From the NCBI GenBank assembly GCA_963755915.1, contig CAVWLP010000002.1, positions 4,704,001 through 4,768,000 on the forward strand: a stretch of DNA of 64,000 bases, read 5' to 3'. The notes under the pieces are model-generated. The model saw only the letters and a program-made list of their open reading frames with translations, made no database searches and was not told the DNA's origin. The first letter of the stretch is position 1; each line of letters opens with the position of its first letter. The DNA comes from an uncultured Phycisphaerales bacterium (lineage in GTDB: Bacteria; Planctomycetota; Phycisphaerae; Tepidisphaerales; Tepidisphaeraceae). This document shows positions 1 to 64,000 of the stretch, piece by piece. The position numbers were made by a program, and so were the translations under genes.

Positions 1-99
1 AGTTTTGGGAAAGTGTATCCCGCTTTTTGCCACTTGTCGCAGGGATAGGGCCTTCCTATTCTTGCGGCGCGCTGACTTGGCGCGGAAAAGGGAAATACA

Positions 100-501
100 A
101 TGACTCCCGATGAAACCACAATCGCAGAAGTGCTGGCGACATATCAAAACGCGTTGAATCATTCCGACACCGAGCAGGTGATGCAGCTCTACGCACCCGA
201 CGGTGTCTTCATGCCCCAGCATTTCCCCTCGAGCGTCGGACTGGCGGCCGTGCGCAAAGCGTATGAGGCCGTCTTCAATACAATCACCCTCCAGGTGAAA
301 TTTGAAATCGCCGAAATAAAGCAGCTCGCGTCCGATTGGGCCTTTGCACGAACCAATTCAGCAGGTAACGTGCGCATTCATGCAACCGGCCACAGCGGGT
401 TCGAGGCAAACCAGGAACTTTTCCTCTTCCAAAAAATCGCCGGCAACTGGAAGATAGCGCGCTATTGTTTCAGTACGACCAATCCGCCTCCGCGGACCTG
501 A
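100..501 (+). CDS. SnoaL-like / NTF2-like (YybH-type) protein
   Basis: 133 aa; Y..ALN..D....LYAPDGVFMP and ELFLFQKIAGNWKIARYCF pattern of the NTF2-like fold; AGGGAA RBS upstream. Confidence 0.8.
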   Translation: MTPDETTIAEVLATYQNALNHSDTEQVMQLYAPDGVFMPQHFPSSVGLAAVRKAYEAVFNTITLQVKFEIAEIKQLASDWAFARTNSAGNVRIHATGHSGFEANQELFLFQKIAGNWKIARYCFSTTNPPPRT

Positions 502-559
502 GGCATAAATTCGCGCGGCACGCCAAATTGTCCGCCCCCACCGCAAACGGAGATTCAAC

Positions 560-1468
560 ATGAAAGCCATCGTCATTCACCAATACGGCCCTCCCGATGT
601 TTTGAAATATGAGGATTATCCCGACCCAATCGTCGGAGCGGGAGAGATCCTCCTCCGCGTCGCGGCCGCGGCCCTCAATCCAATCGACCTGAAAAAACGA
701 TCCGGAGCCGTGAAGGAAATCTTCCCCATCAAATTCCCCGGCGTCCTCGGTTACGACGTTTCCGGAACCATCACCAAGCTCGGCTCCGGCGTCCAGGGCC
801 TGGCCATTGGAGACAAGGTCCTGGCATTCGCCGACCACACCTATGCCGAACTCTGCGCCGTCCCCGCCATGAGCGCCGCCAAGGTCCCCCAGGGGCTCGA
901 TCTTCTTGAAGCGGCCGCACTACCCGTCGTCGCAACCACTGGATACCAGCTCGTCACAAAGGGCACCGCAATCAAGCCCGGACAACGAATTCTCGTCGTC
1001 GGCGCCGTCGGCGGCGTGGGACGCGTCGCCGTCTATATGGCCAAACATCTCGGCGCTGTAGTCATCGCAGGCGTTCTCAAGAGACAGCTCGAAGCCGCCA
1101 AGAGCCTCGGAGTGAGCGAGGTAGTCGCGCTCGATGACGAGGCCGCGATTCAGAAGCTCGCGACGCTCGACGCCGTCGCCGACACCGTCGGCGGAAACCC
1201 CTCGGCAACTCTCATGGCCAAGCTCGCCAAAGGCGGCGTCTTCGCGTCGGTAGTCGGGCCGCCCGCGAATGCCAAGGAGTTTCCATCCGTTCGCGTCGCC
1301 CCAATCTATTCCCACCCCGATGCGACAATTCTGGCGGAGATGGCCCAGGCCGCCGCCGACAAAAAGCTCGTGCTGCCGATCGGCAAAAAATTCCCCCTGA
1401 AAAACGCCGCCGAAGCCCACGCCGCCATCGAAAACGGAGGCGCAGGCAAGGTCCTGCTTGTGGTCTGA
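560..1468 (+). CDS. NADP-dependent oxidoreductase (MDR/quinone reductase family)
   Basis: MKAIVIHQYGPPDVL start, NPID, GYDVSG, GAVGGVG nucleotide-binding motif, GKVLL end; GGAG RBS. Confidence 0.9.
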   Translation: MKAIVIHQYGPPDVLKYEDYPDPIVGAGEILLRVAAAALNPIDLKKRSGAVKEIFPIKFPGVLGYDVSGTITKLGSGVQGLAIGDKVLAFADHTYAELCAVPAMSAAKVPQGLDLLEAAALPVVATTGYQLVTKGTAIKPGQRILVVGAVGGVGRVAVYMAKHLGAVVIAGVLKRQLEAAKSLGVSEVVALDDEAAIQKLATLDAVADTVGGNPSATLMAKLAKGGVFASVVGPPANAKEFPSVRVAPIYSHPDATILAEMAQAAADKKLVLPIGKKFPLKNAAEAHAAIENGGAGKVLLVV

Positions 1469-1475
1469 CACATTC

Positions 1476-1814
1476 TCACGCCGTCCAGCGGTGAAAAACG
1501 CAGAATACTCCCGCCAGCACAAGTGCGAATCCCACCAGATAATTCCACTGCAGCTTCTCTTTCAGATAGATCGTCGCGAACGCAACGAACACCGTCAGCG
1601 TGATCGCCTCCTGCACGATTTTCAGTTGATACCCCGACCACCCTTCCTCGTGGCCGATCCGGTTGGCCGGAACCTGAAAACAATATTCAAAAAACGCGAT
1701 GAGCCAGCTCGCCAGGATCACTTTCCACAGCGCGGTCTTCTCAAATTTGAGGTGCCCATACCAGGCGGTCGTCATGAACGCGTTCGAGATAAACAGCAGA
1801 ATAATCGTCCACAT
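1476..1814 (-). CDS. DMT family (DUF486) membrane protein
   Basis: SNAFMTTAWYGHLK, SWLIAFFEYCFQVPANRIG and QLKIVQE motifs typical of DUF486. Confidence 0.9.
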   Translation of the reverse strand: MWTIILLFISNAFMTTAWYGHLKFEKTALWKVILASWLIAFFEYCFQVPANRIGHEEGWSGYQLKIVQEAITLTVFVAFATIYLKEKLQWNYLVGFALVLAGVFCVFHRWTA

Positions 1815-1829
1815 GCAAAAGCATCTCCA

Positions 1830-2519
1830 TCACCATTGCGCTTCTTCGAACGGATTCTCCGCCGGCCGGATCTTCGGCTTCGGAAGCATCGAGATCATCG
1901 CCTTGGCCATCCCCGCGTCCCCCGCTCCCGATACCCGGATATTCAGCGGCGACCCGCGCAGCAGCCAGATCTCCGACGCCGCGGGCTCGCGCCGGTTCTT
2001 CACCATCTCCAAAAATTTATCCTTGCGAAACGCCCAAGGCGTCACCAGGTTCTGAAACCTCTGCCCCATCCGAAAAGCCACCGGCTTCCCCGATTCTTCG
2101 GTCTCAATAATCGCCCCCCGAATCGATGAAGTCATCATCACGATCGGATGCTTCGACGCTTCCTCGGCAATCGCATCGAGATCCCCATAAGCCACCGCCG
2201 GCCGCGCCGCGTCGTGAATGATCACATGGGTCGATTCCTCGGAAATCTTCTGGCTCGCCGCCACAAGCTGATCCATCCACCCCCTCCCGCCGCTGACCAG
2301 TTTCGCGCCGGAGAAGCTCAGATGCCCGCCGAATTTCCGCTTGGCTTCCTCAGCCTGATCGTCGGAGACGACGAGCTGAATCTGCTTGACCCCGTCGCGA
2401 TTAAGAAACATCTCCACCCCGCGCAGAAGGCACTCGCGGCCATCGATTTTAACCAGCGCGCCCGCCCCCTCGGCGCCGTTTGGAACGGCTGTCAGCACCA
2501 CGACCGAAAAGTTCGCCAT
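1830..2519 (-). CDS. IspD/TarI-like cytidylyltransferase, divergent
   Basis: IHDAARP motif; N-terminal AAGxGxR loop degenerate; ATG at 2519. Confidence 0.65.
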   Translation of the reverse strand: MANFSVVVLTAVPNGAEGAGALVKIDGRECLLRGVEMFLNRDGVKQIQLVVSDDQAEEAKRKFGGHLSFSGAKLVSGGRGWMDQLVAASQKISEESTHVIIHDAARPAVAYGDLDAIAEEASKHPIVMMTSSIRGAIIETEESGKPVAFRMGQRFQNLVTPWAFRKDKFLEMVKNRREPAASEIWLLRGSPLNIRVSGAGDAGMAKAMISMLPKPKIRPAENPFEEAQW

Positions 2520-2586
2520 ACGCCTCCCGGCAAACAATCCATCATTCTCAAGAATCCCCCGCCGGTCAAGCGGGGACGGCGTGCGA

Positions 2587-2614
2587 TTGACAGGGGTTGG
2601 CGGCCCCTTAAAAT
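2587..2614 (+). promoter_or_regulatory. sigma70 promoter of tRNA-Ile
   Basis: TTGACA (2587-2592), 16 nt, TAAAAT (2609-2614), 20 nt upstream of the tRNA. Confidence 0.75.
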
Positions 2615-2634
2615 CCTTCTTCCCTGCGATGCAC

Positions 2635-2708
2635 GGGCTCGTAGCTCAGTTGGTTAGAGCGCGTCCCTGATAAGGACGAGGTCACAAGTTCGAATCTTGT
2701 CGGGCCCA
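2635..2708 (+). tRNA. tRNA-Ile (GAT)
   Basis: GGGCTCGTAGCTCAGTTGGTTAGAGCG, anticodon loop CTGATAA, GTTCGAATC T-loop, acceptor GGGCTCG/CGGGCCC; CCA not encoded. Confidence 0.95.
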
Positions 2709-2926
2709 TTGAAGTTTATCTCGCCGAAGGTTTTTGAATGAACCTATCCGCCGCGGGCGCGGGGTCCGGGGTTTGTTTTGTCGGATGCGGTTTTTTTTGC
2801 CTGGGGACATGCTTTACAAAACTTTACAGTCCGCAACAAGCTGGGTGGTTTGGGTAAAATAGGCAACGCAAAGTCGGGGTTTCGGACATTAGTTGACCAC
2901 ATGGGTGGTTTAATAGCGTCCCTGAT

Positions 2927-3168
2927 TCAGCTCGCCCGCTTGCGAATCATGCGCAACAGGTTTGCCAGAACCAGCGCATACCCCCGCGACCGTGCTTGCC
3001 AGCAAGCGGATGATCGTCCGGCAGTTTTTGTCCTGCGCCGGTGTCGATCCAGACGCCGGCACAATCCTCATTCCATTTTCCCTCACGGTCGACCGCGGCA
3101 TAGGCGGCGAGGACGGCGCGGTCGAGCGTCTCGTGCGCGAATCTCAGGCGGACCGGCGACTCGTCTTC
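2927..3168 (-). pseudogene. C-terminal remnant of an MmeI-like / type IIG DNA methyltransferase-endonuclease
   Basis: Own translation: LRFAHETLDRAVLAAYAAVDREGKWNEDCAGVWIDTGAGQKLPDDHPLA, frameshift, VLANLLRMIRKRAS*; resembles the AH..LD.AV.AAY ... LL.L tail of these enzymes; no start or N-terminus. Confidence 0.65.
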
Positions 3169-3171
3169 GGT

Positions 3172-3215
3172 TTTTGGGCCTAAGAGGTCGCAAGTTCAAA
3201 TCTTGGCACTCCGAC
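3172..3215 (+). pseudogene. 3' half of tRNA-Pro(TGG), att-site-like remnant
   Basis: TTTTGGGCCTAAGAGGTCGCAAGTTCAAATCTTGGCACTCCGAC: TGG anticodon loop, T-arm and CACTCCG acceptor 3' strand; no CGGAGTG 5' half upstream. Confidence 0.7.
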
Positions 3216-3220
3216 TGAAA

Positions 3221-3257
3221 TAAACGCCTGCAAAACCCCTGGTTTACGGGCGTTTTT
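3221..3257 (+). terminator. probable rho-independent terminator
   Basis: AAACGCCTG...CGGGCGTTT hairpin followed by a T run. Confidence 0.55.
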
Positions 3258-3317
3258 CATTTCCGGTCATCAACAAAAAAATGGCCCCCCCGTATCGGTA
3301 TCCATCATGGAACCATT

Positions 3318-4160
3318 TCACTTTCCCACCAGCCCATGCATATACCGATGCGCAAGCCCCGTGTTCGTCTTCAAGTCATACACCCGCAAAACCTCCAACG
3401 CCAAATCCGCCGAGTGGTATTGTATGTCTAGAATCACAGCCAATTTCAGAAGCTTTTCCGCGGGAAGCGATTCCAGCTTCATGAAATCCTTCACATACAC
3501 CACATCCGCCCATAGAGCCTGACACTGCGGCCGATTCGGATCATTCGCCACCAGCAGCGGCTTAAACGCCCGCCCGGAAATCCCCGCGAACGTGTGAAAC
3601 ACGAATCCCCGCCCCCGCAGGTGTCGATCCACATCCGCGAACATCGGCTGCCCCTTGTACAACTCGACAAATTCCACTTCCGAATGCACCAGCACCGCGT
3701 CCGCCAAAACTTTTTCCGCGCCCTTCAAAACATCCAGCTCCGCCCCCTGCACATCCAGCTTCAAAAGATCCGTATCCGCCACTTCAGGAATATCATCGAT
3801 CCGATGTGTCTGAATCCGCACGCTTTTCACCACCCGCACCAGTTCCTCCAGACTCTGAAACTTCGCCAGCAGCGGGGTGTTCGGCTCATACAGCGAGGAC
3901 GTCATCGGATAATTACAAATATAAAACGTCCGCATCTCCCCATCCCCCACCGCGTAAGGCAGATACTTGCAGGACTCTCCCGCCGTCGCATTCAACTTAT
4001 CACACTCCGCCTCCACGGGCTCAAACCCCACAACCTTCACCATCCCTGCTTGCTCCAGCTTCGCATAAGGCGACGAATTCGGCCCCAGCGACATTGCCCC
4101 TACATCCACCACCCGAATCACCGGTCGCTCAGGAAGAATGCTCAAAATGTCGAAACTCAT
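3318..4160 (-). CDS. FkbM family methyltransferase
   Basis: VVDVGA, GFEP, LKLDVQGAELDVLKG, EVEFVELYKGQPMF; GGAG RBS before ATG 4160. Confidence 0.9.
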   Translation of the reverse strand: MSFDILSILPERPVIRVVDVGAMSLGPNSSPYAKLEQAGMVKVVGFEPVEAECDKLNATAGESCKYLPYAVGDGEMRTFYICNYPMTSSLYEPNTPLLAKFQSLEELVRVVKSVRIQTHRIDDIPEVADTDLLKLDVQGAELDVLKGAEKVLADAVLVHSEVEFVELYKGQPMFADVDRHLRGRGFVFHTFAGISGRAFKPLLVANDPNRPQCQALWADVVYVKDFMKLESLPAEKLLKLAVILDIQYHSADLALEVLRVYDLKTNTGLAHRYMHGLVGK

Positions 4161-4822
4161 ATTTCTCCAATCCAAATCACACTGAACAAAAGGACCCCCC
4201 ATTCTAAGCAATTCGCACCCCGACACACGAGCCCATGCCCAGCCGGCCCGCTTCGACATGAAGCGCCGTGCCGCGACTGGAATCATGCCGTTATCTGTCG
4301 CTACGAGGTATGAGACGAACGTCGTCCGCAGGGTGCCTCGGGCCCTTCTTGACGCGCACACGCGATCGGCAGCCGTACGACCGATTTCACCCGATTCGCC
4401 TCCGATCGCCGGTCTTATCGCAGCCTTTCAGCAGTAGAATGACTCTGAACAAGCAATAGGCCTTTGGGCTGCTACACATCAATCAAACGCGTTTGATATC
4501 CATGTAGGCGATCGAACCGAGGTCCTGGCAGTAGCGGCATGGTGCACGGCTCGCTTTTTTTTGACCAGTAGCCTGTGAAAGGCTTTTTTAAGCGATAGTG
4601 CCGGTGTTTCTGTATCCGGGCGATAACCAAGCGTATCGTTCCCGTTCCGTTGTCCAGAAAATACAGTTCTTGCGGTTTGAGTCATCAGAAGGCAATGACC
4701 GCGATTCCACGCAGAAATGCGCGAAAAGTTCAATTGGTGTCTTGTCACTCCCGATTCAGTCAAAGAAGTGGCCTCGGCGAGAGCCGTTTCAGCGTCTGGC
4801 GGTCTGTGACCTGGGCGTCAGC

Positions 4823-5428
4823 TCAGACAGGCGGCTTGATTCGGTTTCGAAGCGATCCAATGTGTCGATACGTGTTGATGAGCACGCCCGTGGGCGTGGC
4901 CTTCGTGCTGACGAGAGCGAGCTCGCGCGGGTCACTGCTGTCTGAAAAGAAGAGTTTGCCCCGGCCCAGCAAGACCGGGTAGACGATCAGCACAACCTCG
5001 TCGACGAGTCCCTGCTCGAGCAGCACGGACGTCAGCGTCGAACTTCCCCAGACGATGAGGTCGGGGCCATCCGTTGACTTGACGCGGCGAACGCCCGCCA
5101 TGATGTCCGCGCCCAGGTGCCCGACCGGGCCCCATTCGAGGTTGTCGGGCCTGTGGGTCGCGACAAATTTCGTCGCGGCGTTCAGGCCTTTCGTAAACGG
5201 ACCACTCGTGATCTTCGGCCAGTGGTCGGCCCAGAGATCGTAGGTGCGGCGGCCAAGCAGCAGATCGAAGCTGCTGCCCTGTGCCTCGGCGAGGGCCTCT
5301 GCCCCGGCTGCCGTTCGAAACGGCGCCGACCATCCGCCATTCGCGTAGTCGTCGTCGCCTTCGTTGCGTTTGTCGGGCTCAATCACGCCGTCCAGCGAGA
5401 TGTGTTCGAAGATCCTGATCTTCCTCAT
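4823..5428 (-). CDS. dihydrofolate reductase family (RibD C-terminal) protein
   Basis: ISLDGV, LLGRRTY, VWGSSTL, LVDE, PVLLGRGK. Confidence 0.9.
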   Translation of the reverse strand: MRKIRIFEHISLDGVIEPDKRNEGDDDYANGGWSAPFRTAAGAEALAEAQGSSFDLLLGRRTYDLWADHWPKITSGPFTKGLNAATKFVATHRPDNLEWGPVGHLGADIMAGVRRVKSTDGPDLIVWGSSTLTSVLLEQGLVDEVVLIVYPVLLGRGKLFFSDSSDPRELALVSTKATPTGVLINTYRHIGSLRNRIKPPV

Positions 5429-5673
5429 GTCGCGTCTCCATTTCTCACCTGGTTATGGCGCTTGCCCTCGGCAGGCGCGGTGCACCGCATTTCAATATAG
5501 CTGCCTGGATGATCCATGCAGTCTGCGGCGATCTCTGCTCCGCCTGTTGCCTTGGGCGGGCCGTCTGTGCAGTGCCCGCGCCAGCCCAGGTTATGCGGGC
5601 AGCGGAATCGGTCAGGATCGAACGTCCTCTTTCGACGGTGACGCAACGTACCCGCTAAAACTGAACGCCGGTC

Positions 5674-6159
5674 TCACATCAAAACAGGCTTCCCGAGCGC
5701 TCGGCGCGTGACCGTGAATTGACCGATGTGCATGAACGGGTGCGAGGCGAGGAGGATGGCCACATTGGCAACTGTCGGTGCGAATACCTGCATGCGCTGG
5801 GGTGTTGGCTTGGCCAGCTCGGCATCGCTGAGTTTCGCTACCCACGCGGCTGCAGTGTCCATGGCCTGATCGAATCTACCAAGAAGTTCCGATTTGCCGG
5901 GGAAAAAAGCGGGATCGTCGATCGAGGCCTTGCTCTTGCCAAATCGTGTGTCGTCTTCGAACGGGAAAGCGACGCTCGGATCGCAGGTGGTGACCATGCC
6001 GCGGACCGAGTTGGCCAGATGCCCCATCTGCCAGATCGCATGATTGGCGGTTTTGGCCGGGCGGAAAAACATGTCTGCATCCGAAAAGTCCTTGAGGAAC
6101 ATGTCGATCATTCCCCTGGTCTGCAGGATATTCTTCGAGAACAATTCGGCGTTGGACAT
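5674..6159 (-). CDS. DinB family protein
   Basis: NHAIWQMGHL and H..MHIGQ metal-binding motifs; GGAGG RBS. Confidence 0.85.
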   Translation of the reverse strand: MSNAELFSKNILQTRGMIDMFLKDFSDADMFFRPAKTANHAIWQMGHLANSVRGMVTTCDPSVAFPFEDDTRFGKSKASIDDPAFFPGKSELLGRFDQAMDTAAAWVAKLSDAELAKPTPQRMQVFAPTVANVAILLASHPFMHIGQFTVTRRALGKPVLM

Positions 6160-6294
6160 CGGAAACCTCCGTGGGTGTTTGTGGGGTTGCGGGCAAAAAA
6201 CCGTTGCTGCGGATTCTCATAGGTTTTGTACGCGGATGCAAGTTCAATCGGCATCCGTTTGAGCCGGCGCCGCGCCGGCGGGTATGCTTTTGTT

Positions 6295-6768
6295 ATGCCG
6301 GATGGGACGCCCAGCGCTGCACGTCGATCGTTGCACTTCGACCAGATCGACGACGCCCTGGCAGAGGTTGACCGCCTGGCTGCCGCCGACGCGGGTGGGG
6401 CGCTGAGCACGTCGGGCCGCTGGACGTTTGGTCAGTCGTTGAACCATTTGGCTACCTGGGCCGACTACAGTTACGACGGAGCACCCCTGGCGGTCCCGCT
6501 GCCGGTGCGGCTATTCATTCGGCTGCTGAAGAGGCCCATCCTTTATAAGCCGATGCGGCCCGGCGCGCGCCTTCCCCGCGGAACCCTGGCGATCGACCCG
6601 GCGTCGTCGGCCGACGGGCTGGCGCACCTTCGCCGGTCGTTCCTCCGGCTGCGCGATCAGCCGCCGACCCGTCCGCACTGGGCATTCGGGCTGATGACCC
6701 ACGCCGAGTGGACCGCCCTGCACCTGCGGCACTGTGAATTGCACCTGTCGTTTTTTCGGGCGGGATGA
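6295..6768 (+). CDS. DUF1569 family (DinB-like) protein
   Basis: GRWTFGQSLNHL and HWAFGLMT..EW..LHLRHCELHLSF. Confidence 0.85.
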   Translation: MPDGTPSAARRSLHFDQIDDALAEVDRLAAADAGGALSTSGRWTFGQSLNHLATWADYSYDGAPLAVPLPVRLFIRLLKRPILYKPMRPGARLPRGTLAIDPASSADGLAHLRRSFLRLRDQPPTRPHWAFGLMTHAEWTALHLRHCELHLSFFRAG

Positions 6769-6932
6769 TTCCGTCGGTCCGTCAGATCGACGGAAAATCG
6801 ATCAGCGGTGACGCCGCGTCGATTTCCGAGTGGAGAGTCTGGAAACGCGGGATGGTCGCTTATCTTGAGCGTAATAAATACCCTGGGATGTGAGGGGCAA
6901 TTAGACGCGACGAGACGCGGCTTGTTGGAATG

Positions 6933-6956
6933 CAAGCGGCGGGACGCCGCTTCTAC
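6933..6956 (-). repeat. GTAG-family REP-like palindrome
   Basis: Minus strand GTAG-AAGCGGCG-TCC-CGCCGCTT, a perfect hairpin after a GTAG tetranucleotide, intergenic. Confidence 0.6.
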
Positions 6957-7362
6957 GGGGCTATAGAGTTTTCATCACGCCTCCCGTTCACGTGTCCGTC
7001 CAAGGATTTGGGAGAAACACGTAGACATCGCGCGCATCACCCATGTGGCTCTGAATCGATCGGGAATCGTCCGCCGGCGATAAAGGTTGGTGCTGTACAA
7101 ACGGGACAGCAGGCGTCGGGGCAGTCTGGGGACTTGATACTCGTTGTAGTGATGCATCGTCGTCTCACTTTCGCATGGCCACGCGCAGCTAAGCGTAGGG
7201 AACCGGACAAAGTCGACTGGCGACCCCACCTGGTTGAACTCTGGCCGTGTCTACTGCGCCCGCTTAGGAGAGGGGGAGATAGCCTACCTGCCGAACACGA
7301 GAAGAGAGGATCACAAAAACAGGCCAAACCTGGCAGGAGCCGATCAATCTGATGTGGTTCGC

Positions 7363-8415
7363 TCAATAAGGCGTTTGCACGTCTTTCGAGAGATTCACCT
7401 TACCCATGTAAAAGAACCGGTACGAGAAAAGGAAATAGCAGACGGCCAAAATGAAGGCGATGGGCCACCAGACAAGGGCGATTGCCAGCCCCTTGCCGCT
7501 GGCGGCGGTTTCGTATGCCGTCATGGAGTATTGAGGCGCGAGGGTGGAGCGCAGAATGACCGGAAAAACGCCCGCGGCGCCGGCGATCATCAAGCCGGCG
7601 ATAAATAGGGTCGATCCGAACACCGCGCGGGCGGAATCATTGTGCCGCAGGCTAAGGACCACCTTGCGGGCTCCGATCGCGACGGCAATCAATCCAATCC
7701 ACCCGAAGGGCCGGCGAATAATTCCCCAGAACATGTCGGGACGAACGATCAACGTCTCGACGGTGATGACGGCCAGCAATACGAAAACGGTTTTCCAGAG
7801 CGTGCAGGCGATCCCGTAGCTTCGGTCGTGCACGGGGCCTTCGGTTCTCTCGGCCAAACCGTTGGCTCCATGGGCGGCAAAGAGGAGGAGGACGAAAACG
7901 GCCGTCGAAATCGTGTACCAATCCAGAATCCCGACGTTTCCAAATGGGCTGAAGTTGGTGAAAAACGCGAGGGAGAATTTTTCATCGCCCCCCAGCGGAA
8001 CGCCGCGGATGACGTTGCCGAGGGCAGCGCCGATCAGGATCGCCAGCAGCACGTTGGAGGCGACGAAGCAGAAATTCCACGCGGTGCGCCACATCGGATT
8101 GTCGATGTGGCCGCCCACTTCTATGGACACGCCGCGCAAGATCAGGCCCCAGAGAAGCAGCATCAGCGCCAAATAAAAGCCGGAGAAGGTAACCGCCATC
8201 ACCGCGGGAAAGGAAAGAAGAAACGTGCCCCCAAAGCCCACGATCCAGACTTCGTGCCAGGACCAAAGCGGGCCGATGGCGGTAATAACCGTGCGGCGCT
8301 CATCATCGGTTTTGCCGACGATGGGTTGCAGCATGCCGGCGCCGATGTCGGAGCCTTCCAGGACGACGTAGGCCATGAGCATAAACGAGATGATTGAATA
8401 CCAGATTGCAATCAT
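7363..8415 (-). CDS. cydB: cytochrome bd ubiquinol oxidase subunit II
   Basis: YVVLEG.DIGAG, IGPLW..HEVW, LRGVSIE, GAALGN; overlaps cydA stop. Confidence 0.92.
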   Translation of the reverse strand: MIAIWYSIISFMLMAYVVLEGSDIGAGMLQPIVGKTDDERRTVITAIGPLWSWHEVWIVGFGGTFLLSFPAVMAVTFSGFYLALMLLLWGLILRGVSIEVGGHIDNPMWRTAWNFCFVASNVLLAILIGAALGNVIRGVPLGGDEKFSLAFFTNFSPFGNVGILDWYTISTAVFVLLLFAAHGANGLAERTEGPVHDRSYGIACTLWKTVFVLLAVITVETLIVRPDMFWGIIRRPFGWIGLIAVAIGARKVVLSLRHNDSARAVFGSTLFIAGLMIAGAAGVFPVILRSTLAPQYSMTAYETAASGKGLAIALVWWPIAFILAVCYFLFSYRFFYMGKVNLSKDVQTPY

Positions 8416-9791
8416 GCGACACCTTGAAGCCGCTCTGCCGGAGGAAGTTCGTGCGAATCGTCAGGCGAGTGGATGTCCTTTGGGCCCAGGGCAATTTCGC
8501 GTCCGATGAGGAACAGATAAAGCACTCCAAGGAGAAAATAGAGTCCGCAAAAGCCAAGCAGCGTGAAGAGCACGTTGCCTCCGCTGACGACGTCGCTCAC
8601 GCCCTGACTGGTGCGGAAGAGATTGAAGACAAGCCAGGGCTGCCGGCCCATTTCCGCTGTCATCCAGCCGGCGGTTGTGGCAATGTAGGGGAATGGAAAA
8701 GCAAGCATGAGAAGCCAGAGGAGGCCGCGGGATTGCTCCAACCTCCCGCGCAGGCGCTGAATGTTGGCAATGCCCATCAAAAGGATGAAACAGGTTCCCA
8801 GGCCGGCCATGATGTGGAAGGCGTAATAGAGCAGGTCGATATTTGTCGGCCACTGGTCCCGCGGAAAGGCATCGAGGCCTTGAACGCTGGCATTCATATG
8901 CCCGAACGCGAGCACGCTTAACGCCCGGGGAAGGTAAACGGCATTGTCCAGCCTCTCTTGCGCTACATTCGGTTGCCCGATGACATTGAGCTCGACGCCC
9001 GTCGCGGTGTGAAAGTGCCCCTCCATCCCGGCAAGCACGACGGGTTGATATTTCGCGACCAGCTTTGCCTGCCTGTCACCAGTTGGAAAGGCCACCAGGA
9101 AGCAGAAAATCAGCCCGGCAACGGTGCCCGTCTTCAAAAAAAGCGTAGCCTGCTCGCGATGTTTCCCGGCAAGGGCATAGCCCGCTCCCACCGCCGCCAC
9201 GACAAACGAACCTGTCACCAGCGCGGCGCATTGATTGTGCATGAACATGACCAGGCCCCAGGGGTTGAGCAGAAAATGAGCCACGTTATCCAGCCGGAGC
9301 GTGCCGTCGGCCGCAAAGGCGTAACCCGAAGGATGTTGCATGAACGCGTTGGTGAGGAGGATGAAGTACCCCGATGTCCAGCTTCCCAAAGCCACGCCGA
9401 AAGTGGCCAGAAAATGGTTTCTCGGCCCCAGGCGTTTTTCCCCCCAGACCATCGCCCCGATCATCGCGCTCTCCAGAAAGAAGGCAAACATTCCTTCCAT
9501 GGCCAATGTCTGGCCGATGATGTTGCCGGAATATTTCGAAAAATTGGCCCAGTTGGTCCCAAACTGAAATTCCATGGGGATGCCAGTCACAACTCCGACG
9601 GCAAAGTTAATTCCGAAAATCCGCGACCAGAATCGTGCCGCATTCCCAAAGCGCTCGTCCCCTGTGCGCAGGTATTTCCACTTGAAGTAGACGATAATCC
9701 ATGCGAGCCCCATGGTGAGCTGAGGGAAGAGATAGTGATAGGTGAGCGTAAAAGCGAATTGAGCCCGGCTCCAGAAGAGTGTGTCTTCCAT
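8412..9791 (-). CDS. cydA: cytochrome bd ubiquinol oxidase subunit I
   Basis: QFAFT..YHYLF, GVVTGIPMEFQFGTNW, FHIM, EMGRQPW; short Q-loop type. Confidence 0.95.
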   Translation of the reverse strand: MEDTLFWSRAQFAFTLTYHYLFPQLTMGLAWIIVYFKWKYLRTGDERFGNAARFWSRIFGINFAVGVVTGIPMEFQFGTNWANFSKYSGNIIGQTLAMEGMFAFFLESAMIGAMVWGEKRLGPRNHFLATFGVALGSWTSGYFILLTNAFMQHPSGYAFAADGTLRLDNVAHFLLNPWGLVMFMHNQCAALVTGSFVVAAVGAGYALAGKHREQATLFLKTGTVAGLIFCFLVAFPTGDRQAKLVAKYQPVVLAGMEGHFHTATGVELNVIGQPNVAQERLDNAVYLPRALSVLAFGHMNASVQGLDAFPRDQWPTNIDLLYYAFHIMAGLGTCFILLMGIANIQRLRGRLEQSRGLLWLLMLAFPFPYIATTAGWMTAEMGRQPWLVFNLFRTSQGVSDVVSGGNVLFTLLGFCGLYFLLGVLYLFLIGREIALGPKDIHSPDDSHELPPAERLQGVA

Positions 9792-9915
9792 TGTCTTGTC
9801 CCTAGTTCGGCACTTACCGCTCGTTGTGTCCTGCTGAGGCCCGGGCAGTGCGGATCGCAAATTGCGATGGCGATATTAACCGGGGACTGAACGGTTGTAC
9901 CTGCCCTGGGCAAAT

Positions 9916-10137
9916 CTATTTATGGCGCATAATCTGCCGGCTCTTGCGCGGGCACGCCCTGCCGTTCCTGTTGCCGCAGACCAGGCAGGCTTCGGCCACT
10001 TCCCTGCGGATGGTCAGCCATGGTGATCCGTGGATGAGTCGCCGTCCGATGGCCGCGGCCATCAGTCGCAAATACGGGTCCCGAATCGCTGATTCATCGA
10101 GAAGAAACTCCGATTCCAGTTCAATCAAAGTATTCAT
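9916..10137 (-). CDS. small hypothetical protein (73 aa) with Cys-rich C-terminus
   Basis: GGAGG, 5 nt, ATG at 10137; MNTLIELESEFLLDE...CLVCGNRNGRACPRK. Confidence 0.45.
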   Translation of the reverse strand: MNTLIELESEFLLDESAIRDPYLRLMAAAIGRRLIHGSPWLTIRREVAEACLVCGNRNGRACPRKSRQIMRHK

Positions 10138-10288
10138 AACGGCCTCCAGACCCTTCCAGGGCGGCTTATACTCCATCACCGCCATATTGTTCAGCGTAGG
10201 GATAGGACACGGCGGAAGCGGAGAGCATCTCAAGAATCGGGGTCCCGAAAATCGATCGAGCCAGGGGGAATGCTCGAATAGAGCGCCG

Positions 10289-12283
10289 TCAATCTTCCGC
10301 GTGCCACAGCGCCTTGGCCGGAATGATTTCCTTCTGATCGTCGGCAGTGATCCAATAAAGCAGCGCGTGGCCGCCGCCGTTATGGTTCCAGTATTCGATC
10401 GTGATCTGATGCGTGCCGGGAGAAACCGGCTTTCGATAACCAACACTGGCGACGGTGATGAAAGCGATGACCTGGTTGCCGTCGAGGAAGACGCGACCGG
10501 CATCGCGTGCCGCGAAGACCAGCCCGTTGATGCCCCCCGCGGGAACCAGCAGCACGCCCTTCCAGCGGATGGAATAGCGCGGCAGCGGCAGCCCCGGCGC
10601 GGGGGCAACATCGCGCCCCATCTGAAATTGACCTGCGGATCAACGCGCGAAAGGAAGAGACTTTGGAATTGCCCCCCTTGAAAAATGTCTGCGGTCAGGC
10701 CCGGCTGGAACTTCCCTGCGGGGAGGAAAACTTCGGGTAGGCTGGGGACGGCAATAGGGAGGTCTGCAGCAGACGGTTGCGTGGCCGGGGGAGCCTGGGC
10801 AATGGCAGTCGGACGCGTCGCGGCAAGGGATTCTGCAATCGGGCTCGGCGGGGTCGCGGGCGATGTGAATCTCACGATCTCAGGCCGCGGGATCTTCTGC
10901 GGTTTTGGAAGAATTGCCGGTTGAGTGGCCGGGAGAGCGATTGATGCAACGAGGGGTTGCGTCGCCGGAGCCGCGGGCGCAATGGCGATCGTCTGCGGCG
11001 GCGGCTGATATCGGATCGTCAGGACAACGGCAACAGCCGTGGCGACCAGCGCAATCATGCCCAGCGCCAGGGAAATGACGTTGGTCTGATGTCGCCGGAG
11101 GAATTTCCCGGCGCGATAGATCCGGCTCGGTGGCCGCGCCCAATCGGCTCGTCCGCCAGAAATCGCCCCACATCTGCCGCCAGCGCTTCGGCCGATTCGT
11201 AACGCCGGTCCGCGGATTTCTCCATCGCCTTCATCACGATGCTGTCCAGATTGCGCGGCAGACGGCGCAATGCGCGCAAGCTTGGCCGCGGCGGATCCTC
11301 TTCCAGCAGAATCTGCTGAATCCGCGTCATCGTCAGCGATTTCCACCCCTCGGCGTCAAACGGCGCAGCATCCGTCAGCATTTCATAAAGGATCGCCCCC
11401 AGCGAATAGACATCCGTGCGGACGTCGAGCTTGTCGTGCCGGCCCGCGGCCTGCTCGGGACTCATGTACAGCGGCGTGCCCAAAAGCTGCGTCTGATCGA
11501 GCATCGTCATGCGCGGATCGAGGTTTTCCTCGCCGCTGAGCGCCTTGGCGATGCCGAAGTCGATCACCTTGGGCGTGGCGGCGCGATCGACCCGCGTTAC
11601 CAGCACGTTTCCCGGCTTCAGATCGCGATGAATGATCCCCTTCGAGTGTGCATGCTGGACGGCCATGCAGACGGTCTGGAAAAGTTTCAGCCGGGCCAGC
11701 AGATCGAGCCCCCCTTCCCGGCAGAAATCGGTGATCGGCTTCCCGTCGACCAGCTCCATGACGAAGTACGGCCTGCCCCCGGGCGTAGCGCCGGCATCCA
11801 GAACACCGGCGATGTTGGGGTGATTCATCCGCGCCAGCGATTCGCGCTCGCGTTCGAAGCGGGCCACGACCTGCCGCATGTCCATTCCCGGCTTGATCAC
11901 CTTCAGAGCCACCCACCGCCGCAGCGGCTGCTCCTGACGGGCGCGAAAGACCGTACCCGTTCCCCCCTCCCCGATCGGATCGGCAAGCAGATACGGTCCG
12001 ATCTTTTTCCCCGGCGCCAGTTTTTCGAAAAGCTCGGACTGCCCGGAAGAGATCGTCGGGTCGGCCAGGAAATCGCCGGCGCGCTCGAGAGCGCTCAGCA
12101 GGCTTTGCACTTCCGTTTTGAGCTGCTTATCGCTTCCGCAGGCGATGTCCAGCATGGTGGCGCGAGCAGCCGGAGCAAGATCGACGATCCGGTTGAACAG
12201 CTCCTGCACGGCCCGGCGCGGTGCTTGGCGGGACTGGAAGCTTGAGATTGGGAGGCGCGATCGCCGTCTTCGGCTTCGCTCAC
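10289..12283 (-). CDS. membrane Ser/Thr protein kinase with C-terminal PA14-like domain (frameshifted)
   Basis: GEGGTG, VALKVIK, HRDLKPGN, DFGIAK, GTPLYMSPEQA; TM helix; RVDPQVNFRWG..YSIRWKG..IEYWNHNGG; GTG at 12283 overlaps the sigma stop; several indels. Confidence 0.85.
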
Positions 12284-12834
12284 GTTTTAAATTCCTCCAG
12301 CGCCCGGAAGAGCCAGGCGCGGGCGTACGTCCACTCGCGGGCCGCCGTGCGCGGGGAGATTCCCAGCGTCTCGGCCGTCTCCTCGACGCTGAGCCCGGCA
12401 TAAAAGCGCAGCCGCACCACCGACGCCGCAAGGCCCGACTCTTCTTCAAGGCGCGAAATCGCCTCGTCGAATGCCAGGATCTCCCCCGAATCTGGAGCGG
12501 CGGCAAGATCGAGGACATTGAGCGGAACCCGATTGCCTTTCCCACCCCCCCGCTTCACCCGCCCCTTGGACCGGGCGTATTCGATCAGAATATGCCGCAT
12601 GGCTTCCGCAGCCGCCTTGAAAAAGTGCGCCCGGTTGGCGAATTTCCCGCCGGGAGCCAATCGCATATACGCCTCGTGGACCAGCGCCGTCGCCTGCAGC
12701 GTGTGACCCACGTTTTCCTGCGCCATCCGATGGCGGGCGAGGGTGCGCAGCTCATCGTAAACCAGCGGCAGCAGGTCCGAAGCCGGCTTCAAATCAGGCG
12801 GTTGCCCCGGTCTTTGGGGGTCTGGGCTTGACAT
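12280..12834 (-). CDS. ECF RNA polymerase sigma factor, STK-associated planctomycete type
   Basis: LLPLVYDELR, HTLQATALVHEAYMRL, AMRHILI, LRFYAGLS, REWTYARAWL. Confidence 0.92.
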   Translation of the reverse strand: MSSPDPQRPGQPPDLKPASDLLPLVYDELRTLARHRMAQENVGHTLQATALVHEAYMRLAPGGKFANRAHFFKAAAEAMRHILIEYARSKGRVKRGGGKGNRVPLNVLDLAAAPDSGEILAFDEAISRLEEESGLAASVVRLRFYAGLSVEETAETLGISPRTAAREWTYARAWLFRALEEFKT

Positions 12835-13059
12835 AGTGTTTTCCCGGGCAGGTCCTGGCGCGGCATTATAAGGATCGGCCCATTTCCGCGAATTTTCAGG
12901 AAACAATTCACCGCAATTTTGTGATACAATAAATCTTGGCAGGCGACGCAGAATTCTGTCGCCTTAACGGGCGAGGCTCGAAACAAGAATGAAGAACTAC
13001 ACTCGCGGACGCAGCATTTTTGCTAGAATCTCAACCATCTGAAGAGGGATTTCCAAACC

Positions 13060-13913
13060 ATGCGACACACATATCTTGGGGCAGCGATTGCGGTGTTGGT
13101 GCTGGCGATTGGCGGCGGCCTCGCCCGCGGCCAGGATGATAAAGACACCGCCCCGACCAACGACAACACCCTTTCGCCAACGGTTAAGCTTGAACTTGAA
13201 GTCGACGCCTTAACCACCCTGAACGACCTTAATCTGTCCGCGACCCAGCTTTCCGCCCTCAAGGACACGGCTTCCGACACCGCCGGCTCGCTCTCGGAAA
13301 CCCCCACGCCCATCAGCGATGATTACAAGGCGGCGCTAAAGGGCCTCAAGACCGCCCTGGTCGGCGGCAACGACGACAAAATCGAAACCGCCGAGGACAG
13401 CGTCGGTGACCTTGCCGATAAACAGGACGATGATTCCGAGCCGGACATCGAACAGTCCCAATCGGCGAAGGAGAAGGCGGCAGCGCTCGTGAAGTCCCTG
13501 TCCGTCAAACAATTGGCCCAATACTTGAGTGCCAATGCCGATGAGATTGACGATCCCACCCAGGTCGTGACCGACGCAATCCATCAGTCGCGGGGCATGT
13601 CAGACGATGATTTTCGGATCTCGTCGACGACACGACGCAGGACCTGACCATTTTCCTGGCCGGACCCAATCCAACCAAAACGCCGGCCGTTATTGGCAAA
13701 GTGAAGTCACTGCTCACTCGGGCGCACAGGATGAAGGACGACGAATACAGCGACCAGCAATCGGCCCTCGAGGCCGATGCCCGCAAGCTCGTGGGCGGAG
13801 TTGATCCCGTAAACTGCATGCGTCACTGGATGGAAAACGAAATGGCCGATCTGCTCGCCAACCCGGAGTTGTCCCAGGCGATCGACGACTGGACCGCGGC
13901 GGGCAAAGGATAA
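13060..13913 (+). CDS. secreted acidic hypothetical protein (one frameshift near 13612)
   Basis: Signal peptide ending ARG; Asp-rich; continues in another frame (DLVDDTTQDL...WTAAGKG*). Confidence 0.7.
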
Positions 13914-13983
13914 ACGGCTGCGTGAGTTCGAACCGGGTTCAAAAGAATCATTCAGTGCAGATATCAAACATTGGGGTTCAAAT

Positions 13984-14277
13984 ATGAAGCGATTGATTGT
14001 GGGTTTAATGCTCCTGACGATTCTGGTTGGATCTGTTCCGGGCCTCGCCGCGGATCAGAAGGACAGGGACAACGGCAAATCCTCCAGCGTGGAGGGGAAA
14101 ACGGCGGCGACGACGCGACCGGGCAGGCATCACCATCATCGCCGGCGGCGCCGACGCTTCATTTTCATCCATCGTCATCATCACCGGCATCACCGCCGCT
14201 GGCGGCTCCGCCGTTGGCTGCGCCGTCACCGCCATCACCGGAAAAAGAAGGGGTCGGGAACCTCGTCGAAAAAATGA
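13984..14277 (+). CDS. secreted His/Arg-rich small protein
   Basis: Signal peptide MKRLIVGLMLLTILVGSVPGLA then GRHHHHRRRRRRFIFIHRHHHRHHRRW... Confidence 0.6.
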   Translation: MKRLIVGLMLLTILVGSVPGLAADQKDRDNGKSSSVEGKTAATTRPGRHHHHRRRRRRFIFIHRHHHRHHRRWRLRRWLRRHRHHRKKKGSGTSSKK

Positions 14278-14300
14278 CCCGCCGAAAAAATGACCCGCGG

Positions 14301-16023
14301 CTACAGGAGCGACTCGGCAAGGTCCGCGAAATCCGAGCCCTTCACCGCCTCCAGTAGCTGTGCGTGATTCTTGAGACGCTGGCAATAAGGAATGTGGACT
14401 CGGGGCCGGCTCTCGTAGCGGAAATTGAATGACACGCCAAGCGCATCCGCGATGTCGCGAAGCGGGCCCGGACCATCCGGAATTCGTCCCCCGGCGGCCG
14501 AGCCGGTCTGCCCCGCAAGGTCTTCGAAAACACATTCGACCAGCTTGCCCCCCGCGGCGCCCTCCAGAAATTCCCGCCGAAAGCTCACGATCTTCCGCGT
14601 ATCTTCCAAACATCTTTCCGGGTCGATGCTGTACCGGCGATGGGGCTCGAAATCGTCCTCCCGCCAGTTTCTCTGGGCGGCCATCGATGCGGAAATGGCG
14701 CACTGGAGAATGTTGTGCCGCGTGGTGTGAATCAATGTCGCGCCGCGCGCCTTGAGATAAAGCAAAAAAAATGGCGGACGCGTCGTGCTCCAGTTGATTG
14801 GCGCCAGATGCCGCAGGTGCGTGTACTTGATATCGATGCCGATGGCCCGGCAGTGGCTCTTGTCGGACCCCGACCATTGGTTGCGGATGCGATAAAGCAT
14901 GAACTGGAAATAGCGGTCCAGCAGTGATTCCATCTCTCCCGGGCTCATGGGCGGAAACGTATTCGGCGGAAGGCTGCGCAGATAATTATCCCAATGAGCG
15001 GCCGCCGCGCTGGGCGACAGAACTTCGCCCATCATGGCAATCTCATCGCTGGTGTTCAGGATATTCCGCAGCAGGTTTGACCCCGTGCGATGCGAGCCGA
15101 TCACGGCGAAGAAATCGGCGCCCGCTCCCCGAAACATCGCCTGGTCCTTGAACGTGAATTGCCCGGACGGCCCGGACGGATCGGTGCGGACGATCAGATC
15201 GTGCAGCGAATTGCTGAGCCGCTTCCACGCCTCCCAGAAATCCGGTGAATCGGGGCCCTCGTGATCCGCGGCCAGATGATGCAGGCGGAAATAGGTTTCC
15301 CGGGTGAGATTGCTGATAAACGGGATGGAATCAAAATCGTCGTCCCCAAAATGGTTGTGACGCAGCTCGGGGTCCACGAAATTCCGCGTGAAATCGTGAA
15401 GATCCGGATGGTCGCCCGCAACCGGAATCTCCAGCGCATGGGCGACGCGCCCGAGCTGCGACTCGGGGTCGGCCATCAGCAAATCGTAATCGACCACCAC
15501 AAACCGGCGATCGCGCAGAAGCGAAAAATAGGGAACGATATAGCTAAGCGAAAGCAGATGGGCCGTCGCCGCCGGCATGTTCTGCCGTTTCAGAAGCGAT
15601 GCCGCGATGCTGACCGGGTTGCGGATGGCCACGATATAGCGGTCGTCGACGCCCAGCTCATCGAACACGGCTCGCCAGAACGGGAAGAGCCGGATGATGC
15701 GGGGGTTTTTGAACCCCCACAGCGGATTTTTCGCGAAATCGCGCAGATAGCCGACCGCCTCGGCACGGAGATCGAGCACCGGCTTCGTCTGCCACTGGGC
15801 TTCGTCAATCACGGATATGCTTTCCCAGTTGAGGCCCAGCAGCGTCAGCAGGCGCTCGCTGAGATCGTTGACCCCTTTATCTTCCCAATATCCGGTCGGA
15901 TTATCCGGCCGGCTGGCCAGGAATTGATCGCCGATGTGAACGCCAAGCGCCTTAAGCCCGCGCGAGGACGCTGGTGCCGCTTCGGTGCATACCGACGACC
16001 ACAATGGCCCGTGAAGGTGCCAT
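14301..16023 (-). CDS. tandem two-domain sulfotransferase family protein (frameshift near the 5' end)
   Basis: MAPSRAIVVVGMHRSGTS from ATG 16023, WGFKNPR, RNPVSIAASL; second PAPS loop GSHRTGSN. Confidence 0.8.
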
Positions 16024-16056
16024 GATTGGATTCTAAGTCCCGCTGGATGGGTTGGC

Positions 16057-18167
16057 TCAGCCGGTGACCGCCGGACCCTGCTCGCCGCGTGACAGCGGCT
16101 TGCCGACCTCGGCGTCTTTTTCGAATTTCATCCCCTGCCCGTAGCGGATAATCCGCCGAAGCGCCGGCTCTACCGCGGCAGAAATCTTGTAATCCGGCGC
16201 GGTGTAGCAGCGAACGCTGCGGATCGCGTTGGCGATCGAATGCACCAGGTTGTCCTGGTCCGGATCTTCGCGATACCAGACGAACACTTCCGGCATCGTC
16301 TCGATCCGCAGGCCCGCCAGCCCCGCCTTGGAGAAGATTTCCCAGTCGTCCAGCGTGCCGGCCGCTTCGTCGTCGAATCCGCCGATCTGCTCGAAAGCTT
16401 CCTTGCGGATCAGGCAACTGCTCGACCCAAAGCTGTTGATGAACGCCCCGGTCACGACATCGCCGCCGAGGAACGGCCGGCGGGAGTGCTCCATGCGCTG
16501 ATCGACCGACCCTTCGGTGGGGCCGATGTAGAAGCTTAGGGCGGAGGTCAGAACGTCCGCCTGCACGCGCTGCGCCACTTCGCGAATACCGAAATCGCGT
16601 TGGATGGAATCAGCAGCGTATGGTCGTCGACGAAAAAGAGATATTCGCCCTTGGCATGTTTGGCGGCCACGTTTCGCCCAACGCCCACGCGCCAGTCCTT
16701 GGAGTGAACATGCCGCAGAGTATGCGAGCCAAGCTTTTCCGGCCCCTCGTGCGGCCTGGCCGCACCGCCGCATTCGGCGACCACGATTTCCAGATTCGGA
16801 TAATCCTGCTGCTTAAGCGAAGCGAACGTCGCGCTGGCCGTCCCCGCGCGGGGATCACGTGCGAAGCAGATGCTGACGAGCGGGAACGGATCCTTGCGCG
16901 CCGATTTCCCCTTGCCGATGCTCGGCTGCATGGCGCTGGCGCTGCCGACGGTCCCGTGCCACTTAATCCATTTGCGTTCCACATCGCTGAACGACAGCGC
17001 CGGCCGCGCCGGCGCCAAACCATGGTCCAGCGCCGCCTGAATCCGATCCACCAGTGCAAACGGCTGCGGCTGGAAACAAACCTTTTCCCGATCCTCGGGT
17101 GCGATAATTTCCGGAATCCCGCCGACGTTCGCCGCCAGAAGCGGCACGCCGGCGCCAAGACATTCCAGAACCGTATTCGGATAATTGTCAGCCAGCGAGG
17201 CCACCACCGCCATCCGGCCCGGGCCGCGCAGATATTCAATCGCCGCCGCCTGGTGCTTGTTCGTCAGCAGTTTCCACGGCATCGACCATTTCTTCGCCCG
17301 CTCGCTGATGTAGCTGATGCTCGAGCGGCTGTAGAGAAACGTCTCCTTGCCCAAAAAACTGGCTTCGAACGATTGCCCCACGCCCCGCGCACTCAGTTCA
17401 TCAAGCGCATCGCAGAATACTTCCAGGCCCTTCCGCAACTCCAGCCGCCCGAAGAAAACCGCCTCGCGAATCTGATGCTTCGACGGCGTATGCCCCGGCT
17501 GTGCCGTGGCAACCTTCGGTAAAACGTAGGGCGTCACATAGGTCCGCTCCGGGAGCTCCCAGTTGTTCAGCTTCATCCAGTTCAGGAGATACTGGCTGGG
17601 GCTAACGACAACATCGGCCGCGGCAACGCTCATCCGCTCCATGTAATCAATTTCCAGCTCGCCGAGGGCGCGCAGGTTGTCGAGCCCCCCTTCTTTAACC
17701 CACATCGTCGGCCCATGCGTCCCCACGACGAAGATCGAATTGCGGAACGCCAACCCCTGCCGGCGGGCCAACAGGCTATAAAAGCCCAGTCCCTGGCATT
17801 CCGGGAAGTGGATGATGTCGAAATCTTCCTGGTGCGCCTTCATCCAGACGTAGGTGTGATAAGACACGCTCGACGCCCAGGCGGCGTGAATTCGCGGGTC
17901 GTGCGCCATCGGCAGGGGAATCAGTTGGATCCCCTTCTCATTCTTGTAGTAATTCACCCAGTCGGTGATGTTTCCATCGGTCGGATGACAACCCAGCAGG
18001 AACAGCACGGTCACGTCATGGCCGGCGTGCTTCAGGGCGTCAACGAGGCTGGTGTAGGCTGACCCGACCCCCGCATTTCGCGACGGGCCTTCGATTTCCC
18101 ACGTCGCCACACATATTCGACGCGGACCATCCCCGCCTAATCCAGTCTCCGGAAGTGAAGGAAACAT
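16057..18167 (-). CDS. GT4-GT2 fused glycosyltransferase (frameshift near 16580)
   Basis: FFGRLELRKG, DNYPNTVLE, NVGGIPE (GT4); GRNVAA..AKGEYLFFVDD, GGFDD, DDWE (GT2). Confidence 0.85.
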
Positions 18168-18341
18168 TTTGTTCTTTCTCCCTTGAAAAAGAGGTTAACC
18201 AACGTCATTTCCATGTCGCTGGCGGTTCAAGCAATGGATAGCGGATCGTTCGCATTTGTTCAAGAAAAAATGATTTTCGCGACGTAATTGCCGCGTTCTC
18301 AAGGGCTTTTGCGATTTTGAGCCCCCCCGGACCCTAACTCG

Positions 18342-19130
18342 CTATTCCATCTTTACCAGCAATCCCAATGACCGTGCTGATTGAAACATCCAGCGAAAGA
18401 AAAACACGGCCAGCACGAAATACGCGACATTCAGCCCCAAACCCCACCGAAAATGTTCAAAAGAAATTCCCCTCCCCGCCAGCACCTGCCGCATCCCCTC
18501 AAAACAGTGCGCCGTCGGCAGTACCCAAGCCACCGGCCTCAAAAACGGCGGTAGCGCGCTCAGCGGGTAAAAAACGCATGAAAGCGGCATCAATAGCCCC
18601 GCCACCCCCCACGCCAGAACCTGAAACCGCGTCGTATACCTAAAAATCAGCCCCGTCACCGCCACCCCCACCGCCAAACCAAACAGCACCAAATTGAACA
18701 GGAACGGCAAAAACGCAATCAGCAGCGGGAATATATTAAATCGATAGCAAAGCAGTGCGATGACCGCTTCGAAAATCATCCCAATCGCCGCCTTCACAAG
18801 ATTTATCGCGATCAACCCCGTGATGTATTCCGAAACGCTCAGCGGCGACCCAAAAAGGTTCAGCAGGTTTCGCGACCACAGTTCCTCCAGAAACCCAACC
18901 GCCATGTCGCGCTGAAAGGCATTGAACAGCCCCCACAGAATGACCGCCGCCAGCAGCGCCCCCACGATACCCGCCTGCTGCGTGCCGCGATGGGAAAGAT
19001 AAAGCGTGAAAAAGCCCCAGACCACAATGTTCATGACCGGCCAATAGATCATGTTCGTAAGCTGGTTGGGGTTCCGCCGTACTTCGTAAAGATGGCGGAG
19101 GATGACAGCATTAATTCGATGAATCTTCAT
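18342..19130 (-). CDS. ABC-2 type transporter permease
   Basis: About six TM segments, FLEELWSRNL, VFYP..ALP, LP.AH.FEGMR. Confidence 0.88.
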   Translation of the reverse strand: MKIHRINAVILRHLYEVRRNPNQLTNMIYWPVMNIVVWGFFTLYLSHRGTQQAGIVGALLAAVILWGLFNAFQRDMAVGFLEELWSRNLLNLFGSPLSVSEYITGLIAINLVKAAIGMIFEAVIALLCYRFNIFPLLIAFLPFLFNLVLFGLAVGVAVTGLIFRYTTRFQVLAWGVAGLLMPLSCVFYPLSALPPFLRPVAWVLPTAHCFEGMRQVLAGRGISFEHFRWGLGLNVAYFVLAVFFFRWMFQSARSLGLLVKME

Positions 19131-19881
19131 CGTATCGAACTTCCTCAATGCGCCGCTTGGCCATGTGAACGAAGACTTCTTCCAGCGCCGGTTTCTCGCG
19201 CTTCTCATCCAGGATTTTCCGGGTCACCTCGATGGCGGTTCCGCTGGCGATGATCCGCCCATGGCTCAGAAAAATGAGCCGGGTGCAGGTGCTTTCCACC
19301 TCGCGCATGTTGTGGGAAGTGTAAATAATGGTCGTCCCGCGCTGCCGCTGAAGCTCCAGCAAAACTTCGCGCACCTGCATCGCGGCCTGGGGATCGAGAT
19401 AAGCCGTCGGCTCATCCAGCAGCAGAAGCTCGGGATCGTTCAAAAACCCCTTGCAAAGCCCCACCCGCGTCGTTTCCCCGGACGAAAGGCGCGAGACCGG
19501 CTTCTTTTTCAGATGGGCAATGCCGAAACGCTCCAGCAGTGCGTTGATCTTGGCCGCGGAGTCCGGAACATTATAGAGCCGCGCATAGATGTTCAGGTTT
19601 TGCAAAACGGTAAGCCGCGCCGGGAATGCCATGTATGGCGACGTGAAATTGGATCGGCCAAGGATCTCCTCCCGATTCTCATCCAGCGATTTCCCAAACA
19701 GGCGTATCTCCCCCGCCGTCGGAGCGATCAACCCCAGCAGCATGTGAATCGTCGTCGTCTTTCCCGCCCCGTTTGGCCCCAGCAGGCCGATGATTTCCCC
19801 CCGATCCACCGAGAAACTGAGATTGTCCACGGCCGTGAATTTGCCGAAGGTTTTGGTCAGCCCGGCGACGGAGACGATCAT
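19111..19881 (-). CDS. ABC transporter ATP-binding protein
   Basis: Walker A GPNGAGKTT, LSSGE signature, LLLDEPT, SH loop. Confidence 0.95.
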   Translation of the reverse strand: MIVSVAGLTKTFGKFTAVDNLSFSVDRGEIIGLLGPNGAGKTTTIHMLLGLIAPTAGEIRLFGKSLDENREEILGRSNFTSPYMAFPARLTVLQNLNIYARLYNVPDSAAKINALLERFGIAHLKKKPVSRLSSGETTRVGLCKGFLNDPELLLLDEPTAYLDPQAAMQVREVLLELQRQRGTTIIYTSHNMREVESTCTRLIFLSHGRIIASGTAIEVTRKILDEKREKPALEEVFVHMAKRRIEEVRYDEDSSN

Positions 19882-19925
19882 GCGGCCAAAGGGTACGATC
19901 AAGCCCCGGGAGAATCCAATCAGCG

Positions 19926-21446
19926 ATGAATGACGCCGGACAGCTCGATCAGTTAATGGCCCGGATGACCGGATTTCGAAACGCCGGTCGCCTCAGCGAG
20001 GCCATCGCCGTCTACCAGGAAATCGCCCGAATAGCGCCGAATGCGGCCGCGGCATACGCCAACCTCTCCACCCTGCTTATGGAATCAGGAGATGCCGACG
20101 CCGCAGCCCGGGCCGCCCAACAGGCAATCGCCGCCAACCCCGCATTTCACGGCGCCCACGTCGCATTGGCCGCCGCTCTCGAGGAAAGCGGCGAAATCGC
20201 GCAGGCAATCGTCGAATTCGATCGCGCAATCGAGCTGGCTCCCAATCAACCAAAGATTCGCAGCAGCAAGATCTACGCCATGGAATTCCTCCCCGGAATA
20301 TCGCCTGCCGATCTCTTGAGCGAGCAGCGCCACTGGGACCGCATCTACGCCAGCAAAACGCCCCTGGTGGCAAAACGATCCATCCAAAACCGCAAAATCA
20401 GGCTCGGTTACCTTTCCGCCTTCTTCTACCATCACGCCGAAGCGTTTTTCGTGTTGCCGCTGCTCCGCCACCATGATCGGACCAAATTCGAAGTTCATTG
20501 CTATTCAGACGTCGCCGGCGCCGATGACATTACCGCCCAACATCGCGCGGCGGTCGATTTCTGGCATGAATGCCGAAGCCTCTCTAACGACCAGTTATCG
20601 CAAAAAATCCGCGGCGACGAGATCGATATTCTCGTCGATCTGATGATGCACATGGGCCGCAACCGCGCGCCAGTCCTCGCGCAAAAGCCCGCGCCCATTC
20701 AAATCGACTGGCTGGCCTATCCCGGCGGCACCGGAATCGAATCAATTGATTATCGAATCACCGACCCCATCATCGACCCCTCCGCTGGGGACGATTCCTA
20801 CACCGAGAAAAGCCTGAGACTGCCCGACTGCTGGTGCTGCTATGACCCCCTCTCACGGATCTCCCCCGCCGCCCCGCGCCCAAATCGTCCAATCGTCTTT
20901 GGATCGCTCAACAATCCGCGAAAGCTCAATGAGCCCACAATCTCCTTATGGGCCCGGGCGATGCACACAACGCCCGATTCTAAAATGATCATCCTCTCCA
21001 TCAGCGCCCGCCAACGCGCATCGATCCTTGCAGCCTTTGAGTTATCTGGCATCGCTCCCAATCGCATCGAATTCGTCGGCCGAACCCGCCGCACCGATTA
21101 CCTGCGCCAATACGACCGAATCGATATCGCGCTCGATTCCCTCCCCTACAACGGCATCACCACCACCTGCGACGCTTTATGGATGGGCGCGCCCGTAGTC
21201 ACCCTTGCAGGACAAACCGCCGCCGGAAGAGTCGGCACCAGCCTGCTGACAGCCGCAGGATTTCCCGAGCTGGCTACGACCAGTGCCGATAAGTTTGTGG
21301 AAGTCGCAGAGCGCCTTGCCTCCGACCCACAAAAACTCGAACACTTGCGACTGACCCTGCGCCACGGTTGCGAACATTCAACCCTGATGAACCACCCCGC
21401 ATTTGCAAAGAACTTCGAGTCCGCACTAATCGAGACCTGCGCCTGA
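19926..21446 (+). CDS. TPR + O-GlcNAc transferase (GT41, SPINDLY-like)
   Basis: N-terminal TPRs; IRLGYLS, IDILVDL, KPAPIQ..WLAYP, FGSLNN.RK, DIALDSLPYNG.TT.CDALWMG. Confidence 0.88.
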   Translation: MNDAGQLDQLMARMTGFRNAGRLSEAIAVYQEIARIAPNAAAAYANLSTLLMESGDADAAARAAQQAIAANPAFHGAHVALAAALEESGEIAQAIVEFDRAIELAPNQPKIRSSKIYAMEFLPGISPADLLSEQRHWDRIYASKTPLVAKRSIQNRKIRLGYLSAFFYHHAEAFFVLPLLRHHDRTKFEVHCYSDVAGADDITAQHRAAVDFWHECRSLSNDQLSQKIRGDEIDILVDLMMHMGRNRAPVLAQKPAPIQIDWLAYPGGTGIESIDYRITDPIIDPSAGDDSYTEKSLRLPDCWCCYDPLSRISPAAPRPNRPIVFGSLNNPRKLNEPTISLWARAMHTTPDSKMIILSISARQRASILAAFELSGIAPNRIEFVGRTRRTDYLRQYDRIDIALDSLPYNGITTTCDALWMGAPVVTLAGQTAAGRVGTSLLTAAGFPELATTSADKFVEVAERLASDPQKLEHLRLTLRHGCEHSTLMNHPAFAKNFESALIETCA

Positions 21447-21565
21447 AGGTCCGAAGCCTGGACAACTTCCCGCAACGCGCCTTTACCCGTCCCATTTCTT
21501 GATTCCGCTGGCAGATCCACGGATTCACGCCCACTCCCGTGCGGCCACCGCGATATAATGCCGGC

Positions 21566-22013
21566 GTGATTCGCCGTTTGGCGTTCAACGCGCTTGCAGC
21601 ACTGTCGATGGCGCTCTGCCTGGCGACGGCGATCCTTTGGTGGCGAAGCTGCCAGCACAATCCTACGTTTTTCTTCGACGACCACCTAACCATCAGCCCA
21701 AATTTGGAATTGGATTCTTCGAATGGCTGGCTGTCACTAGAGCGGCCCGGCAAATCGTTAGCCGCCACGCTACCAGCCGTTAGGGGCGTTGGCGTTTGGT
21801 CGTTCACTTACATCGCGTACCCGCCTTATATTCGCATTCCCCACGCCGCATTCGTCGCAGGTTTTGCGTTGCTTCCCGTAATCTGGATCGTGGCATTTAC
21901 GCGCCGGCCGCAAACGCCACCAAATAACTGCGCAACCTGCGGCTACGATCTGCGCAACCCCAGACAGGTGCCCAGAATGCGGCACGATCCCGCCAAGTAG
22001 GGAATCAATTTAA
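21566..22013 (+). CDS. membrane protein with C-terminal zinc ribbon (frameshift near 21957)
   Basis: Two TM segments; CATCGYDLR[shift]TPDRCPECG, a motif typical of Phycisphaerae. Confidence 0.75.
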
Positions 22014-22064
22014 TGAGCACCGGTTTCGCCGGGTGCGCCCGCTGGGTTACGATACTCATCGATT

Positions 22065-22568
22065 ATGCACGGCATCCCCGCAAAATCCGCCCCCCACCGC
22101 GCCGTCTTCGTCAGCACCCATCCCTTCGAAGCCGAGCGCATCGCCGCCGCCGCTGTCTATTGCAGCGACGGCCGCTTCGGCGAGCAGATGGACGAATTCC
22201 TCCACGCGGGCCTCCACCTTCCCCGCTAAGACCGCATGGCCATCCCCGGCGGCGCCGCCTGCCTCGCCGGGCATGTGAAGGGCTTCCACGAAAAAAATTC
22301 CCTCGAGCGCCAACTTTCCTTCCTCATCCGCGAGCATGGCCTAAAAAAAATCGTCCTTATCGCCCACGAAGGGTGCGCCTATTACAAGGACGTCTGGACC
22401 GGCATGCAGTCCGTTATCGAACAGCAGTCCGAAGACCTCCGCCGCGCCGCCGAACAGATTCGATTCTGGAGCACCGGCGTCGTCGAAATCTCCTGCTACT
22501 TCGCACGGAAAATCGACGGCAAGGTGACTTTCGAAAAATGGGCAGCCGGCAGCGGCGAGCGGATTTAA
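22065..22568 (+). pseudogene. beta-carbonic-anhydrase-like protein with in-frame TAA at 22227
   Basis: YCSDGRF and AHEGCAYY Zn-ligand motifs in one frame, interrupted by PR*DRMAIPGG. Confidence 0.7.
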
Positions 22569-22614
22569 AACAGGGCGCGAACAGTTCGGCCAAATAGCCG
22601 TCAATTACCCCAGG

Positions 22615-22998
22615 TCATATCGCTGAATCCGGGTCGATGAATGCGCGAATCCGTTCCATGATATCGATGAGAAAATCATCGTCTCCCAGCTTAGCCACAA
22701 AGGACATGCTTCGATCGCGATAGCCCAGGGATTTAACCTGGTGTGGATAGAGCCATCCCTCGCGCTCCAGATTTCGAATCGCAGGAAGCTTCACCATCAG
22801 TTGTTGCCCGGCCAACTTTTGATCGGCGTGGAACTTTGTCGTGCCCGGAACAACAATCGCAAACCCGGTCGCCCTCGAGAAGCGTATCGTAGTCACAACC
22901 AGCGCGAAATGTGGGCCGGTGAGTTCGGGACCCGCGGAAGGGGAAAGATTCAAGTGGACAATGTCCCCGCGGTCGGGATGGTAGGTCTGCTTGCTCAG
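22615..22998 (-). CDS. mazF: MazF/PemK family toxin
   Basis: YHPDRGDIVHLNLSPSAGPELTGPHFALV, VVPGTT, QVKSL.YR.R; probable CTG start overlapping the antitoxin stop. Confidence 0.85.
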   Translation of the reverse strand: MSKQTYHPDRGDIVHLNLSPSAGPELTGPHFALVVTTIRFSRATGFAIVVPGTTKFHADQKLAGQQLMVKLPAIRNLEREGWLYPHQVKSLGYRDRSMSFVAKLGDDDFLIDIMERIRAFIDPDSAI

Positions 22999-23258
22999 AC
23001 TATTTCCTTGCCTCTGCGATCGGGAATTAGATCAGGACCGCACATGGATGGCGTGACGCCCTTCAATAGCTCCTTTTCGGTCCACTTTTTGCGCGGTTTG
23101 GCGCGGCGGATGGTAATGGTGTCTCCCTTGACACGCACGTTGACCGATTCGCCTTCCTTAAGTCCTAACCGGTCGACGCCTTCCTGTGGAATCCGAAGTC
23201 CCAGACTGTTACCCCACCGCGCCACTTTGCTGACCTTCTCAACAACTGCAGATACCAT
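22995..23258 (-). CDS. mazE: MazE/AbrB family antitoxin
   Basis: KVARWGNSLGLRIP, ELLKGVTP, GKEIV; GGAGG RBS. Confidence 0.9.
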   Translation of the reverse strand: MVSAVVEKVSKVARWGNSLGLRIPQEGVDRLGLKEGESVNVRVKGDTITIRRAKPRKKWTEKELLKGVTPSMCGPDLIPDRRGKEIV

Positions 23259-23321
23259 GGTAAGCCTCCATCGGGATATACATAGGATACACATCTATCG
23301 TCCAGAATTCCACGCTTCTTT

Positions 23322-23361
23322 CCCCCTCGCCCGGTACTCCGGGAGAGGGTTGGGGTGAGGG
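23322..23361. repeat. intergenic palindromic repeat (CCCTCTCCC/GGGAGAGGG type)
   Basis: CCCCCTCGCCCGGTACTCCGGGAGAGGGTTGGGGTGAGGG imperfect hairpin. Confidence 0.55.
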
Positions 23362-23400
23362 CAGTGAAAGAATTTCGGGCCAAATGCGATCGCCTTGGCA

Positions 23401-26400
23401 TTATCCCCCACCCGGACTGAATATCCCCAAAAGCAGATTCCGCGCCTCCCGGCTGATCGCCCCAAGTGCCACCGGCTTTGTCACCGGCTGATCCAGATAC
23501 CCGCCGATGTGCACCGAAACCACATCGTGCTGAAGCGCGCTCAGCAGTTTGTCCACGTCCTGCACCCCAAAGATATTGATGGAGCTGAACGGCCGCAGCG
23601 ACCCCGCCGCGACCAAATCCACCGGGCTATGCGGAAGATTCGGAAGATTGGAAATAACCCCCGAGAGCCGCACCTGCCGCCCGCGATCAAAATAAAGCAT
23701 CGGGCTGATGTACGCCGTCTGGTTCTGGATCGTGAAATCCAGCGTCCCTTCGCCGACGGGTTGGTTCGCATTGTGGGAAAAGTGCATCAGGTCGTACAAA
23801 ACAGAGAACGGCCCCGTCCCCGCCAGGTCGGAGCGCGTCAATGTCAGGTGCCCCTGGCCAAACGCGTTACGGGGATTGCCCGGCTCCCCAATCGCCGTGA
23901 TTTCCCCACTCAGAAATCCAGGCGTCTTGCCGACCTTACTGCCCGCCGGCATTAGCGTATTCATATCCAGATCCTTCAGATATAGGTTGATCAGCGTCTG
24001 ATAGATCCCCTCATCATGGCGGGTGATTCGCGCCCACACATCCAGCGTCCCCGCCGCAACAGAAAGACGCGTCGGGGATTGCGCAGAATCGTCCAAAACC
24101 AGTTGATCCGGCCCGATATGCGCCGAGAGCTGTCCGTCGCCAATCGCCAGGTCCTTATATCGAATGCCGACGTTATGCGCGATCACCTTCACCGCCAGCG
24201 GCGCCAGCGCGCGGCGTCGTGTCCGGGCCGACACGAAGCGAGCCGCTCGATTTCCCGTGCAGCGACTCCGAACCCGCAAACATCTGGCTCACATTCGCGA
24301 TGTCAAGATTTTTCCAATCGAGGCTCGCAACAGTCTGAAACGGATGATCCAGATCAAACTCCGCACTCCCCTCAGCCGTTCCCTCCCCACGCGTGATCTG
24401 GATCGGATCCGCCCGCACCGACCGGCCTGTAATATCCAGGTGCGTCGTCACCACGCTAAGCGGTTTGTCGTTCCAGGTGTTCTCCGATTTCACCTCCGCG
24501 CTTCCGTAAACTGACTTCCCGGGGATGTCCACGTTCACGTTTCCGCTCGAGCTCACCTGCGCTGCAACCGGCCAGTCCGGCAGTTGAACCGGCCACGAAT
24601 TGGTGTTGAACGCCACGGCAATTTGCCCAGGCGCATCCAGCGTCGTGGAGATCCCCAGCGTCGCCTTCCCGCTGACCGCGTGCGTATTGCGAATAAGCGT
24701 GACCGGATCAAGGTCGAGATACCCGTATTCCAACCGGATGTCGGGGATCTGGATCTGATCGATATCCAGCATTTCCGTGGACGGCGAATCAGGATCATTA
24801 AACGCAACCCCCGTGATCGTCGTCGAGCCCCTCACGTCGATTCCATCCCGCGTAAGATCGCGCACGTTGATCGACCATTTCCCGTCCAGCATTCCCGCCA
24901 GGCGACGGTCGTCCGCGATCATGGCGATCGGAAGCTTGTTGACCGTCACACTGTCCAGCCGGAAAAGCGCATCATCCACCGGCCAGACGCCGCTCACCGT
25001 CCACATTCCGCCCAGCACTCGAATGTCGCGCGATTCAAGCGAAACCTGATTGTCGTGCACTCGCCCGGCCAAGGTGATCCGCAGATTTCCCAGCTCGCGC
25101 CGGCCGACATGCAGATCAGACCCCACCGCCCACCCGGAAAGCACCAGGTCCGCCGGATCGAGTTTTCCCACGACCGAAATATCGCCCAGCAGCCCGCCGC
25201 GGAACATTTTCTGATCGGCCCCCGCGCCGTGAATCGCGGGACCTCGGTAAACCAGAGATTTTCCTCGACCGGTTTAGGCGCATTGAAGATCCAGTCGCCC
25301 GTCACGCACGCCGTGAACAACCCGCTGTGCGCATAAAACTGCCCGAGATGCACGCGCTCAGGCGAGCCCCATCCATCCAGATCGAAATTGAGGGTGCGCG
25401 TCGGATCGTGCGGCATCGGCCACGCTCGCGCATCGAGGTCAAGCCACGCGCACGCCGAACGAAAGTCGTATCCCCCATGGCCGGTGAACGGAAATGCATC
25501 GCCGACGTGAATGTGGGTAACCTCCAGCCCGCCCGGATAAGGCTGAAGATCGGCCGCGAATCCCGAAAGATCGATCGATTTTGTGACCCCGGGATCGAAC
25601 ACAAGCGAGGGAGCAGAAATGGAACCCGAGAGAGAATGAAAATTGTCCCCGCCTCCCGTCAGGATCAGGTGCGAATCCCACTTCCCGGCCGGGATTTTCC
25701 CACTACCGCTGAAATCGAGATCGATCCTCGGATTCACCAGATCGCACTGCCCGTTGATCGTACCGCGCCCCCCGGCGAAATCGACCAGGAGATTCTGCAC
25801 CTGCACCGCCGCCCCGCCGATCGAAACCGCCCCCGATTCCACGCGCGCAGCAACGCCGAAACATCCCCATTCCCCACCGAAACATCAACAGGCCGAACCA
25901 TAACCTGGCCGTTCTGCGTCGCGACGTCGATCCTCCCTTTAATCCCCTGACCGCCATAATTCGCACTGTTAACTTTCAGTCGCCCGGTAAGTTCGTCATT
26001 GTCGATGCGCCCCGCCACTGCGCATCCATTTGTGCCGACGCGGGAAAATCCGCATCCCACGGCTCCGCATATTGGCGAACATCATGAATGGCGATGGCAA
26101 TCTCATGCTCCCAATCCCCCCCCGGGGTGAGCCTCGTCGCGATGTCGAATTGCCCCGCCACCGCCAGGCTGCAGTTCCACAGCAGCGGCCCGTCCGAATT
26201 CGCACTGATATCCAGGTGCTGAATCGTCGCCGACCGATTCTTGTTGTCCGTCACCACCACGCTCACATCGCTGATATTCAGCGCCGGCATCGCCGTAAAT
26301 TCGCTGCTCGGTTTTGAGGATTGTGCCGCCTTCGCGAGGGTGCGAAAAATCGCCGAAAGGTTCCACGATCCCCCCGACGTCTGCACGATGTGCAGGGTCG

Positions 26401-26770
26401 GATTTTGCGCCGAAACCTCATCGATCGAAATCGATCCCCCCAGCAAAATCCAGGCGATATTGGTATGGCTGATCTCAAGGTTCGGAAACTCAACAAAGGC
26501 ATTCTCCGCCAGCGGCAAACTGAAGCTCACCCCGCGCAAACTCGAATTCCCCGCCCAGCTCGTCGAAAGCGAATCCGCCTTTACCCGCAGCCCAAGCGAT
26601 TTTTCCACCACATTCACTACGATATTCCGCGGCAGGTTCGTCGCGAAAATGATCTGCCCGGCAATCAGTATCAGCGCAACCGTAATCGCCGCGCCAAAGA
26701 GGATTCGCCAAAGCCAGCGTTTCCACGCCGGGCTGTGATTGAATCGCGAGGTTTTGACCGGAGCAGTCAT
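23401..26770 (-). CDS. large AsmA/TamB-like envelope protein (multiple frameshifts)
   Basis: N-terminal TM anchor, NPTLHIVQTSGGSWNL, beta-rich Gly/Asp-rich body, VHIGGYLDQP end; split across four ORFs. Confidence 0.65.
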
Positions 26771-26911
26771 CTAAGTTACCTACCCGAAACCTGAACCAAC
26801 GGCAGCGCCGAAACCCATTTCACCGTCACCGGACAACGAATCTATTGTAAACGAGTGAACCCCTCGATAGGCCCGCAACGATAGAAAACGCGGTCGCCCG
26901 GACATCGGAAT

Positions 26912-27607
26912 CTATTTCGTCGAGTAATCCGAGATCGGCCTTTGCGCAGGAGGAATGTTGCCGACCGTATTCGGCCCAAACCCCAAAACCCAGTAGTCTT
27001 CCCGCGCCGTCCGCCCGACAAACGGCCCCGAGCTCGCCGCGATTTCCCCCGTGTCGCGCCAATACGCCACGAACGCCACGCTCGCATAACCATACTGCTT
27101 CGTGCTCTTCAGGATCGCCAGTTCCGGCGTGGTGATGGGAACACTCGCGACCCCTTCAGTCGGAATGGTGACACTGGCCAATCCTATCAGCATCTCTAGG
27201 TGATTCACGCTGATCCCCCCGGTGCGGGCTTCCACCACAATTTCCGCGTCTTCTTTGCGATCCACCAGCCGCGCCCCGCTCAGCAGCAACTTCGCCCGCA
27301 ATTCCGCCAGCAAAAAAAGATACGGCTGAGGCGTCTGCGTAAACGCCAGTGGGGGCGCGCTTTCATGCACGACCGCCAGATACGTCGGATCGACAAACAC
27401 CTTGCGGTCCCGAAGCTGATCCGTCGAAATCTGATTGATCGCCAGCCGCGTCGCCTCCGATTCCAGAAACTGCTGATCCGCCGTCTCCGGCGGATCCGTC
27501 ACCCGAGTGCTCGAACACCCCGGCTGCGTCCACAGCAGCAAACCCAACCCACAGACGATCAGCCCCAAGCGCCCCAGCGAAATAATGCGGATGCAGTGCG
27601 TGCTCAC
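26912..27607 (-). CDS. putative lipoprotein (DUF6655-like)
   Basis: Lipobox PGC, TA.QQFL, EARTGGIS. Confidence 0.65.
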   Translation of the reverse strand: MSTHCIRIISLGRLGLIVCGLGLLLWTQPGCSSTRVTDPPETADQQFLESEATRLAINQISTDQLRDRKVFVDPTYLAVVHESAPPLAFTQTPQPYLFLLAELRAKLLLSGARLVDRKEDAEIVVEARTGGISVNHLEMLIGLASVTIPTEGVASVPITTPELAILKSTKQYGYASVAFVAYWRDTGEIAASSGPFVGRTAREDYWVLGFGPNTVGNIPPAQRPISDYSTK

Positions 27608-27656
27608 TGCTCAAAGCATATTCGACCGCCTCAGAAAACGGAATGGGGAGTGAATA

Positions 27657-28436
27657 TCACTGCGGCGCCTGCGTAACCGGCGTCGTCCCGCTGCTGAAAT
27701 CCCACGGATCCAGCTCCGATTCCGCCGCCGCATCCGTCAGAATCAGCTTCGTCTCCACGTGCATATCGAGCATCAGGTAATTCGCCCCGATACTTAGTCC
27801 ATGCCGCACCGCATCCACTTTCCCCGCCGCATAGTCCCCGTAATCCATATAAAAATCCCCCACCGCCGACACCTTCTCCCCCATCAATATCGCATCCGAC
27901 GGCGAACTATGGTTCGGCAGCGGCCTCCCATACAGCTCGTTGAAGTAGGTCATGAACGAATTAAACATATAACTATGCATCCCATTCGGCGCCGGATCCC
28001 TGTCGCTCGGACAGATCATGATCGACGGATTCCACACCCCGAAGACCGGCACCGTCACCGTGTTGTAGGTGTACTGGTTCCACAAATCCGGATAAACCCA
28101 ATTCTCTTCCCCCGCCACCGGCGCCATCGACCCATCATTGGGCGAATGCAGATAGACGGTTGAGTTCCCCCATCCCAGGTTCGGCGGAAAGAGCCACCCG
28201 TCATTCGAATCCGCATAGATCACGATCGCCAACCCAATTTGCCGCATATTGCTCGCGCACTGCACCGCCTCGGATTGCCGGCGGGCCTTGTTGAGCGCCG
28301 GCAGCAGCATCGCGATCAAAACCGCAATAATGCCGATGACAACCAGCAACTCTACAAGCGTGAAGCCCCCTGGCGTACGGCGCCTGCCCCCGATCAAAGA
28401 CCGTTTGCTGCTTCCCACTGCTTTAAAACGGACCAT
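27657..28436 (-). CDS. prepilin-type N-terminal cleavage / DUF1559-like protein
   Basis: GFTLVELLVVIGIIAVLIAMLLPAL, CASNMRQIG, CPSD, RH....NYLMLDMHV. Confidence 0.92.
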   Translation of the reverse strand: MVRFKAVGSSKRSLIGGRRRTPGGFTLVELLVVIGIIAVLIAMLLPALNKARRQSEAVQCASNMRQIGLAIVIYADSNDGWLFPPNLGWGNSTVYLHSPNDGSMAPVAGEENWVYPDLWNQYTYNTVTVPVFGVWNPSIMICPSDRDPAPNGMHSYMFNSFMTYFNELYGRPLPNHSSPSDAILMGEKVSAVGDFYMDYGDYAAGKVDAVRHGLSIGANYLMLDMHVETKLILTDAAAESELDPWDFSSGTTPVTQAPQ

Positions 28437-28941
28437 GTCGCCCAATTGTTGCAAAAATCTCCCGTAAATCTGGTCTGTTAATCGCCCGCGCAAACCCGTT
28501 TGTCAAATACTTTGCATTCTCATCCCCTGAAAAAAAAATAATCGCCGGAATTTTCCAAAAATAGGTATAAAACGTGCACCTTTGGACCTGTATATAGAGA
28601 CGTGATGTTTTCTCTACCTCTACTCTCAACTTACTACTCTCTACCCGCTAACCCGGAGGGTTCTCCCCAACTCATCTGAAATCTCAAATTTCAAATCCCT
28701 CTCTTCCCTCGCCCTGAAAATGGGAAATTTTGGGAAATCGACCAGGTCGATCGCTCCATTGCTCTACTGCCTGCTGCTCAACTCTCTCGCAGAGCGCCCC
28801 TCCGTCTCCAACTTGCCATAAATGTGAGATAAAGTGGGATAAACTGGGAGCTCCAAAGTGGGGAATTTTGGGGAAACCGCCCAAATGCCCGCTCTTTCCC
28901 CCGCACGCCCCCCAGCACCCATTGGATATACTGAAGATCCC

Positions 28942-29769
28942 ATGCCCCCCCACCCCGAAATCCCCCCCAGCAGCCGCGCCGAAGCCAACATCCTTCGCTG
29001 GCACAACGGCCGCGTCGAAAAAACCCCCGATGAACTCGTCGTCGAAGAGCCCCTCGAGATTCGCCTCCGCGGCCGCGGCATCAGCGTCACCATGCGCACC
29101 CCCGGTCACGATGACGAGCTCGCCGCCGGCTTCCTCCTCACCGAGGGCGTCGTCACCAATGCCCACGACATGCTGAAAATTAGCGCCTGCGAGCGCAGCG
29201 AAGACGGCAACATCCTCAATGTCCAGCTCGCCCCGGAAGTGCCCGTTGACTTCGAAAAACTCACCCGCCACGTCTTCGCCTCCTCAAGCTGCGGGCTCTG
29301 CGGGAAAACGACCCTCGAAGCAATCTCCCAGCGCTTCGGACCCGTCACCTCCAACGCCCGCTTCTCCGCCGAGACGATTGCATCCCTTCCCGATCGCATG
29401 CGCCAATCGCAATCCGATTTCGACCGCACCGGCGGCCTCCACGCCGCCGCCATCTTCGACCAAGCCGGTCACATGCTCACCCTCCGCGAAGACGTCGGCC
29501 GCCACAACGCCGTCGACAAGGTCCTCGGCTGGGCCCTGCTCAATCGCCGCCTGCCGCTCGATCGCCACATCCTGCTCGTCAGCGGCCGCTCTTCCTTCGA
29601 GATCATGCAGAAATCTCTCGCCGGAGGTTTGCCGGTAATCGCCGCAGTCTCCGCCCCTTCGAGTCTCGCGGTCGATTTCGCCCAGCGAAACAACCAGACC
29701 CTCATCGGCTTCCTGCGCGAAAAACGCATGAACATCTATTCCCATCCCGATCGGATTTCATTTGGCTGA
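28942..29769 (+). CDS. fdhD: formate dehydrogenase accessory sulfurtransferase FdhD
   Basis: VEEPLEI, MRTPG.D.ELAAGFL, SSCGLCG, TGGLHAAA, REDVGRHNAVDK, SAPSSLA. Confidence 0.95.
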   Translation: MPPHPEIPPSSRAEANILRWHNGRVEKTPDELVVEEPLEIRLRGRGISVTMRTPGHDDELAAGFLLTEGVVTNAHDMLKISACERSEDGNILNVQLAPEVPVDFEKLTRHVFASSSCGLCGKTTLEAISQRFGPVTSNARFSAETIASLPDRMRQSQSDFDRTGGLHAAAIFDQAGHMLTLREDVGRHNAVDKVLGWALLNRRLPLDRHILLVSGRSSFEIMQKSLAGGLPVIAAVSAPSSLAVDFAQRNNQTLIGFLREKRMNIYSHPDRISFG

Positions 29770-30382
29770 CGACAACACCAAGTATCTGAATTCCATCACC
29801 CTCGCAATCCTCGCCGGCGGCGAAGGATCGCGCATGGGCATCGCCAAAGGAATGCTCAAGATAAAAGGCCGCCCGATCCTTTCGCACATTCTGGCCAACG
29901 CCCAATGGCCCGGCCCCACGCTGCTCGTGACATCACCCGGCCGTCAATCCCCGCCCGGCGCCGAAGAATTTGACGCGGAGGTCGCAGACCCCGTCGCCGG
30001 CCTCGGCCCCATGCGCGGCGTACTGACGGCGCTCGAGAACGCCCAAACCGAAGCTGTCATCGTTTGCGCTGTAGACATGCCCGCCATGAACGGCCAAGTT
30101 TTCCGCTGGATCGCCGAGCAATTGATTCAACGACCCACTGCGCTGGGCATCCTCGTTAAGCGAATCGCAGCCGGTAAAGAAGAGTTCGAGCCCCTCCCCG
30201 CCGCATTTCGGCGCGGCGCACGCGAACTCCTTTCCCAGCGAATCGCTTCAGGAAATCGTTCCCTGTGCGGACTATCCGATTGCCAGGGAATCGAACTCGC
30301 CCGCGCACCGCAACATTGGGACGGCTTCTGGGAAAACTTGAATTATCCAGACGATCTTTCCCGCTGGGAAACCAAAAATTAA
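29762..30382 (+). CDS. mobA: molybdenum cofactor guanylyltransferase
   Basis: ILAGGEGSRMG..K, GLGPMRG, AVDMP, EPL, NLNYPDD. Confidence 0.88.
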   Translation: MADDNTKYLNSITLAILAGGEGSRMGIAKGMLKIKGRPILSHILANAQWPGPTLLVTSPGRQSPPGAEEFDAEVADPVAGLGPMRGVLTALENAQTEAVIVCAVDMPAMNGQVFRWIAEQLIQRPTALGILVKRIAAGKEEFEPLPAAFRRGARELLSQRIASGNRSLCGLSDCQGIELARAPQHWDGFWENLNYPDDLSRWETKN

Positions 30383-30756
30383 AGGCAACTCTTGTTGGGA
30401 TTCGGATAAAGCTGCTCCCTTGGCTCATCGGAGCTTCCATCCCGGCATTCGAAATCCTTTTCAATCGCGATCTCCAGCGAACCCCCATCCCCCAAAGGCT
30501 GGGAGTGATGCAGCCCCACCGTTTCCGACTTGCTCCACTCGCGGGCCATGCCGGCCGGAACGTCAACCGTGATGGCATTCGAATCCAACACCGCTCGAAT
30601 CGTCTCAAGGCCCGCGCGAGCGTGCAGCGAGCAGGAAAATTCCTGGCTCCTGCCAAATCGCGTGATTTCCCTGATCGACCCGCTGCCTGCAAGCTGCGCC
30701 ACATCCGCGGGACTGAGCCGAAATCTCAAAGTGTTTCGATAAATCCGCAGCTTCAT
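30379..30756 (-). CDS. conserved hypothetical protein (DUF7009-like)
   Basis: MKLRI..NTLRFRL ... IEKDFEC ... YPNP pattern. Confidence 0.75.
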   Translation of the reverse strand: MKLRIYRNTLRFRLSPADVAQLAGSGSIREITRFGRSQEFSCSLHARAGLETIRAVLDSNAITVDVPAGMAREWSKSETVGLHHSQPLGDGGSLEIAIEKDFECRDGSSDEPREQLYPNPNKSCL

Positions 30757-30860
30757 GTCGCTCCCGCCTGAGCGGCATTATAGCCACTTCCCGGCCCAGG
30801 GTAATCCGTTGCGGCCCCGCATGGCACTGCCCATCCATCCCGCTACAATCGCGCCGCGAT

Positions 30861-32198
30861 ATGGAAGAATCCCCCGCCGCCCGATCTCCCGCCAAACCAT
30901 CCCTCCCCGGCGAACTTTATCAGCGCATCGTCTTCGCCATCGCGATCGTCATCGTCGTCGCCCGCGCCCTCCCCATGCTCACCAAGCCCCGCGGCGACTT
31001 TATGCTCCACTACGGCCTCGGCCAGCGGATCATCAAAAATGAATTCATCTACGGCATCGGGTTCGAACGCGTCTACCCGCCCCTCTGGGCCATGTTTCAC
31101 GCCCCCGCCACCCTGCTTCCAATGCAGCTCGCCGAAATCCTGATCTATCCCCTCGGCGTCGCCGCGATGGTCGCCCTCGTGATCCTTCTGAAACGCCTCG
31201 CCGACCGTCACTGGCCCCTGACCCACGACGCGGTATTCTGGAGCACCGCCCTGGCCATCCTCTTCGCCGCGCCATTCCTCCATCGCGATCTGGTTGAACT
31301 AGGCGTCAACTCCTTCCTCGTTCTCCTCACCTGGCTCGCCATCTACTTCTGGATCGCCAAGCGCGACATCCTCGGCGGTGTCCTCCTCGGCCTTGCCACC
31401 GCTCTGAAATGCACCCCCATCGCGTTCATCGCCTACTTCTTCTGGAAACGCCAGTGGAAAATCGCCGCCGCCTCAACCCTCTTCACCGTCCTCTTCACCC
31501 TCCTCCCCATCACGATGATGGGCCCAACAAACTACTGGCACACGGAAAAGTATTGGGCAACCCAGCTCTGGCTAGGCGTATCCAATCCCGACCCCTCCCA
31601 AACCGTCCTCGGCCCCGACCGCAGCGGAAATCTCTCTCTGCACACCGCCCTGGCCCGCTACCTCATTCACCTCCCCTACGGCAGCCCGGCCCGCCCTGAA
31701 ACCCCGGTCGACACGCTCATCCCCAATCGCCCTCCCGAGCCTCTCTATTTCGACGTCCTCACGCTCCATCCCGCAGTCGCCGGAAAAATCATCAAGCTGA
31801 TCCTGCTCCTGATCGCCGCCGCCACAGCATGGATTTTCCGCGGTCGCGTGAAAGATCGAAACGACGCAGAAATCCTCTGGGAATGCGCCGCCCTCTCCGT
31901 CGCCCTGCTCCTCTATTCCCCCCTCACCTGGGCCCAGCACTGCCCGGCGGTCCTCCCCGCATTTTATTTCATCTTCCGCGCCGCCTTCACAGGAATCCGC
32001 CTGCCAAGAGACGTCGTCGCGGCCCTCATTTATTTTTTCGCAGTCATCTGCCTACTCCAAAGCGGTCTAATCGGCTGGCGCCTCAGTGGGCTGCTCGACG
32101 CCTATCACCTCCGCAACTTCGCGCTGGTGGGGATCTTCTGGGCAGCAGTAAGGTGTCACGGAGTCAGCAAAAACAATTCCTCTCCCAATACACCCTAG
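30861..32198 (+). CDS. GT87 (DUF2029) membrane glycosyltransferase
   Basis: GDF..Y, YPP, G.N, LATALK.TP, N.SL, SPLTW.QH; polytopic. Confidence 0.8.
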   Translation: MEESPAARSPAKPSLPGELYQRIVFAIAIVIVVARALPMLTKPRGDFMLHYGLGQRIIKNEFIYGIGFERVYPPLWAMFHAPATLLPMQLAEILIYPLGVAAMVALVILLKRLADRHWPLTHDAVFWSTALAILFAAPFLHRDLVELGVNSFLVLLTWLAIYFWIAKRDILGGVLLGLATALKCTPIAFIAYFFWKRQWKIAAASTLFTVLFTLLPITMMGPTNYWHTEKYWATQLWLGVSNPDPSQTVLGPDRSGNLSLHTALARYLIHLPYGSPARPETPVDTLIPNRPPEPLYFDVLTLHPAVAGKIIKLILLLIAAATAWIFRGRVKDRNDAEILWECAALSVALLLYSPLTWAQHCPAVLPAFYFIFRAAFTGIRLPRDVVAALIYFFAVICLLQSGLIGWRLSGLLDAYHLRNFALVGIFWAAVRCHGVSKNNSSPNTP

Positions 32199-32280
32199 TG
32201 GCGTCATCCCTGTTTCTTGATATGCTTCATCTTCTCGTTTCCATAAACCATTGGCCCCGGGGCGGACTGGAGGAACTTTC

Positions 32281-32841
32281 ATGCGGCGATTCACTACCAT
32301 TCTCTGTGTCGGACTATTTTCGGTTTGCCTCGCAAACATCGCCCGCGCCGACGATCAGATCGACAACCCCGCCTACAAATCCTGGGCTAAGTTCAACAAG
32401 GGAACCTCCGTCACGTATTCCACCCAGGCCACCACCATGGGCAACACGTCCAACATCACCACCACCGAAACGCTGATGGACGTGACGCCCGATGCCGTCA
32501 CCGTGCAGATGTCCCTCTCGATGGTCGTGGCCGGCAACACGATGAACATGCCCGGCCAGACTCAGACCATCCCCGCGAAAATCACCAGGTCCACCGGCGC
32601 CGCGACCACGCAGCCCGTCGACGCCTCGGCCACTACTGCCACTGAGGACGTGCAGGCCGCCGGAAAAACCTTTTCCTGCAAGAAAGTCACGGCAACGATG
32701 AATCAGAATGGCATGACCGCGACCTCGACATCGTGGATGTGCGACGACGTCCCCGGCGGCATGGTTAAGATGGAATCGAATTCAACCGGATCAATGACGG
32801 CCACCACCAGCATGATGCTCACGGCGATCGACGTGAAATAA
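32281..32841 (+). CDS. secreted Thr/Met-rich hypothetical protein
   Basis: Signal peptide ending ARA; NP.Y.SWAKF..G, AGKTFSC, W...VPGGMVK; GGAGG RBS. Confidence 0.8.
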   Translation: MRRFTTILCVGLFSVCLANIARADDQIDNPAYKSWAKFNKGTSVTYSTQATTMGNTSNITTTETLMDVTPDAVTVQMSLSMVVAGNTMNMPGQTQTIPAKITRSTGAATTQPVDASATTATEDVQAAGKTFSCKKVTATMNQNGMTATSTSWMCDDVPGGMVKMESNSTGSMTATTSMMLTAIDVK

Positions 32842-33040
32842 CGCCGATGCGCACGGGCATCGCGAATGCGCCCTAAATCGCAGCGATAAAGCTCAAGGGT
32901 CGATCGCACCCTCATTGGCGACCCCCCGGTCGGCCAAAAGCTACGTCGAGATAACCTCCCCCACGCTATCAGACCCGAAATTTCCTGCCTCACAGCCCCA
33001 CAAAATAATACCGCGATCCATTTCTGCCGAAGCTTCACAT

Positions 33041-33655
33041 ATGGCGACGGGGAAATCGCTGAAGACCATAGTGGTTCCCTGCCTGGCGTGCGTCTGGGCA
33101 ATCGGAGTCATTCTCGGCATGTTCGGGATGGTCCGATATCAAATGACCCCCGCCGCCGACGCCAGTGACACCACCGCCCACTGGCCCAGAGCCGTCAGTA
33201 TCAAGCACGCCCCGGCCTTCCCACGCTTGTCATGATGCTGCACCCCAAGTGTCCCTGCTCGCGCGCAGCGTGAATGAGCTCAGCGAGCTGATGGCAAGAT
33301 CCTCCGGCCGGCTCGACGCCCACGTCCTGTTCGTCCAGCCGCCAGGCGCCCCGCGGGCTGGCTCGATGGCGATCTCTGGCGTCAAGCCAACGCCGTCCCC
33401 GGCCTGCACGTTTCTGTCGACCAGGATGGCCGCGACGCCGCCGCCTTCGGGGCAACAACCTCCGGCCAGGTCATGGTCTACAACTCCGCCGGCAATCTGG
33501 AATTCTCCGGCGGCATCACCGACGGGCGCGGACATGAAGGAGACAACGCCGGCCTGCTTTCGCTTTTGTCCCTCGTGCGTGAGGGGAGGACGACTTTATC
33601 CCAGACGCCGGTATACGGCTGTTCGCTGGGAGTTTGCCGAAACGCCGAAAAGTAA
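33041..33655 (+). CDS. RedB-like thioredoxin-fold membrane-anchored protein (frameshifted)
   Basis: TM anchor; MMLHPKCPCSR, FGATTSGQ, FSGGITDGRGHEGDN, PVYGCSL. Confidence 0.75.
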
Positions 33656-33666
33656 GGGAGAGCAAC

Positions 33667-35250
33667 GTGAATCAGGACCTGACGATCACGCCGGAAATCC
33701 GGCGTCTAATCGACGACCGCGCTGTTGAGCTGCGCACCCAGTACCAGCAGGCGCAGTGGAAGCAGATCGACCGCATGTTCGCGGTGCTGCTGGTCCTCCA
33801 GTGGTTCGCCTGCGTCGCCGTGGCGCTGTGGATTTCGCCCCGCGCCTGGGAGGGCCTCGAAAGCCACATCCACCCCCACGTCTGGGCGGCCGTCTTCCTC
33901 GGCGGAATCATCGCGGCGCTTCCGATCGGCCTGGTGATTTTCTGCCCCGGCCATGCGATCACGCGCTACACCATCGGCACCGCCCAGATGATGCACTCTG
34001 CCCTGCTCATCCACCTTTCCGGCGGTCGCATCGAAACACATTTTCACGTCTTCGGCTCACTCGCCTTCCTAAGCTTTTACCGTGATTGGCGCGTGCTGGT
34101 TCCCGCTACCGTCGTCGTCGCGCTCGATCACGCCCTGCGCGGGATCTTCTGGCCTGAATCGGTCTTCGGAATCGCCGCTGCCAGTCCCTGGCGCTGGATG
34201 GAACACGCCGGCTGGGTTGTCTTTGAAGACATCATCCTTGTGTGGGCGTGCATCCGTGGCGCCAGTGAGCTGGCCACGCTCGCCGCCCAGCAGGCCGAGC
34301 TGGAAGCGTCCAACCGGATGATTGAAGCGGAAGTCGCCCGGCAGACCTCTCGACTGGAATCGGTGAGCCAGGAGCTCATCGGCACGGCCCGCCGGGCCGG
34401 CATGGCGGAAATCGCCACCGGCGTCCTCCACAACGTCGGCAACGTCCTCAACAGCGTCAACGTCTCCGCCAACGTCGCCCTGAAGAAGCTCAAGGAATCG
34501 GAAGTCTCCAGCCTCGTCAAAGTGCGCGAGCTGCTGCAGAGCAACCAGGAAAATCTAACCAGCTTCCTCACCGCCGATGAGCGCGGCAAGCAGTTGCCGG
34601 GCTTCCTGATCGATCTTTCAGAATGCCTCGACCAGGAAAACCAGGGTCTGCTCACTGAGCTTCAGTCCATGGCCGCGGGGCTCGACCACATCAAGCAGAT
34701 CGTCGGCGCCCAGCAGCAGCACGCCAAGAGCGGCGTGGTGCGCGAAAAAGTCGTCCCCAGCGAACTTTTCGACCAGGCCATTTCCATGGATTTGGGCATA
34801 GCCGGCGATCAGAACTTCACCATCGTCCGCGATTTTGCCCAGATCGGCCCCGTCGTCCTCGACAAGCACAAGCTCCTTCAGATTCTGATCAACCTCCTCA
34901 GCAACGCGAAACGAGCGGTGGCAGGCTCCGCACGTGCCGATAAACAAATCTCCGTCAGCACGCGCAAATTCGAAAATAGCGGCGCCACTACCCTGCGGTT
35001 CGAGGTGGCCGACAACGGCATAGGTATCTCCCCGGAGAACCTCACCAGGATATTCACACACGGCTTCACAACCCGGCAAGAGGGACACGGCTTTGGCCTG
35101 CACAGCGCCGCCAACGCCGCAACGGAGCTGGGCGGAAACCTTTCCGTCGCCAGCGACGGCCCCGATCGCGGTGCCAAATTCACTCTTGAAATTCCCGTCT
35201 CGGGCCTCTCATCGGTCGAACAAATTTTACTTGAGAAAAAGAGGGCGTAA
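33667..35250 (+). CDS. membrane sensor histidine kinase
   Basis: Multi-TM N-terminus; H-box VLHNVGNVL, NLLSNA, DNGIG, GHGFGL. Confidence 0.92.
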   Translation: MNQDLTITPEIRRLIDDRAVELRTQYQQAQWKQIDRMFAVLLVLQWFACVAVALWISPRAWEGLESHIHPHVWAAVFLGGIIAALPIGLVIFCPGHAITRYTIGTAQMMHSALLIHLSGGRIETHFHVFGSLAFLSFYRDWRVLVPATVVVALDHALRGIFWPESVFGIAAASPWRWMEHAGWVVFEDIILVWACIRGASELATLAAQQAELEASNRMIEAEVARQTSRLESVSQELIGTARRAGMAEIATGVLHNVGNVLNSVNVSANVALKKLKESEVSSLVKVRELLQSNQENLTSFLTADERGKQLPGFLIDLSECLDQENQGLLTELQSMAAGLDHIKQIVGAQQQHAKSGVVREKVVPSELFDQAISMDLGIAGDQNFTIVRDFAQIGPVVLDKHKLLQILINLLSNAKRAVAGSARADKQISVSTRKFENSGATTLRFEVADNGIGISPENLTRIFTHGFTTRQEGHGFGLHSAANAATELGGNLSVASDGPDRGAKFTLEIPVSGLSSVEQILLEKKRA

Positions 35251-35252
35251 CC

Positions 35253-37173
35253 ATGGGCACAGAAACACTCTCGGCGCGTCGCATTCTCGTCATCGACGAC
35301 AACGACGCGATTCACAACGATTTCAAGAAGACGCTCGTCACCACGGTCGCGCCGGCGCGAGCAAATTGTCCAGCGCCAAGGCCGCGCTCTTCGGCGAAGT
35401 CACAACGCCCCTCTCCGAATCGTCCGCCATGCCCAAATTCGAGGTGGACACCGCGCTTCAGGGCCAGGAAGGCCTCAGCAAGCTCGAAGAATCCGTGCGC
35501 AGCGGCAAGCCGTTCCAGGTCGCCTTCGTTGACATGCGAATGCCGCCCGGATGGGACGGCGTGCAGACCATCCAGCGCCTCTGGCAGGCCGACCCACACG
35601 TCCAGGTCGTCATCTGCACGGCCTACTCCGACTATTCGTGGGAAGAAATCTCCAAAAAGCTCGGACTCACCGATCGTCTGCTGATTCTGAAGAAGCCGTT
35701 CGATCCGCTGGAGATCATCCAGATCGCGACGTCGCTGAGCGAAAAGTGGTCGCTGCACAGCAAGGCGCAGCTTCGGATGGACGAGCTGGAGAGCATGGTG
35801 CAGGCGCGGACCAAGGAACTCGTCCACGCCGCCCTGCACGACAAGCTCACGGGGCTGCCCAACCGGGCGCTTCTGAAAGACCGCATTACCCATGCGATCG
35901 AGCGCGCAAACGCAACCCGGACTACCATTTCGCCCTCTTCTTCCTCGACTTCGACCGCTTCAAGCTGATCAACGACAGCCTCGGTCACGATGTGGGCGAC
36001 GAACTCCTCGTCGAGATTTCCCGCCGGCTGCACAGCGCGCTGCGCGCGACCGATGCGGTCTGCAAGCCCGATGAAATGTCCACCGCTGCCCGCCTGGGCG
36101 GCGATGAATTCGTCATCCTCGCGGATGAGCTGAAATCCGATGCCGACGCCGGCAGAATCGCCGATCGGCTCCTGCAAAGCCTCGGTGAAACGTATCAGGT
36201 CAAGGGGCACAAAGTTTCCAGTACCGCCAGCATCGGCATCACCACCAGCGCCACGCCCTACACCAACGCCGACGACATGATTCGCGACGCCGACACCGCG
36301 ATGTACCACGCCAAGGCCGCGGGCAAGGCGCGTTACGTCATGTTTGACCGGCAGATGCACGAGCGGGTGACGGCCCGCCTCCAGATGGAAAACGACCTGC
36401 GCCACGCCCTGGACCGCAAAGAGCTTTTCCTTCAGTATCAGCCGGTGTTTTCGATGTCCGACAAGTCCATCGTCGGATTTGAAGCACTGGTGCGGTGGAA
36501 CCACCCAACGCGCGGCATCATTCGCCCCAGCGAATTCATCCCCACCGCGGAAGAAACAGGCTTGATCATCCCCATCGGCTACTGGATCATCTCCGAGGCC
36601 TGCCGGCAGCTCAAAATCCTCCAGCAGGCCAGTCCCTCGCAGGCAAAACTCGTCATGAGCGTCAACGTCTCCGCGCGCAGCTCTGTTACCCCGAGCTGGT
36701 TTCGCGGGTGCGCGAGATCCTGACCCAGACCGGCGTCGATCCGCAAACCGTGACTTTCGAGATCACCGAAACCGTCATGATCCGCAACGCCGACGCCAGC
36801 ATTCCGGTCCTCGAGCAGCTCAGGGAAATGGGAATCCGCCTGCACATGGACGACTTCGGCACCGGCTATTCGTCGCTGAGCTGCCTGCACCGCTTTCCGC
36901 TGACGGGCCTGAAGATCGACCAGAGCTTCATTCAGAACGCCGGCAGCACCCGCCACCAGGCGATCGTCCGCGCGATCGTCACGCTGGCGATTAGCCTGGG
37001 GATTTCCCTGGTGGCGGAGGGAATCGAAACCGCCGAGCAGTTGGCACTGCTACAGCAACTGGAATGCAGCCAGGGGCAGGGATTCTATTTCAGCCCGCCG
37101 CTGGGTGCGACGGATGCGGTGGCGTTTCTCAAGACCGGCAAAGCGCCGGCGACCACACTGCGCGGCAGGGTGA
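35253..37173 (+). CDS. REC-GGDEF-EAL c-di-GMP enzyme (frameshifted; 3' end approximate)
   Basis: RILVIDD, DMRMPPGWDG, KPF; HDKLTGLPNR, RLGGDEF; FEALVRW, DDFGTGYSSL, AEGIET, QGFYFS. Confidence 0.88.
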
Positions 37174-37191
37174 GCGGGCCGGACACGCGTT

Positions 37192-40100
37192 TCACACCGC
37201 CGTCCGCCCCTCATATTGTCCATACTCCAGCCACTGCTGAAGTCCGTCGGGAAATTCCCCATTGCTTACGGCTGCCGCCACGTCCGAGTTGTCGGCTAGG
37301 TAGATCTGCTCGTTGTAATAATCAGACGCGACGCGGTCCTCATACTGCCCATATTCGATAAATTGCTGATAGGCGGAAGTGAACGGCTCGCCCGTGATGT
37401 AAGGCATGATGTCCTGGTTGTCGGCCTCGTAGACGGAGAAGGAGAAATACTCCATGGGGTTGCGGCCCTCGTACTGGCCGAAATCGCAGAAGTGTTCGAA
37501 CGCCGAGGCGACCGTTCCCGCCGTTATGGCTGCCGCCACGTCGGGGTTATTTTGCAAGTAGTAGGTGGTGTCGAAATAGAGCAGCCCGCCGCGGTTTTCG
37601 TATTGGCCGTAGTCGTAATACTGCATGAAGCCGGAGCTGACCTGCCCGTCATTGACGGCCGCGGCCACGTCGGGGTTTTCGGCCAGGTACCAGCTTTCGT
37701 CCCAGTAGGGATTGGGGCTGTACCCTTCGTATTGGCCATACTGGAGATAATGGGCATAGCCGCTGGAAAATTGCCCATCGGCAACGGCGGCGGCTACGTT
37801 GGGATATTGCTGCAGGTAGTAGCTCTCGTCGAAGAGCGAATTCTGACTGACAATGGTTTGCGTGCTCAGCAAAACTTTCGAGCCGTTGGTGAGGATTTCA
37901 TAAATCGATGCCGTGTGGCTACCGGTCGTGAGCATCGGCGTTGAATAGTCGAAGCCGTGGTTGCTTGAACCGATATACGGCTCCAGGTCGGTGCGGGTGT
38001 TGTCCGCGAGGAAAGTCTGCGTGGGCCCGTCGCTGAAGACGACTTCGACATCGATGGCGGCACTGGGATCGCTCGGGTCATACGCCCAGCCGCTGATCTG
38101 CCCCCAGTTGGCAACATCGACGCTTCCGGGTGCGCTGATGGTGAACGAATCAGAAGTGGCGCTGCTTGCCGTGGGACTCGTAGCGGAAAGCTGGTACTGC
38201 CTGGCGATCTTGAGCGCCACCCCGCTGAAGGTGGCAACGCCGTTGACGGCCGTGGCCGTGAGCGTGCCGCTGAGATTTCCCGGCCCGCTGGCGACCGAGA
38301 GGGTGACCGTCGAATCGTCATTGGCAACCAGCGCCCCGGCGTTCTCGAATTCGACGCTAACCGCCGGCGAAAGTGCGAAACCTGCCAGAGTCCCGACCGG
38401 TTGCTGCGCAAAGACAAGCTGCGGCGCCGTGACGGCAATCGCCGTCGAAACGGCGGAAGTATATGGGCTATCCGATGCCTGAATGATGCAGCTTCCCGCC
38501 GCCGACAGCGCCAGCGATGAAAACGTGGCGATGCCATTGTCCGCCTGGGCGGTGAGCGTTCCGGACAGATTCCCCGGCCCGGATGACAGCGAAAGCGTGA
38601 CCGTCGAATTCGAATCGACAATGTTTCCGTCCGGATCCTCGATTTCCACTTCGATCGGTGTTGAGAAGTTGGCCCCCGAAAGCGCACTGGCCGGCTGCTG
38701 AATGAACACAAGGTGCGGCTCGGTGATGGTGAAACTCGTCGAATCCGCTCCGGTGAGCAAAGACCCCGAAGCCGCCAGCGAGAAGGTGCCGGCCGAGCCG
38801 ACCGAGAGATTGCTGAACGTGGCGACGCCATCGCTCGCCTGCACTGTCGTCGTGCCCGCAAGCGATCCACTTCCCGATGCCAGGGAGAGGGTAATCGTGG
38901 CATTGGAATCGATCACCGACCCCCCCGCCGTTTCGATCGCCACTTCCACTGACGGTGAAATCGCCGCCCCCGCGAGCGCGGAACTCGGCTGCTGGACGAA
39001 TACAAGTTGTCCCTGCGACACCGTGAAATGGGAGCTCGTCGCGGTGCTGAGAGACCCATCCGCCGCCGAGAGGGCATACGTTCCGGCTTCGTTCACGGAA
39101 ACATTGCTGAACGTCGCCACGCCATCCACCGCCTGCACGATGATGGTCCCGGTGAGATTTCCCGGCCCGCTGGCCACGGAAAGGGTGATGTCGGTGTTGT
39201 CGGAGGTGACGATGTCTCCCGCGGCATCTTCGATGTCGACGGTGATCGCGGGGGAAATGGTCTGCCCCGCGGTGATGTTGGTGGGCTGCTGGGAAAACAC
39301 GAGCTGCGTTGGCGGGCCGACGGTAATCCCGCCACCCACCAGGCCGGCAATGATTTTCTCGCCGATAGGGCTGCCCAATCCGACCAGCCCCCCGCCGGTG
39401 ATCGAATTGAAATCGGAGGATGGCAGGGCATAGAGATCCGGAATCGTCTGCGAAGGCCCGTTGAGCGAATCCATGCTGCGCAGCGCCAGGCCCTGGTCGG
39501 CGATGGCGATGATGGCCGCCCACTGCGGCGAGCCGGCGCTGGTCCCCCCCACCACCTGCCAGCCATCGTTTCCCTCGTACGGAATCGAATCGTAAACGAG
39601 CACGCCGGTATCCGGATTGCCGTCGTAAGCCACGTCCGGCTTATTCGTATGCTCGTACGGGCTCACCCCCCCACCGCCTTCGGACCAGTAGGTCTCGTTC
39701 AACCAATCGCCCGAATCGTTCACGCTCAGCGTCGTCCCGCCGACGGCGAGGACGTTCGGCGATGTCGAAGGATAATTCGGCAGCGCATCATCCCCTGCCG
39801 CGGCAACATAAGTCACGCCTACGTGCCCCGAGGGCGTCGTGAAATCCGAATCATAAGCCGTCTCCCCGGCGAACTCCGGCGAATCGCCCCAGCTCATGGA
39901 AACCGCAACCACCCCCGGCTGATCCGACGCCCACGTCACCGCGTTCATCAGATCGTTAAAGCTTGAAGACGGCGCCTCCACCAGCAAGATGCTCGCCCCC
40001 GGCGCAATCGCATGCGCCCACTCCACGTCCAGCGACTGCTCCGTCGCCCAGCCGGCGTTCGTCGCCCCCGCACCTTCGGGCGTCGCGACCGTCAAGGCAA

Positions 40101-40431
40101 GCTGACCCGAGGAATTGTCGTTGCTGATGCCGAAATTCGCGTCAAAGGTCTCAAGATCGCTGGTGATGTTCGGATCGGAATATGCATCCACAATCGCGAT
40201 CGTCTCCCCCGCGCCGTTGGCGGCAACGGATTGCCCGCTGACCGAAAACGTAATATCGTTCAGGTCGTACGCCTGCTCGACCATCGCCGGCGAGAGACTC
40301 TGCGGCGTGCCGGTCACACTTGCGGCGGGCTGGACATCTAGGGAGAGGTTTACCGATGACGATGCCGAAAGCAGCACCCGCTGCTCAAGCATTTCAAGGC
40401 AGACAGGTTTGCGGCGATTGACGGCTGGCAT
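37192..40431 (-). CDS. extracellular S53 (sedolisin-like) peptidase with Ig-like and C-terminal repeats
   Basis: LEQRVLLS; EQSLDVEW, AAGD, GGTSAGSP catalytic set; four LVF.QQP...GVATFS repeats; FDESYYL..PDVAAA..YG.YEGR repeats. Confidence 0.9.
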   Translation of the reverse strand: MPAVNRRKPVCLEMLEQRVLLSASSSVNLSLDVQPAASVTGTPQSLSPAMVEQAYDLNDITFSVSGQSVAANGAGETIAIVDAYSDPNITSDLETFDANFGISNDNSSGQLALTVATPEGAGATNAGWATEQSLDVEWAHAIAPGASILLVEAPSSSFNDLMNAVTWASDQPGVVAVSMSWGDSPEFAGETAYDSDFTTPSGHVGVTYVAAAGDDALPNYPSTSPNVLAVGGTTLSVNDSGDWLNETYWSEGGGGVSPYEHTNKPDVAYDGNPDTGVLVYDSIPYEGNDGWQVVGGTSAGSPQWAAIIAIADQGLALRSMDSLNGPSQTIPDLYALPSSDFNSITGGGLVGLGSPIGEKIIAGLVGGGITVGPPTQLVFSQQPTNITAGQTISPAITVDIEDAAGDIVTSDNTDITLSVASGPGNLTGTIIVQAVDGVATFSNVSVNEAGTYALSAADGSLSTATSSHFTVSQGQLVFVQQPSSALAGAAISPSVEVAIETAGGSVIDSNATITLSLASGSGSLAGTTTVQASDGVATFSNLSVGSAGTFSLAASGSLLTGADSTSFTITEPHLVFIQQPASALSGANFSTPIEVEIEDPDGNIVDSNSTVTLSLSSGPGNLSGTLTAQADNGIATFSSLALSAAGSCIIQASDSPYTSAVSTAIAVTAPQLVFAQQPVGTLAGFALSPAVSVEFENAGALVANDDSTVTLSVASGPGNLSGTLTATAVNGVATFSGVALKIARQYQLSATSPTASSATSDSFTISAPGSVDVANWGQISGWAYDPSDPSAAIDVEVVFSDGPTQTFLADNTRTDLEPYIGSSNHGFDYSTPMLTTGSHTASIYEILTNGSKVLLSTQTIVSQNSLFDESYYLQQYPNVAAAVADGQFSSGYAHYLQYGQYEGYSPNPYWDESWYLAENPDVAAAVNDGQVSSGFMQYYDYGQYENRGGLLYFDTTYYLQNNPDVAAAITAGTVASAFEHFCDFGQYEGRNPMEYFSFSVYEADNQDIMPYITGEPFTSAYQQFIEYGQYEDRVASDYYNEQIYLADNSDVAAAVSNGEFPDGLQQWLEYGQYEGRTAV

Positions 40432-40638
40432 TCGAGAAGGGCTCTGTGCCCGGCTTCGGATTCACCCATCTACTTGCATTGAAATTCCGCACTCGAGGAA
40501 TAGATGCGCGAGCGGCACAATAATCGCAAAATTCTTAAGACACGATGAAGAATTTTTAGAGGGATGCCTTTTTGCGCCATATGGTTATAGTCGATTTCCC
40601 GACAAACGGGAATACGGTCAAAAAAACACGATTGGGGT

Positions 40639-42138
40639 GTGATTGTGAAGATTCTACTCGTACATCCTAGCGCACTTTTATATTCCGAAGTTTACCTTCG
40701 TCTGGAGCCGCTTGGCTTGGAATGCGTCGGAGAAGCGCTGCTTCGCCGGGGGCATGAGGTGAAGCTTCTCGACCTGCAAATCTTTCGCCAGCATCACTAC
40801 CAAGCCCAACTAACCCAGTTTCACCCGGATGCCATTGGCTTCAGCGTCAACTATCTGGCCAATGTTCCGGAAGTGATTGATCTGGCGAAGCTGGCGCGGG
40901 AATTGCTTCCCAAGGCGTTCATCTTCTGCGGCGGGCACAGCATCAGCTTCATCGCCGAGGAGGTCTTGCGCCATGCCGACGGCGCTATCGATGCCATCAT
41001 TACCGGCGAAGGGGAGATCACCGCGCCGGCAATGCTGGAAAAAGCCCCGCGCGTCGATGGTATCGCCGGAGTGGTCACGGCCCGCGGCGCCGGACCCAAA
41101 CCCACGATTCAAGCGGACATTAACGACATCCGCCCGGCGCGAAAGCTGACCCGCAAGCGCGGCCGGTATTTCATCGGCGAGCTCGATCCTTGCGCGTCCA
41201 TCGAATTTTCGCGCGGGTGCCCGTGGGATTGCTCGTTTTGCAGCGCCTGGACGTTTTACGGCCGCAGCTACCGCAAGGCCGATCCGGCTCGCGCTGCCGA
41301 GGAAATGAGCTCCATCGCCGAGCGCAACGTCTTTGTGGTTGATGACGTGGCCTTCGTCAACGCCGACCATGGCATGGCCATCGCCGACGAGATTGAGCGG
41401 CGAAATATCCGCAAGCAATATTATCTGGAAACCCGCTGCGACGTGTTGATTCGCAACCAGGAGGTTTTCAAGCGCTGGGCGGGGCTTGGACTTCGCTATC
41501 TGTTCCTGGGCCTGGAATCCCTCGATGAGGAGCAACTGAAAAAGTTTCGGAAACGGGTCACGCCGAATCAGAATTTCGAGGCGCTGGCGGTTGCCCGGCG
41601 GCTGGGGATCGACGTGTCGATTAACCTGATTACCGACCCGTCCTGGACGCGCGAGCAATTCGAAACCGCCCGGCAGTGGGCCACCGAGGTTCCGGAGGTC
41701 GTGCACCTGACGGTCGCCACGCCCTACCCCGGCACTGAGCTTTTCCATACCGATTCCCGCCCGCTTACATCGCTGGATTACCGGCTCTACGACATTCAGC
41801 ACGCGGTGCAGGAGACGGCGCTACCGCTGCGGGAGTTTTACGAGGAGTTGGTGAAGACGCAGGAGATCATCAACCGGAAATTCATGGGGTGGAAGACCGC
41901 GGTCGCGGTGTCGCGCATTTTGGCGGGGCAACTTATCCGCGGGCAGACCAACTTCCTTCGGATGCTGTTCAAGTTTTCGAAAACGTACAACGCGCAGCGT
42001 TTTTATGACGATCATTCCAAGCCCACGAAATATGCGATGCGGCGGCCGGGCGAATACGTGAAGAAGATAAAGCCGCAGGATCTCCTGGTGCATGTGGGAG
42101 TGCGGCCGGCAGCGGTGGAATCGGGAGCGGCAAGCTGA
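40639..42138 (+). CDS. hpnR: hopanoid C-3 methylase (B12-dependent radical SAM)
   Basis: LVHPSALLYSEVYLRLEPLGLE, NYLANVPEV, SRGCPWDCSFCSAWTFYGRSYR, YYLETR.DVL, YDIQHAV, GQTNF. Confidence 0.9.
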   Translation: MIVKILLVHPSALLYSEVYLRLEPLGLECVGEALLRRGHEVKLLDLQIFRQHHYQAQLTQFHPDAIGFSVNYLANVPEVIDLAKLARELLPKAFIFCGGHSISFIAEEVLRHADGAIDAIITGEGEITAPAMLEKAPRVDGIAGVVTARGAGPKPTIQADINDIRPARKLTRKRGRYFIGELDPCASIEFSRGCPWDCSFCSAWTFYGRSYRKADPARAAEEMSSIAERNVFVVDDVAFVNADHGMAIADEIERRNIRKQYYLETRCDVLIRNQEVFKRWAGLGLRYLFLGLESLDEEQLKKFRKRVTPNQNFEALAVARRLGIDVSINLITDPSWTREQFETARQWATEVPEVVHLTVATPYPGTELFHTDSRPLTSLDYRLYDIQHAVQETALPLREFYEELVKTQEIINRKFMGWKTAVAVSRILAGQLIRGQTNFLRMLFKFSKTYNAQRFYDDHSKPTKYAMRRPGEYVKKIKPQDLLVHVGVRPAAVESGAAS

Positions 42139-42197
42139 CGCTGACTCTGACACGGGATTGCTTCGCCGACGAATTACTTTAGCCTAAGCCCCAAGCC

Positions 42198-43640
42198 ATG
42201 AGCGATTGGGAGCCCCGGCAAAAGCGCGAAGCGGAATTGGCGAGGACCGAAGCCGTTGTGGCCGCGTGTCCGGATAACGTCGAGGCCCGGTTCCAGCGGT
42301 GCCGGCTGCTCGCTGAGCTGGGCAGAAACGAAGAAGCCAAGACCGCGTTTCTCGAGCTGCTCGTCCAGGAACCGGCACATTTTGGGGCGCTGAATAATCT
42401 CGGCAATCTGGTCTATTCCATGGGATATCGGAATGCCGCCAAGAGCCTTTACGCGCGGGCGGTCGAGCTTCACCCGAACAATCCCAAGGGGCATGTGAAT
42501 CTGGCCAACCTGCTCGTCGAGAGCGACCTTGCAAGGGCACGCGAGCATTATGAAGCCGCGCTGAAAATCGACCCTGACCACATCGAAGCCAATCGCGGCA
42601 TGGCGTACGTTTTGACGCGCTTGCGCGATGAAGATCGCGCCGCCATCCATCGCCGAAAGGCTTTCGAGAATCGGGCCGTGATGGAATTCCCCTACACCGG
42701 CTCGGGCGAGCCGATCCGTGTGCTTTTGCTGGCATCCGCATCGGGCGGGACGATTCCGATGCGGCATCATCTCGACGAACAAATCTTCCTCACCACGGTG
42801 ATATTCGCGGAATATTACGATCGGCAAAAACCGTTGCCGCCGCACGACATCGTCTTCAACACCATTGGCGACGCCGACCTTTGCGGCGAGGCGCTAGAGG
42901 CGGCTTCACGAATCGTGGAAAAGACCACCGCGCCGGTCGTCAATCAACCGCGGAATGTCCTGCCGACCGGGCGGATGGAAAATTGTCGCAGGCTCGGCAA
43001 GATCGAGGACGTGATCGCGCCGAAAATCGCCGAGATTTCTCGCCAGGTTCTCGAAGGCGATGGCGCGGAGGCATTCCTCGCGCGGGAGGGATTCTCATTC
43101 CCCGTCCTGGTGCGCGCTCCCGGATTTCACACCGGCAGATTCTTCGAGCAATACGAAGATGCGGCCAGCCTTCGCGCTGGCGTCGGGCAAATGCCCGGCG
43201 AGAAAATGATGGTGATCCAATATGTCGACTTGCGAAACCCCGACGGCAAAATCCGCAAATACCGCGTGATGATGATCGATGGCCATCTCTATCCCCTCCA
43301 CGCCGCAATTTCGCACCATTGGAAGATCCACTATTTCACCGCCGAGATGGCCGACAACGAGCAGAACCGCGCCGAAGACGCCGCATTTTTGGCGAACATG
43401 ACCGGCGTCCTGGGCGAGCACGCGGTGCGAGCGCTGGGAAGAATTTGCGAAACCCTCGGTTTGCAATACGCGGGAATCGATTTTGGTCTGAGCCCCGATG
43501 GCAAGATCGTCCTCTTCGAGGCCAATGCCACGATGGTCGTCAACCCGCCCGAGAAAGACGCGAAATGGGATTACCGTCGCCCAGCGGTCCAGAAAATCCT
43601 CAATGCGATTGCGACGCTTTTGAAAGATCCGCGGAATTGA
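42198..43640 (+). CDS. TPR + ATP-grasp-like protein
   Basis: TPRs (ALNNLGNL); FN.IGDAD, FPVLVR.PGFHTG, RKYRVMMIDG, GIDFG, FEANATM. Confidence 0.8.
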   Translation: MSDWEPRQKREAELARTEAVVAACPDNVEARFQRCRLLAELGRNEEAKTAFLELLVQEPAHFGALNNLGNLVYSMGYRNAAKSLYARAVELHPNNPKGHVNLANLLVESDLARAREHYEAALKIDPDHIEANRGMAYVLTRLRDEDRAAIHRRKAFENRAVMEFPYTGSGEPIRVLLLASASGGTIPMRHHLDEQIFLTTVIFAEYYDRQKPLPPHDIVFNTIGDADLCGEALEAASRIVEKTTAPVVNQPRNVLPTGRMENCRRLGKIEDVIAPKIAEISRQVLEGDGAEAFLAREGFSFPVLVRAPGFHTGRFFEQYEDAASLRAGVGQMPGEKMMVIQYVDLRNPDGKIRKYRVMMIDGHLYPLHAAISHHWKIHYFTAEMADNEQNRAEDAAFLANMTGVLGEHAVRALGRICETLGLQYAGIDFGLSPDGKIVLFEANATMVVNPPEKDAKWDYRRPAVQKILNAIATLLKDPRN

Positions 43641-43644
43641 GCCC

Positions 43645-44022
43645 CTAGATCTCTTTGGCTTTTTTAATCAGCACCCGCGTCGGCTTATTCTTTTTGTCCA
43701 CAAAGACCACGCGCTGCTCTACCTTGGCCGCCTCCGCGCGGGTCAATTGCTCCAGCGCGAAGATGATCACCTGATCGCCCGGATGAAACAGCCGCGCCGG
43801 GCAGCCGTTCAGGCAAATCTGGCCCGACTTCGCCTTTCCGGGAATAATGTAAGTCTCCCAGTGGGCGGCGTTGGCCAGGCTGTTAATGTGCACGAGTTGA
43901 AACGGCACCATCCCCGCGGCGGCCATCAGGGCCGAATCAATTGTGATGCTCCCTTCATATTCGAGCTTGGCCTCGGTTACCCAAACGCGATGGAGCTTAC
44001 CCGTACAAACGCTAATCGACAT
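43645..44022 (-). CDS. panD: aspartate 1-decarboxylase family protein (divergent)
   Basis: K9-L-H11-R12, G24-S25 self-cleavage site, T57-Y58, ICLNG; position 54 is His. Confidence 0.85.
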   Translation of the reverse strand: MSISVCTGKLHRVWVTEAKLEYEGSITIDSALMAAAGMVPFQLVHINSLANAAHWETYIIPGKAKSGQICLNGCPARLFHPGDQVIIFALEQLTRAEAAKVEQRVVFVDKKNKPTRVLIKKAKEI

Positions 44023-44049
44023 ATACCGATATATTAGGGGCACCAGGCG

Positions 44050-45339
44050 TCAAACGGAAATCGGAGCAGAAAGTGCCCGTAGAATGGAGTTAACAACGCC
44101 TGGCCAGTCGCCCGCCGAGCTCTGGCGGAAGAGTCGCATCGTCGGATACCACGGCGAATCGTCCCGGGCCAAGAGCCATCGCCAATCGGCCGCATGGGCC
44201 AGCATCAACCAGACGCGAGTGCCCAGCGCTCCTGCAAGATGGGGAATCAGCGTGTCAACGGAGATCACCAGATCCATATTCGCTATCAAGCCCGCGGTCT
44301 GGCTGAGATCGGTTAACCGATCCGCGTGACTCCGCATCATCATCCCATTCGGCAAATCAAGCCGTTCTTCTGCCGCCGGCCCGATTTGAAGACTGTGATA
44401 CTCAATCCCTGGCACCTGGCCGAGCGGGATCAGCTCGGGCAGGGCTATGGATCTGTGGCGATTAAATTGATGCTCGGCCCTTCCGGCCCAGGCCAGGCCC
44501 ACGCGAATTTTCCCGTCTTTGGGGCCCAGAATTTCGCGCCACTTCTCCATTAGCGCCGGGTCCGGATGGAAATAGGGAATCTGCCGCGGAATCGACTCCA
44601 CCCGCGTCCCAAAAATCCCCGGCAGCGACATCAGATGGCAATAGAGATCAAACTTCGGCAGCGCCTCCCGAAACGGCACAACCGCCGAAACCTCCTCAAT
44701 CGCCGAGAAGAGCCGGCACAATTCCGGCTGACAGACCAGAATGATTTTCCCACCTCGCGCCGCCACCATCGGGACATAACGAACAAACTGAATCGCATCC
44801 CCCAGCCCCTGTTCGGCGATGAGCAAAATCGTCCTGCCCTCCAGCTCTTCCCCCTTCCACGCGACGCCCGGACATTTAGGCGTTGACGGCTCGCAATGCC
44901 GCCATTCATATTCCGCCCAACCCCGCTCAAAATCCCCGCGCGCGAGCAGCGCCAGGGCAAGATTCCAGTGAGCCTGCGAGCAATCCGGATTCAGCTCAAT
45001 CGCCCGCTCGTACGCGCCAATTGCGTCGGTGATTTTTCCGACGGCCACCAAGGCATTTCCCAGATTGCACTGAACATCGGAAAACCCCGGAGACAATTCA
45101 ACAGCTCGCCCATAGGTCGCGACCGCCCCATCAAAATCTCCTCGCGAATAAAGGGCATTTCCGCGATGAAAATCCACCTCCCCCATGAGCCGCAGGGCTG
45201 GTGCAAATCCCGGTCGCTCCTTCAGCACCCGCCGGCAAACCTCCGCCGCCCTCGTCACGTCCCCGGCTTCAAATTGCCCCCGCGCAATACAAACCGCCTG
45301 ATCAGGCGAGACCGGCAGATCGAATCCGTTCAATGCCAT
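44050..45339 (-). CDS. TPR + GT9-like glycosyltransferase
   Basis: TPRs; GW.EYEWR, EQGLGDAIQFVRY, VGLAWAG, DLVISVDT..HLAGALG, WRW, SPWYP. Confidence 0.9.
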   Translation of the reverse strand: MALNGFDLPVSPDQAVCIARGQFEAGDVTRAAEVCRRVLKERPGFAPALRLMGEVDFHRGNALYSRGDFDGAVATYGRAVELSPGFSDVQCNLGNALVAVGKITDAIGAYERAIELNPDCSQAHWNLALALLARGDFERGWAEYEWRHCEPSTPKCPGVAWKGEELEGRTILLIAEQGLGDAIQFVRYVPMVAARGGKIILVCQPELCRLFSAIEEVSAVVPFREALPKFDLYCHLMSLPGIFGTRVESIPRQIPYFHPDPALMEKWREILGPKDGKIRVGLAWAGRAEHQFNRHRSIALPELIPLGQVPGIEYHSLQIGPAAEERLDLPNGMMMRSHADRLTDLSQTAGLIANMDLVISVDTLIPHLAGALGTRVWLMLAHAADWRWLLARDDSPWYPTMRLFRQSSAGDWPGVVNSILRALSAPISV

Positions 45340-45384
45340 GGAGGGAATATCATGTGGCTAAACCAGTCCCGACGCCAGAGGAGG

Positions 45385-45478
45385 TGTGAAGGTGCGAAAA
45401 GTATGAAAGGTGCGAACGTAAGAACGTCCGTCTCATACCTTTCATACCTTTCGCACCTTTCGCACTTTCGCACCTCCC
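45385..45478. repeat. imperfect palindrome built of short tandem units
   Basis: GAAGGTGCGAAAAGTATGAAAGGTGCGAA ... CATACCTTTCATACCTTTCGCACCTTTCGCACTTTCGCACC; related units near 54529-54558. Confidence 0.6.
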
Positions 45479-45492
45479 GCTTTCCCCCCCAC

Positions 45493-45521
45493 TTGACCAC
45501 TACCATTCATTGCGCTATACT
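45493..45521 (+). promoter_or_regulatory. sigma70 promoter, leaderless padR
   Basis: TTGACC, 17 nt, TATACT; ATG follows 6 nt later. Confidence 0.7.
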
Positions 45522-45527
45522 ACGCCA

Positions 45528-45881
45528 ATGAGTACAGGACCAGCATCCGTCCGTTCCTGGGCCGCGCAGATGCGAAAAGGCCTGATCGAGCTGTGCGTCA
45601 TGGCCGCCCTCCGCGGCGGAGAGGCCTACGGCTACCAGATCCTTCAGCGCCTCTCGCGTGCCGAGGCACTCACGATCAGCGAAAGCGCGGTCTACCCCAT
45701 CCTCGCGCGGCTCGCCGCCGAGGGAATGGTCAAGGTCCGCGAAGGACCCAGCCCCAACGGACCGCCGCGCAGGTATTACCGCCTCACCACCCAGGGCGAG
45801 GCCCGTCTTGCCGAGATGGCGGAGCATTGGCGTCAGACCCGCAAGGCAATCGACGTGTTTTTTAATGGAGACCGAACATGA
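45528..45881 (+). CDS. PadR family transcriptional regulator
   Basis: QMRKGLIEL, YGYQI, VYPILARL, GPPRRYYRLT..G. Confidence 0.93.
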   Translation: MSTGPASVRSWAAQMRKGLIELCVMAALRGGEAYGYQILQRLSRAEALTISESAVYPILARLAAEGMVKVREGPSPNGPPRRYYRLTTQGEARLAEMAEHWRQTRKAIDVFFNGDRT

Positions 45882-47210
45882 GCCCCGATCAAAATCAGTC
45901 GCCAAATCAGTCCCAGAAGACTCCCGAGACAACCCCGCAGGAACGAATCGCGCAATTCATCGCCGCCGTCGAGCGCAGTCTTTCCGAGGCTGGCGTTTCC
46001 AACGACGAGCGGCAAAACGTCACCGCCGACCTGCGCGTGCAGATCGAAGAAATGCTCACCACCCGCACCGAGGGAAAGACGCCAACCCTTGAGGACGTTC
46101 AGGCCGTCCTCTCCGAGCTCGATCCGCCAGAATCCTACAGCGAAACCGCTGCCGGCGAATCCGCACCCGCTTCCGAATCGCAAAAATCGCAGCAAACCCA
46201 GGAATCCTGCTGCGGTCCGCGCGATGGGCGATCTCGAGGGCATAGCCATCACCGCGGTCACTGGGGAGGAAAATGGTTCTGGCGCCGCCGGCACGTCGCC
46301 CAGGCGATCCGCCAGGCCATCGGATCATTCAGCCCCCAATTCAGTCCACTGGGCAATCCCCTTTTCGCCGGCTTCACCCACCGCTCGCGCCGCCCTCGCC
46401 ATCGCCAAAAACGAGGCCCGATCCATGGGCCACGAATACATCGGCACCGAGCACCTGCTCCTGGGCCTCCTCCTCGAAGGCACCGGCATCGCCGCCAAAG
46501 TCCTTGCCGACCTCGGCGTCACCGCCGACGCCGCCCGCCAGGAAATCGCCCGCCTGGTTCCCCCCGGCACATCCGCCGTCACCGCCGAGCGGCTTCCCCT
46601 CACCCCGCGCCTTCGCCAGGCGATCGAAGAAGCCCGCGTGGCCGCCCGAAATCTCCACCACGATTTCCTCGGCACCGAGCACCTTCTCATGGGGTTGATG
46701 GATGTCCCCGGCGTAGCCGCCGAAAGCCTTAAAACTCTGGGCCTCACTTCACAGCAGGTAAAAGACGCCATCCTCCAGCGCATCCCGGCCTGGACCGAAG
46801 ACACCGCCCCCGCCGGCGGCTTCACCTACTGGCCCGCCAGCGCCGCCAAAACCCTCACCATCGGCAAAAACCAATATCGAATCATCGCCAGCGGCGCCGA
46901 CACCGGCGGCTTCTACGCGGCCGTCGAAGCAAACCTCTCCGAGCCCGACGGCCTCGGCACCCGCACCCTTCCGCGCGACGACATCTCGATCTACGTTCTC
47001 GAAGGCTCTCTCCAGCTCCGCCTCGACCAGCGAACCATCGCCCTGAGCAAAGGCGATTTCGCCCGAATCCCCCGCGGCACACCACACGAAATCACACCGC
47101 TGGAATCTGGCGCACGAGCGATGCTGATCGGCACCTCAGCCGGTTTCGAAAAGCTTCTCGGCGCCATGGCCAAAGCCCCCGCGCCCAGGCAATGCGCCAG
47201 GCGGCGATAA
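45878..47210 (+). CDS. HAAS-like + Clp N-terminal repeat + cupin fusion protein (frameshift near 46385)
   Basis: V...L.ELDPPESY; FT.R[shift]AR.AL.IA..EA...GHEYIGTEHLLLGLL and HDFLGTEHLL; DTGG...YVLEG...IPRGTPH. Confidence 0.7.
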
Positions 47211-47300
47211 GCTATGGCGTAATCTTTGAATCGAATTGACCGCCGCAGGCCGATGCGGCGCCACAAGTGAAGTGAAACTTCTCTAACGCCCGCAAGCGGT

Positions 47301-48218
47301 TCAGGCGCGGCGGAGGCGACGCCGACCCATCAGTGCGCCGAAGCCCACCAGCACAGCGAGGCTTGCCGGCTCGGGAACGATGGCGTTGATCTGGGCATTG
47401 GTGGCGTTTGCGCCGGCAGAACCGAGCGCGGTAATCTGCGCGGGCGACAGCGCTTGCGAGTAGATGCGAAAATCATTGGTGGCTCCCATGAAATCGGGAT
47501 CGCCGAAAGCATCGCCGCCGCCGATTCCGTCGTAGGACGTGCCACCGCCGTTAGCGGCCTCCTGCAAGCTGAAACCCGTACCCACGTTCCCCGAGGCCAG
47601 CAACGTACCGTCGTTGTAAATCGAGGCGATGCCCGTGGACGAGACGTACGTCAGAACGATCTGCAATTCCGTACCGAAATTACCATTAACCTTGAAAGTG
47701 GTTCCTGGTGCATTGATGTTCACTTCCGTACCGGCGCCACCGTTGGTAACTCCCGGCTGGTCAAAATCGGCAGTCGTGCCAGTGCCGTTGCGATTGGGAT
47801 TCAAAAGGATGAAATTGTTCGTCGCCAGGTTATTGGGCCCTGGGAGAGTGGGCGTCGCTGAGGACAGGCTGAATATCGAGGTAAAAGCTGTCTCAGAACC
47901 AGTCTGCGTCAGCCAATCCTCGATGGAAAAGTCCCCCGTGACGCCAGCGCCGACAGTGGATGGCAACGAGAGGTAATCCGTGTTGTTCGCATTGGTGGTG
48001 CTTACTACGGTGCCGGCTGCAAAACTGGCCGTTCCATCGGGATCAAGCAGAGTTCCGTTGGCCCCGCCAACCGAATCCACCCCGTCGCCGTTTGCCATAT
48101 ATCGATTGACGAGCGCGGCGTTGGCTGATGCCAAGGGCATTGCCGCGATAGCCAGCGCGAGCCAGGTCGTTGATTTGAGTAAAGCCCAATCAAAACTCTG
48201 TCTGTTATTCCGTTGCAT
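47301..48218 (-). CDS. PEP-CTERM protein with LamG/concanavalin-like domain
   Basis: Signal peptide; DFSIE.W, IYNDG, DFRIYSQALS..QI; VPEPASL-TM-RRR. Confidence 0.9.
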   Translation of the reverse strand: MQRNNRQSFDWALLKSTTWLALAIAAMPLASANAALVNRYMANGDGVDSVGGANGTLLDPDGTASFAAGTVVSTTNANNTDYLSLPSTVGAGVTGDFSIEDWLTQTGSETAFTSIFSLSSATPTLPGPNNLATNNFILLNPNRNGTGTTADFDQPGVTNGGAGTEVNINAPGTTFKVNGNFGTELQIVLTYVSSTGIASIYNDGTLLASGNVGTGFSLQEAANGGGTSYDGIGGGDAFGDPDFMGATNDFRIYSQALSPAQITALGSAGANATNAQINAIVPEPASLAVLVGFGALMGRRRLRRA

Positions 48219-48913
48219 TTCTCTCCTCGCTTTCGAGATATGGCCAAAAGACGCGATCTTTAAATTCGCCCTTTATCAGGTGCGGCATTGCCCGCACCTT
48301 GCATCCCACCTACCGACCGCAATGCGGAACTTCTTTGAGCCTTGTCTTTTTGATCTCCCGACCGTCCGCTCCAACGGAGTCCAATAAACCGGCCCATATT
48401 GAGGTCGAACTAATGTGAATTTCCGCCGGAACTAATTCTCTCTCCCGCCAAAACTCACACAAAGAGAGTATCAACTATTGATACATTTGCAAGTACATTC
48501 TGGCCTCATTAAGCAATATTTTTGACCAGGTTTGATACTACATTTGCCCGACTGCGAAGGTCCGTCTTTTGGCTTGCAATGGTGAATCCGATTGACGTTA
48601 GATCGACCCCCGGTTGCGCAAAATCGTGGACCTATAATCGAACGGCAAGATAACGATATATCAAAGGCCTGAAGGAACGCAAAAGGGGTAACGATCGCTT
48701 CACGAGATAACCGCACTCGCGCCGTACCTGTTTACCGTTCCGCGTCTGCCGAATACTCCAAGTCGAGCTTTTGATTGGCTTCATAAGCGCCGGGCCGACG
48801 GTATTGGGCCGTGCGAATCAGGCGCGCCGGGATTCCTTAGCGATCTCTGCGCTCCCCACGGTAAGTTCTCCCCCCGCCAAACCTCGATAACCCAAAATCG
48901 CCCCATCTTCCCC

Positions 48914-48944
48914 TTGACATTCCACCCAATAGGTGTATATACAC
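48914..48944 (+). promoter_or_regulatory. sigma70 promoter with palindromic operator
   Basis: TTGACA at 48914; perfect palindrome GTGTATATACAC (48933-48944) over the -10; ATG at 48950. Confidence 0.75.
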
Positions 48945-48949
48945 ATAGT

Positions 48950-49417
48950 ATGGCCGATGAACCTCAAAACAGCGACCGCCAGGCCCTGCTCGAAGCGGCA
49001 CAATCCTGCCTCTGCCAGAACGCCCGCACGGCGGCCCGGGTGCTGACGCGCTTCTACGACCGCTATTTCGCCGGCACCGGCATCGAGCCGACACAGTTTA
49101 ACCTTCTTGTCGCTATCCGTCTGATGGAACCCGTTTCCCTGGTCCGCCTGGCCGATCGGCTCGCCCTGGAGCGCACGACTCTCACGCGAAACCTGGCGAT
49201 CCTCCAGCGAAAGGGAATTGTCCAGATTGCCACCGGCGCGGACGCACGTAAGCGTCTCCTCTCCCTCACACCCCTGGGCCGCACCCTTCTCAAGCGGTCG
49301 CTGTCGCGATGGAAAGAGGCCCAGCAGGCGGCCATCTCGGCCCTGGGCAACGAAAACTCAAAAAAATTCTCCGATGCGTTTTCCCTCATCAACAAACTCA
49401 ATCTGAAAGGAGATTGA
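48950..49417 (+). CDS. MarR family transcriptional regulator
   Basis: CLCQNARTAAR, TQFNLL, ERTTLTRNL, DAR...LT..G. Confidence 0.92.
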   Translation: MADEPQNSDRQALLEAAQSCLCQNARTAARVLTRFYDRYFAGTGIEPTQFNLLVAIRLMEPVSLVRLADRLALERTTLTRNLAILQRKGIVQIATGADARKRLLSLTPLGRTLLKRSLSRWKEAQQAAISALGNENSKKFSDAFSLINKLNLKGD

Positions 49418-49418
49418 T

Positions 49419-50120
49419 ATGAGCACCACACCCGAAAGCCGCACCAGCCTTCAAACCGCCGGCGTGTTTGTCTACAGCCTTATCGCCGCGTGGTTCATCT
49501 TCGCCGTGACGATGGCTGCGACAGGCCAGTACGCCATCAACCCCACCCGTCCCCCACTGGTGTTCGGTTTGAGCGTCGCCGTCCCGATCCTCTTTTTCCT
49601 GATCGCCTACCGCCTGGACGGCCCCATCCGGCGCGTCGCCCAATGCCTCGATATGAGAGTCGTCGTTCTCGCCCACGTCTGGCGAATCGCGGCCCTGAAT
49701 TTCATTCTCGCTGCCGCCCAGGGCCGCCTTCCCATGGGCTTCGCCCTTCCCGCCGGCCTCGGCGACATGATCACCGCCCTGGCCGCGATCCCCATCGCCT
49801 TTGGCATCTCAAAAAATCTGCCTTCCATCCGAAGCTGGTTCATCGCCTGGAACCTCTTCGGCCTGCTCGACCTGGCCAACGCCGTCACCCAGGGAATCCT
49901 CCATTCCAGTAGCACCTTCGGCATCCTCACCGGCGCCGGCCCGACAACCTATCTGATGACCGTGCTCCCTCGGTCCCTGGTCCCCACCTTCCTGGTCCCG
50001 CTCTTCATCCTTCTGCACATGCTCGCGCTCTCTCGCCGCTCGGAGGTTCCGTCAACCGTATCGCAGCCGAAAAGCGAGCTCACGACCCCATGCGGATTCA
50101 TCCGATCCCTCGTCGCATGA
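49419..50120 (+). CDS. membrane protein commonly paired with MarR
   Basis: About six TM segments; H.WR, LP.GFALPAG.GD, WNLFGLLD, P.F.VP. Confidence 0.75.
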   Translation: MSTTPESRTSLQTAGVFVYSLIAAWFIFAVTMAATGQYAINPTRPPLVFGLSVAVPILFFLIAYRLDGPIRRVAQCLDMRVVVLAHVWRIAALNFILAAAQGRLPMGFALPAGLGDMITALAAIPIAFGISKNLPSIRSWFIAWNLFGLLDLANAVTQGILHSSSTFGILTGAGPTTYLMTVLPRSLVPTFLVPLFILLHMLALSRRSEVPSTVSQPKSELTTPCGFIRSLVA

Positions 50121-50146
50121 TGAGTTAGCGCCCTTCCACAAAATCC

Positions 50147-50190
50147 CTTGGCGTTCTTGGCGGTTATAAAGAATTTTTTAACCGCCAAGA
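50147..50190. repeat. REP-like palindrome interrupted by the IS (continues 51676-51693)
   Basis: CTTGGCGTTCTTGGCGGTT ... AACCGCCAAGA|CGCCAAGAGCGCCAAG. Confidence 0.75.
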
Positions 50191-50301
50191 AACTATGAAG
50201 CCGAGCCTTTCTCGGGACGTGAACGGGGTCAAAATGCCCCAAGTATGAACGAGCGTACCGCGTAGGTCGCTCAAACGTCTTTTTTGAGAAAGGACTCGGC
50301 A

Positions 50302-51345
50302 ATGCGAATTCTCGCTTTGGACCTGGGAAAGAACAAGAGCGTTTTTGTGGATTATGTCACCGGCGGTGGAGAAAGAACGTTCGGCAAGATCGGCACCAAT
50401 GCCCACGAGGTGCAAAAACTACTCGAGCGGGTGCGTCCGGATCGACTGGTCATCGAGGCCGGTCCGGCGGCAGGATGGGTTTGTGATCTGGCGGAGCGGA
50501 ACAATGTTCCCGTCCAGGTGGCCAATGGCAACGATGAACGCTGGCGCTGGAAGACGGTGAAGGAGAAGAGTGATCGTAAAGACGCGCTGAAGATGGCGGC
50601 GATGTCGGAGATGGATTCGCTGCCGACGGTGCACGTGCCCAAGGCATCGGTTCGGCAGTGGCGTTCATTGATTGAATACAGACACGGCCTGGTGGATCGC
50701 CGCACGGCGCTCAAGAACTCGATCCGATCAATCTACGAGCGGCAGGGTTTGTATTTGCCCTCGGCGACCAAGGCGTGGACGAAAGCGCGACTGGAGGAAA
50801 TGAGGAAGGAAGCAGCGGCCGCATCGGCGGAAGATCTGTGGCTGTTTCAGATCGGTTGTGAGGTGGCGCAACTGGAGCACCTGGAGAAGCAGATCGAAAC
50901 TGTCGAAAGCAAGCTTCAGGAGTTGGGCCAGGCCAACAAAGCGGTGAAACGATTGCAGGAGGTGCCCGGCGTTGGTCCGCGGCTGAGCGAGGCGGTGGCG
51001 GTGATCATTGATGATCCCAGGCGATTCAAGAATGCACGTCAGGTGGGATGTTACGTGGGTCTGACGCCGCGGCGCTGGCAGAGCGGCGACAGCGATCGCC
51101 AGGGGCGGATCAGCAAGGCAGGCAACGCGCTGCTGCGGGAGTTGCTGGTGGAGGTGGCGTGGCTGGGGGTTCATCGCAATACGTGGATGAAGGACGTGTA
51201 CGAGAGGGTTCTACGTGACAGCGAGAAGCGCAAGAAGATCGCGATTGTTGCGGTAGCCAGGAGATTACTGGTGAAGCTGTGGGCGATGCTGCGGGACGGA
51301 ACCCGATGGAGAGAACCCCAGCGATCGCTGACGGCGGCCACTTGA
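50302..51345 (+). CDS. IS110 family transposase (DEDD RuvC-like + Tnp20 domain)
   Basis: ILALDLGK, VIEAG, KSDRKDA, PGVGP, YVGLTP...QSG, ISKAGN..LR, AIVAVARRL; AAGGA RBS; frame intact. Confidence 0.95.
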   Translation: MRILALDLGKNKSVFVDYVTGGGERTFGKIGTNAHEVQKLLERVRPDRLVIEAGPAAGWVCDLAERNNVPVQVANGNDERWRWKTVKEKSDRKDALKMAAMSEMDSLPTVHVPKASVRQWRSLIEYRHGLVDRRTALKNSIRSIYERQGLYLPSATKAWTKARLEEMRKEAAAASAEDLWLFQIGCEVAQLEHLEKQIETVESKLQELGQANKAVKRLQEVPGVGPRLSEAVAVIIDDPRRFKNARQVGCYVGLTPRRWQSGDSDRQGRISKAGNALLRELLVEVAWLGVHRNTWMKDVYERVLRDSEKRKKIAIVAVARRLLVKLWAMLRDGTRWREPQRSLTAAT

Positions 51346-51655
51346 AAATCGAAAAGGCGATGACTGTCCCGACAAGTCGGTACAGGCGATGGAGTATCTC
51401 CCCTCCGGAAGACACCGTGTCAGAAAGCCGTTGTCTTCTGTGCAGGGGATTGAGTAGAGTTGAAGTGAAGTGGAATTGACGCGTTCGTGCAGGTTGAATG
51501 AGCAAGGCCAGACCCCGGTTGGCGTCTTAAGCTTCAAAGCTTGCCGCTAAGAATAGGGCTGGCCATTTGTACAGTTGAATAGGCCCGCCGCCAGGCGAGA
51601 GCACTGAATAGAAGGCTCACCCAATCGACCGCATGAGCGATCAACGCCCCTTGAC
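51346..51655 (+). ncRNA. predicted bridge/seek RNA of the IS1111-type element (boundaries approximate)
   Basis: Hairpin-rich non-coding end; loop 51506-51564 carries guides matching both target flanks. Confidence 0.75.
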
Positions 51656-51706
51656 AAGGCTCGGCTCATAGAAGACGCCAAGAGCGCCAAGAAATGAGGA
51701 GTTTTG

Positions 51707-51808
51707 CCCCACATAAATCAGATGGAAATCAGATTTTCAGACTGAATTATCTGTGTGCATCTGATTTCAATCTGACTTCGGCGAGCTCAGTCGAGGCGTG
51801 GCAAATCT
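51707..51808. repeat. nested palindromic repeats
   Basis: CAGATGGAAATCAGAT / ATCTGATTTCAATCTG inverted pair plus CTTCGGCGAGCTCAGTCGAG REP-like unit. Confidence 0.5.
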
Positions 51809-51819
51809 GCATTTCTGCG

Positions 51820-52098
51820 CTAAGGCTCTACTTTAAGCGCCACGTGCTGGACTTCGCGGGCGTATTTGATCGCGCGCTGAACAATCTCCGATCGTTCCTC
51901 CACCGACACCGGTGATTGGCTTCTATCGGGATTGATCCAGCTCTGAATCGAGTCCGTGTAAATCTGATAGTCACTCGACCATGTCCACGTCATCGAAACC
52001 CGCCGCCCCGATTCAATATACGTCAGCGTCTCGCCGCGAAAGTCGGCGTCGAAGTCATACTGATCGGTAAACCGATATGGCTGGGCGGATTCGCTCAT
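51820..52098 (-). CDS. small hypothetical protein, Imm74-like immunity protein candidate
   Basis: LTY.E.GR...IY.DSI.SW......VS.EER.EI pattern. Confidence 0.5.
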   Translation of the reverse strand: MSESAQPYRFTDQYDFDADFRGETLTYIESGRRVSMTWTWSSDYQIYTDSIQSWINPDRSQSPVSVEERSEIVQRAIKYAREVQHVALKVEP

Positions 52099-52227
52099 GG
52101 ATCTGATCATAGCCCGCGGAAGGTGAAAGCTGCCTGAGGGATTTGCACCGACACCCGCTGTCGCGACGTCACCTGCCGCAAGTGCATCATTGTAAGTTCC
52201 GGCTGGCGAAAACCAATGAATGTCTGT

Positions 52228-52413
52228 CACCGTCGCAGACTCGAAGCTCACTCCAGTCGGTGCAACGACCCGGCTCATAATTCCGTCGAAAGGCATGCGT
52301 GCGGCGACACCTTGAAGCCGACCCTTGTTCGGTTCCACCGTCGCCCGCATGGCGGTCATACCGGCCTTGTCCTTTGGGGTAACGGGATGAGTCGTAGAAT
52401 ATCCGTCGCTCAT
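52228..52413 (-). pseudogene. truncated N-terminus of an alpha/beta hydrolase (esterase)
   Basis: AAGGAG RBS; HPV...D..M.AMR..VEPNKGRLQGVAAR.PFD.IM..V.AP.GV.FE..TV then resemblance ends; no HGG or GxSxG. Confidence 0.5.
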
Positions 52414-52518
52414 GACATGCTCCTTTTCAAATCTCGAACCGGCCACCATGCACGCAACTGAAAATCCCCACCGATTTTTCAGCCATGGCCACGAGCCGTT
52501 TATGGAACGACCTTCATC

Positions 52519-53421
52519 CTAAGCTTGAGCCGCCGCGCCCTTATAAACCGGAACAAATTCCTCGGCCACAAACTTCGCGTATGAAGTTGGAGTGGTATTT
52601 TCCGGTGTTCGTGGTTCCAGCGCACGCATGTGGCCGGAATTCATGGCCGCCACCATTTCCAAAATCAAATCGGCGATGCCGGCCGACATGCCCATTTGCA
52701 GCACGGCGCCGCGGAACTGATCATCCGAAATCTGAACGTAACCGAGATCTGGCTTTCCAATCGCCTGGCCGATGATTCGAGCGACCTCGATCATGGTGAG
52801 ATCGCCCGGCCCGAAAAGCTCGCGCGCCTGTTTGCCCTTGAAATCGAGGCGCAGCAGTCGCTCGGCGGCCGCCTCGCCAATATCGCGTGTGGCGATCATC
52901 GGTACCTTGAGATCGGGCCTGAGCGGGCCAGCCGCCACCTGCATCGCATCAATGATCCCCGCCTGCGCAAACGTATTTTCCATGAAATAGACGGCACGCT
53001 GGTGCAGAATGTTCAGGCCTCTGATGTGATTCAGGCTCTGCTCCAGGTTATGCAGGCCAAGGACCGGCCCGGTCTTCGCATCCTTATCCGCGCCGTAGCT
53101 GCTGAGGGTAACCGCGTACTCAACGTGAGCAGCCGAAAGAGCCGAACTCACGGCATCTATCACTCGCCCCTGAAAGGCGCGGTAATCTTTCGCCGACATA
53201 TTCGGCGGAATCATGACGTATGCCGCCTTGACGCCCGTAAACGCGCGGGAAAGCGCGGCGGCATCCGTCAGGTCGCACACAAAAGTTTCCGCCCCTGCCT
53301 TCTTCAACGATTCGAGACGTTTCTCGTCCCGGCCGATCGCGCGGACCTGCTTGCCAGCATCCAGCAGCCGCTGCGCGACGACTTTTCCCGTATTTCCGGT
53401 TGCACCTGTGACCGCGTACAT
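52519..53421 (-). CDS. NmrA-like NAD(P)-binding protein
   Basis: MYAVTGATGNTG, LSS.GA, YFMEN, MIATRDIG; AAGGAG RBS. Confidence 0.9.
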   Translation of the reverse strand: MYAVTGATGNTGKVVAQRLLDAGKQVRAIGRDEKRLESLKKAGAETFVCDLTDAAALSRAFTGVKAAYVMIPPNMSAKDYRAFQGRVIDAVSSALSAAHVEYAVTLSSYGADKDAKTGPVLGLHNLEQSLNHIRGLNILHQRAVYFMENTFAQAGIIDAMQVAAGPLRPDLKVPMIATRDIGEAAAERLLRLDFKGKQARELFGPGDLTMIEVARIIGQAIGKPDLGYVQISDDQFRGAVLQMGMSAGIADLILEMVAAMNSGHMRALEPRTPENTTPTSYAKFVAEEFVPVYKGAAAQA

Positions 53422-53681
53422 TGGAATCTCCTTTGGAAACTCGGTTCGCTGCTTCCGCTGAACTTCAGCGAGATCATAGGCCCGGCGGCGCGGCGGATGT
53501 CCAATCGACGGCCGAGAATTTCTAGATCGAGATTTCGCGGCTGGACTTAAGGCAGGCTGGTAGAAAGCGCCCCATTGCCTCCGGCGAAATGTCCCCGGTA
53601 TCCTTCGAAGGCGCTGAAGCCTCTTTTTCGACTGTGAACCTAATAAAATGCAGGGCGCCAATCTGCGGGAAGGATATTTCA

Positions 53682-54278
53682 ATGGGCATTTTTGACTTCC
53701 TTAAGAAAAAAACTCCTCTGGTTGAGCCGATTCAGGCTCCGCCGGTCTCAGCGCCTCCGGTTGCGTCATCGCCCGCCACTCCAACCCCGCCCGCCAATCC
53801 CGGAGTCTCCCAGATCGAGCGGGAGCACTTCCTGCTGCACGCGCCGTTTCAGTGGGTTGCGGTGCCCGGCGACAATCCCTTGGAATTCGACTTTCGCAAT
53901 CAAACACTAAAAGAGCAGCTTATGGTGACCGTCTTGATTGCGCGCGAGCCGTTCACCGGCCCCACCCGGCGATCAGTTGCGGAGGATCTGGCGAAGAAAC
54001 GACTGTCGGCCCTGGCATCGATATCGAACGGTCGAGCCGTTCATTCCACGCCGCAGCTTCAAAGCGGTTCCGATCAGGTGGAAGTCAGGTGTTTCGGCCG
54101 CGACGAGGCACAGCAGGTCCGCATTGCATTCGTCATACGCGTCGCCGCCGCGAAGGTAGTAACCGTGCAGTTGACGCGTTACTTCCTGAACGAAGTTGGC
54201 CTCCCTTTCGAGGCATACTCGGGCGCGATTTTCGACTTTCTTAAAATCAAGAATCCTGGGAGTTCGGCCGCAACGTGA
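53682..54278 (+). CDS. hypothetical protein
   Basis: MGIFDFLKKK start with GAAGGA RBS, Pro linker, globular remainder. Confidence 0.7.
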   Translation: MGIFDFLKKKTPLVEPIQAPPVSAPPVASSPATPTPPANPGVSQIEREHFLLHAPFQWVAVPGDNPLEFDFRNQTLKEQLMVTVLIAREPFTGPTRRSVAEDLAKKRLSALASISNGRAVHSTPQLQSGSDQVEVRCFGRDEAQQVRIAFVIRVAAAKVVTVQLTRYFLNEVGLPFEAYSGAIFDFLKIKNPGSSAAT

Positions 54279-54297
54279 TTTGCTCAATATCGTCGTC

Positions 54298-54450
54298 TTT
54301 GGATTTCGAATTTGACCCTTCCCGGTGCGCCGGGATTCGTTCCCGACGAATCGGGATTTCGCTTCGCTCAACATTCGAGTTTCGACCTTCGAGTTTTCCG
54401 TCCCATTTTTGATATCATCGATATCGTTGATATCGATGATATCACAAAAA
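54298..54450. repeat. intergenic repeat cluster
   Basis: TTCGAATTTGACC...CATTCGAGTTTCGA (shared with 63207-63254) and palindrome TGATATCATCGATATCGTTGATATCGATGATATCA. Confidence 0.6.
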
Positions 54451-54577
54451 CCCGCACCCCATTCCCCCCATTTTGTTGCGGAGTGTAAAGTTTTGTACCG
54501 ATGCCCCCGCCACCAAAAAAATCGTCGAACCTTTCACACCTTCACACTTTCACACCTCTTCTCTTCCCCAAACGTAA

Positions 54578-54610
54578 GCGAGGCGAGCATTATGAAAATG
54601 CTCGCCTCGC
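54578..54610. terminator. strong hairpin downstream of the Tad cluster
   Basis: GCGAGGCGAGCATT-ATGAA-AATGCTCGCCTCGC perfect 14-bp stem. Confidence 0.6.
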
Positions 54611-54646
54611 AAGGGCAAACCGGATAACTCCCATCCGGAAGACCCG

Positions 54647-55669
54647 TTAATGTGACGTGCCGCCGGCGGCGCTTGACGCGCCGTATCCGTCGGCGGCCGT
54701 GTCCGTCTTTACCAGGTAATACCCAAGCTGCACGTCGGCAGTGTGGTAGTTGTCTGGATTCGTTCCGTAGTGGAACTCGATCTGCTCCGGCTTCAATCCG
54801 CCGCGGTCTTCCAGATACCGCCCGATCGCCAGCCGACGCTCCTCGGCGAGATTGTCATCGGGAATGTCCAGGTAAAGCGTCAGCGGGTTGCAGCTCCGTG
54901 AGCTCTGGAGCATCAGATCCAGGGCGCGGGTTCCCAGCGAAGTAAGGCCGGGCCCGTCGAACTGATCGGGATAAAGCGTCGCTTCCGAGCGGGCGCCGTT
55001 GACTTCCTGCGTATGCTCGAGCCGCTCGGTCTCGGTGATTTCCGCATCCGATTCAGAGGCGTTGGTTTCGTCAAGATAGCTGGCCGACTGAGCCGGCGCG
55101 GGAGCCGCAGTTGCCTGCGGGGCCGGAGCCGAAGCCTGAGCCACCGCCTGCGGAGCAGGCGTTGGTGCAGGTGCCTGGGCAACCGGCTGTGGCGCCGGTG
55201 GCGGAGTCACAACCACGGGCTGCGGCGCAGGTGTCGGCGCGGGCGTAGGAGCCTGCGCGACCGGCTGTGGGGCCGGCGTCGGCTGGGGCGCCGGCGCTTG
55301 AGCAGTCGCCTGGGCCGGGGTCTGCGCCGCCGGCGAGTACGTCGGCAGCGAGAAATTCTCCTGCGTCTCGGTGGACTGCGAATTGGTCGACTGGACTGGC
55401 TTCTGCGTCTCGGCCGGCGCGGGCGTCTGTGCCTCCACCGTCACCTGGTCTTGAGAAGCCATCGTGTCCCAATAATCAGAATAAGGCTTGGGCTGCGCCG
55501 CTGCCGTCTGCGCGGGCTTCGCCGTGGTGGCCGGAGCCTTGGCAAGGGTCTGATGCGACTTGGCGCTGGCCTGGGTCGTGGGCGTGCTGCTGTGGCAGCC
55601 GCTCGTCGCCAGAACCGTCGCCGCTGCCGCCAGAATGCACGATCTTTTCAATTGCTTGAACATAGCCAT
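54647..55669 (-). CDS. Pro/Ala/Gln-rich lipoprotein at the end of the Tad operon
   Basis: Lipobox TSGC; long APAPQP repeats; C-terminal globular domain. Confidence 0.7.
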   Translation of the reverse strand: MAMFKQLKRSCILAAAATVLATSGCHSSTPTTQASAKSHQTLAKAPATTAKPAQTAAAQPKPYSDYWDTMASQDQVTVEAQTPAPAETQKPVQSTNSQSTETQENFSLPTYSPAAQTPAQATAQAPAPQPTPAPQPVAQAPTPAPTPAPQPVVVTPPPAPQPVAQAPAPTPAPQAVAQASAPAPQATAAPAPAQSASYLDETNASESDAEITETERLEHTQEVNGARSEATLYPDQFDGPGLTSLGTRALDLMLQSSRSCNPLTLYLDIPDDNLAEERRLAIGRYLEDRGGLKPEQIEFHYGTNPDNYHTADVQLGYYLVKTDTAADGYGASSAAGGTSH

Positions 55670-55731
55670 TGTGTTCTCCAAATGGGAAATCGGCTTTTTC
55701 CTGTTGTCGTCTGAGTTACGCACGAAATTCC

Positions 55732-56652
55732 TTATTTCATTAACGGGCTGTTAAACAGCGAGATCATCACCGGCCCAAGCAGCACGATGAACGTGGCGGG
55801 GAAGATGAACAGCACCAGCGGGAAGCTCATCTTCACCACGCTCTTGGCGGCCATTTCCTCGGCCTTGTGCTGACGGGCCATTCGCAAGCTCTCGGCGTGA
55901 ACGCGAAGGGCCTGGGCGATGCTGGTGCCGAAACGCTCGGCCTGATTGAGCATCGCCGACAGCGAGGTCATCGACGAGTTGCTGGTCCGCGTTCCCAGCC
56001 CCTTGAGGGCTTCCTGCCGCGGCATGCCGACGCGCGTCTGCATGTGGGCGATGCCAAACTCGCGGCTGATCGCCGGATGCACCAGCGCCAGCTCGTCGCC
56101 GACGCGCTGCATGGCGGCGTCGACGGTCATTCCCGCCTCCACGCACACGACCATCAAGTCCAGCGCGTCAGGCAGGCCGTATTCCAAAGACTTCTGGTTT
56201 CCTTTGACCTTCATTTTCAGCCAGATCGTCGGCGCCGCATATCCGAGCAGCCCGCCGATCGCCAGGAACAGGAGCATGCTGTTGAGCATCATCCCTCCGA
56301 CATAGCCGGAGATGAGTCCCAGCGCGATGCCGATAACCTTGGATCCCTGCACCGTTCGGAGCGCCGCGGGGCTGTAGATGCCCGCCTTGGCCAGCTCGCG
56401 CTGAAGCGATCCCTGTTTCTCCCGGGTACTGGGCATGAAGGGCTTGGCGGCCGCTTCACCCAGTTGCTTGAGGAGGTTGGCGCCGGCGCTGGATTCCTTT
56501 TTAGTGACCAGCGATTCGGTCTTGCCCTGAAGACGCGAGCGGAGCTTGTCGCCGCCGTTGTCCTTGAACAGGATCATCGACACGAAATAGACCAGCACGG
56601 TGATCGACCCGAATGCCAGAACGATGATCAATGTTTCCTGATTCATAATCAC
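55732..56652 (-). CDS. tadC: Tad type II secretion F-family protein TadC
   Basis: LPDALDLMVVCVEAG, QAERFGTSI..ALR, KMSFPLVLFIFP. Confidence 0.92.
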   Translation of the reverse strand: MIMNQETLIIVLAFGSITVLVYFVSMILFKDNGGDKLRSRLQGKTESLVTKKESSAGANLLKQLGEAAAKPFMPSTREKQGSLQRELAKAGIYSPAALRTVQGSKVIGIALGLISGYVGGMMLNSMLLFLAIGGLLGYAAPTIWLKMKVKGNQKSLEYGLPDALDLMVVCVEAGMTVDAAMQRVGDELALVHPAISREFGIAHMQTRVGMPRQEALKGLGTRTSNSSMTSLSAMLNQAERFGTSIAQALRVHAESLRMARQHKAEEMAAKSVVKMSFPLVLFIFPATFIVLLGPVMISLFNSPLMK

Positions 56653-56678
56653 ACCTTAAAAGTGCCAGGTAATTTCAC

Positions 56679-57648
56679 TCACACCTTGATGGTCGTAATT
56701 TTTCGAATCGCCCAGCTACCGAGCATGAGCATGGACGCGGCAATGGCCAGCAGCCACAGCCCGGTCGACGTGTGCAGGAGCACCGAGGCGTAGTTGGGGT
56801 TCAGGTAGTAGGACACGAAGAAGAGCACGACCGGGAAGACGACCAGGATGTAGCCGGTGAAGCGGCCCTCGGCGGTCTTGGCCTTCACGTGCTGCTGGAG
56901 ACGGATGCGCTGGCGGATCATGTCGCTGATGTTGGTCAGCACTTCCGACAGGTCGCCGCCGGTCTGCCGCTGAATCAGGATCGCGGTGACGAAGAACCCG
57001 AAGTCCGGGTTATCGACGCGGACGGCGCGTGTCTTTCAGCGAATCTTCCAGCGGCTGGCCCACGCTATGGGCGTCGTAGCAGCGGCGGAACTCGCCGGAA
57101 AGCGGTTGGGGAAGTTCGTCCGCCATCATCTGCAGGCCGGTGCTCAAGCTGTGCCCTGCCCGCAGAATTCGGGAGAGGAAGTCGAGCGCTTCGGGAAGCT
57201 GGTCAAGGAAATCGCGCTGCCTGCGATTGAACGAATTGTTGAGCACGATGAGCGGAATCGCGGCGAAGACGACGGAAACGGCGCCGCCGAGAACGCACGA
57301 GTCGGTGGCAACATACAGGATCGAAAATCCAAGGGCGGCCATTCCAAAGGTGACGAAGATGAACTTCGCGAGCGAAAACCGCGGCCAGACCTGGGTAATG
57401 CGGCGTGCCAGTGTGCCAAGGAAAGGCAGGTGCGCCAACATTCCGGAGATGCCGCCGATTACCTGCACGCGGCGCACGACGGTGAGCGACGCGGGATCGA
57501 ACCCATCGGTTGTCTTGCCTTCGCCGCTGAGACGCTGGGCGAGCTTTTTGCGCTCGTCCGAGAGGCCGCCGACGACCTGGTACACGCCCCAGATCAGCAG
57601 GATCACGGTGATCGCGACCAGGAATGGAAGAATCATTTCATTAGTCAT
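56679..57648 (-). CDS. tadB: Tad protein TadB (frameshift near 57030)
   Basis: QLPEALD...LRAGH, IQRQTGGDL, TAEGR. Confidence 0.88.
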
Positions 57649-57678
57649 AGCACACAACCTCGGTTCTTTTTCCAGTCG

Positions 57679-59142
57679 TTAGACAACCTCGATCCGCCTC
57701 CGCTGGAAGAGCTCCGCCGGGAGAGGAATTCCGCGGCTTTCGATACGGTCGCAGCAGCGTGGGCGAATGCCGGTCACTGTGAAGTTTCCGATGGCCATAC
57801 CCTGCTGATCGACGCCGGTCTGTTCGAAGAGGAAGATGTCGTGCATCTGGACGCCGTCGCCTTCCATGCCGGTGATTTCGGTGACGCGTGTGACTTTTCG
57901 CTTGCCGCCGGTGAGGCGTGTCGCCTGCACGACGATCTGAAGCGCGCTGGAAATCTGGTGCCGCAGGGCGCGCATGGGAATGTCATATCCCGCCATCGCG
58001 ATCATCACTTCCAGTCGGGCCATGGCGTCGCGCGTGGTGTTGGCGTGAACGGTGGTCATCGATCCTTCGTGGCCGGTGTTCATCGCCTGGAGCATGTCCA
58101 GCGCCTCGCCGGAGCGCACTTCGCCGATGATGATGCGGTCGGGACGCATACGCAGACAGTTTTTCACCAGGTCGCGCTGGGTGACTTCGCCGCTGCCTTC
58201 GATATTGGGCGGGCGCGTTTCCAGGCGGACGACGTGCGGCTGCTGGAGCTGCAATTCCGCCGCGTCTTCGATGGTGACCACGCGCTCATCCGTGGGAATG
58301 TAGCGCGAAAGACAGTTCAGCAATGTCGTTTTACCGGAGCCGGTGCCGCCGCTGATGAGCACGTTGCACCGCGCCTGCACGGCGGCGGACAGGAAATCCA
58401 TCACCGGCGGCGGAAAAGCGCCGTGGCGGATCAGGTCTTCAAGCTGCAGCGGCTTGGAACCGAATCGGCGAATGCTCATCGCCGGGCCGTCCAGGGCCAG
58501 CGGCGGAATGATCGCGTTCACGCGGCTTCCATCCGCCAGGCGGGCGTCCACCATCGGGCTGGTTTCATCGACGCGCCGGCCGACCAGGGCGACGATGCGG
58601 TCGATGATCTGCCGCAGGTGCTGGTTGTCGCGGAAGCGCACATCGACGTGTTCCAGCCGGCCGCGGCGCTCGACGTAAACCCTGTCGAAGCGGTTGATCA
58701 GAATATCGGTGATGGTCGGATCCTTCAGCAGCGCTTCCAGCGGGCCGAGGCCGAAGGTCTCGTCCATGACCTCGTCCATGAGGCGTTCCTGGTCCTGGCT
58801 GGAGAGCAGTCCGCTTTCGTTCTGGCACAGATCGCGGATGACGATGCGGACTTCCGCGCGGACGGTGTCCGGCGGCAGGGTGCGAAGATTCTGCACGTCC
58901 AGCCGCTGAACCAATTGCTGGTGAATCCGCACCTTGAGCTGCTCGAACTGTGAGCTGCGCTCGGCGGCAAGCGCCGTCGACGCGGCGAGATTGCGACATC
59001 TGCGGCATCTGCGCGGACTGGGCAGCGGAGCAGGAGCCTCAGCCACCGGAGCAGAAGCGGGCGGCGGCTTGATCGCCGGCGGTTCCGCCACCGCCGTTGT
59101 CGCGGCGCCGGTCTGAGCGGGTTTTCCTGAAAACAGACCCAT
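57679..59142 (-). CDS. cpaF: Flp pilus assembly ATPase CpaF/TadA
   Basis: [37 protein letters not shown]. Confidence 0.95.
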
Positions 59143-59180
59143 ATTCACTCCGTTCGACCGGGCCGCCTTCAGCGCCCCGG

Positions 59181-60330
59181 TCATGCCGTCAAGCGGCGAC
59201 GTTTCCCTGGTTCTGCTTGGCCGACAATCAGACCGGCCAACTGAACGAGGCTCACGCTGATCTCGCTCGCGGGGCCCGCAGAACCACCGGCTCGCCGAAA
59301 TTGATCGCCGCGATCGCGTTCTTGAAATCGTTGGGAATCAGCCAGGAGACCTTGATCCCCAGCGACCGCTCGATCTCCGGCCGGCTCGATGTCATTGCCT
59401 TTTTTCACGTAGCGGTTGACGACCGTGCAGATCTTGCTGGATTCGATGCCCATCCGGCGCAGCGCGCCGACAAATCGCTCGGCGTTCTTCGCACTGGGAA
59501 CGTTGAACTGCATCACCAGGAGATTCATATCCGACCCCTGGAGCATCGACGAATAGAGGGGCGAAATGCTCATCAGCGAATCGATCACCACGTAATCGAA
59601 CACGCGGCTGAGCATGTTGATCAGGCGCACCATGCCGCTCTGGTTGACGCGCTGGGTGTCTTCGGGCAGATCGGGGCGCGAAAGAATCGCCACGCCGCTT
59701 TTCTTGTGAACCGTCAGGGCGTTGTCGAGGAGCTGCTTGTCGAGCTTTTCGGCCGCGTCCATGACGTCGGCGATGGTGTAGCGGCAGCGGATGTCGAAAT
59801 AGCTGGCCACTCCGCCGCGAATCAGGTCCATGTCGATGAGGACGGTCTTGCCCATCGGCGCCAGCGCCGCGGCGACGTTGCAGGCGACGGTCGTCGATCC
59901 GCATCCACCGATGGTGGGAACGACGTGGATGATCCGGGCCTTCTTGCCCATCCCGTGGACTTGTGCCACGCGCTCCAGCGCAGTGCTGAATTTCTCCTCG
60001 CTCATCGGCAGCGGGATGAATTCCTTGATCCCCAGGTGCATGGCTTCCATGAGCAGGTTGGGGTCAACCGTCTGGCTCATCAGGAAGAAATTGACCGCGG
60101 GAAACTGCCGGGGCAGGGTGGCGATCTTTCTCAGCGCAGTCGGCGGGGTTGGGATCGAGGTTGACGATGGCCAGCAGCGGGCCATCCGGCTTGCCCAGCA
60201 CGCCTGCGAGCGGTTCGACGTTGGGGAACTGCGCCACCGGCAGCGCTCCGAATCGGACCAGGAAGGCTGCAAGCTCTTCCCGGTTGGTGTTGTCCGCGTC
60301 GACGATGACGCAATTCATTTGAACGTACAT
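59181..60330 (-). CDS. cpaE: Flp pilus assembly protein CpaE (REC-like + MinD-like; frameshifted)
   Basis: N-terminal receiver-like domain; [26 protein letters not shown]. Confidence 0.85.
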
Positions 60331-60438
60331 AGCACTGCGTCCCTGATCGAGGAGGCTGATTTATTCAGCCTCGGAAAATCCGGGTGAATTCCATCCACCC
60401 GGAGATTTCGAACCACACCACCGCTCCGTCGCCTCCGC

Positions 60439-61947
60439 TTATTTGGAGGTGTCGGTGGCCGGCGGCGGCTGGAAGCCGGCCGGGCCTTCAAAGTCCGCCG
60501 GTTCGGTATTGGGCCGCGCCGGGCGGGGAGGCGTAATCTCACCGCCCATGTCGCCCATGAAGTAAAGCTGCAACGCGTTCGGATCGCGCCAGTGTTCACC
60601 GGGAACCGGCGTAACATCGGCCGGATCGATGCCATGCACCAGCACCGGCGTCACGAGAACCACCAGCTCGGTCTGATTCTTCTGATACGTCACCGAACGG
60701 AACAACGCGCCGATGACCGGCAGATCGCCAAGGAACGGGAACTGCGAATTCGTTGCGGAAACCTGGTCTTCGAGCAGACCACCGAGGGCGAAGGTCTGGC
60801 CCTCGGCCAGCTCGACGGTGGTGTCAACGTCGCGGTCAATCAGACCGGGCACCGTGTCCACCGCCGGGAATCGAGTAGGCATGGGCGTAGTCAAGGTCAC
60901 TGACCTCGGGGTTGACCTTCAAACGGATTCGCCCGTTGCCGAGCACGATGGGGGTGAACCGGAGCTGCACGCCATATTGCTGCAACTGAATAGTGATCGT
61001 CGATCCACCACCGGAGCCCGTCTGCGGCACCGGATAGGGGATCTGCCCACCGGCAAGGAAGGTTGCCTGCTGCCCGCTGGTGGTGACCAGGTCGGGTTCG
61101 GCGAGCGTGCGGAGGAGGTTGTTGCTTTCCAGGGCCTCGACGAAATAGGCGAAGGCGACACTGGCGAACTGGCCCGTGCCGAACATGCTCGCCGTGCTTA
61201 GCGCGGTAGAGGGGATCAAGAGCAGGTTGGCGCCGCCGTGCCGCCGGGCTGAATGCCCAGGGCGGTCGGGCCCACGTTGCTGCCGTAGATCGAGGTTCCG
61301 TCATTGCCGCCGAAGTTGAAGCCAAGCTCCTGCTCGGCTTGTTTGCTAACTTCGGCGAACTTCACCTTGAGCATCACCTGCTGGCCGCCGCCGACTTCCA
61401 TCAGGTCGACGACCTTGCCCGAGGCCGAATTGGGCAGGGAGATCGCCTCGACCTGGCGGGCGGTTTCAAGATCGTGAACTTGGCCGGTCAGCGTGATGGT
61501 GCCGTTGGCGTCCTGCACGTTGATCTTTGAATCGGGGAAGAGCGTCTCCACCCGCTTCTGAAGAATCGCCACGGGCGTGGCAACTTCAATGTTGAAGATC
61601 TGGGTGTTGTTGTTCTCATCCCAGACGATCAACTGCGTTGAGCCGGCTTTCTTGGCGGTCAGGAGCAGATCGTTGGGGCCGAGGGCAACGTAGTCGGCGA
61701 TGTCCGGGGCAAGGATGTTGACCTTGTTGATCCGGGCATCGAAGTGCTTCCTCGTCGACTTGTTGGGCTGAAGCAGGATGGTCGCAATGGACTGGTCATC
61801 AGTTGCGGACGAGGTGTCCGACGGAGCGGTGGTGGGCTCATCGGCGCGGGAAGCGACTCCCGCCGGCCACGCCAGGGTCCAAAGCGCCAGGGCCGAACCA
61901 AGCGCCACAATCGTCTTACGACCGAATTTCAAAGCTTTCTTTGACAT
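60439..61947 (-). CDS. cpaC: Flp pilus secretin CpaC/RcpA (frameshifted)
   Basis: QVMLKVKFAEV, LAEP.L...SGQ.A.FLAGG, PEVS.LD, PFLGDLPVIGALFRS, ELVVLVTP. Confidence 0.9.
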
Positions 61948-61999
61948 GTTGTTCTTCCTTGCTCGTTGCCTGTTGGGGAACAGATTTCCGGTTATTGGA

Positions 62000-62945
62000 T
62001 CACTGGTTAATTTCGTTGGGTGGGGTCGGTGTTGGTGAACTCACCGTCGCTCTTGTGGACTGCGAACTTGACCTCGGAGGCCGAGTCGCCGTGGATGGTT
62101 TGAATCGTCCACTGGTCGCTTTCGGTATCGAACATAGTGGGCGTCGGCTGAGTAGAGGCGCTGCGCTTGTCAACACCGTGGTCGTCAGCGGTTGAGTCGT
62201 CGGGGCAACCGTGACATCCGACGCGTATTCGCTCTGGGTCTTCTGATGCCCGACCAGCTCGGCAAAGGTGACGCCCTTGGTCTCCACCGGGGTAAGATCG
62301 TTTCCGCCGCGGAGCGAGAAGCGCGGCCGGCCGACGCTGCTGGCAAGCTCAAGCAGTTCCGCTTGCTCAGGCTTGAGCAGCAGCGTAACGCTGTGCCCAC
62401 CGCCGTCGCCGTCTTGCGGGTTATGCTTGACGCCAACGGCCGTCACCTTGATGTTTTCCGCCAGAGTCCGCGCACCGGGGCAATCCGGTCTTCTCGTCCT
62501 TGAGCGTCTGTATCACGTCGACGTGGCAGCCCGGCACGAGGTACCCGGCCACGCCCGTCATCTCGTTGATTTCAAACGTGCAGGCTCGCATTCCCATCGG
62601 AACGGCGGCCTGAAGACCAGGGCCCATTCCCTTGGGAGCCAGAAGGGTCGTGGCAACCGCCTGCCCTTGAACCACCGGAACCACCGTCACACGTCCGGCC
62701 ACTTGGTCAATCGACGTGAAGAACGAATCCATGTTCGCGTCGGCTGACACGTCGCCCATCGCCAGGTCGTCGGGTGTGAGCACCTGGCCCGCTTCGACAG
62801 CTTGCTTGGCCACAACCACCTGGTTGTGCTTCAAGTCACTGATGCTGCTGATCTGGCGTTTCTGAACGAAGTTAAAAGCCATCTTGGCGGCGATCCCGCC
62901 GAGCACCAGCGCGATGACCAACGGTGCGATCTTTTTCACATTCAT
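62000..62945 (-). CDS. cpaB: Flp pilus assembly protein CpaB (frameshifted)
   Basis: SAF domain VVVAK, P.GMRA, GVAGYLVPG.HVDV, VTLLL.PEQAE. Confidence 0.88.
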
Positions 62946-63139
62946 AGTGTTCTCCAAGTAGGCGGATTGCCTGTATTTCTGATCGTCGGATAAATCGGTT
63001 GTCCGGTTTAGGAAGGGTGCGAAGAGTTTTATATTTTGAGACGATGGAAGGTTATCTGACCAAGGCCGCCGGGCGGCGATTCCCGCCCGTCTCTCAATGC
63101 GATTTTTATGAGGCGGCCAGACCTGACAGAAAGTCGCAG

Positions 63140-63266
63140 AATCGGACCGAAAACCCGAAACCCAAAATTCGAATGACCGAAACTGCGTTATTCCAGTTTC
63201 GGTCATTCGAATTTGACCTGTCCCTGCGCGCGGAGTTCCTCATTCGAGTTTCGAATTTCGAATTTC
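63140..63266. repeat. palindromic/heptamer repeat between tadE and cpaB
   Basis: AAATTCGAATGACCGAAACTG...CAGTTTCGGTCATTCGAATTT hairpin plus TTTCGAA tandem units. Confidence 0.6.
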
Positions 63267-63267
63267 T

Positions 63268-63810
63268 TTAGTCGCCTTCCTTGCGCATATGCGGAGGCAA
63301 CCACGACCTGTTTGCTCGACCCGATCAGGGCCATCGGCCGGAAGCCCGCGCCGACCGTTCCCCAGGTGGCGGTGATTTGAACCTGAAGCGTGTCGCCAAT
63401 GGTCATTGAAGACAGGTTTGACGAGGTAATGGTCGTGCCGGCGGTGGTCGTATCGCTGTAATTAACGGTGTAATTGCCGATGGTGCACGGCCCGGATCCG
63501 GAGGCGCTGTGCCGTTGGGGACCAGGTTCGCCGCCTGGAGCTGCGTTTCGACGGCTGTGTTCGCCGCGGAAAGCGTGGCGCCGGTGACGATGCCGGCGCG
63601 GCACCCTTCGCGGGCGGCGCCTTCCATCGTGTTCTTCACGTAAAAATAGTACCCGTACTCAATCAACCCGTAGCAGATCGAGAAGAGGATCGACAGCGTC
63701 AGCGCCAGCTCCAGGGTTGCGGCGCCGCTGCGGCGAAACAACCGGCTGGTCAATGCGGTCCGAGCTCTTGAGCCCCGATTCTTCAGTGCGTTCATGGAGG
63801 TCATCGTCAT
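63268..63810 (-). CDS. tadE: TadE/TadG-like pseudopilin (frameshifted)
   Basis: RRSGAATLELAL, IEYG, AAREGCR; restored end MRKEGD*. Confidence 0.82.
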
Positions 63811-64000
63811 CTCCCAAACAGCGGGCCGGAAAAAAGAACGATCAACGTCGCGAAAAAAACGGGGACCGCGAACGGTAATGGGCGTTTGATCGCCCGGCAC
63901 GATTTGCCCGTTTCGACCGCATTTTGCAGGCCCAGCTCCGAAACACCGGCGAAGTTCACGGCAATCAAGGCGCTGTTCCGCAGCAGCGCGCCGGTTTTGC

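Follow-up and report, generated by a model that had tools for sequence, protein, structure and literature searches.

A compact IS1111-group insertion sequence from a planctomycete with a probable target-reading guide RNA in its 3' non-coding end

How does an insertion sequence come to lie at one position of a host repeat, always in the same orientation, and does the long non-coding end behind its transposase gene carry an RNA that reads this position? The question is raised by an element of an uncultured Phycisphaerales bacterium found in a window of 64,000 nucleotides (the window being the whole stretch of DNA that was analysed; all positions given below are positions of this stretch). An earlier note on this DNA had proposed that the element encodes an RNA-guided recombinase of the IS110/IS1111 type, whose guide matches both flanks of its own insertion site. 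In our judgement, it is very probable (roughly 0.88) that the element is an intact, recently active IS1111-group member of the IS110 family with a guide RNA, of the kind known as seekRNA or bridge RNA, in its 3' non-coding end. The RNA-guide interpretation is supported by the following lines of evidence: (i) the protein family; (ii) the layout of the element; (iii) the order of the two guide arms; (iv) the presence of all nine genomic copies in the target; and (v) the covariation of arms and targets.

The insertion sequence occupies positions 50191-51671 of the forward strand and is 1481 bp long, as delimited by identical genomic copies. Its transposase/recombinase gene (50302-51345, forward strand) encodes 347 aa from an ATG, within an open frame that begins at TTG 50284. 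The protein matches Pfam families PF01548 (DEDD_Tnp_IS110; E 2.9e-10) and PF02371 (Transposase_20; E 2e-24) and has, in consequence, the combination that defines the IS110 family, namely, a DEDD (RuvC-like) N-terminal domain and a C-terminal PF02371 domain. Against the NCBIfam model NF033542, named 'IS110 family RNA-guided transposase', it scores 216.6 bits (cut-off: 140). The description of a compact, intact recombinase of about 347 aa agrees with the open frame and with the Pfam and NCBIfam matches. The translation contains the G-L-x-P-x4-S/T-G motif, which includes the catalytic serine, and this motif aligns with its counterpart in the ISCro4 transposase; pattern and Pfam match alone served to locate the four acidic residues. 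Among sequence relatives, solved structures exist in the PDB only for the transposases of ISCro4 and IS621, both of which align with the protein in the region of this motif. The elements most closely related to ours come from assemblies labelled Phycisphaerales and Pirellulales, which supports a planctomycete origin indirectly, and no plasmid-borne relative exceeds 40% protein identity.

Within the IS110 family, the layout of the element is that given for the IS1111 group under 'IS1111 and IS110 family features' by Siddiquee et al. (2024; PMC11187229), a layout also found in Durrant et al. (2024; PMC11208160). The group is characterized by subterminal inverted repeats of 7-17 bp and, here, a perfect repeat of 11 nt is present: the left copy (50199-50209) is 100% complementary to the right copy (51656-51666) in a repeat search, neither copy having a strand of its own, and they lie 8 nt (left) and 5 nt (right) inward of the element termini. 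The group also has a longer non-coding region downstream of the gene for the transposase; in this element, the left non-coding end measures 111 nt (50191-50301) and the right one 326 nt (51346-51671). Finally, IS1111 elements insert into one specific sequence in one orientation, as do 9 out of 9 copies here. Every family feature that can be tested in this material is therefore present, the element is of the IS1111 type, and the IS110/IS1111 assignment of the earlier note holds on the grounds of both the RNA-guided transposase and the group layout, in which the inverted repeats are subterminal, the left end is short and the 3' non-coding end is long. A search of positions 50000-51900 against Rfam 15 in E-value mode returned matches at chance level only and no bridge or seek RNA family.

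The genome to which the window belongs (6.6 Mb in 3 contigs, 81% complete) was searched for further copies. It holds nine copies of the element, seven of them identical at 1481/1481 positions and two at 1480/1481, all with open reading frames. The nine copies have identical flanks (left, 11 nt; right, 12 nt), which in the window correspond to the left half of the target (50180-50190, forward strand) and the right half (51672-51683, forward strand). The last 4 nt of the left flank (50187-50190) recur at 51672-51675 and are single in empty sites. When the flanks are joined with this overlap of 4 nt counted once, 22 empty sites are found elsewhere in the genome, both strands counted. No copy was seen in a target unrelated to the arms described below: all nine lie in the target that the arms spell. 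Nine near-identical copies with open frames, together with 22 perfect empty targets, point to recent spread.

Most of the empty sites fall within the arms of an intergenic repeat that is palindromic and REP-like, and the size of this repeat family is known solely from the 22 empty and 9 occupied sites. In the window, the left arm of the repeat (50148-50166, no strand assigned) is a similar site in its own right, lying on the opposite strand and unoccupied. At three of the nine occupied sites, the upstream partner arm is missing; a half-site is thus enough for insertion and the hairpin that the palindrome could form in DNA is not needed. A target of this type is known for ISPa11 (Siddiquee et al., 2024; PMC11187229) and also for IS621. 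Several side observations can be added on the repeat itself. It is built of a periodic unit of 8-9 nt, seen in the window at 50148-50190 and 51672-51692, and it is situated between two convergent open frames (49419-50120, forward strand; 51820-52449, reverse strand). Some copies have a 14-nt insertion in one arm, which is also found in the genome that harbours the closest relative of the element (91% protein identity), suggesting that the two genomes are close kin. Just to the right of the insertion site, at 51716-51775, there is a near-perfect inverted repeat, which surfaced only as a chance-level match to a miRNA model.

The part of the element that would read this target is a loop in the long 3' non-coding end, and the coordinates given for its stem, hairpin, arms and flanks in the earlier note proved correct on re-reading. 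All its parts lie on the forward strand. The outer stem is formed by 51506-51515 and 51556-51564, as indicated by folds and covariation, and an inner hairpin occupies 51529-51542, five of its six pairs having changes on both sides. Between stem and hairpin lie two arms: (i) arm 1 (51519-51528), the putative right-target guide, complements the top strand of the overlap and right flank; and (ii) arm 2 (51544-51553), the putative left-target guide, has the same sense as the left flank and overlap and would pair with the bottom strand. Arm 1 is, as had been claimed, a perfect 10-nt complement of 51672-51681, a pair also found independently, at 100%, by the repeat search. Arm 2 (51544-51552) matches the left flank at 50182-50190 in 8 of 9 positions, and the lone difference, at 51548, permits a G.U pair with the bottom strand. 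The match to the top strand lies 5' of the match to the bottom strand, and the two matches overlap in the target.

The two arms differ in how readily such matches could arise by chance, as estimated from 5000 dinucleotide-preserving shuffles of the 326-nt non-coding end. An exact complement of at least 10 nt to the 15-nt right flank appeared in 9 of the 5000 shuffles, and the 9-nt left-flank word, with at most one mismatch, in 439; the joint criterion of a right-flank complement of at least 8 nt plus the left word was reached in 10. Arm 1 is therefore significant by itself, and arm 2 alone is weak and not significant.

These figures leave room for a different account, according to which the likeness of arms and flanks is a passenger, either a captured piece of host repeat or a product of chance, and the protein picks its target through the hairpin of the repeat. 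The abundance of the target repeat, whose 8-nt unit is enriched in the window (11 matches versus 3.7 expected), is in line with such an account, as are the non-significance of arm 2 alone, the likeness between the guide arms and the arms of the repeat, and the pairing of the guide arms with one another in the free-RNA fold. Nevertheless, three of the nine copies occupy half-sites that lack the upstream palindrome partner, a change of 3 bases in arm 1 accompanies a shift of the site by 8 bp in the closest relative, and relatives with unrelated targets have unrelated arms which, borne on the same covarying scaffold, fit their own flanks. The passenger account is hence extremely improbable and strongly disfavoured.

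Covariation of arms and flanks, as read from related sequences, is the decisive evidence for the guide reading. The closest relative (91% protein identity; assembly labelled Phycisphaerales; exactly 4 genomic copies) has three changed bases in arm 1 and the same arm 2. In all four of its copies, the insertion point lies 8 bp farther on in the same repeat, where the 4-nt overlap next occurs, and the right flank there fits the new arm 1 at 10/10 positions in three copies and at 7/10 in one. L067, a relative of 90% found on a metagenome contig, shares both the arm alleles and the site of the window element. At 46-72% identity (L068, L069, L065, L032, L070/L071, L074 and L072), the scaffold of the loop is kept and the arms are unrelated. 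Arm 1 gives longest Watson-Crick runs of 10, 10, 7, 10, 8, 7, 10 and 8 nt on its own right flank, versus a mean of 3.0 and a maximum of 6 on non-cognate right flanks in the same matrix of cognate and non-cognate pairs. The corresponding values of arm 2 on its own left flank are 5, 5, 9, 8, 10, 4, 5 and 8 nt (11, 9, 12, 8, 10, 4, 5 and 8 nt if G.U pairs are allowed), versus a mean of 4.2 for non-cognate pairs; arm 2 discriminates less well because the left flanks of many relatives end alike. As a side observation, a second, different IS1111-type element lies directly upstream in one relative (L075, 1256-1321 and downstream), the two being adjacent or nested.

A covariance model of the loop (R1) retrieved further elements of 36-40% protein identity from three complete or near-complete genomes and three more contigs. 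In these, the complement of arm 1 adjoins the right end (9-12 nt) and the identity to arm 2 adjoins the left end (8-9 nt). One of the genomes (G344) has alleles that differ at two positions of arm 2 and at the same two positions of the left flank (L036 as opposed to L050 and L057), which reads as natural retargeting within one genome, with two putative left-target guides matching different left flanks. All in all, 14 of the 15 elements or alleles have an arm 1 that fits their own right flank, the exception being L073, in which the best run is 6 nt and lies away from the junction. Arm 2 reaches at least 8 nt of Watson-Crick pairing in 9 of 14 elements or alleles, needs one G.U to fit in two (the window element and the 91% relative), fits but for one mismatch in another two (L074 and L073) and is weak in one (L070, 4 nt). 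In L033 and L076-L078, relatives of 42-44% identity, the same model detected no loop at E <= 1; among the 150 of 1915 candidates scored with it in the own genome of the window element, there were no orphan guide genes, only the nine copies. The earlier note had named covariation of loop arms with flanks in homologous elements as one means of checking its reading and, in the relatives compared here, changed arms do accompany changed targets. Judging by these natural variants, the guide is probably reprogrammable.

The scaffold that holds the arms is conserved by pairing. In a loop alignment of 10 sequences, the consensus fold comprises the outer stem and the inner hairpin and leaves both arms unpaired. 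Ten of its 15 pairs have changed on both sides among the ten relatives, and 88.4% of cells pair, versus 72.9 +/- 2.2 with shuffled partners (0 of 500 shuffles reached the observed value) and 17-41% when the partners are slid. The arms had been described as unpaired, and this is correct for the family consensus fold, but the minimum-free-energy structure of the free RNA joins the one to the other by 6 bp (51519-51524 with 51545-51550), and the cost of holding both open amounts to 8.8 kcal/mol. This arm-arm pairing arises because the target is nearly palindromic.

Complementarity alone cannot separate a DNA guide from an RNA guide, and the segments could act as single-stranded DNA of the right end that pairs with the target, as in elements of the IS200/IS605 type. 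Such a DNA guide is, in any case, very unlikely. The stems contain G.U-compatible changes which, like the one in arm 2, fit RNA pairing, and the transposase belongs to the same family as the IS1111 members that have been studied. For three of these (ISEc11, ISPa11 and ISKpn4), the experiments described in Siddiquee et al. (2024; PMC11187229) show that the non-coding end gives rise to an RNase-sensitive RNA that co-purifies with the transposase and is needed in trans.

The RNA is probably larger than the loop at 51506-51564 to which it had been confined: the loop lies where it had been placed, but the guide probably extends over about 51482-51639, as a three-way junction. In the minimum-free-energy fold, this region forms a closing helix, the target loop and a second hairpin, all on the forward strand. 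The predicted closing helix, P1, pairs its 5' strand (51482-51503) with its 3' strand (51615-51639), and a long-range closing helix of this kind was obtained for 10 out of 10 relatives folded singly. The second hairpin, P4 (51583-51602), lies between two candidate donor segments and was recognized from the fold and by eye in relatives. The consensus fold of a longer MAFFT alignment (A2) contained only 9 pairs, all in the target loop, and recovered neither the closing helix nor the second hairpin; the three-way junction, based on single-sequence folds and reading by eye, is therefore provisional.

Two forward-strand segments in the strands of this junction are candidate donor guides, which would read the ends of the element itself. 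The candidate left-donor guide (51606-51614) is a third guide-like segment. Its final 7 nt (51608-51614) are identical to 51668-51674, a stretch made up of the 4 nt that close the right end and the 3 nt that follow them. Past these shared 4 nt, the identical prefix in 12 cognate rows measures 3, 3, 3, 4, 4, 4, 8, 4, 4, 2, 2 and 5 nt, with a cognate mean of 3.8 versus 0.70 for non-cognate rows, and in 10 of the 12 the segment reproduces the right end together with the 3-8 nt after it. The candidate right-donor guide (51573-51576) is weak: its 4 nt, themselves conserved, are the complement of the conserved first bases of the left end (50191-50194); both sides have changed together in L033 and partly in L072, and not in L076.

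The core had been described as 4 nt long. Such a stretch is indeed covered by both arms and is single in the empty site, but a crossover core of 2 nt, probably a purine/pyrimidine-G step, fits the relatives better. The 4-nt core suits the window element and L070 and misfits L069, L065, L032 and L074. A 2-nt core placed one base in suits L069, L065, L032, L070, L074 and the elements of G043 and G344, and reproduces the tandem repeat unit around L069; under this model, the ends of the element move one base outward, to 50190 and 51672. Neither model fits L033 or L076-78. A more tentative proposal, which we regard as possible and rather doubtful, is that the guide RNAs of this clade within IS1111 form a three-way junction, with the target loop as one arm, the donor bases in the junction strands and a 'handshake' that is mirrored in being on the bottom-strand guide. 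As part of this reading, the left-donor guide would consist of the right end, the 2-nt core and one base more, which would match the base at which the right half of the target begins. The one base beyond the core in the left-donor segment does match the target in most relatives, and does not in the window element and its two nearest relatives. To our knowledge, a mirrored handshake on the bottom-strand guide has no experimental description for IS1111.

Directly after the transposase stop codon, the non-coding end has a hairpin module (51385-51446, forward strand) which it shares with IS21-like elements of the same genome and may not belong to the guide. This module of about 60 nt recurs, at 84-93% identity, immediately behind istB in the 3' ends of two IS21-like variants; of its 52 hits in the genome, 9 are in the IS1111-type element, 10 and 30 in the two IS21-like variants, and 3 are single. 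The IS21-like element (with a gene for an istB-type ATPase; L010, 1-3058) has about 40 copies in the genome and is far commoner there than the IS1111-type element. The right ends of L068 and L074 have the hairpin module at differing places. It has no Rfam family (Rfam 15) and a search with 51378-51450 in 300 other genomes of the phylum did not find it at E <= 0.001. It may be a shared RNA-processing or 3'-end element.

Regarding expression, a scan of 50100-51760 for sigma-70-like promoters and intrinsic terminators returned none. An integrated element with neither an internal promoter nor a terminator agrees with expression from a junction promoter as in ISEc11, in which the promoter is completed at the junction of the circular form (Siddiquee et al., 2024; PMC11187229). 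A candidate half of such a promoter is an outward-facing -35-like hexamer (51651-51656, forward strand), 15 nt from the right end; six compact relatives have a similar hexamer at this distance, and in L033 and L076-78 its distance is 2 nt greater. Located by hand, the best candidate for a -10 across the circle junction matches at 3 of 6 positions only, which leaves the junction promoter at the level of a suggestion. Twenty sequencing runs were listed, two of which are RNA libraries, and in these data parts of the element that have no contig cover carry no meaning. A metatranscriptome run (X9) yielded an identical 205-nt contig over 51305-51509 and another (X20) yielded contigs of a relative of about 90%, among them one over 51477-51675 at roughly 95% identity, the contigs of both runs being devoid of strand or end information and compatible with DNA carry-over. 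The loose ends of the contigs of the latter run spell the site of the 91% relative. Expression of RNA from the non-coding end is thus only weakly indicated.

It could also be that the guide is real and the element is now inert in its host, the nine copies being a fossil family. Neither a circular form nor a junction read nor excision was seen in the contigs of the four runs examined, which were without joints, and this is what a fossil family would give. Yet, the nine copies agree at 1480-1481 of 1481 positions, all have open frames, and 22 perfect empty targets are left, a pattern of recent spread; an inert family is accordingly very improbable.

For an active, RNA-guided element, the observed anatomy, site specificity, stem covariation and covariation of both arms with the flanks suggest the following sequence of events. 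The long 3' non-coding end would be transcribed together with the transposase gene and the non-coding transcript would fold into the guide RNA (seekRNA or bridge RNA), which probably works bound to the transposase, a putative DEDD/serine recombinase. The loop at 51506-51564 would be the target-binding loop: arm 1 would pair with the top strand in the right half of the target and arm 2 with the bottom strand in the left half, the short stretch covered by both arms being the presumed place of strand exchange. In this manner, the guide would direct insertion to a single position in the palindromic repeat of the host and to a single orientation. By analogy with known members, the element probably moves through a circular intermediate whose junction would form the promoter.

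The mechanism itself was already published in 2024 (Durrant et al., 2024; Siddiquee et al., 2024) and knowledge of it is left unchanged by the present finding. In the account by Siddiquee et al. (2024; PMC11187229), the seekRNA of ISEc11, ISPa11, ISKpn4 and ISPst6 lies, as here, in the non-coding region downstream of the transposase gene; the seekRNAs of IS1111 elements also have the top-strand complement 5' of the bottom-strand complement, overlapping in the target (section 'A seekRNA finds the target'); and these elements share with ours the subterminal inverted repeats and a transposase of 330-350 aa. The same account gives ISPa11 a repeat (REP) as target and describes a natural redirection between the close relatives ISEc11 and ISXne4. 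Compared with the seekRNA elements, the protein described here is distant (as stated, plasmid-borne relatives stay within 40% identity) and, in contrast to ISEc11 and the other seekRNA systems, the guide is known from sequence alone. In comparison with the ISEc11/ISXne4 pair, the redirection takes place between much closer elements (91% protein identity) and shifts the site by one unit (8 bp) of a periodic repeat, only one arm being changed, at 3 bases.

With the bridge RNA of IS621, as presented in Durrant et al. (2024; PMC11208160) and Hiraizumi et al. (2024; PMC11208158), the element shares an internal loop with two opposite-strand guides flanking a short core, as well as, putatively, further segments that match the ends of the element itself. 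In contrast to the IS621 arrangement given there, the guide is at the 3' end instead of the 5' end, the order of the guides is reversed, and the putative donor segments are in junction strands and not in a second internal loop. For many IS1111 orthologues, Durrant et al. (2024; PMC11208160) place the donor-binding bases in a multi-loop, which agrees with the fold obtained here, with its candidate donor guides in the junction strands. As regards the handshake guides of IS621 described in Hiraizumi et al. (2024; PMC11208158), the extra matching base is here on the guide that would read the bottom strand, which is not the handshake guide of IS621.

What the element adds is a cleanly decodable, compact (347 aa) RNA-guided recombinase, as the evidence indicates, from a poorly sampled soil lineage. 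If true, the mirrored handshake would help to explain why IS1111 donors need flanking target for their movement. For the organism, the guide reading accounts for nine insertions and a repeat family in its genome. Of greatest use is the naturally occurring pair of arm-1 alleles, in which 3 base changes between 91%-identical elements go together with an insertion point moved by one repeat unit, and which provides a ready test of the minimum changes that retargeting would take.
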